A stretch of DNA of 32,000 nt. Source: Nostoc sp. PCC 7120 = FACHB-418. GTDB lineage: Bacteria > Cyanobacteriota > Cyanobacteriia > Cyanobacteriales > Nostocaceae. Numbering within the stretch: position 1 is the stretch's first letter; each line of letters begins with the position of its first letter. The notes below the pieces were generated by a model. That model made no database searches, was not told where the DNA came from, and saw only the letters and a program-made list of their open reading frames with translations. Where the stretch lies: NCBI RefSeq assembly GCF_000009705.1, contig NC_003272.1:2790001-2822000 (forward strand). Reading direction: 5' to 3'. Positions 1-32,000 of the stretch are shown here, piece after piece. A program made the translations under genes and the position numbers.

Positions 1-767
<767 letters not shown>

Positions 768-833
768 TCATTTATTGGCAAGTCTTTGATTTTACCCCAA
801 ATTGTGTTACCACGGGTACAAGTAGTCATGAGT

Positions 834-858
834 TAACAGTTAACTGTTAACAGTCAAC
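834..858. repeat. STRR3-like heptamer array (TAACAGT/TAACTGT/TAACAGT/CAACAA) containing the 12-bp palindrome ACAGTTAACTGT (836..847)
   Basis: Period-7 repeat read directly between the ilvC start and the aldo/keto reductase stop. It resembles the cyanobacterial STRR3 unit CAACAGT. Confidence 0.6.
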
Positions 859-869
859 AAAGCTATTTA

Positions 870-1724
870 CTAAATTTTCTGGACTTCTTCGTCACTTAGT
901 TGGACATTTACAGCACTGACTGAATCTTCGATGCTGGAAATTTTGCTTGCGCCGGGGATGGGCAAAATTGCCGGGGATTTGGCGCGTAACCAGGCCAATA
1001 CTATCGAGTATACAGATACACCTTTGGCTTTGGCTAATTGGGCGATCGCGGGAATATCCTGTAAATCTTGATGGCGACGACGACCTCCAAAGGGACTCCA
1101 AGGTAAAAAAGTTAGTTTTTCTTGTTCACAATACTGCAAAACACCGTCTTTTTCTGGCTGTCTTTCCCAAGGACTGTATTGATTCTGCACTGAGACAATA
1201 TCCACCACATCCCGTGCTTGCTTAATTTGTTCCACAGAAAAATTAGAAACTCCCACAAATCGAATCAAACCTGCTTCCACAGCTTCTTTCACAGGTGTCA
1301 AGGATTCTGCAATTGTATATTCTGGGTCTGGAGAGTGGTATTGCCAAACATCAATCGGTTTTTCACCACCCAACGCCTCAAAACTAACGCGGATAGTTTG
1401 ACGCAGATGTTCTGGATTCCCGTTGCGTGTCCAACTTTCATTAGGACGCATTAAGCCGCCTTTCGTCGCCACAACCACTTGGCTAGTATCACCCGCATAA
1501 GTGCTAAGTGCTTTGTGGATGAGTCTTTCATTGTGGTGCTTGTCTGACTCATCCTTACAATAAGAATCGGCAGTGTCAATAAATGTAATCCCTAAATCTA
1601 AAGCACGGTGGATAACTTGAATTGAATCTGATTCTGGTGGTCGATTATATATCGACATTGGCATTCCACCCAAACCAATGGCGCTGACAAATACACCTGT
1701 TTTTCCTAGCTGTGTAGTTTCCAT
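870..1724 (-). CDS. aldo/keto reductase family oxidoreductase
   Basis: 284-aa ORF. It has the N-terminal GxxVSxIGLGGM and DTADSY motifs and the overall AKR (beta/alpha)8 pattern. Confidence 0.9.
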   Translation of the reverse strand: METTQLGKTGVFVSAIGLGGMPMSIYNRPPESDSIQVIHRALDLGITFIDTADSYCKDESDKHHNERLIHKALSTYAGDTSQVVVATKGGLMRPNESWTRNGNPEHLRQTIRVSFEALGGEKPIDVWQYHSPDPEYTIAESLTPVKEAVEAGLIRFVGVSNFSVEQIKQARDVVDIVSVQNQYSPWERQPEKDGVLQYCEQEKLTFLPWSPFGGRRRHQDLQDIPAIAQLAKAKGVSVYSIVLAWLRAKSPAILPIPGASKISSIEDSVSAVNVQLSDEEVQKI

Positions 1725-1903
1725 GCTTTTCGCTTGATTTTGATAGCATCACTAACTATCTAATAGCGGGTCAAGGAGGTTTTGACAATTCCTCTAAGGT
1801 AAGGTGATGTTAAAATTGAAACTCCCAGGGAAAGCAGCTTGTAAAGAAGACTTTCACTGGCTGAGGAGGGTAAATTGCAATCTTCAACCAGGATTATGCT
1901 GAT

Positions 1904-2344
1904 TTATCTTGATGTCTGTTTAGTAATTGCTGGATTTAACTGTTGCCATAATCCCAGGCGTTTATTTTTAGCATTGGCTTCAGCGATGAGGTATTGTGTT
2001 TTTGTCTCTTCGCAAACTTCGAGAGATGCTTGATCAACCACAGCGTCACCCTCTGCTACTAAACGCAGATTGATAGAGCGATTATCTACATACACTTCAC
2101 CAAAAGCCATATCTTTACTATCCGGTCTGATAACTCTAACGACAACAGGGGTACGTGATGGTAGTAATTGTCGGAGTTTCTGTTTAGCAGCCAGATGATA
2201 CTTTTGTTTAGCTGTCTTGGGTATATCAATACAGGCTAGTCTGACTGTAGCCGTTTGCCCGGTCTCATTTTTAACTGTGATGGTTTTGCCGTCTACTACA
2301 CCTACGATAGTAGCCAGTAATAAAATTAGCTCAAGTAAAGCCAT
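1904..2344 (-). CDS. staphylococcal-nuclease (thermonuclease, SNase)-like protein with N-terminal signal/anchor
   Basis: 146 aa. Hydrophobic N-terminus, then VVDGKTITV...VRLACIDIPK...EVYVDNRSINLRLVAEGDAVV...AEANAKNKRLGLW, which follows the SNase-fold consensus. Confidence 0.75.
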   Translation of the reverse strand: MALLELILLLATIVGVVDGKTITVKNETGQTATVRLACIDIPKTAKQKYHLAAKQKLRQLLPSRTPVVVRVIRPDSKDMAFGEVYVDNRSINLRLVAEGDAVVDQASLEVCEETKTQYLIAEANAKNKRLGLWQQLNPAITKQTSR

Positions 2345-2418
2345 GATTTTTTGTATGGTGTTCTACATCAATACTTTGATGGAGAGATTTTTAGTTTATT
2401 GCGCTTCCCTACGGGACT

Positions 2419-2436
2419 TGACCACTGACCACTGAC
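2419..2436. repeat. short heptamer array TGACCAC x2.6 (STRR2-related; STRR2 complement is TGACCAA)
   Basis: tgaccac tgaccac tgac read directly from the sequence. Confidence 0.5.
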
Positions 2437-2440
2437 AAAA

Positions 2441-2467
2441 CTCCATCCCCTTGTGGGTGGAGTTTTT
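2441..2467 (-). terminator. candidate intrinsic terminator downstream of the Tab2-like gene (bidirectional hairpin)
   Basis: Stem ctccatcc (2441..2448) pairs with ggtggag(g) (2455..2462) around a 6-nt loop. One position is a G-U wobble on the plus strand and a C-A mismatch on the minus strand. The hairpin is flanked by AAAA and TTTTT. Confidence 0.45.
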
Positions 2468-2488
2468 ATTTGGATGAGGTAGTCAAGA

Positions 2489-3283
2489 TCATATTGCTTG
2501 CAACAACCAAAAGCCAGTGTAAGTCATACCTGAATCATCAGGCTGTACTAATAAAAAATGTAATCCCCGACTTTGTTTTTGACGTTGTTCATAAACTTTT
2601 GCAGCCGCCGTTACTTCTGCATCTTCAAAAGTAACTAAAATCCATCTATCCACCAAACCAGCTTCTAGTATCAAACCATCGGGCGCACCGGCAATATAAT
2701 TCAAGGCTACTGGGCGGGTTTGGGCAATCCATCTAGCTAGATTTAGCGATCGCTTACCACCATAAATTACCACACCAGGAATCGCCACTGTTGATGCCAA
2801 GCCTAAATTAATTGGTTTGAGGGGTTCTGGTAAAGATAAAATGGGAATTGGGCGATCGCTAAACAAATCCACGATGTCACCAGCTTGGATACTAGCAAAG
2901 CGCCACTCATCGCCCCATAAGTTGTCCGGTAACGGTGTAGGTGGTGGCTTATCTATTGCTATGGAATATTGCTTTTCTTGTAACCATTGTTTCAAAGCTG
3001 GGGTTTGGCGTTGCGGTTCGACATTAATCCCCAAATTGCGTCCAGCCGCCTCAATCAAACTCAAAGACTGGGGGCGAAAAACTTGGATAATATCTGGTAG
3101 TTTTTCACCTGCTGCTAATTGAATTTGGGTAGTCAACCAACTAGAATTAGCTTCTGACTGGGGACAAGTCGCCGTATACTCGAAACCACGATTTACATCA
3201 CAAATTAATAACTCCCACAAGATTTTTCCATCTAAATCTTGCCGAGGACTGCGATAAAAATCTGCTTGCCAAACCAGAGTCAT
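2489..3283 (-). CDS. Tab2/ATAB2-like RNA-binding protein (DUF1092 family)
   Basis: 264 aa. N-terminus W(Q/E)ADFYRSP...WELLICD and the length are typical of cyanobacterial Tab2 homologues. Family assignment is from memory. Confidence 0.7.
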   Translation of the reverse strand: MTLVWQADFYRSPRQDLDGKILWELLICDVNRGFEYTATCPQSEANSSWLTTQIQLAAGEKLPDIIQVFRPQSLSLIEAAGRNLGINVEPQRQTPALKQWLQEKQYSIAIDKPPPTPLPDNLWGDEWRFASIQAGDIVDLFSDRPIPILSLPEPLKPINLGLASTVAIPGVVIYGGKRSLNLARWIAQTRPVALNYIAGAPDGLILEAGLVDRWILVTFEDAEVTAAAKVYEQRQKQSRGLHFLLVQPDDSGMTYTGFWLLQAI

Positions 3284-3489
3284 GATCTGCTCTCTTACTC
3301 AACGGCTGTCATCACGCCTGCTTTTCAGTATTACCATAAAATTCTTAACTTAGTATCGAGTCCTGCTGATGACTGTGAATGAAATTATGTTTTGCGTAAA
3401 AAATTTTCTGTAGAGACAGCGATTAAACGCGTCTCTACCAAGACTCAGCACGAGCATAACGCCCTGCTAACACTAACAATAATCCTTAC

Positions 3490-3846
<357 letters not shown>

Positions 3847-4000
3847 CTAGTAGCTTCGTTTATATATCTAACCAGATCCAATGTCTGACACTTTCACATT
3901 CGCCTTATTTTAAAGACACTTATGAGAATTGCAACTTTTTTTAACCGTATCTGCTCTGTATGAGCAGTTGAGGAAGAGAGTTTGAGTTGGGCATATCAAA

Positions 4001-4041
4001 ATGCTATTTTCCGCAAAAACTTTCGATGTAGTCTGTGTAAC
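4001..4041 (-). promoter_or_regulatory. candidate NtcA-type promoter upstream of glnB (imperfect box)
   Basis: The minus strand reads GTTACACAGACTAC (4041..4028), then 21 nt, then TAGCAT (4006..4001). This is close to GTA-N8-TAC-N22-TA-N3-T, but the left half-site is GTT and the spacer is one nt short. Confidence 0.3.
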
Positions 4042-4220
4042 TTTTACCAACGATTAAATAAAAGCAGCGATTCAAAAACTAATTTTAGATATTTAGCACA
4101 AATTAAGAACAAACCAAAACGGCAGTGGGAATAACGAATATACAGCATGGTAGAAACCAAATCTTAGATAAGAATCTGATGACACAAATTTCCTTGACTT
4201 CTACCTCTTGACTCCTTGCA

Positions 4221-4814
4221 CTAACGACTTTGGTGTTCAAATAAAGGGCGGACAATTAAATACCCAGCACCAAAAGCACTCAGCATAATTAACAGGATAC
4301 AGACAGCTAACCACCAACTGTTAAGTTCTTTAGCCTTTGCTTTTGAGGCAGACAGAGGGTGGTAGCCCATTTCCTGCTCTGGGATCAAGACCGTATCTGG
4401 CGTAGTAGAGGTGATTTGTGTGATGGGTACAGAAAACTCAGTGCGACGGTTCTTGCTGCTTGGGGCTTCAGGAACGACTGGTTGACGTGAACGCACAGCT
4501 TGTGGGCGTGGTTGTGCTTGTATAGATGGGTCAATAGTCGGTTTTTCTATCTCAGGATGAAAACCTGAGACTTTATAATCTACCACTTTTTGCAGATGTA
4601 AAAAAGACTGCACAACCTGACTAATTTCATGGCGCAGTATTTGATTTTCTTGCGCTAATTGTTGATTTTTTGCTGTCAGCGCATCTAACTTGTCTTGTGT
4701 TGCTTTTAATTCAGCCGCCAATTCCCGATATACGTACAGGGGTACGGAGGAGGAATAGCTTGGATAATTAGGTTTTGGCTGATTACTGTTAACCGAACCT
4801 GTGGTTGTTCGCAT
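4221..4814 (-). CDS. hypothetical coiled-coil protein with C-terminal transmembrane anchor
   Basis: 197 aa. Heptad-like region ELAAELKATQDKLDALTAKNQQLAQENQILRHEISQ, a Pro/Ser-rich middle, and a single C-terminal hydrophobic helix WWLAVCILLIMLSAFGAGYLIV. I recognise no family. Confidence 0.6.
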   Translation of the reverse strand: MRTTTGSVNSNQPKPNYPSYSSSVPLYVYRELAAELKATQDKLDALTAKNQQLAQENQILRHEISQVVQSFLHLQKVVDYKVSGFHPEIEKPTIDPSIQAQPRPQAVRSRQPVVPEAPSSKNRRTEFSVPITQITSTTPDTVLIPEQEMGYHPLSASKAKAKELNSWWLAVCILLIMLSAFGAGYLIVRPLFEHQSR

Positions 4815-4943
4815 CGGTTGCTTGGTATCAAAAATGAATTAATCTGAGTATCAGAGATGGTATCAAAAGATAATCGCTTCTGAAACTAGCCCAAGAATAA
4901 TAGAAAAATGCTCGGAGTGCAAAGATATCTAAATTTACACCCT

Positions 4944-4985
4944 TGGTCAATAGGTAATAGTCATTAATCATTAGTCAGTTGTCAT
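4944..4985. repeat. degenerate STRR2 array (TTGGTCA-type, about 6 units)
   Basis: ttggtca ataggta atagtca ttaatca ttagtca gttgtca, period 7, in the divergent intergenic region. Confidence 0.55.
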
Positions 4986-5098
4986 GAGTTTTCTCCCCCT
5001 GCCCTCTGCTCCCTTGCCTCTTATGCCCCCAATCTCCAATCCCTCTGTACAATGTTGGCAGAAATCAATATTTTACAGAAAACAACCTTAAGGTGATT

Positions 5099-5536
5099 AT
5101 GCGTTTACTACATACAATGCTACGGGTGGGTAACCTGGAAGAGTCTTTGAAATTCTACTGTGATGTCCTGGGCATGAAGTTACTACGGAAAAAGGATTAC
5201 CCAGGAGGAGAATTTACCCTAGCTTTTATTGGCTACGGCGATGAGAGTGATAACACAGTTATAGAACTAACCTACAATTGGGGAGTAGAGAAGTACGAAT
5301 TAGGTAATGCTTACGGTCATATTGCTCTTGGTGTAGATGATATTTATGCCACCTGTGAGTCTATTAAAACTCAGGGCGGTAAGGTGGTTAGGGAACCAGG
5401 GCCAATGAAGCATGGCTCGACTGTGATTGCTTTCGTCGAAGACCCAGATGGATACAAGATAGAACTAATCCAGTTGAGTAATCAAGGCGCGACAGTGAAA
5501 CAAGATTCATCAGAACAGCTAGTGAAACAGGGTTAG
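5099..5536 (+). CDS. gloA: lactoylglutathione lyase (glyoxalase I)
   Basis: [49 protein letters not shown]...[10 protein letters not shown]...GYKIELIQ. The track ORF starts at GTG 5093. ATG 5099, preceded by AAGGTG, is the more likely start. Confidence 0.93.
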
Positions 5537-6126
5537 AGAATGGAGGTTGATGAGTAATGAGTGGGGAGTTAATAAAATTACTGCTGATTTTTTCCCTACT
5601 CACTCATCCTGAAAGGTGTAGGTTTTTTACACTACACTCCCAAAACACGAGTTTAGGGTGTAGGGGTATGGGGGTATAAGGGTGTAGGGATTGATGGAAC
5701 TATGATTCTTTTGTTAGTGCGAAGGTCATCACTCAACTCCCTCATCTCCCCCTATCTACCAAACTAAATATTTTTCCCAACACCATATTGCAAAGTAAGC
5801 TGATGGCGGTGTTTTCGTTTTAAATTAGGAAATAGGTGGTGGATTAATAACTCGATGTTGTTTGCCCGACTGCTACCGTATAAGTAGGCGGATAAATAGT
5901 GCGAGTATTTGAATGATTGTTTGGGGAGGGGAATATAAAAATCAATTAGTGGGGAAGTATCAAAAATCAAGTGTAAAGCTTTTTGGTCTAATTAGCTTGA
6001 TCAAGGATACTTCTCGATACAGCAAACATCTCATCTAAATTCCCGCAATATCTAATAAATTAGCCTTGAATCTCTTTTTATATACCTAGAATAAAAGTTT
6101 GGAATATTACATTAAAAATCGTAAAG

Positions 6127-8769
6127 ATGCAGCCTACAGATCCCAATAAATTTACTGATAAAGCCTGGGAAGTCATTGTCAAATCTCAGGATATAGTTCG
6201 TGCATATCAACAACAACAACTAGACGTTGAACATTTAATTCTTGCTCTGATAGAAGATCCTACTAGTTTAGCTGTGCGGATTTTGGGTCGCGCAGAAATT
6301 GACCCGATTCGCTTACAACAGCAATTAGAAGCTTTTACCCAGCGTCAAACCAAAGTAGGCAAAAGTGACCAACTTTACCTCGGTCGTAGCTTGGATGTTA
6401 TGCTTGACCGCGCCGAGGAAATTAGGGAGCGGATGAAGGATGGCTACATTTCTGTAGAACATATGCTCCTAGCTTTTGTGGATGATGAACGTGTTGGTAG
6501 GAAGGTACTCAAAGGTTTTAATGTAGACAGTGCCAAGATAGAAGCAAGTATCAAAGCCGTTCGTGGTAGCCAAAAAGTGACAGACCAAAACCCAGAATCC
6601 CGCTATGAAGCATTACAGAAATTTGGTAGGGATTTAACAGAACAGGCAAAGTCGGGTAAGTTAGACCCAGTGATTGGACGAGATGACGAAATTCGTCGGG
6701 TAATTCAGGTGTTATCTCGTCGGAGTAAAAATAATCCCGTCTTGATTGGTGAACCTGGGGTGGGTAAGACAGCGATCGCTGAAGCTTTGGCACAGCGTAT
6801 AGTTAATGGGGATGTCCCGGAATCTCTGAAAAACCGTCAATTAATCTCTCTCGATATCGGTAGTTTGATTGCTGGGGCAAAATATCGGGGTGAATTTGAA
6901 GACCGATTAAAAGCCGTCCTCCGGGAAGTTACGGAATCAAACGGTAATATTGTATTATTTATTGATGAACTACATACCGTCGTCGGCACTGGTTCCAACC
7001 AACAAGGGGCAATGGATGCAGGTAACTTGCTCAAACCCATGCTGGCAAGGGGTGAGTTGCGGTGTATTGGGGCGACAACTTTAGATGAGTTTCGTAAATT
7101 CATTGAAAAAGACGCAGCTTTAGAACGACGTTTTCAACAGGTGTACGTAGACCAACCGAGTGTGGAAAATACAATCTCCATTTTGCGCGGGTTGAAGGAA
7201 CGCTACGAAGTCCATCACAATGTGAAAATTTCCGATTCCGCACTAGTAGCCGCAGCAACTTTATCAGCTCGTTACATTGCTGACCGCTTCCTACCAGATA
7301 AAGCCATTGATTTAGTCGATGAAGCCGCAGCCCAATTAAAAATGGAAATCACTTCCAAACCAGCAGACTTGGAAGCCATTGACCGCCGCTTGATGCAGCT
7401 AGAAATGGAAAAGCTCTCCTTGGCGGGAGAGGAGAAAGTAGCAGCGCCTACTAAGGAACGTTTGCAGCGAATTGAGTTAGAAATCACCAATTTAACTGAA
7501 AAACAGCAGGATTTAAACAATCAATGGCAAGGTGAAAAGCAGGTACTAGAAGCCATTAGTTTGTTAAAGAAAGAAGAAGACGCTTTAAGGGTGCAGATTG
7601 AGCAAGCAGAACGGGCTTACGATTTGAATAAAGCGGCGCAGTTGAAGTATGGCAAACTAGAAGGAGTACAGCGCGATCGCGAAGCTAAAGAAGCGAAACT
7701 CTTAGAACTACAAAGTCAAGGTTCTACCTTGTTGCGTGAACAAGTCACCGAAGCCGACATCGCCGAAATCGTCGCTAAGTGGACAGGTATCCCCGTAAAT
7801 CGTCTGTTGGAATCAGAACGGCAAAAACTCCTACAACTCGAAAGCCACTTACATCAACGGGTGATAGGACAACAGGAAGCCGTGGAAGCAGTATCAGCCG
7901 CTATTCGTCGCGCCCGTGCGGGAATGAAAGACCCCAACCGTCCCATCGGTTCATTTCTATTTATGGGGCCGACTGGTGTAGGTAAAACCGAACTCGCCCG
8001 CGCTTTAGCCCAGTTCCTCTTTGACGCTGATGATGCTTTGGTGCGCTTGGATATGTCTGAGTACATGGAAAAACATTCTGTCTCCCGCTTAGTTGGCGCG
8101 CCTCCTGGTTATGTAGGCTACGAAGAAGGTGGGCAACTTTCCGAAGCAGTCCGCCGACATCCTTATTCTGTGGTGTTATTGGATGAAGTCGAAAAAGCAC
8201 ACCCCGATGTGTTCAATATTTTATTGCAAGTATTAGATGATGGGAGAATTACTGATTCCCAAGGCAGAACAGTAGATTTTCGTAATACCGTCATTGTCAT
8301 GACCAGTAACATCGGTAGCGAACATATTTTAGACGTTTCCGGTGATGATACCCAGTATGAGACAATGCGAAATCGGGTCATGGATGCCTTGCGATCGCAC
8401 TTCCGCCCCGAATTTCTCAACCGTGTTGATGATACAATTCTTTTCCACGCCCTCAGCCGTTCTGAGATGAGCCACATCATCCGCATTCAACTAAAACGAG
8501 TGGAAAGTCTCCTCAGAGATCAAAAAATCTCCTTTGAAATCTCTCCAGCCGCCTGTGATTTCCTCGTAGAAAAAGGCTATGACCCAGTTTACGGCGCACG
8601 TCCCCTAAAACGAGCCATTCAGAGAGAAATCGAAAACCCCCTCGCCACCAAAATCTTAGAAAATACCTTTATCTCCGGTGACACCATTTACATAGACCAA
8701 GATGAAAACGGTTTAAGTTTCACTAACAAAGCACCAGTAAAAGTTTCGGTAACACAAATCACAACCTAG
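6127..8769 (+). CDS. clpB: ATP-dependent chaperone/disaggregase ClpB
   Basis: 880 aa. Two AAA+ modules (GEPGVGKT and GPTGVGKT Walker A motifs), a long middle coiled-coil domain and a Clp N-domain. Confidence 0.97.
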
Positions 8770-9038
8770 CCAATTTTACAGAGACTGGTTTGATGATACC
8801 TCCCTCCGCGCCCCTCTGCGCTTACCTCAGCGCCCCTCAGCGTTTAAATGATATGTAGGGAAATCCGAATCACCGCTTGGGGGCAAACAATCCTAGCAAA
8901 AAGCAGCGATCGCTTAAACTATACCTTGAAAATCTTCATTAGTCCCATGCTCTTTTATATCTTGGGCATCTACCCATGATCATAAAAAGCTAAGATGTCT
9001 TGACTAAACAAATAGTTTCAGATACTAAAATCAAAATC

Positions 9039-11015
9039 ATGCTAGAGCAAGGCACCATCAGTATTCATACTGAGAATATTTTCCCAATTATCAAGAAATC
9101 CCTCTACTCAGACCATCAAATTTTCCTGCGGGAACTAGTCTCTAACGCTGTAGATGCTATCCAAAAGCTGAAAATGGTATCCCGTGCGGGAGAATATGCA
9201 GGAGTAGTTGATGAACCAGAGATTCAACTCGCCATCGACAAAGATAAAAAAACCCTGTCCATCACCGATAACGGTATCGGGATGACAGCAGAAGAAGTCA
9301 AAAAATATATCAACCAAGTCGCCTTTTCTAGCGCTGAAGAGTTTATTCACAAATATCAGGGAAAATCAGACCAGCCAATCATCGGTCACTTTGGACTGGG
9401 TTTCTATTCCTCCTTCATGGTGGCGCAAAAGGTAGAAATTGATACTCTCTCCTATCAAGAAGGAGCGCAAGCAGTCCACTGGAGTTGTGACGGTTCCCCA
9501 GAATTTACCCTAGAAGAATCATCCCGCACCACCATCGGGACTACCATCACCCTGACTCTGTTACCAGACGAAGAAGAATATTTAGAATCAGCGCGGGTAA
9601 AAAATCTCGTCAAGACTTATTGCGACTTCATGCCAGTACCTATCAAACTGGATGGTGAAGTATTAAACAGACAAAAAGCACCTTGGCGGGAGTCTCCCAG
9701 CAACCTGACAAAAGAAGATTATTTAGAATTTTACCGCTATCTCTATCCTTTCCAAGAAGAACCCTTACTGTGGGTGCATCTAAACACCGACTATCCCTTT
9801 ATTATTAACGGGATTCTGTATTTCCCCAAAATGCGTCCTGATGTGGATGTCACCAAAGGACAAATCAAGTTATTCTGCAACCAAGTTTTCGTCAGTGATA
9901 ACTGCGAAGAAATTATCCCCCAGTTCCTTGTACCCATGCGGGGCGTAATCGATAGTACGGATATTCCCCTTAACGTATCACGTAGTGCCTTACAAGGCGA
10001 TCGCACCGTCCGCAAAATCGGCGATTATATAGCGAAAAAAGTCGGCGACAGACTCAAAGAACTATACCGCGACGACCGCGAACAATATATTAGTGCATGG
10101 AAAGACTTAAGCACCTTTGTCAAATTCGGTGTCCTCAACGACGAGAAATTTAAAAAGCAAGTCGAAGACATAATTATTTTCCGCAGTACCGTTAAATGGG
10201 AACAACCAGCAGAAACGCCAGCCGTTGAGGTACAGTCCCAAGAAGGAGATGTTTGGCAAGATATCACCCCTTCCCCCGACTCTCCCACACCAGGCTTACC
10301 ATACACAACCCTGAAAGAATACTTAGAACGCAACAAAGAACGCCACGAAAACCGCGTATTTTACAGCACCGATGAAGCAACCCAAGCCACTTATATAGAA
10401 CTACACAAAAACCAAGGCTTAGAAGTTTTATTCCTCGATTCCTTCATCGACACCCACTTTATCAACTTCCTCGAACAGGAATATCAAGATGTCAAATTTA
10501 CACGGGTAGATTCTGACCTCGATAATACCTTGCTCGAACAAGACAAAGCCGGGGAAATTGTTGACCCCACCACAAATAAAACCAAGAGTGAGATCATTAA
10601 AGAGTTATTTGAGAAATCCCTCAATAAACCTAAAGTCAACATCCGCACTGAAGCACTCAAGTCTGATGATCCTCAAGGTACACCACCGGCGATCGTTCTC
10701 TTACCAGAATTTCTCCGCCGCATGAGGGAAATGACCGCCATGATGCAGCAGCAAAACGCAGATTTTCCCGAAGACCACATTTTACTAGTGAATACAGCCC
10801 ATCCCCTAATTCAAAACTTGGTAAACCTCAACCAAGGTGCAATTATTCAAGGCGATGGAGAATCAACCACAAATCCCTTAGTCAACTTAATTTGTCAACA
10901 CGTTTACGATTTAGCGTTAATGTCCCAGAAAGGTTTCGACGCAGAAGGAATGAAATCTTTTGTCGAACGTTCCAACGACGTATTAACCAAGCTGACCCAA
11001 CAAGCCAAAAATTAG
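9039..11015 (+). CDS. htpG: molecular chaperone HtpG (Hsp90)
   Basis: GHKL ATPase motifs ELVSNAVDA and DNGIGM, and Hsp90 length. The track ORF begins at TTG 9000. ATG 9039 (MLEQGTISIHTENIFPIIKK) matches the usual HtpG N-terminus. Confidence 0.95.
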   Translation: MLEQGTISIHTENIFPIIKKSLYSDHQIFLRELVSNAVDAIQKLKMVSRAGEYAGVVDEPEIQLAIDKDKKTLSITDNGIGMTAEEVKKYINQVAFSSAEEFIHKYQGKSDQPIIGHFGLGFYSSFMVAQKVEIDTLSYQEGAQAVHWSCDGSPEFTLEESSRTTIGTTITLTLLPDEEEYLESARVKNLVKTYCDFMPVPIKLDGEVLNRQKAPWRESPSNLTKEDYLEFYRYLYPFQEEPLLWVHLNTDYPFIINGILYFPKMRPDVDVTKGQIKLFCNQVFVSDNCEEIIPQFLVPMRGVIDSTDIPLNVSRSALQGDRTVRKIGDYIAKKVGDRLKELYRDDREQYISAWKDLSTFVKFGVLNDEKFKKQVEDIIIFRSTVKWEQPAETPAVEVQSQEGDVWQDITPSPDSPTPGLPYTTLKEYLERNKERHENRVFYSTDEATQATYIELHKNQGLEVLFLDSFIDTHFINFLEQEYQDVKFTRVDSDLDNTLLEQDKAGEIVDPTTNKTKSEIIKELFEKSLNKPKVNIRTEALKSDDPQGTPPAIVLLPEFLRRMREMTAMMQQQNADFPEDHILLVNTAHPLIQNLVNLNQGAIIQGDGESTTNPLVNLICQHVYDLALMSQKGFDAEGMKSFVERSNDVLTKLTQQAKN

Positions 11016-11156
11016 CAACCCATCTTGTAAGCAGTACTGCTAGGCTGTTTTAACGTGAGTCTCCAACAGAGGAACACCTACGGGAAGAGCGAAAGAAAAC
11101 TTTCTGTTTTCTTAAGAGTTCGATGACCTCTCCCCAAACCCTCTGTCTTCAAAAGT

Positions 11157-11189
11157 TCTGAGCGCCGGAAGCCTGCGCTCAGACTTTTC
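11157..11189 (+). terminator. candidate htpG terminator hairpin inside a degenerate repeat-rich spacer
   Basis: ctgagcgc (11158..11165), 9-nt loop, gcgctcag (11175..11182), followed by aCTTTTc. Confidence 0.4.
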
Positions 11190-11431
11190 GCTCCCAAGCG
11201 GATAGGGACTTAACTATCTTGAACGGTCAACAAAAAATTTAAGTTTTTAAGCCTCTCTCTTTTCTTTGTAGGGAAGGAGTTGTGGGTTAGGTATGTATTA
11301 AACTCAACTGCAAGCCGCTATATATTGCACCCAGTTAATTTGGCTGTAATCCACTGAACTCAGTATATTTATTTACTGCCAAGTGCCGAAGAGCAAAATA
11401 GAATATAAAGAAACACTAAGCAAGCAAACCT

Positions 11432-12625
11432 ATGTGGTCTTCACAGGGCAAACCAGCTGACACCGGAACCAATGGACAACAGTTGCTCAACACAACTCCA
11501 ACTAATTGGGAGCAAGAGTCCGAACGAGAGGGAATATTCCAGCTAATTGATAGCATCTTGCCCTTTGAAGTTTGCCTCTACCACCAGATTTTGCCTTTAA
11601 GGTGCCAAAATGATCGCTTATCACTAGGTATGGTAAATCTAGGAGATAGTGCCGCATTCGATTACGTACATCGCATTGTGTCATATATCAACAGCACAAT
11701 AGAAACTCAAGAAATCGCTGCTGACATTCATCGCGCAATACTTTCTGCTTACCTCAACTATAAGAATACATCCACTCCAGAGGTACAACCAGTAGAAAAA
11801 CCAGAAGCAGAAGAGATTTTAGCCGAGAGTGTGAACACCACACTTAATCTACCTAACGCCACAACTCCCTCCCCAGAAGTACAGCCGTTACATCAATCTT
11901 TTGAGTCATTAATAGATGTTTCTGTGCCGTCCCACTCAGAGAAGGATTCTCAAACTACCAATGATTCTCAACAAGTCAGTGTTCAACAAGAATCACCCAT
12001 GCCTCTACTGAGTGATGTAACTGTTTTACAAGTGCAAGCTCCACAACTATTCAGCCCTATTGAATCACTACTCAATTTACCCTCTAGGAAGCTATTGGAG
12101 GAATTGCTAGGACGAGTTTTAGGTGGGGGGATTGGTCGCTTATATCTGGAAAGACAACCATATAGAGGAAGAATTATTTGGAGTGACAATGGAGTCTTAC
12201 AGTCTGTATTGGAAAATTTACCCCTCTCTGTTTTTCAAGGCGTACTTAATGAATTAAAGCGTTTTGCAGGGTTTCCTCTTAGTACGCTCGCAGAACCACA
12301 ACAGATTGAGAAAGAATGCCAATACCAAAACAATAGTTTATTATTACGCATACGTGTAATGCCAGGAATAAATGGCGAAGAGGCCACACTGCAAGTACTA
12401 AGGGGGGCAGCTCTAAAATTTTATCAGCAGCAGCAATTAGATCGTCTGAGTCGAGATGCCATAGGAATTTCTCAACAACTCAGCTATAAGTTGCATGAAT
12501 TACATCAACGATTACTGCTGAATCCTCACCTCAAAGCCGAGCAATCAGAGGCTTTATCTACCCTCACTCGAATAGTTGAAAGCTTAGACCAAAAAGTTAA
12601 AACACTGACGGCAAATAATCAATGA
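11432..12625 (+). CDS. GspE/PilB-related protein lacking the ATPase core (T2SSE_N-like plus N2-like domains only)
   Basis: 397 aa. Residues about 35-110 (FQLIDSILPFEVCLYHQILPL...LSLGMVNLGDSAAFDYV) resemble the GspE N-terminal domain. Residues about 225-330 (RLYLERQPYRGRIIWSDNGVLQSVLENLP...LLLRIRVMPGINGEEATLQVLR) parallel the DIHxEP...RxRxDGxL...RVSxxPxxxGExxVxRxL segment just upstream of the Walker A box in secretion ATPases. No Walker A or B motif follows before the stop. Confidence 0.6.
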   Translation: MWSSQGKPADTGTNGQQLLNTTPTNWEQESEREGIFQLIDSILPFEVCLYHQILPLRCQNDRLSLGMVNLGDSAAFDYVHRIVSYINSTIETQEIAADIHRAILSAYLNYKNTSTPEVQPVEKPEAEEILAESVNTTLNLPNATTPSPEVQPLHQSFESLIDVSVPSHSEKDSQTTNDSQQVSVQQESPMPLLSDVTVLQVQAPQLFSPIESLLNLPSRKLLEELLGRVLGGGIGRLYLERQPYRGRIIWSDNGVLQSVLENLPLSVFQGVLNELKRFAGFPLSTLAEPQQIEKECQYQNNSLLLRIRVMPGINGEEATLQVLRGAALKFYQQQQLDRLSRDAIGISQQLSYKLHELHQRLLLNPHLKAEQSEALSTLTRIVESLDQKVKTLTANNQ

Positions 12626-12822
12626 CTATCAGACAGAGAATCATCGTGCTGTCAGTAAAACCTCTGATTTCGATCTTTACCATAATTGTTATGTTGTAAT
12701 GACTAACCAGACTATCTTTTACAGAGCTTCTGGTTAACACTTGTCTAATTAGACATTGATAATGTTTGTGGGGGTTGGTCATCAGGAATGGTAAATAGCA
12801 ATTACCCTTCAGACTTTCCTAT

Positions 12823-12850
12823 GAGACGCTCCGCCAACGAGCAGTGTCTC
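12823..12850. repeat. short dispersed-repeat-like hairpin (gagacgct-N12-agtgtctc)
   Basis: Inverted repeat read directly. The GAGACGCTCCGCCAACGAG-type sequence is reminiscent of Nostoc short dispersed repeats (from memory). Confidence 0.35.
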
Positions 12851-13091
12851 TTAAAGAACGTTATGAGCGCTCAGTTAACTTCAGAAATTCACGGCGGAAA
12901 TCCATAGTTATTATTACTTATGACTAAAACAAAATTACTATGGCGGCTTGTTTAATATAGATTCTGTGTTCTGAGAAATGACTTTTAAAGTCCCACTAAC
13001 TTTTTTCTCATCTATTGCTATATTTCGACTTTAAAACTTATAGTAGATGGCTTAATTCTCAAATAACAAACTCATTTTTAGTAGATATTTC

Positions 13092-13775
13092 ATGCAAACT
13101 GAGGTTTTTAGTGATATTTTCCCCTTATTGAGTACAGCCACTCCACAAACCTTAGAATGGCTACTCAATATTGCAATTGATCATGAATATCCCACTGGTA
13201 GAGCAGTTTTAATGGAAGATGCCTGGGGTAATGCAGTTTATTTCGTTGTATCTGGATGGGTAAAAGTTCGGCGCACCTGTGGAGATGATTCGGTAGCTTT
13301 AGCAATTTTAGGAAGGGGTGATTTTTTTGGAGAAATGGCGATTTTAGATGAATCTCCTCGCTCAACAGATGTAATTGCTCTTTCACCAGTCAAGTTACTC
13401 AGTATTTCTAGAGAACGTTTTATTCAAATTTTATTTAAAGACCCACAATTGCATCATAGAATGCTGCAATTAATGGTGCGACGATTACGACAAATTAACC
13501 AACGGTTACAAATCCGTTCTTCACCACCTGCTGTGAAATTAGCTCATACCTTAGTTAGTTTGGGTGAGAGCTATGGTCAAGAATCTACACAAGGTAGGGA
13601 AATTTTTAATATCCCTTTTAAGGACTTAGCAGAGGTTACAGAAATCGGTGTTGAAGAAACTAGCAAAATTATGGATAAATTGCACGATAAAGGGTGGATA
13701 AAAATTGACAGTACTAATAATATTATCTATCTGATAAATTTCAAACAATTGCTGAATTTAGCGGGAAAAGTCTAA
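13092..13775 (+). CDS. Crp/Fnr-family transcriptional regulator (cNMP-binding domain plus C-terminal HTH)
   Basis: 227 aa. GDFFGEMAILD...RSTDV cyclic-nucleotide-binding signature and a C-terminal HTH region. It is not NtcA itself. Confidence 0.85.
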   Translation: MQTEVFSDIFPLLSTATPQTLEWLLNIAIDHEYPTGRAVLMEDAWGNAVYFVVSGWVKVRRTCGDDSVALAILGRGDFFGEMAILDESPRSTDVIALSPVKLLSISRERFIQILFKDPQLHHRMLQLMVRRLRQINQRLQIRSSPPAVKLAHTLVSLGESYGQESTQGREIFNIPFKDLAEVTEIGVEETSKIMDKLHDKGWIKIDSTNNIIYLINFKQLLNLAGKV

Positions 13776-14255
13776 TAAAAGCATCCTCTTTTAAACTTTT
13801 TTTAAGTTTTTCCTCAGCACTAAAACACCTGATATTTGAGGGCTAACGTCTTCATGGAAGCATATTAAACAAACAATACAAGCGTATTTATACTTGCAAA
13901 TTCAAGCAAACGGATACTATGTTCCTTTGATCTACTGATATAACTAAAGAGCAAAAAGGGTTTAGGTATTGGAGCTTAGAGAAAAGTATTCTGGCTTCTG
14001 CCTACTGAATTATTATGTAAATATTAAATTTTGAGTATACGTTAACGAAGTTTAACGTAACATAATTGAATGTCATGTTTATTTGATAAATAACCTCTGA
14101 GAAATGTATTTTTAATGCTATGGCAAGTCTGCGCTAAAAGCGTAAAGTCCAGCAATTGCAAGCTCTGGAGACTTTTCTTTTAGTAGACTGAGTAATGTTG
14201 CCTGTGTCATAGCTCATAGCATTAATGCACCTCTAAATGCTGAGTCTGCATTGCT

Positions 14256-14297
14256 TAACTATTGACTATTGGCCAGTAACTATTAACTATTAACTAT
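14256..14297. repeat. heptamer array TAACTAT-type (6 units, 4 perfect)
   Basis: taactat tgactat tggccag taactat taactat taactat, immediately upstream of the M61 peptidase start. Confidence 0.6.
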
Positions 14298-14341
14298 GTA
14301 TGGATTGACTTTTGACTCAGAACTATCACTCTTAACTACAG

Positions 14342-16126
14342 ATGACTGAAGCGACAGCACCTCGTATCGATATTGGCGTTCAGGACACCGTGCCGACGAT
14401 TAATTATTTGGTGGCAATGCCCCAACCAGAGACGCATCTATTTGAGGTGAGTTTGCAAATCGTAAACTATTCATCACCAATTCTTGACTTAAGAATGCCG
14501 GTGTGGACACCAGGATCATATTTGGTGCGAGAGTACGCCAAGAATTTACAAGATTTTACTGCTTTTGCAGGAGATAAAATTTTACCTTGGCGGAAAATCA
14601 GTAAAAACCACTGGCAAATCAATAAAGGTGATGTTTCAGAAGTAACGGTGCGTTACCGCATTTTTGCAAACGAACTATCAGTGCGGACAAATCATTTAGA
14701 TGCTACCCACGGTTATTTTAATGGGGCAGCATTGTTTTTTAGACTACCAGGATGGGAAAACTTACCAATTTGTGTTACTGTCATACCACCGTATCCCCAA
14801 TGGCGGGTAACTACTCCTTTACCTACAATTGGTGAGCAATCTAATACTTTTTATGCTGCTGATTTTGATACCCTTGTAGATAGTCCTTTTGAGATTGGTG
14901 AACACCAGTTATATCACTTTGAGGTGTTAGGGAAACCTCATGAATTGGCGATCTGGGGACAAGGAAATTGTCAAGTACAGCAGCTAATTAGGGATACCCA
15001 AAAAATTATCCAAATAGAAGCACAGATGTTTGGCGGATTGCCTTATGAGCGATACGTCTTTTTGCTGCATTTATTTGCTCAAGCGTACGGTGGTTTGGAG
15101 CATAAAAATAGCTGTTCTTTGATTTATCAGCGTTTTGGTTTTCGCTCCCAAGATAAGTATGAACGCTTCATTCAATTACTAGCCCATGAGTTCTTCCATC
15201 TATGGAATGTCAAGCGAATTCGTCCCCAAGCTTTAGAGGTATTTAACTACGACCAAGAAAATTACACACCATCTCTGTGGTTCTGTGAGGGAACTACCAG
15301 TTATTACGATCTACTGATTCCTTTACGAGCAGGCATTTATGATGCAAAGACTTATTTAAATTACTGGAGTAAGGAGATAAGTAGGTTAATTACGACACCA
15401 GGGCGGAAAGTACAACCACTTTCTGAGTCGAGTTTCGATGCTTGGATTAAACTTTATCGCCCAGATACAAATACTGGTAATTCGCAAGTCTCCTATTATT
15501 TGAAGGGAGAAATGATATCTTTGCTACTAGATTTGCTGATTAGAGCGCGGTATCGTAATCAGCGATCGCTTGATGATGTGATGCGTCAAATGTGGCAAAA
15601 ATTTGGTCAAGCTGAAATTGGCTACACTCCAGAACAATTACAGGCGGTGATCGAATCGGTGGCTGGAGTTGATTTGACGGATTTCTTCGCACGCTATATT
15701 GATGGCACAGAAGAATTGCCGTTTAATCAGTACTTAGAACCTTTTGGCTTGCATTTGGTAGCAGAGAGAGAAGAAGAACCTTACTTAGGGGTGAAAGTAA
15801 ACACGGAAAATGGTCGAGAGATGATTAAATTTGTCGAGGCTGGTTCGCCTGCCCAAATGGCAGGAATTGACGCAGGTGATGAGTTGCTGGCTATTGCAGG
15901 CATCAAGATCACAGCCCATCAATTGAGCGATCGCCTTAAAGACTATCAAGCCAATGATACTATCCAGGTAACAGTTTTTCACCAAGATGAGCTGCGTACC
16001 TATCCTGTAAAGCTAGGGACACCACGTCCTACCAAGTATCAGCTACTGGCGATACAGAATCCTAACGCGACGCAGCAAGAAAACTTTGCCGCGTGGTTGG
16101 GTGCTGCCATCTCTACTGTTAGTTGA
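14342..16126 (+). CDS. M61 family glycyl aminopeptidase with C-terminal PDZ domain
   Basis: 594 aa. HEFFHLWN zinc motif with downstream Glu, and a C-terminal PDZ-like GSPAQMAGIDAGDELLAIAG. Confidence 0.85.
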   Translation: MTEATAPRIDIGVQDTVPTINYLVAMPQPETHLFEVSLQIVNYSSPILDLRMPVWTPGSYLVREYAKNLQDFTAFAGDKILPWRKISKNHWQINKGDVSEVTVRYRIFANELSVRTNHLDATHGYFNGAALFFRLPGWENLPICVTVIPPYPQWRVTTPLPTIGEQSNTFYAADFDTLVDSPFEIGEHQLYHFEVLGKPHELAIWGQGNCQVQQLIRDTQKIIQIEAQMFGGLPYERYVFLLHLFAQAYGGLEHKNSCSLIYQRFGFRSQDKYERFIQLLAHEFFHLWNVKRIRPQALEVFNYDQENYTPSLWFCEGTTSYYDLLIPLRAGIYDAKTYLNYWSKEISRLITTPGRKVQPLSESSFDAWIKLYRPDTNTGNSQVSYYLKGEMISLLLDLLIRARYRNQRSLDDVMRQMWQKFGQAEIGYTPEQLQAVIESVAGVDLTDFFARYIDGTEELPFNQYLEPFGLHLVAEREEEPYLGVKVNTENGREMIKFVEAGSPAQMAGIDAGDELLAIAGIKITAHQLSDRLKDYQANDTIQVTVFHQDELRTYPVKLGTPRPTKYQLLAIQNPNATQQENFAAWLGAAISTVS

Positions 16127-16469
16127 TAACCACAGACAAATAACTCTTTTGTGTTCCCTGTAGTTCACAGTCAGGTGCGGAAAGAAACAACCTATACAAG
16201 TGGGGGAGATTAGTCAAATTATGGCAGATTACTCTCCCTCATGCCCTTTACAGATTTACTTAAAATTTTGTTAATACACATATTATTCATAACTTTTTAC
16301 TAAAACCTTACATAATTTAATTTACGTAAAATCTAGAGTCAATTTTATTGTTAATTTATAGCTGTTGACTGTTGGCAGACTTGAAAGCCTTTTATTGCCA
16401 GGGTTTTATCTTAGCTACGGCTATATCTTTGTTTACCTGAATTTATACTCAAAAAAGATTACGTAATAC

Positions 16470-16511
16470 TTAAAAAAGTAAACGCACTTTGTCAATACAG
16501 CCAAAGTGCGT
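16470..16511 (-). terminator. intrinsic terminator for apcF
   Basis: Perfect 10-bp stem acgcactttg (16482..16491) / caaagtgcgt (16502..16511), followed on the minus strand by TTACTTTTTTAAG. A second perfect 12-bp inverted repeat atctgttttttg / caaaaaacagat (16520..16531 / 16565..16576) lies between it and the apcF stop. Confidence 0.6.
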
Positions 16512-16613
16512 CATTAAAAATCTGTTTTTTGATATTGAAAATCAACCAGACAATGAAAACTAGACAAAAAACAGATTGTAAATCATACCTCCTGCCTTTT
16601 GCCCCATACCTTC

Positions 16614-17123
16614 TTAAACATCCCGCTCGCTTAATTCACGAGTAATATGGTCAAATGGCTCCTCAACAAAAGTGGTGTTGGCAATACCTGCACCTGCAAC
16701 TTGTTCCTTGACCAAATCCTTGAGAATTTGTACACCGCGAACTGTAGGGCCAATGGGTACACCCAAAGAATTGTAAGTTTCCCGCAAGCCTTGCAGCACC
16801 CGCTCATCTAAAACATTGGTATTACCAGCAACCAGTGCATAAGTAGCGTAGCGCAGATAGTAGTCCATATCTCGTAAACAAGCTGCCAGACGACGAGTAG
16901 TGTAGGCATTACCACCGGGGCGAATTAACTCTGGCAGTTCTTCAAACAACTTAGAACCTGCTTGTTTGACCAGTGCAGCTGCATTGGAGTTAATCGCGGC
17001 TGCTGCTTGGACACGAGCCGTACCACTATCAAAATAATCTTTGAGGGTATCGATCGCATTTCGGTCAAAATACCGACCAGCTACGTCATAATTCTTAATT
17101 AAGCTTGTTACTGCATCGCGCAT
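16614..17123 (-). CDS. apcF: allophycocyanin beta-18 subunit (phycobilisome core component)
   Basis: MRDAVTSLIKNYDVAGRYFDRNAIDTLKDYFDSGTARVQAAAAINSNAAALVKQAG...AACLRDMDYYLRYATYALVAG. Phycobiliprotein fold with the Cys-81-region chromophore site, 169 aa. The track start 17138 is TTG. ATG 17123, preceded by GAAGGA, is preferred. Confidence 0.92.
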   Translation of the reverse strand: MRDAVTSLIKNYDVAGRYFDRNAIDTLKDYFDSGTARVQAAAAINSNAAALVKQAGSKLFEELPELIRPGGNAYTTRRLAACLRDMDYYLRYATYALVAGNTNVLDERVLQGLRETYNSLGVPIGPTVRGVQILKDLVKEQVAGAGIANTTFVEEPFDHITRELSERDV

Positions 17124-17341
17124 TCCTTCTTCTCCCAATCTTTGCTATCTATGGTTTGATATTAATTTGGTTGCACTACGCACCAGTAAATTTTTGTGCT
17201 ATTAAAAATAGATTCGGCACAAAAACAATCTATCTGTTACTTAAGGATTTTATGTCAAAGTTGACCCCTATGAGATTAACTTTCTCCCTTTTGTGCAGAT
17301 GTCGAAAGAAAGGTTAATATTACCTGTAATCCAGACGTTCT

Positions 17342-17384
17342 GTAACAAAGACTACAAAACTGTCTAATGTTTAGAATCTACGAT
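17342..17384 (+). promoter_or_regulatory. NtcA-activated glnA promoter (NtcA box plus -10)
   Basis: GTAACAAAGACTAC (17342..17355) is a perfect GTA-N8-TAC. TACGAT (TA-N3-T) follows 23 nt downstream at 17379..17384. This predicts a TSS about 92 nt upstream of the glnA ATG, consistent with my memory of the NtcA-dependent glnA transcript in Anabaena. Confidence 0.85.
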
Positions 17385-17482
17385 ATTTCAGGTGTGTCAT
17401 CAACTTTGTTTCGCTCAGTAGGGCTTAGATGCTTTGGCAGATTCTGGTTTGAATTTAAGAAATTGGCAGAGAAGGAGTAACA

Positions 17483-18907
17483 ATGACAACCCCACAAGAA
17501 GTCTTGAAAAGAATTCAAGATGAAAAAATTGAGCTGATTGACCTCAAGTTCATCGATACAGTAGGTACATGGCAGCACCTCACCTTGTACCAAAACCAAA
17601 TCGATGAAAGCTCATTCTCTGATGGCGTACCTTTTGATGGTTCCAGCATCCGGGGTTGGAAAGCAATCAACGAGTCAGACATGACAATGGTTCTCGATCC
17701 CAACACTGCTTGGATCGACCCATTCATGGAAGTGCCAACACTAAGTATTGTTTGTAGCATTAAAGAACCACGCACAGGAGAATGGTACAACCGTTGTCCA
17801 CGGGTTATTGCTCAAAAAGCAATAGACTACTTAGTATCTACGGGTATTGGTGATACAGCCTTCTTTGGCCCTGAAGCTGAATTTTTTATCTTTGATAGCG
17901 CCCGCTTTGCCCAAAACGCTAACGAAGGTTACTACTTCCTCGACTCTGTAGAGGGTGCTTGGAATTCTGGTAAAGAAGGTACAGCAGATAAACCCAACTT
18001 GGCTTACAAACCACGTTTTAAAGAGGGTTATTTCCCTGTTTCCCCCACAGATTCTTTCCAAGACATCCGGACAGAAATGTTGTTGACGATGGCGAAATTA
18101 GGCGTACCCATCGAAAAACATCACCACGAAGTTGCTACTGGTGGTCAGTGCGAGCTAGGCTTCCGCTTTGGTAAGTTAATCGAAGCTGCTGACTGGCTGA
18201 TGATTTACAAATATGTCATCAAGAACGTTGCCAAAAAATATGGCAAAACCGTCACCTTCATGCCAAAACCAATTTTTGGTGATAACGGTTCTGGTATGCA
18301 CTGTCACCAATCTATCTGGAAGGATGGCAAACCTCTCTTCGCAGGTGATCAGTATGCTGGCTTAAGTGAAATGGGACTGTACTACATTGGTGGTCTTCTC
18401 AAGCACGCCCCAGCACTGTTGGCAATCACCAACCCCAGCACCAACTCTTACAAGCGTCTAGTTCCTGGTTATGAAGCACCAGTTAACTTGGCTTACTCCC
18501 AAGGAAACCGTTCTGCTTCCATCCGTATTCCTCTGTCTGGCACTAACCCCAAAGCCAAGCGTTTAGAGTTCCGTTGTCCAGATGCTACCTCTAACCCTTA
18601 TTTGGCATTTGCTGCCATGCTGTGCGCTGGTATCGATGGTATCAAGAACAAAATTCATCCTGGTGAGCCATTAGATAAAAACATCTATGAACTTTCTCCA
18701 GAAGAATTGGCAAAAGTTCCTTCCACACCTGGTTCTTTAGAACTAGCATTGGAAGCGCTAGAAAACGACCACGCTTTCTTAACAGATACAGGCGTATTCA
18801 CCGAAGACTTTATCCAAAACTGGATTGACTACAAACTAGCTAACGAAGTTAAACAGATGCAACTGCGTCCTCATCCTTATGAGTTCTCTATCTATTACGA
18901 CGTTTAA
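17483..18907 (+). CDS. glnA: glutamine synthetase type I
   Basis: 474 aa, a full-length GSI sequence ([32 protein letters not shown]...GSGMHCHQS...[11 protein letters not shown]). Confidence 0.98.
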
Positions 18908-18949
18908 TTAACACCTGTTAGCAATTTATAGCTGAAAGTTCAAATTTTG

Positions 18950-18971
18950 CCACCCTTATGGGTGGTTTTTT
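18950..18971 (+). terminator. glnA intrinsic terminator
   Basis: ccaccc (18950..18955), ttat loop, gggtgg (18960..18965), followed by TTTTTT (18966..18971). Confidence 0.85.
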
Positions 18972-19001
18972 GTCTTCTGTAAAAATTATGTATAAGTATA
19001 C

Positions 19002-19038
19002 TAGAGGAAGTAACTTCAACAATGAGTTACTTCCTCTA
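19002..19038 (-). terminator. 14-bp perfect hairpin 32 nt downstream of the gifA stop (candidate gifA 3' end or insulator; no U-tract)
   Basis: tagaggaagtaact (19002..19015), 9-nt loop, agttacttcctcta (19025..19038). Confidence 0.5.
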
Positions 19039-19069
19039 ATAACAACCATGACTTAAACATGAGTAAAAC

Positions 19070-19273
19070 TTAGCTCATCGAAGCATTACTACGACCATAA
19101 ATCGTGCGAGTGGTGGGATCGATCTTTCCTTGAGTGGGGTTCCAGTAGTGGGACAGTTCTTCAGCAGGAAGACCGAGTTCTTGTGCGGAACGCATCAGCA
19201 TAGATTGTTGACGATTCTTCACTTGCTGATATTGGCGCATCATAATGGCACGAGATTTTTCTTGAATAGACAT
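19070..19273 (-). CDS. gifA: glutamine synthetase inactivating factor IF7
   Basis: 67 aa, MSIQEKSRAIMMRQYQQVKNRQQSMLMRSAQE...IYGRSNASMS. This matches the conserved IF7 pattern (ALMMRxxQxxKNRQQSML ... RSNAS) that I remember from Synechocystis GifA. It is convergent with glnA, as in PCC 7120. Confidence 0.9.
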   Translation of the reverse strand: MSIQEKSRAIMMRQYQQVKNRQQSMLMRSAQELGLPAEELSHYWNPTQGKIDPTTRTIYGRSNASMS

Positions 19274-19319
19274 ACAGTCCTCCTAGTGATATTAATTGGA
19301 TTTGACCCTTCACACATTT

Positions 19320-19350
19320 AATATAGCAAGAATTCTGTATCTTATGCTAC
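19320..19350 (-). promoter_or_regulatory. gifA promoter with NtcA operator in repressor position
   Basis: The minus strand reads GTAGCATAAGATAC (19350..19337, a perfect GTA-N8-TAC), then 11 nt, then TATATT (19325..19320). The box therefore overlaps the -35 region, centred near -30. This is the geometry of NtcA-repressed gif promoters. Confidence 0.75.
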
Positions 19351-19584
19351 GGAATTGAAGATTTGTTATAAATTGTAATACTTATGTAATTGCACTTACT
19401 ATTTTCTCAGCAAAAGTTTTAGAGATTATTTCCAGCAACAGAACACTGCAAGAGATGTCTTTCTCAAGAATGATGATTTATTTGTTACATTTATTTACGT
19501 TGTTCTCATGCTGGGCGATATTTGCTAATGCAGCTATTGAGAAAAAGTTAATTACTATTCAGTTCAACAAACTTACCCAAACCC

Positions 19585-20469
19585 ATGACAGTCGTTTATC
19601 CACGGAAATTTCAGAATACTTTGAGTGCGAGGGATATTCTCAAACAGGTAGTAAGCGATCGCGAAATTCACCTGATCACCCTCAACCGCTATCGTTATAG
19701 TGAGCAGCGCAGTTGTAAAGACCTGACAGACCTGATTGAAAGGTTAAATGGCAAGCCACCGGAACTAATCAGAGATTTATCTCACCACATCTCAGATGAA
19801 GCGCGTCATGCCATGTGGCTAACTGATTTGTTGGTCGATTTAGGTGCGAATGTAGGAACGCCTCCTGGTAATTCCTACATCGATGAGTTTGAAAGGTTAT
19901 TGGATAGCGAACAGCAAGACCCTACCCAAGCACTAGAAGAATTTGTAATTTCTACCCTAGCGGCGATTAACGTCACCGAGAAACGTGGTTGCGAGTATTT
20001 TTCAGCCCACATTTACGCCCTCAAAAAAGCGCCCCAAACAGCAGAAAATATCCAAATCCGCGAAACCATTGCAAAAATTCTGCCCGAAGAAGCCGGACAC
20101 GTTCGTTGGGGTAATCGCTGGTTAGCACAGATAGCAAATAAAAGCCCAGAACATCGGCAAAAAGTCGAACAAGCCAAACGCAAATATGCTGCCATTGAAC
20201 AAGCAGCCTTTGAATCAGGGATGGATATTACTTTAGGTGCAGAACTGCGGCGAGTTGCGAATCTGATGGGAGTCGCAAATACAATGCCCATGTGGCAACG
20301 ACCCCAATATCTAATGGAACGTTTACCACAAACTTTGCTAGCACCTCAATTGCAATTTACAAGAATTCAAGCTGCTCAAAGAGCTTGGCAACGCAATCCA
20401 CAAACATTTATGGAAAAGTTCGTACCAATGTTTATCAATGGTGTGAAGAAGATGGAAAATAAGCCTTAG
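19585..20469 (+). CDS. ferritin-like di-iron carboxylate superfamily protein (function unknown)
   Basis: 294 aa, predicted all-helical. Two E-x-x-H motifs (DEARH and EEAGH), each preceded by a helix with a conserved Glu (SEQRS, TEKRG), giving the E...ExxH...E...ExxH pattern. Confidence 0.7.
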   Translation: MTVVYPRKFQNTLSARDILKQVVSDREIHLITLNRYRYSEQRSCKDLTDLIERLNGKPPELIRDLSHHISDEARHAMWLTDLLVDLGANVGTPPGNSYIDEFERLLDSEQQDPTQALEEFVISTLAAINVTEKRGCEYFSAHIYALKKAPQTAENIQIRETIAKILPEEAGHVRWGNRWLAQIANKSPEHRQKVEQAKRKYAAIEQAAFESGMDITLGAELRRVANLMGVANTMPMWQRPQYLMERLPQTLLAPQLQFTRIQAAQRAWQRNPQTFMEKFVPMFINGVKKMENKP

Positions 20470-20480
20470 TTGAAAGGAGC

Positions 20481-20513
20481 AGATACCCGAATTTTTGAAA
20501 AATTCGGGTATCT
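20481..20513. terminator. 33-nt perfect palindrome, likely a bidirectional terminator
   Basis: agatacccgaattttt g aaaaattcgggtatct, starting 11 nt after the ferritin-like gene stop. Confidence 0.7.
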
Positions 20514-20540
20514 TGTGATTGAAGACTGGTTATCAATTTC

Positions 20541-20652
20541 AGGACTTACGTAACCGAAACTCTCTGCTTTGGGAGGGTGTAAAGGTATCGGCAATTTATC
20601 CTTCTATAACCTGGCCAATACTCTTGATTGTTCGTTTTCATGTGTAAGCCCT
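20541..20652. mobile_element. possible miniature inverted-repeat element (about 112 bp)
   Basis: The ends aggacttacgta (20541..20552) and tgtgtaagccct (20641..20652) are imperfect inverted repeats (9/12). The AGGACTTACG end resembles repeats I recall as common in Nostoc genomes. Confidence 0.3.
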
Positions 20653-20949
20653 AAATGTTTTAAATCTGAATTATGAACCTGAATGACACCCTTCTATAAA
20701 AGTAAAGAGTGGTGATGCTGTCGATTCAGGTTAATTCATGACATTCATTGAAACAGTTTTGACAATATGTGGATTGCTCAAAAGACTACACAGTAAATCT
20801 TTGACAATCTATAGTCCAGAATGGTGTTACTGTGGGTTGTTCATCCCAGGACGAGAAGAGACTATGAAAAGAGTTGAACGGCTTTTATATTTGTCTGTGA
20901 CAAAAAATATGAACTCATCCCATGATTAGGAAGTATCAAACCCTCACTT

Positions 20950-21183
20950 CTAAGCAATTAGATGAGCATTGCTATAAGTTTCTATGAGACTTCTACGTCC
21001 AGTACCGCGATGTGGTTGGGGTTTTTCTGGTTGATTACGTTTGGGTTTAGATTTTAGTGAGATCATATTTTGTGAATTAGAGGGAGAAAAAGCGAAATCG
21101 TGACTAGCTATTCCCAGGTAATCAGAAACTAGGGAACCAAGTACTAGACTCGAAATTAAAACTGGAACAGCAGCACGCATCAT
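20950..21183 (-). CDS. patX: PatX-like small protein carrying the HetR-inhibitor-type pentapeptide RGTGR
   Basis: 77 aa. Hydrophobic N-terminus (AAVPVLISSLVLGSLV), K/P-rich spacer (KSKPKRNQPEKPQP), then HRGTGR encoded by CGC GGT ACT GGA CGT on the minus strand at 21009..20995. A TCCGGA motif lies about 55 nt upstream of the ATG. Confidence 0.8.
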   Translation of the reverse strand: MMRAAVPVLISSLVLGSLVSDYLGIASHDFAFSPSNSQNMISLKSKPKRNQPEKPQPHRGTGRRSLIETYSNAHLIA

Positions 21184-21205
21184 AAAAGTCTCTTTGTAAA
21201 TTCTC

Positions 21206-21243
21206 TTATCTATTGCTACTGAGTTTTATATAACGAGTCCGGA
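21206..21243 (-). promoter_or_regulatory. DIF1 (TCCGGA) -35-type motif and putative -10 upstream of the RGTGR ORF
   Basis: TCCGGA at 21238..21243. On the minus strand it is followed by 19 nt and then TAGCAA. This is the same layout as TCCGGA-N18-TAGGTT upstream of hetR in this window. Confidence 0.6.
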
Positions 21244-21268
21244 AGAATCTAAAAAAAAGTAGTGCTTT

Positions 21269-23056
21269 TTACTGAAAATCCATGAAAGTGTGCATGGTGT
21301 CAATATATTCCACCAACAACCAATGACCGGAAGGATTGAGATGACCCCGAACCGTCAGATGTTGCTTATCTGTCAAGGCTTGTAGCTGTTCATTGATGTG
21401 CGATCGCAAAGTTACAAGCTGACAAGTGTGTCCTAGATTAGCAGCCGGAGCAGCGATCGTGAATCTGTAATCCTGCTGATTTAAAACCTGAAAAACGCCT
21501 GTGAAGGAATTATTTGCCCGTGTAAGTACTGATTTGGCTTCTGAGTGATAGTACTGATACAGAGAATCTGGGCAATTGCCGCTATCTGGATAGAGTTGAG
21601 GCTCCTTTAGGTAATACATTTGCCATTGCAACCATTCCGGATGACTAGGTAATAAATTAAATAAAGGCATGATGGCAGAGGGAGAGCGATTATCTTGTAA
21701 CAATGCTTCTTGTAATGCTTTTACAGGTAAATCCCTTGGTTGACAGCTTAACTCTGCACACATAGCCGCAGCCATTCCCGCCGCTTGACCGATACCCAAA
21801 ACTACAGGTTGTAATCTAGTCGCCCCATTAGCAATATGGGAAACAGAAATATTCTTTTCACAAACTAATAAACCATCTGCTGTAGCTGGAACCAGACAAC
21901 GGTAGGGAATCGTAAAAGGTGTTCCCGTCCAACGTCCTCCCCAACGGATGGATTTAGGTTGTAGTGGCAAGTCAAACCCAGGATAGTGATGGTCATTGGC
22001 ATAATTACCAATAGCGATCGCATCTGGAAACAAAGATGCTACCTGACCACCGGGAACTGGCAAAATATCCTGTTCTCGAACAGTAGTTAGCCCCACCAAG
22101 CGCCGACTTTCTCTGTAGTATGGGTGTAATGCAAATGCCGACGAAGCATGAGGAAAAACTTGCTCTGCCAAACCGTAACGCCGACCAAGCTGAGTTTGGA
22201 TAAAATGAGCAAAATTTTGGCTATGCCAACGAGATTCTTGGAAAAAATCACCCTTAGCTGCTGCTGATTCTATTAGCCGTCCTACTCCTTCGCCGTAGTC
22301 ATTACCACAAATCGGCCAGTTAATCATAAAGAGATTTCCTGGCAAACGTCCATAATTTAAGAATTGCTCTGCACCGTAGTTTTCCCAAGCTCCAGCAAAC
22401 AGCGCCGCATCATAATTAGGTGCAGGGGGAATTTTTGGCGCGACTGGTTCCCCAAAGTCCTGCATCACTACCACCCAAGTAGGCGATTGCACAGGATATC
22501 TTGCTGTTAGATCATTAAAACTACTTGGGGCGCTTGGTTCTTCCCATTCAGATTGCAACTCCCAACCCCAACGGTAAGGGATATCTGCTAAAGCTAGTAA
22601 ATCTCCCAACTCTGTACCGTCAATAGTAATTTTGGCTTGCACGGTAAAGTCTGCGAACCTGACACCAGTGATGGAATTATCTTGTTGCAAAACTTCTAGA
22701 GGTACTTGTCCAGAAATCCAGTGCAGATTTGTTAGTTCCTGTACCCAGTCAGCAAAGATTTCCGCTCCAATACGGGGATCATAACTAAAAAAACTCACCC
22801 AACTATTATCTAATCCCCCTGGCTGTCGCTGTTGTAATTCCTGTAAAAAAGCACCCCATAACCCCGTCTGAAACGCCATTAATTCATTACCATCAGGTGC
22901 AGATACTCCAGCAGCAGTTAACATTCCTCCTAGCCAAGGAAACTCACTGACCAACATAGTTTTTGCACCTCTGCGAGCTGCTTGAATGGCAGCCGCAGTT
23001 CCTCCGGTTCCCCCACCAACGACTAAAACATCAGTTAAATAAGTTTGATTAACCAT
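21269..23056 (-). CDS. FAD-dependent oxidoreductase (FAD_oxidored-like) with extra C-terminal domain
   Basis: 595 aa. N-terminal dinucleotide-binding motif DVLVVGGGTGGTAAAIQAARRG. Substrate unknown. Confidence 0.8.
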   Translation of the reverse strand: MVNQTYLTDVLVVGGGTGGTAAAIQAARRGAKTMLVSEFPWLGGMLTAAGVSAPDGNELMAFQTGLWGAFLQELQQRQPGGLDNSWVSFFSYDPRIGAEIFADWVQELTNLHWISGQVPLEVLQQDNSITGVRFADFTVQAKITIDGTELGDLLALADIPYRWGWELQSEWEEPSAPSSFNDLTARYPVQSPTWVVVMQDFGEPVAPKIPPAPNYDAALFAGAWENYGAEQFLNYGRLPGNLFMINWPICGNDYGEGVGRLIESAAAKGDFFQESRWHSQNFAHFIQTQLGRRYGLAEQVFPHASSAFALHPYYRESRRLVGLTTVREQDILPVPGGQVASLFPDAIAIGNYANDHHYPGFDLPLQPKSIRWGGRWTGTPFTIPYRCLVPATADGLLVCEKNISVSHIANGATRLQPVVLGIGQAAGMAAAMCAELSCQPRDLPVKALQEALLQDNRSPSAIMPLFNLLPSHPEWLQWQMYYLKEPQLYPDSGNCPDSLYQYYHSEAKSVLTRANNSFTGVFQVLNQQDYRFTIAAPAANLGHTCQLVTLRSHINEQLQALTDKQHLTVRGHLNPSGHWLLVEYIDTMHTFMDFQ

Positions 23057-23346
23057 AAGTAGAAATTTACGTATTTGTAATCAGGATACAGACAAACTTA
23101 TCCTGTTGTATACGCATTTTATGATGCACTCATATCTGTATTTACTAACGAGTGAATGATTTTGGTGTTTGGAAAATTAGTATTTTAAATATAGAATTTG
23201 TGTATGATTTTTAAAATGCAAATAAAGTCACATATTTATAATGAAATTTCATGAATGAGGTTTTATTCAGCCAATTGAAGATTAGATCTACAGGATTTTT
23301 TAATAGGTAGGATGTATAGAAAAAATATTTAATTTTTGAATTACAC

Positions 23347-23471
23347 GTAGGGTAGGCAATGCCTAACTACAGATACTGAGATATTTATACACAAGCTACG
23401 CCAAAGATCATTAAATCGGATTCCTATATCGCCTCTATTATCAATTCTTTGGTGGGCATTGCCCACCCTAC
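23347..23471. mobile_element. MITE-like element bounded by inverted GTAGGGT(G/A)GGCAATGCC termini
   Basis: gtagggtaggcaatgcctaac (23347..23367) matches the reverse complement of ggtgggcattgcccaccctac (23451..23471) at 17/21. The internal segment is related to 27786..27850. Confidence 0.55.
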
Positions 23472-23554
23472 AAATGCTGAAATATATTCTGTTTGTAATA
23501 TAAACCAAGTGGATTCTTAAATAAGAGAATCAGAGGAGAATGAAGTGTTTGCAA

Positions 23555-25042
23555 TTATTTATTCTTGGGATTTTTTAATAGTAAAACTAACACTGCTCCC
23601 GAAAGAACGCCACCGATCCAGCCAAACATAGAGTTAACTAAAATCCACCAACCTGCTTGCTCAACAAATTGCCTAAGGATAAACCATTGAATAATCCCAA
23701 CTATAGGGCCAATCCACAGTAAGGAATATTCAGGATAATCACCACACACGAGAACAGAAATACAAACGCCTAGTGTAGTTCCTAATACCCACTGCTTTTC
23801 AGATACAGGAATTAACCGCCGTAAAACTAATACCTGCATGAAGCCGATGGTCAATGCTATTGTGATGGCTACGGCTTGGCTACTGAGAATTGTACCAAGT
23901 GGCTCGAAAATTTCGTGAGCGATCGCCCCCACAATTCCGCCACCAACTAAACCGACGATATTAACTAGTACCCATTGCAAATAGAAACCTATGCCTACTG
24001 GCGGTTTGGCAGTGATGGGAGGGGGGGAAGCTATCAATTTTTGTGGGATTTCTTGACGATACTGGGCTGGGACTGCGGGTGGCGGAGAATATAGAGGAGG
24101 TTCTGCAACTTGCGGGGTATTACCATGATTTTTTACAGGTAAAGTCGGCTTAGATCCAGGTGGTGGAGATGTTTGCGTTGGTGCATAAGCATTTCCCAAG
24201 TTCTGCACCGTCGCTAAAGCCTCGACTGCTGACTGATAGCGTTGGCGAAAGTCGTAACGTACCATTCTATCTAATACATCTGCTAAACTTGGGCTGACCT
24301 GGACTAATTCACGCCAAATAATTTCTGCCGTCTGGATATCTTCTTGCAACTGATGAGGCATCAATCCTGTCAAAGCTTGAATACCAATCATTCCCACAGC
24401 ATAGACATCACTACTTAATCGAGGGCTACCACGACTTTGTTCACTAGGCATATAGCCAGCAGTACCAATACTCACGGTCATTTTAGTTACACCTTCACCA
24501 TTCACCACCTGAGTACCGATCTGTTTTACTGCCCCAAAGTCAATTAGCACAACTTTGCCATCACTTTTACGACGAATCAGATTAGGTGGTTTGATATCCC
24601 TATGAATGACGTTATTTTGATGAACAAAAGCTAAGGGTTGCAGGATATTTTTTAACAGAGCGATAGTATAAGGCTCACTTAATCGCTTTCCTGGAGTCAG
24701 TTCATCACTAAGAGGATGTCCATCAATGAACTGTTGAACCAGAAAAAACTCTTGATGTTCTTCAAAGTGTGCCAGTAGTTGGGGAATTTGGTCGTGGGTT
24801 CCTAATTTATGTAATAACTCTGCTTCCGATGCAAATAAGCGCCTAGCGACTTGTAAAGTCATAGGATCATTAGCCATCGGTTGGAGTTGCTTGACGACAC
24901 AGAGATTATTGTAAAGTTTAATGTCTTCAGCAATGTAAGTTTTACCGAAACCACCAGCACCTAAAACTTGAGTAACTTTATAGCGTCCGTCTAATAACTG
25001 ACCCAACATACAGGCGATTACCTCCGGTAGTGCGTAGCCCAT
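23555..25042 (-). CDS. Ser/Thr protein kinase with Pro-rich linker and C-terminal polytopic membrane domain
   Basis: 495 aa. Hanks motifs GAGGFGKTY, VVK, HRDIKPPN, DFG and SEQ, then a Pro-rich linker and about 5 hydrophobic helices with an internal (Q/G)W(V/W)(L/I)LVN repeat. The start could instead be Met12 (25009). Confidence 0.9.
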   Translation of the reverse strand: MGYALPEVIACMLGQLLDGRYKVTQVLGAGGFGKTYIAEDIKLYNNLCVVKQLQPMANDPMTLQVARRLFASEAELLHKLGTHDQIPQLLAHFEEHQEFFLVQQFIDGHPLSDELTPGKRLSEPYTIALLKNILQPLAFVHQNNVIHRDIKPPNLIRRKSDGKVVLIDFGAVKQIGTQVVNGEGVTKMTVSIGTAGYMPSEQSRGSPRLSSDVYAVGMIGIQALTGLMPHQLQEDIQTAEIIWRELVQVSPSLADVLDRMVRYDFRQRYQSAVEALATVQNLGNAYAPTQTSPPPGSKPTLPVKNHGNTPQVAEPPLYSPPPAVPAQYRQEIPQKLIASPPPITAKPPVGIGFYLQWVLVNIVGLVGGGIVGAIAHEIFEPLGTILSSQAVAITIALTIGFMQVLVLRRLIPVSEKQWVLGTTLGVCISVLVCGDYPEYSLLWIGPIVGIIQWFILRQFVEQAGWWILVNSMFGWIGGVLSGAVLVLLLKNPKNK

Positions 25043-25237
25043 CGCACAGAAGATTGTCTGTATTTTAACCTCACTATTACATATGCCAAGCAGTGAATTT
25101 TATCGAACTACTTGAGTAGCTAGGTAGAGAAATACCGGATTTTGTGCGTAATGTTTTGTCTGATAAATCTGAAACCTTATAGCTGAACGTGGACGACTAA
25201 TGTTAAATCTAGTAACGTTGAGTAGTGGAAAACCAAC

Positions 25238-26296
25238 GTGAAAGCACAGGTATTTCGAGGTGTAAATCAACTCTCTTATGAAGAGATCCCCCTACCGATT
25301 CTGGAACCAGATGAAGTGCTGGTACAGGTGCAAGTAGTCGGTTTGTGTCAGTCAGATATTAAAAAAATTCGTTATCCACTTTATGAACCACCACGCATCT
25401 TTGGTCATGAAACAGCCGGGACTATAGCCGCAGTGGGTTCTCAGGTACAGGGTTGGCAAGTAGGACAACGGGTGGCGGTGATGCACCACATTCCTTGTAT
25501 GCGCTGTGCCTATTGTATGAATGAGAATTTTTCCATGTGTGATGTTTATAAAAACATCTCCACCACTGCCGGATTTAATGCCAGTGGCGGTGGCTTTGCG
25601 GAGTATGTCAAGGTTCCGGGTCATATTGTAGAGAATGGTGGCTTAATTCCGATTCCTGACGGGATCAGTTTTGAAGAAGCGAGTTTTGTTGAACCTACAA
25701 ACTGTTGCTTAAAAGCAGTCAAAAAAGCCCAGATTGCCCCAGGACAGACTGTTCTGGTAACTGGTGCAGGGCCGATTGGCTTAATGTTTGTCATGTTGGT
25801 GAAATATTTCGGGGCAAAAGCGATCGCCACCGATTTGCTACCATCAAGAATAGAAAAAGCCCTCAATGTGGGTGCAGAAGCCGCATTTGATGCCCGTGAT
25901 CCTGATTTACCAGCCAAAGTTCATGCCCTCACCAATGGACTAGGGGTTGATGTTACTTTGCTAGCTGTCCCCAGTGAAAAAGCCTTCTTTCAAGCTCTAG
26001 AATGTACGAGAAAAGGCGGCAAAATCTTGTTTTTCGCCGAATTTCCAGACGAATTAGAAATTCCCATTAACCCAAATATTCTTTATCGTCGAGAAATCGA
26101 CCTAATGGGCAGTTACAGTTCATCCTATCGCCTCCAAAATCTCTCAGCTGATATCGTCTTTAATCGCCGCATCGATGTGCAAGCATTAATTAGCGATCGC
26201 TATCCCCTAAAAGATTTATCAGCCGCAGTAGATCAAGCGATCGCACCCACACCAGAAACTTACAAAATTCTGATTTATCCGAAAATTGGGGATTAG
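25238..26296 (+). CDS. zinc-dependent alcohol/polyol dehydrogenase (MDR family)
   Basis: 352 aa. Catalytic Zn ligands (C38, GHE), structural Zn cluster CMRCAYCMNENFSMC and NAD fold GAGPIG. GTG start. Confidence 0.9.
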   Translation: MKAQVFRGVNQLSYEEIPLPILEPDEVLVQVQVVGLCQSDIKKIRYPLYEPPRIFGHETAGTIAAVGSQVQGWQVGQRVAVMHHIPCMRCAYCMNENFSMCDVYKNISTTAGFNASGGGFAEYVKVPGHIVENGGLIPIPDGISFEEASFVEPTNCCLKAVKKAQIAPGQTVLVTGAGPIGLMFVMLVKYFGAKAIATDLLPSRIEKALNVGAEAAFDARDPDLPAKVHALTNGLGVDVTLLAVPSEKAFFQALECTRKGGKILFFAEFPDELEIPINPNILYRREIDLMGSYSSSYRLQNLSADIVFNRRIDVQALISDRYPLKDLSAAVDQAIAPTPETYKILIYPKIGD

Positions 26297-26313
26297 GGAC
26301 TGGGAACTGGGTA
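26286..26313. repeat. STRR1 array (complement of CCCCAGT), 4 degenerate units
   Basis: ttgggga ttaggga ctgggaa ctgggta. It overlaps the ADH stop codon (26294..26296). Confidence 0.65.
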
Positions 26314-26366
26314 TTTTTACCTCTGTCCCATGTCTGTGTTGCTCTATCTCTTGCCCCTTTGTCAAT

Positions 26367-27665
26367 ATGGAAATACCAATTACATTACTTTTAGTTGCCC
26401 TACTAGCCTTTTATGTAGCTTGGAATCTGGGAGCTAACGATGTCGCTAATGCAATGGGAACATCTGTCGGTTCCAAAGCTATAACTCTCAAGCAAGCAAT
26501 AATTATTGCTGGGGTGTTGGAGTTTACTGGTGCTGTCTTATTTGGACATGGTGTAACAGAAACCCTGTCCACAAAAGTTGCTAACCCCACATTATTTGCA
26601 GCTACTCCCCAAGTTTTAGTTACTGGCATGATGACAGTATTAATTTCTTGTGGTTTATGGTTGCAAATTGCCACCTCCCGTGGTTTACCTGTATCTTCTT
26701 CTCATGCAGTTGTAGGTGCGATCGCTGGCTTTAGTTGGGTGGCTTTGGGAGTAAATGCCATTGATTGGTCATCCATTGGACTAATTACTATCGGTTGGAT
26801 TTTCACCCCAGTGATTAGTGGAGCGATCGCCGCTTTCTTCTATAGTCAAATTAAACACTGGATTTTAGAACAACCAAACCAAGTATCCCAACTCAAAGAG
26901 TGGATTCCCTGGTTAAGTGCAGTTCTTCTAGGAGTATTTGGCGTAATTGTCCTCCCTTCCCTAACTCAACCCCTAACCAATGTCTTCATCAACCAATTCG
27001 GTGTCAACATTCCCCCCCACGATATCCCACTGATCACAGGTGCATTTGCCGCAGTCACACTGACGCTCATAACTTGGCGACAGCTAGAGGAGGCAGGGGA
27101 AAAAATCCCCAGCCAACCGTCAACCGTCAACCGTCAACCGTCAACCGTCAACAATCCCATCGAAAGCATATTCGCCCGCTTCCAAGTCCTGAGTGCTTGC
27201 TTTGTTGCCTTTGCACATGGTTCTAATGATGTGGGTAATGCGATCGCTCCTTTGGCGGCGATCGTTTATATCAATCAAACTGGTCAAGTCCCTAGTGATG
27301 GGATCACTGTTCCCTTGTGGATATTAGTTCTGGGTGGTGTGGGGATTGTTGGTGGTTTAGCTGTTTGGGGTGAAAAAGTTATTGCCACAATCGGCGAAAA
27401 CATTATTGCTTTACAACCCAGTAGTGGATTTTGTGCGGAACTAGCAACCGCCACCACTATCTTACTTGCATCTCGCATGGGTTTACCCGTCTCCACTTCT
27501 CATGCCCTTGTGGGTGGTGTAGTTGGTATAGGACTAGTGCAGAGCCTCGATTCAGTTAAATTTCAGACTCTCCAGGGTATTGCTACCGCGTGGCTAGTGA
27601 CAGTGCCTGTAAGCGCAGTTCTGAGCGCTGCCATCTTTAGCATTGCGCGGATTTTCTTTTTTTAA
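26367..27665 (+). CDS. inorganic phosphate transporter, PiT (PHO4) family
   Basis: Two PHO4 half-repeats with GANDVANAMGTSVG and GSNDVGNAIAPL signatures, and about 10-12 TM helices. The track ORF starts at 26286, but that extension is STRR sequence overlapping the ADH stop. ATG 26367 (MEIPITLLLVALLAFYVAWNLGANDV) is preferred. Confidence 0.92.
   Translation: MEIPITLLLVALLAFYVAWNLGANDVANAMGTSVGSKAITLKQAIIIAGVLEFTGAVLFGHGVTETLSTKVANPTLFAATPQVLVTGMMTVLISCGLWLQIATSRGLPVSSSHAVVGAIAGFSWVALGVNAIDWSSIGLITIGWIFTPVISGAIAAFFYSQIKHWILEQPNQVSQLKEWIPWLSAVLLGVFGVIVLPSLTQPLTNVFINQFGVNIPPHDIPLITGAFAAVTLTLITWRQLEEAGEKIPSQPSTVNRQPSTVNNPIESIFARFQVLSACFVAFAHGSNDVGNAIAPLAAIVYINQTGQVPSDGITVPLWILVLGGVGIVGGLAVWGEKVIATIGENIIALQPSSGFCAELATATTILLASRMGLPVSTSHALVGGVVGIGLVQSLDSVKFQTLQGIATAWLVTVPVSAVLSAAIFSIARIFFF
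27114..27152 (+). repeat. perfect heptanucleotide tandem array (CAACCGT)x5 plus CAAC inside the PiT coding sequence
   Basis: Read directly. It encodes QPSTVNRQPSTVN in the central hydrophilic loop between the two PHO4 halves. Confidence 0.95.
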
Positions 27666-27694
27666 TGGAAAATGTTCTGAAATATGAGTTATGG

Positions 27695-27722
27695 CTGGGG
27701 ACTAGGGACTGGGGACTGGGTG
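27695..27722. repeat. STRR1 array (complement of CCCCAGT), 4 units
   Basis: ctgggga ctaggga ctgggga ctgggtg, 30 nt after the PiT stop. Same orientation as the array at 26286..26313. Confidence 0.7.
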
Positions 27723-27785
27723 AAAAGTTTTGTTGTGTCTAGGTTGTATCATCTATTGATGTCCTAACACTACTGGCAACAGCTA

Positions 27786-27850
27786 TAAATATCGGAATCC
27801 GATTTGATTATGCAAAATATCTAAGTATTTGTAGGGTGGGCATTGCCTAC
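27786..27850. mobile_element. partial copy of the repeat family seen at 23347..23471
   Basis: It shares ggaatccgattt, aatatct(a/c)agtat(t/c)tgtag and ggcattgcctac with the reverse complement of 23347..23430. One block of about 19 bp is missing. Confidence 0.5.
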
Positions 27851-28433
27851 TTTATCCGGTCTCAACAGGAAATCTGGGATGCGTAAGTTCTAACAATATC
27901 GAAATATCTGCTAGAAGTATTTTGGCAAAATGGCAGGTAATTTATTAAAATGTTGTCCAGGGGATAATTTTAATTTTGGCAAAACGCGCAGCATAACCCC
28001 CATATAGAAGATATAAACTGTTATTACAGCTACATTCTGCATAAGTCTACCGATAAATATTACAACTGCACCCACTTTTTTGTTGCCAAGTATCCAATTG
28101 CAGAACTTGATTAATTACTGTTGCCACAAAAATAACAAGTATTTATATTTAGTGAGTTGTTTTCTTGAGACAAAATATCACTCGGATATAAAGACTGAAA
28201 TCGGGCTGATGCTATGCAGCCTATGAGATTGAAGGAAACGTGTTTTAGTAAGCTGTGAGTCATCATTATAAGCTTTGCCAACCTTGGGTTGGTCATGACA
28301 AAATGACGTTGATATCCGTAAGTCCTGTTAAGATGCTTGAGTTTATCTGAAAAAATACAGGAAATTAGAGTGAGCGCCACGCAAATTTACAGGCGGCAGC
28401 TGTATCGTCAAGGTGTATAGAGGTTAGAAGCTA

Positions 28434-30689
28434 ATGGGGCGATTTGAGAAGCGACCAGACAACGACCCGCGAGTCCGAGGCGAGTTATCCAGGGCAGCAG
28501 AAACAGCTCTATGGGCTGTTGTGGAAGATTTAGAAAGTCTACAGCAGAATGTCCTCAGATCATTTCAGGAAGAAATCAAAAAACTACAGACAGAAAAAGA
28601 CCGTTTAACAGATGAAGTTCAGCAGCTAATTGAAGAAAAAGAACATTTACAAGAGGTACGGCGGATTACAGAGCAGCAAGTATTAATCCGTCAATTGTCA
28701 GAAGCTTTAGCCAAGCACATCTGTTCTCAATTGCAATCATCACTAGCGAAAATAGCCAACCAAACAGAGAGCCAAATAGCTGCTCTCAAGTCAGCCCAAA
28801 GCATCGGCCCTGCTATCGAGAACAATGAGCAGGTAGAAAAAATGCTGGGTAGTCTAGACGATAACCTGACGATCGCCTTTAATTCTCTCCAACAAGAACT
28901 CAAAAACTACCAAAGTAATCTCTCCCAGCAGTTGTCTCGAATGTATAACCAACAGCAGCAAGGAGAAACAATTGTCGAAGAGTTAATTGATCGTCTACGT
29001 GGGGAATTGACAAGAGCTATCCAAGAAACATCAACAGCGAAAGCTCAGTTATCCCCGCCAACGGTGTTGCAGCCTCCAGAACTACAACCCCCAAGCTCTC
29101 CGGTGGTAGTGAATTTATCACCACCTACGGTATTGCAATTTCCTGATCAACAATCGCCCAATCCTTTACAAGCATCTACACCATTAGAGGAGACTAGCAC
29201 TACCAAGCCATCGGTTAGTATTACTCCTCCTGAGAAATCAACACCAGTAACAATAGTTCCACCACCCCAGGAAACACGACCAGAAACAAAGTCTGTCATC
29301 CCCAAGGTGTCACCAGACAGCGAGACGAAATTACAATCATCTCAGGAAAAAGCTGCTGAACCAAGTTCTGTAATTAACAGAGAATTATCTGCGGGTGCGG
29401 CTAAATCTCCACTAACTCCAGAAAAACCTCCTGAGCCAATTTCTACAAGTAAAACGAAGTTCTCACCCTCCTCAGAAAAACCTCCTGAGCCGATTTCTAC
29501 AAGTAAAACTAAGTTCTCACCCTCCTCAGAAAAACCTCCTGAGCCAGTTTCTGTACTCAGTCGAGATTCATCGGCAAGTAAAGCTTCAACTCCTCCGCCT
29601 GCACCAGTAGTCAGACGGGGATCAACACCTTCCTCATCAAGATCACGTAAATCATCTAACTTGTCACCAGTCCAAGTGGGTTTTTTGTTGGTAGTGTTGT
29701 CCACGGTGATGACAGCGTTATACAACGTAGTCCTGAAGGGGATGTTCTATAAAACTTCTCAACTCTCCGCAATGCTGGAAGTGGCGGGGTTAATCTCGCC
29801 GACCTTGGGAAATATTATGTTAATTCTGACTTTGCGGTTAATGGTGGTTGTACCACTAATGATACTTTTAGCACCCATGATGTATCCGCAAGTGTGGCAG
29901 GATTTGCAAAACCTGAAGCAATCATTAGGCAATAATCAGTCTGGAAGTCGTTCTCAGCCACAGAGATTTGTCCAGTTAATGTTTGCTAGTGGCTGCTTTT
30001 TGTTTTTATCGCAAGTTCTGATTTATCTGGCCATTGGTCAAGTCCCCACCGGAGTGGCGATCGCCCTTTTCTTTGTCTATCCACTGATCAACGGGGTGTT
30101 ATCCTGGCTTCTGTTCCGCGATCGCCCCGGTGTATTTCGCGCTAGTGCGATCGGCGCTATTTTCTGTGGTGAGGTGCTAGTTTTTGCGGGAGCAACCAGC
30201 ACTGGTATAGGAACTACTCCCCTTGGTAGCATCACCGCAATTCTTGCTGGTGCAGCCTTTGCTTGTTACCTCATCCTGACCCGCGTATGTGCGGCTAAAG
30301 TCCATCCAGTATCTTTGTCTTTGATTAACTTCGTCACCATGTTGGGGTTGAGTTTTATCTTCTTGATGATACCGTTACCGGAAAACTGGAGCTTAGTTGT
30401 TGACCCTTCTAAGTTACTGGAAATTGTGTTAAGTGCTTTTATTTTGGGTGCTTTAACTCTATTGAGCTATGTATTTAGCCATATTGGGATCAATAAATTA
30501 GGTGGGTTGCGGTCAGCTATTATTAGTGCAAGTGTACCTATTTTGACAGTAATTCTTGCTGGTTTGGTACTTCAAGAAACTTTAAACATTGCCCAAATAT
30601 TCGGAGTTTTATTCGTCACTTTTGGGGCAATTGCTTTTGGTATTGGCAAAATACAAAATCCCAACAAACCTGCCAATGCAGAAGGTTAA
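28434..30689 (+). CDS. sepJ: septal junction protein SepJ (FraG): coiled-coil domain, Pro/Ser/Thr-rich linker, DMT/EamA-type permease domain
   Basis: 751 aa. N-terminal heptad-rich about 200 aa, P/S/T-rich linker to about aa 410, and a C-terminal 9-10 TM EamA-like permease. It lies immediately upstream of hetR. Length, architecture and position match the published SepJ/FraG (alr2338, from memory). Confidence 0.88.
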   Translation: MGRFEKRPDNDPRVRGELSRAAETALWAVVEDLESLQQNVLRSFQEEIKKLQTEKDRLTDEVQQLIEEKEHLQEVRRITEQQVLIRQLSEALAKHICSQLQSSLAKIANQTESQIAALKSAQSIGPAIENNEQVEKMLGSLDDNLTIAFNSLQQELKNYQSNLSQQLSRMYNQQQQGETIVEELIDRLRGELTRAIQETSTAKAQLSPPTVLQPPELQPPSSPVVVNLSPPTVLQFPDQQSPNPLQASTPLEETSTTKPSVSITPPEKSTPVTIVPPPQETRPETKSVIPKVSPDSETKLQSSQEKAAEPSSVINRELSAGAAKSPLTPEKPPEPISTSKTKFSPSSEKPPEPISTSKTKFSPSSEKPPEPVSVLSRDSSASKASTPPPAPVVRRGSTPSSSRSRKSSNLSPVQVGFLLVVLSTVMTALYNVVLKGMFYKTSQLSAMLEVAGLISPTLGNIMLILTLRLMVVVPLMILLAPMMYPQVWQDLQNLKQSLGNNQSGSRSQPQRFVQLMFASGCFLFLSQVLIYLAIGQVPTGVAIALFFVYPLINGVLSWLLFRDRPGVFRASAIGAIFCGEVLVFAGATSTGIGTTPLGSITAILAGAAFACYLILTRVCAAKVHPVSLSLINFVTMLGLSFIFLMIPLPENWSLVVDPSKLLEIVLSAFILGALTLLSYVFSHIGINKLGGLRSAIISASVPILTVILAGLVLQETLNIAQIFGVLFVTFGAIAFGIGKIQNPNKPANAEG
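29421..29555 (+). repeat. 54-bp tandem repeat x2.5 in the sepJ linker (18-aa unit EKPPEPISTSKTKFSPSS)
   Basis: Units at 29421..29474 and 29475..29528 differ at 3 positions. A partial third unit runs 29529..29555. Confidence 0.95.
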
Positions 30690-31328
30690 ACCCTTATGAC
30701 AAAGGACTTATAATCAAAACAAATGTTTGGTCACTTAGGTAGCAGGAAGAGAATAATTAATAACTCTGGACTTCTGGCTCAGTAGTCATAATGGCTTAAT
30801 GTCAGCAAACCTTGATTTTTCCATGGAAAAACCATTGGTTATTCATCAATCCTGGAAATTTTTAGCAAAAGAAAAGTTAAGAGTAGATTAATTCATGCAA
30901 TTTTAATAATATGACAGATAAATATAGAATATTATGTTGTGAGGAAATAAAAGGTATTGCTAAGTTGGAATTACCTGTCTTATTTAGCGTCTATAATTTT
31001 CCCTCCAGCCAACGACCTACACTGCCATAAGAGCAAAAAAATTGTCAGCATCTCGGCAGATAAGAACGCTCTATTGATTCAATGGGCGTTAGTGAGTTTG
31101 GCGTAGTCGGCAGGTGACTTTTTCAAAAAATCACTTCCTGTTATTTCTGGAAATAATCGGTCAGCATCTGAGTAAAATTACTCAGGAATAGAGTATTCAC
31201 CTCAAGGAGAGATTGTGCGATTATAATCTCCCATTGTTGGCCGTTGTGTTGCTATCTCCTAAATCCGGGTGCAGCCCAAAAGTCTTAAAAATAGCAAATT
31301 TATTGACGCTATTAAAGAGCAGATAAGT

Positions 31329-31358
31329 TCCGGATAATAGGGAAAGTCCTTGTAGGTT
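31329..31358 (+). promoter_or_regulatory. hetR heterocyst-specific promoter: DIF1 motif TCCGGA plus -10 TAGGTT
   Basis: TCCGGA 31329..31334, 18-nt spacer, TAGGTT 31353..31358. The predicted TSS is about 31365-31367, that is about -271 relative to the hetR ATG. This agrees with the published -271 TSS (from memory). Confidence 0.75.
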
Positions 31359-31613
31359 ACTTATTAGAACCATAAAGTTCGCCAGTAATTGACAAATGTT
31401 ATAAATGAGGAAATTCTGGCAGTTATTTTGTGATTTTTCGGTAAGATACAAGCACGTCTAGTAACAACACTGTTGCTAGTTATATGCCATAAATTACGGA
31501 GGAATGAGCATCTTGACCATTAATCGACTTTTATTTAAAACATCATAAGCATTTTGGTGTCACAATCTCACCCCCCTATGGGTGTATACCAACTACTTTT
31601 TTTAGACTAATAA

Positions 31614-32000
<387 letters not shown>

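Follow-up and report, generated by a model that had tools for sequence, protein, structure and literature searches.

PatS and PatX each contain an RGxGR peptide that binds HetR and blocks its binding to DNA, and both genes have a DIF1 (sigma-HetZ) promoter that is active in differentiating cells. The two proteins have no sequence homology outside the pentapeptide. In PCC 7120, PatS is 17 aa long, ends in RGSGR and has no export signal, whereas PatX is 77 aa long and has a signal peptide and a tail of 14 residues after the motif. HetN is a protein of about 290 aa that resembles ketoacyl reductases. Like PatX, it contains a HetR-inhibiting pentapeptide (RGSGR, internal), and its overexpression suppresses heterocysts (PMC7761841). 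HetN is a late protein of committed and mature heterocysts, with a part in pattern maintenance (PMC7761841), and, unlike that of PatX, its precursor is probably both synthesized and cleaved in the cytoplasm (PMC12756182). Known DIF1 promoters, among them those of hetR (transcription start point at -271), patS, nsiR1, sigC and the hep genes, have TCCGGA as the -35 element and a TGNA-type -10 element at a distance of 16–17 nt.

The genetics of patX have been studied directly in PCC 7120. Overexpression blocks heterocysts, and a single knockout has wild-type timing and pattern, with no phenotype in nitrogen-free medium (Khudyakov et al. 2020, PMC7761841). When both patS and patX are lost, differentiation is synchronous and lethal, and in nitrogen-containing medium one of the two proteins is enough to keep a semiregular pattern (PMC7761841). 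Khudyakov et al. describe the PatX of PCC 7120 as impaired in cell–cell signalling in nitrogen-free medium (PMC7761841). The peptide HRGTGR binds HetR with a Kd of 88 nM as determined by ITC, and in an EMSA HetR no longer binds the hetP promoter when the peptide is present (Xu et al. 2025, PMC12756182). Co-expression of HetL suppresses the patX overexpression phenotype (PMC12756182).

Export and processing of PatX, which a preliminary description of this locus made from the DNA sequence had left open, were reported in 2025 as depending on a Sec signal peptide and on PatP (Alr1666) (PMC12756182). Each of the two signal peptides predicted for PatX can mediate MBP export in E. coli. Removal of the signal sequence makes PatX inactive, an effect that is overcome by co-expression of cytosolic PatP, and loss of patP together with patS produces the phenotype seen upon loss of patS and patX (PMC12756182). 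PatP is expressed along the whole filament, although less so in heterocysts. Cleavage of PatX has been located solely in a fusion protein in E. coli, at a point 27 residues to the N-terminal side of the motif; in Nostoc, PatX-sfGFP was cytosolic, and the PatP cleavage product was faint (PMC12756182). The authors themselves list the native cleavage sites and the compartment as limitations of that study (PMC12756182).

We analyzed a 32,000-nt window of the Nostoc sp. PCC 7120 chromosome (NC_003272.1, positions 2,790,001 to 2,822,000) that contains an easily missed ORF of this kind. The list of ORFs and their translations places a 77-aa, ATG-initiated ORF on the minus strand at 20950..21183 (77 codons plus stop), with the product MMRAAVPVLISSLVLGSLVSDYLGIASHDFAFSPSNSQNMISLKSKPKRNQPEKPQPHRGTGRRSLIETYSNAHLIA. 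An exact protein look-up matched it to BAB74031.1 and other records on 183 contigs, with the source name "heterocyst-inhibiting protein PatX". The ORF also passed the NCBIfam equivalog model NF047413 (PatX) at 63.6 bits against a cut-off of 30 (E = 2.1e-17, residues 2-65), which was its sole NCBIfam match. A Pfam scan of the 77-aa protein returned no family, and its homologues carry precomputed PF28278 (PatX) assignments. The chromosome coordinates agree as well. Published clones carrying patX (asl2332) cover bp 2,803,179-2,813,409 of the Anabaena PCC 7120 chromosome (Khudyakov et al. 2020, PMC7761841), and the published NtcA site at chromosome position 2,811,259, upstream of asl2332 (PMC3898017), corresponds to window position 21259.

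Based on sequence identity, the NCBIfam equivalog model and chromosome coordinates, this ORF is patX (asl2332), the gene that the preliminary description had named. It matches the PatX of Elhai and Khudyakov (2018) in sequence, chromosome position, architecture, DIF1 promoter and NtcA box, and is in fact the type example. We rejected membership in the PatS family on the basis of the length of 77 aa, the signal peptide and the 14 residues that follow the motif. HetN was rejected because the protein is 77 aa long, its only NCBIfam match is PatX and a Pfam scan of the ORF product detected no reductase domain. Such ORFs had been expected to be labelled hypothetical; this no longer describes the databases, where an NCBI equivalog model and Pfam PF28278 now exist, although older records still read "unknown protein".

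The gene was not new. Publications already cover patX itself, the class of its promoter and the sigma factor involved, the target of the peptide, and the export of PatX and the peptidase that processes it. Nearly all of the experiments that the preliminary description had suggested are likewise in the literature: overexpression, deletion, combinations with patS and hetN, a promoter-gfp fusion, ITC and EMSA. What the present analysis adds is only a refined -10 element, the NtcA box, a conserved linkage to an oxidoreductase gene and a conserved tail length. The biological importance of patX has likewise already been published for this exact gene. That so small a regulatory gene (77 aa) and its promoter could be recognized from the DNA letters alone does, however, make the locus a positive control for sequence-only reading.

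Translation, hydropathy and composition bore out the architecture first proposed for the protein, namely a hydrophobic N-terminus followed by a spacer rich in lysine and proline. Codons 1-20 (21124..21183, minus strand) encode a predicted Sec-type signal peptide consisting of MMR and the hydrophobic core AAVPVLISSLVLGSLV. Residues 4-19, which lie behind the N-terminal MMR, are strongly hydrophobic (mean Kyte-Doolittle 2.23), and a hydrophobic N-terminus is conserved in the homologue alignments. An alternative published prediction extends the signal peptide to residue 31, down to position 21091 (PMC12756182). The Lys/Pro-rich spacer KSKPKRNQPEKPQP is encoded by codons 44-57 (21013..21054) directly before the active peptide and includes five K/R and four P residues. 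It is followed by HRGTGR, the HetR-binding hexapeptide (PatX6), at codons 58-63 (20995..21012). Within it, RGTGR comprises residues 59-63, and its codons CGC GGT ACT GGA CGT lie at 21009..20995, exactly where they had been placed. The C-terminal tail RSLIETYSNAHLIA accounts for the remaining 14 residues (codons 64-77, 20953..20994), and this count too was exact.

We searched for homologues in two ways. A single-sequence search of 1.84 billion cluster representatives yielded 12 relatives, and a profile search yielded 225 homologues at E <= 0.001; 127 homologue sequences were fetched. Pfam PF28278 (PatX) was present on all 120 matches listed, out of the 225. Identity to the PCC 7120 protein ranged from 27 to 97%. 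The expectation that a homologue search would recover RG[ST]GR proteins held in the slightly wider form RG[S/T/G]GR: every one of the 127 sequences contains RGxGR, as RGSGR in 110, RGTGR in 16 and RGGGR in one. PCC 7120 PatX thus carries a minority allele (16/127) rather than the majority RGSGR (110/127).

Conservation extends to both sides of the motif. Across the 127 homologues, the 13 residues preceding it follow the pattern K-P-K-P-N-Q-P-E-x-P-x-P-H, and the first five positions of the tail follow [RK]-[EDS]-L-[MI]-E. In 104 of the 127, the tail has a length of exactly 14 residues. These flanks are compatible with protease recognition sites. However, because most of the sequences are from Nostocales, much of the flank conservation may simply reflect relatedness.

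The DIF1 motif TCCGGA, which serves as the -35 element of patX, is at 21238..21243 on the minus strand and starts 60 nt before the patX ATG. We compared this region with ten orthologous loci, from Nostoc parmelioides, Anabaena subtropica, Nostoc TCL26-01, Calothrix PCC 7507, Cylindrospermum PCC 7417, Cylindrospermopsis raciborskii, Calothrix NIES-2100, Heteroscytonema crispum, Aetokthonos hydrillicola and Halotia branconii. Counts out of 11 below include the window. An exact TCCGGA occurs 60 or 63 nt before the patX ATG in 10 of 11 loci. A consensus scan identified AGTA (21217..21220), 17 nt after TCCGGA, as the conserved -10-type element: TCCGGA-N17-AGTA is present in the same 10 of 11, including Cylindrospermopsis, Heteroscytonema and Aetokthonos despite their diverged flanks. 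The Halotia locus has TCCGGG and GGAA at the aligned -35 and -10 positions. The preliminary description had reported TCCGGA at 21238..21243 followed 19 nt later by TAGCAA. Both placements are correct, with TAGCAA at 21218..21213. As a promoter partner, however, TAGCAA did not survive the comparison, since conservation is confined to its initial TA, where it overlaps the end of AGTA.

The promoter consensus of sigma-HetZ is TCCGGA-N16-17-TGNA-N7-9-T (2026 PNAS HetZ paper, PMC13342950). We allowed at most two mismatches to this consensus for membership. The patX promoter, TCCGGA-N17-AGTA-N8-T, has a single mismatch (A for T in the -10 element), and this AGTA, together with a bound NtcA box directly upstream, sets it apart from the other DIF1 promoters. 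By fit to the consensus, the predicted transcription start is the T at 21208 on the minus strand, 8 nt after AGTA, which would leave a 25-nt leader; the start probably lies near this position rather than near 21205, as had been suggested. The same window holds a second relevant TCCGGA, that of hetR (31329..31334), which matches the sigma-HetZ consensus without a mismatch and places the predicted start 274-276 nt upstream of the hetR ATG, near the known transcription start point at -271/-272.

The suggestion that patX is wired for expression in differentiating cells agrees with published experiments. When fused to gfp, the minimal patX DIF1 promoter gives hetZ-dependent expression in heterocysts and proheterocysts (PMC7377430). 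HetZ has since been identified as a sigma factor for TCCGGA at -35, and patX is among the genes that it activates directly (PMC13342950). The sigma factor role was established by ChIP-seq, in vitro transcription, reconstitution in E. coli and a cryo-EM structure (PMC13342950).

Upstream of the DIF1 motif is an NtcA box, GTAAAAAGCACTAC, at 21259..21272 on the minus strand. It is a perfect match to the NtcA consensus GTA-N8-TAC and overlaps the TAA stop codon of the upstream gene, which encodes a 595-aa oxidoreductase. GTA-N8-TAC is exact in 9 of 11 loci, has one mismatch (GTG) in Cylindrospermum and is diverged in C. raciborskii. The box, at 21272..21259, did not figure in the preliminary description. 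Elhai and Khudyakov, in a 2018 abstract, are said to have placed a DIF1 motif within 69 nt upstream of patX and, in heterocyst-forming strains, an apparent NtcA-binding site before it.

NtcA binds this site in vivo. Region 933 of a published NtcA ChIP-seq data set (Q = 0, coverage 4221, peak at 2811279) was assigned upstream of asl2332, and the asl2332 transcript is listed as ACTIVATED after nitrogen step-down (PMC3898017 Table S1). The NtcA site predicted for region 933 is GTAGTGCTTTTTAC at 2811259 (Picossi et al. 2014, PMC3898017), and this 14-mer sits at window positions 21259..21272. The center of the box is approximately 57 nt upstream of the predicted start, compared with the canonical -41.5 of class II NtcA promoters. 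We infer that the box adds a nitrogen-status input to patX.

The gene upstream of patX encodes a FAD-dependent oxidoreductase of 595 aa (21269..23056, minus strand). The two genes are co-oriented and separated by 85 nt. In nine of the ten other loci, patX is likewise approximately 100 nt downstream of a co-oriented FAD_oxidored gene of about 600 aa; Aetokthonos has no oxidoreductase gene directly upstream of patX and nevertheless keeps the DIF1 motif. On the other side of patX, the window contains a gene for a DUF455 protein (19585..20469, plus strand), a 67-aa ORF (19070..19273, minus strand) at the position of gifA (asl2329) and glnA (17483..18907, plus strand). The orthologous loci usually have a DUF455 gene, a 66-aa gene and glnA beyond patX. 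The remaining annotated neighbors in the window are a Ser/Thr kinase gene (all2334; 23555..25042, minus strand), sepJ (alr2338; 28434..30689, plus strand) and the 5' part of hetR (alr2339; 31638..32000, plus strand), which runs off the end of the window. This partial hetR is 95% identical over 120 aa to a gene with HetR Pfam domains at the Aetokthonos locus. The neighbors of patX agree with the chromosomal placement of the window. An Rfam scan of the window gave no match.

The check for synteny with hetR, which had been proposed alongside the homologue search, turned out differently from the motif. The window hetR is 10.4 kb from patX, and hetR was found at about 10 kb or nearer in only 2 of 11 loci, namely the window and Aetokthonos (4.5 kb). 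We therefore rejected conserved, tight patX-hetR synteny. Because hetR is near patX in so few loci, the association between the two genes is mainly one of co-occurrence in genomes, and a 2025 phylogenomic survey likewise reports that patX and hetR co-occur in genomes.

Neither of the two motifs that draw attention to this locus is decisive alone; the comparative data are. The motif RG[ST]GR has one match in the six-frame translation of the window, with 0.09 expected, and its chance probability in 32 kb is approximately 0.08. An ORF as short as 77 aa might on those grounds be a chance frame whose RGTGR is a coincidence. We rejected this reading, the probability of which we regard as practically negligible, because of conservation and published experiments: 225 homologues have the same conserved architecture, RGxGR is present in 127 of the 127 examined, the ORF passes the curated equivalog model NF047413, and the published genetics and biochemistry concern this exact gene. 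TCCGGA, for its part, shows no enrichment in the window (5 matches, compared with 4.26 expected; 41 of 100 shuffles reach 5). This would suit a reading in which most patX transcripts come from read-through of the oxidoreductase gene or start at a sigma-70 promoter activated by NtcA, and TCCGGA is incidental. The shared orientation of the two genes and the short gap between them, here and in nine of the ten other loci, are in keeping with that reading, as are the strong NtcA ChIP peak and the conserved GTA-N8-TAC box in the gap. However, the position of TCCGGA-N17-AGTA is kept in 10 of 11 loci, and Aetokthonos retains the motif with no oxidoreductase gene directly upstream to supply read-through. 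The NtcA box is centered near -57 rather than -41.5, a search of the patX strand for sigma-70-like promoters found none, and the minimal DIF1 fragment suffices for heterocyst-specific, hetZ-dependent gfp expression. Transcription mainly by read-through or from a sigma-70 promoter is thus very unlikely, and we favor the DIF1 promoter.

A further alternative accepts the same gene and the same peptide, and concerns only the range of action. PatX in PCC 7120 might not be mainly a diffusing signal; it might act in or near the cell that produces it, titrating HetR as a safety brake. PatX would then matter most in nitrogen-replete medium, and PatS and HetN would carry lateral inhibition. The preliminary description had called PatX a diffusible HetR inhibitor. 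Inhibition of HetR has been demonstrated (PMC12756182), whereas "diffusible" is stronger than the genetics of PCC 7120 allow (PMC7761841). The wild-type timing and pattern of the patX knockout in nitrogen-free medium, the synchronous, lethal differentiation upon loss of both patS and patX, and the minority RGTGR allele (16/127 compared with 110 RGSGR) are all consistent with local action. The same is true of a minimal HetR-PatX / sigma-HetZ-PatU circuit, in which PatX is the sole source of RGxGR: differentiation starts but yields contiguous cells, and addition of PatS resolves the pattern (PMC13342950). On the other hand, export is required for activity and PatP is present along the whole filament, with less in heterocysts, so action outside the producing cell is favored. 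In addition, either PatX or PatS alone sustains a semiregular pattern in nitrogen-containing medium, and HetL, for which a site of action within the heterocyst has been described, shields HetR against the peptide in vivo. On balance, we consider a largely local role for PatX rather unlikely, although we retain it as a rival reading of its range of action.

We are therefore highly confident that patX in PCC 7120 is a DIF1-transcribed gene for a Sec-exported, PatP-processed precursor of a HetR-inhibiting peptide. In this mechanism, patX is read from a DIF1-type promoter with TCCGGA as the -35 element, AGTA as the -10 element and transcription predicted to begin near 21208. The promoter is turned on in differentiating cells via HetZ, an ECF-type sigma factor which HetR in turn induces, and NtcA occupies the upstream box after nitrogen step-down as a probable input of nitrogen status. 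The 77-aa product is a pre-pro-peptide, with a Sec signal peptide that carries it out of the cytoplasm, a step that has been shown to be necessary for activity. Genetics and an E. coli reporter show that the conserved peptidase PatP (Alr1666) then cuts the exported PatX. The released, HRGTGR-containing peptide binds HetR and prevents it from binding DNA, so that differentiation is under negative feedback. PatX of PCC 7120 is largely redundant with PatS, dispensable on its own in the absence of combined nitrogen and essential when patS is missing.

We tentatively extend this DIF1-transcribed, exported precursor model by two further ideas, which we regard as possible rather than probable: the flanks of the PatX motif may guide recognition by PatP or by a second protease acting on the C-terminal side, and the NtcA box and the sigma-HetZ promoter may together integrate nitrogen status with cell fate in the manner of an AND gate. 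If the reading of the flanks is true, the tail is part of the maturation signal and is not dispensable.

A final detail concerns the start codon. Two adjacent ATGs open the patX ORF. Because most homologues start with MR- rather than MMR-, and because PatX of Trichormus variabilis is annotated as 76 aa, the true start may be the second ATG. The length given for PatX in the literature is 77 aa (PMC13342950).

Directly upstream of patX on the minus strand lies an FAD-dependent oxidoreductase gene (PF12831; 21269..23056). Its product is about 600 aa long, and patX follows in the same orientation about 100 nt downstream. We examined ten orthologous patX loci from other cyanobacteria (L001-L010) for this arrangement, which recurs in all seven for which it could be read from gene calls (L003-L008 and L010, at around 8100..9900 of each locus). 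In L001 and L002 the oxidoreductase gene upstream of patX was recognized by the similarity of the upstream sequence. Aetokthonos was the only locus among those compared to have no FAD-dependent oxidoreductase gene directly 5' of patX. The linkage of patX to this gene is far tighter than its linkage to hetR. We know of no functional connection between patX and an FAD-dependent oxidoreductase.

The stop codon of the oxidoreductase gene is overlapped by a perfect NtcA box (GTA-N8-TAC, 21259..21272), which ChIP-seq found to be occupied by NtcA (region 933; PMC3898017). Counted from the patX start that the consensus predicts, this box is centered at about -57 rather than at the canonical -41.5, suggesting that NtcA may co-activate the sigma-HetZ promoter of patX from an unusual position.

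A consensus scan also identified a sigma-HetZ promoter upstream of hetR (alr2339), the 5' part of which occupies 31638..32000 on the plus strand and is truncated by the end of the window. The TCCGGA at 31329..31334 (plus strand) is a perfect fit, and the promoter reads TCCGGA-N16-TGTA-N7/9-T, the consensus without mismatch. The start predicted from this motif is 274-276 nt 5' of the ATG, near the known heterocyst-specific hetR transcription start at -271/-272. Directly 5' of hetR is the gene for the septal junction protein SepJ (alr2338; 28434..30689, plus strand; 751 aa), which has a C-terminal EamA permease domain. An EamA gene likewise adjoins hetR in Aetokthonos; in Calothrix PCC 7507 and Cylindrospermum, an EamA gene is found 7-9 kb upstream of patX.

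Two adjacent ATG codons are present at the 5' end of patX (21178..21183, minus strand). The N-terminus is MRA or MRV in 110 of the 127 PatX homologues and MMR in only 10, and the patX product of Trichormus variabilis is annotated in a 76-aa form. Judged from these sequences, translation may in fact begin at the second ATG. The tail that follows RGxGR in patX (20953..20994, minus strand) is 14 residues long, exactly the length seen in 104 of the 127 homologues, and it opens with the conserved [RK]-[EDS]-L-[MI]-E.

Other NtcA sites are present in the window. A 67-aa ORF convergent with glnA (19070..19273, minus strand) occupies the position of gifA (asl2329), which encodes a glutamine synthetase inactivating factor, and most orthologous loci have a 66-aa gene in the equivalent relative position. 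Upstream of the ORF is the NtcA box GTATCTTATGCTAC (19337..19350), the gifA repressor site of the ChIP-seq table, whose listed binding site position, 2,809,350, is the end of this box (PMC3898017). In its 3' portion, the Ser/Thr kinase gene all2334 (23555..25042, minus strand) contains the NtcA-type box GTAGTTCCTAATAC (23775..23788), which matches ChIP-seq region 934 (peak 2,813,771, "internal 3' end"; PMC3898017). A CRP-family regulator of 227 aa, with a cNMP-binding domain and HTH_Crp_2, is encoded about 7 kb from patX (13092..13775, plus strand).
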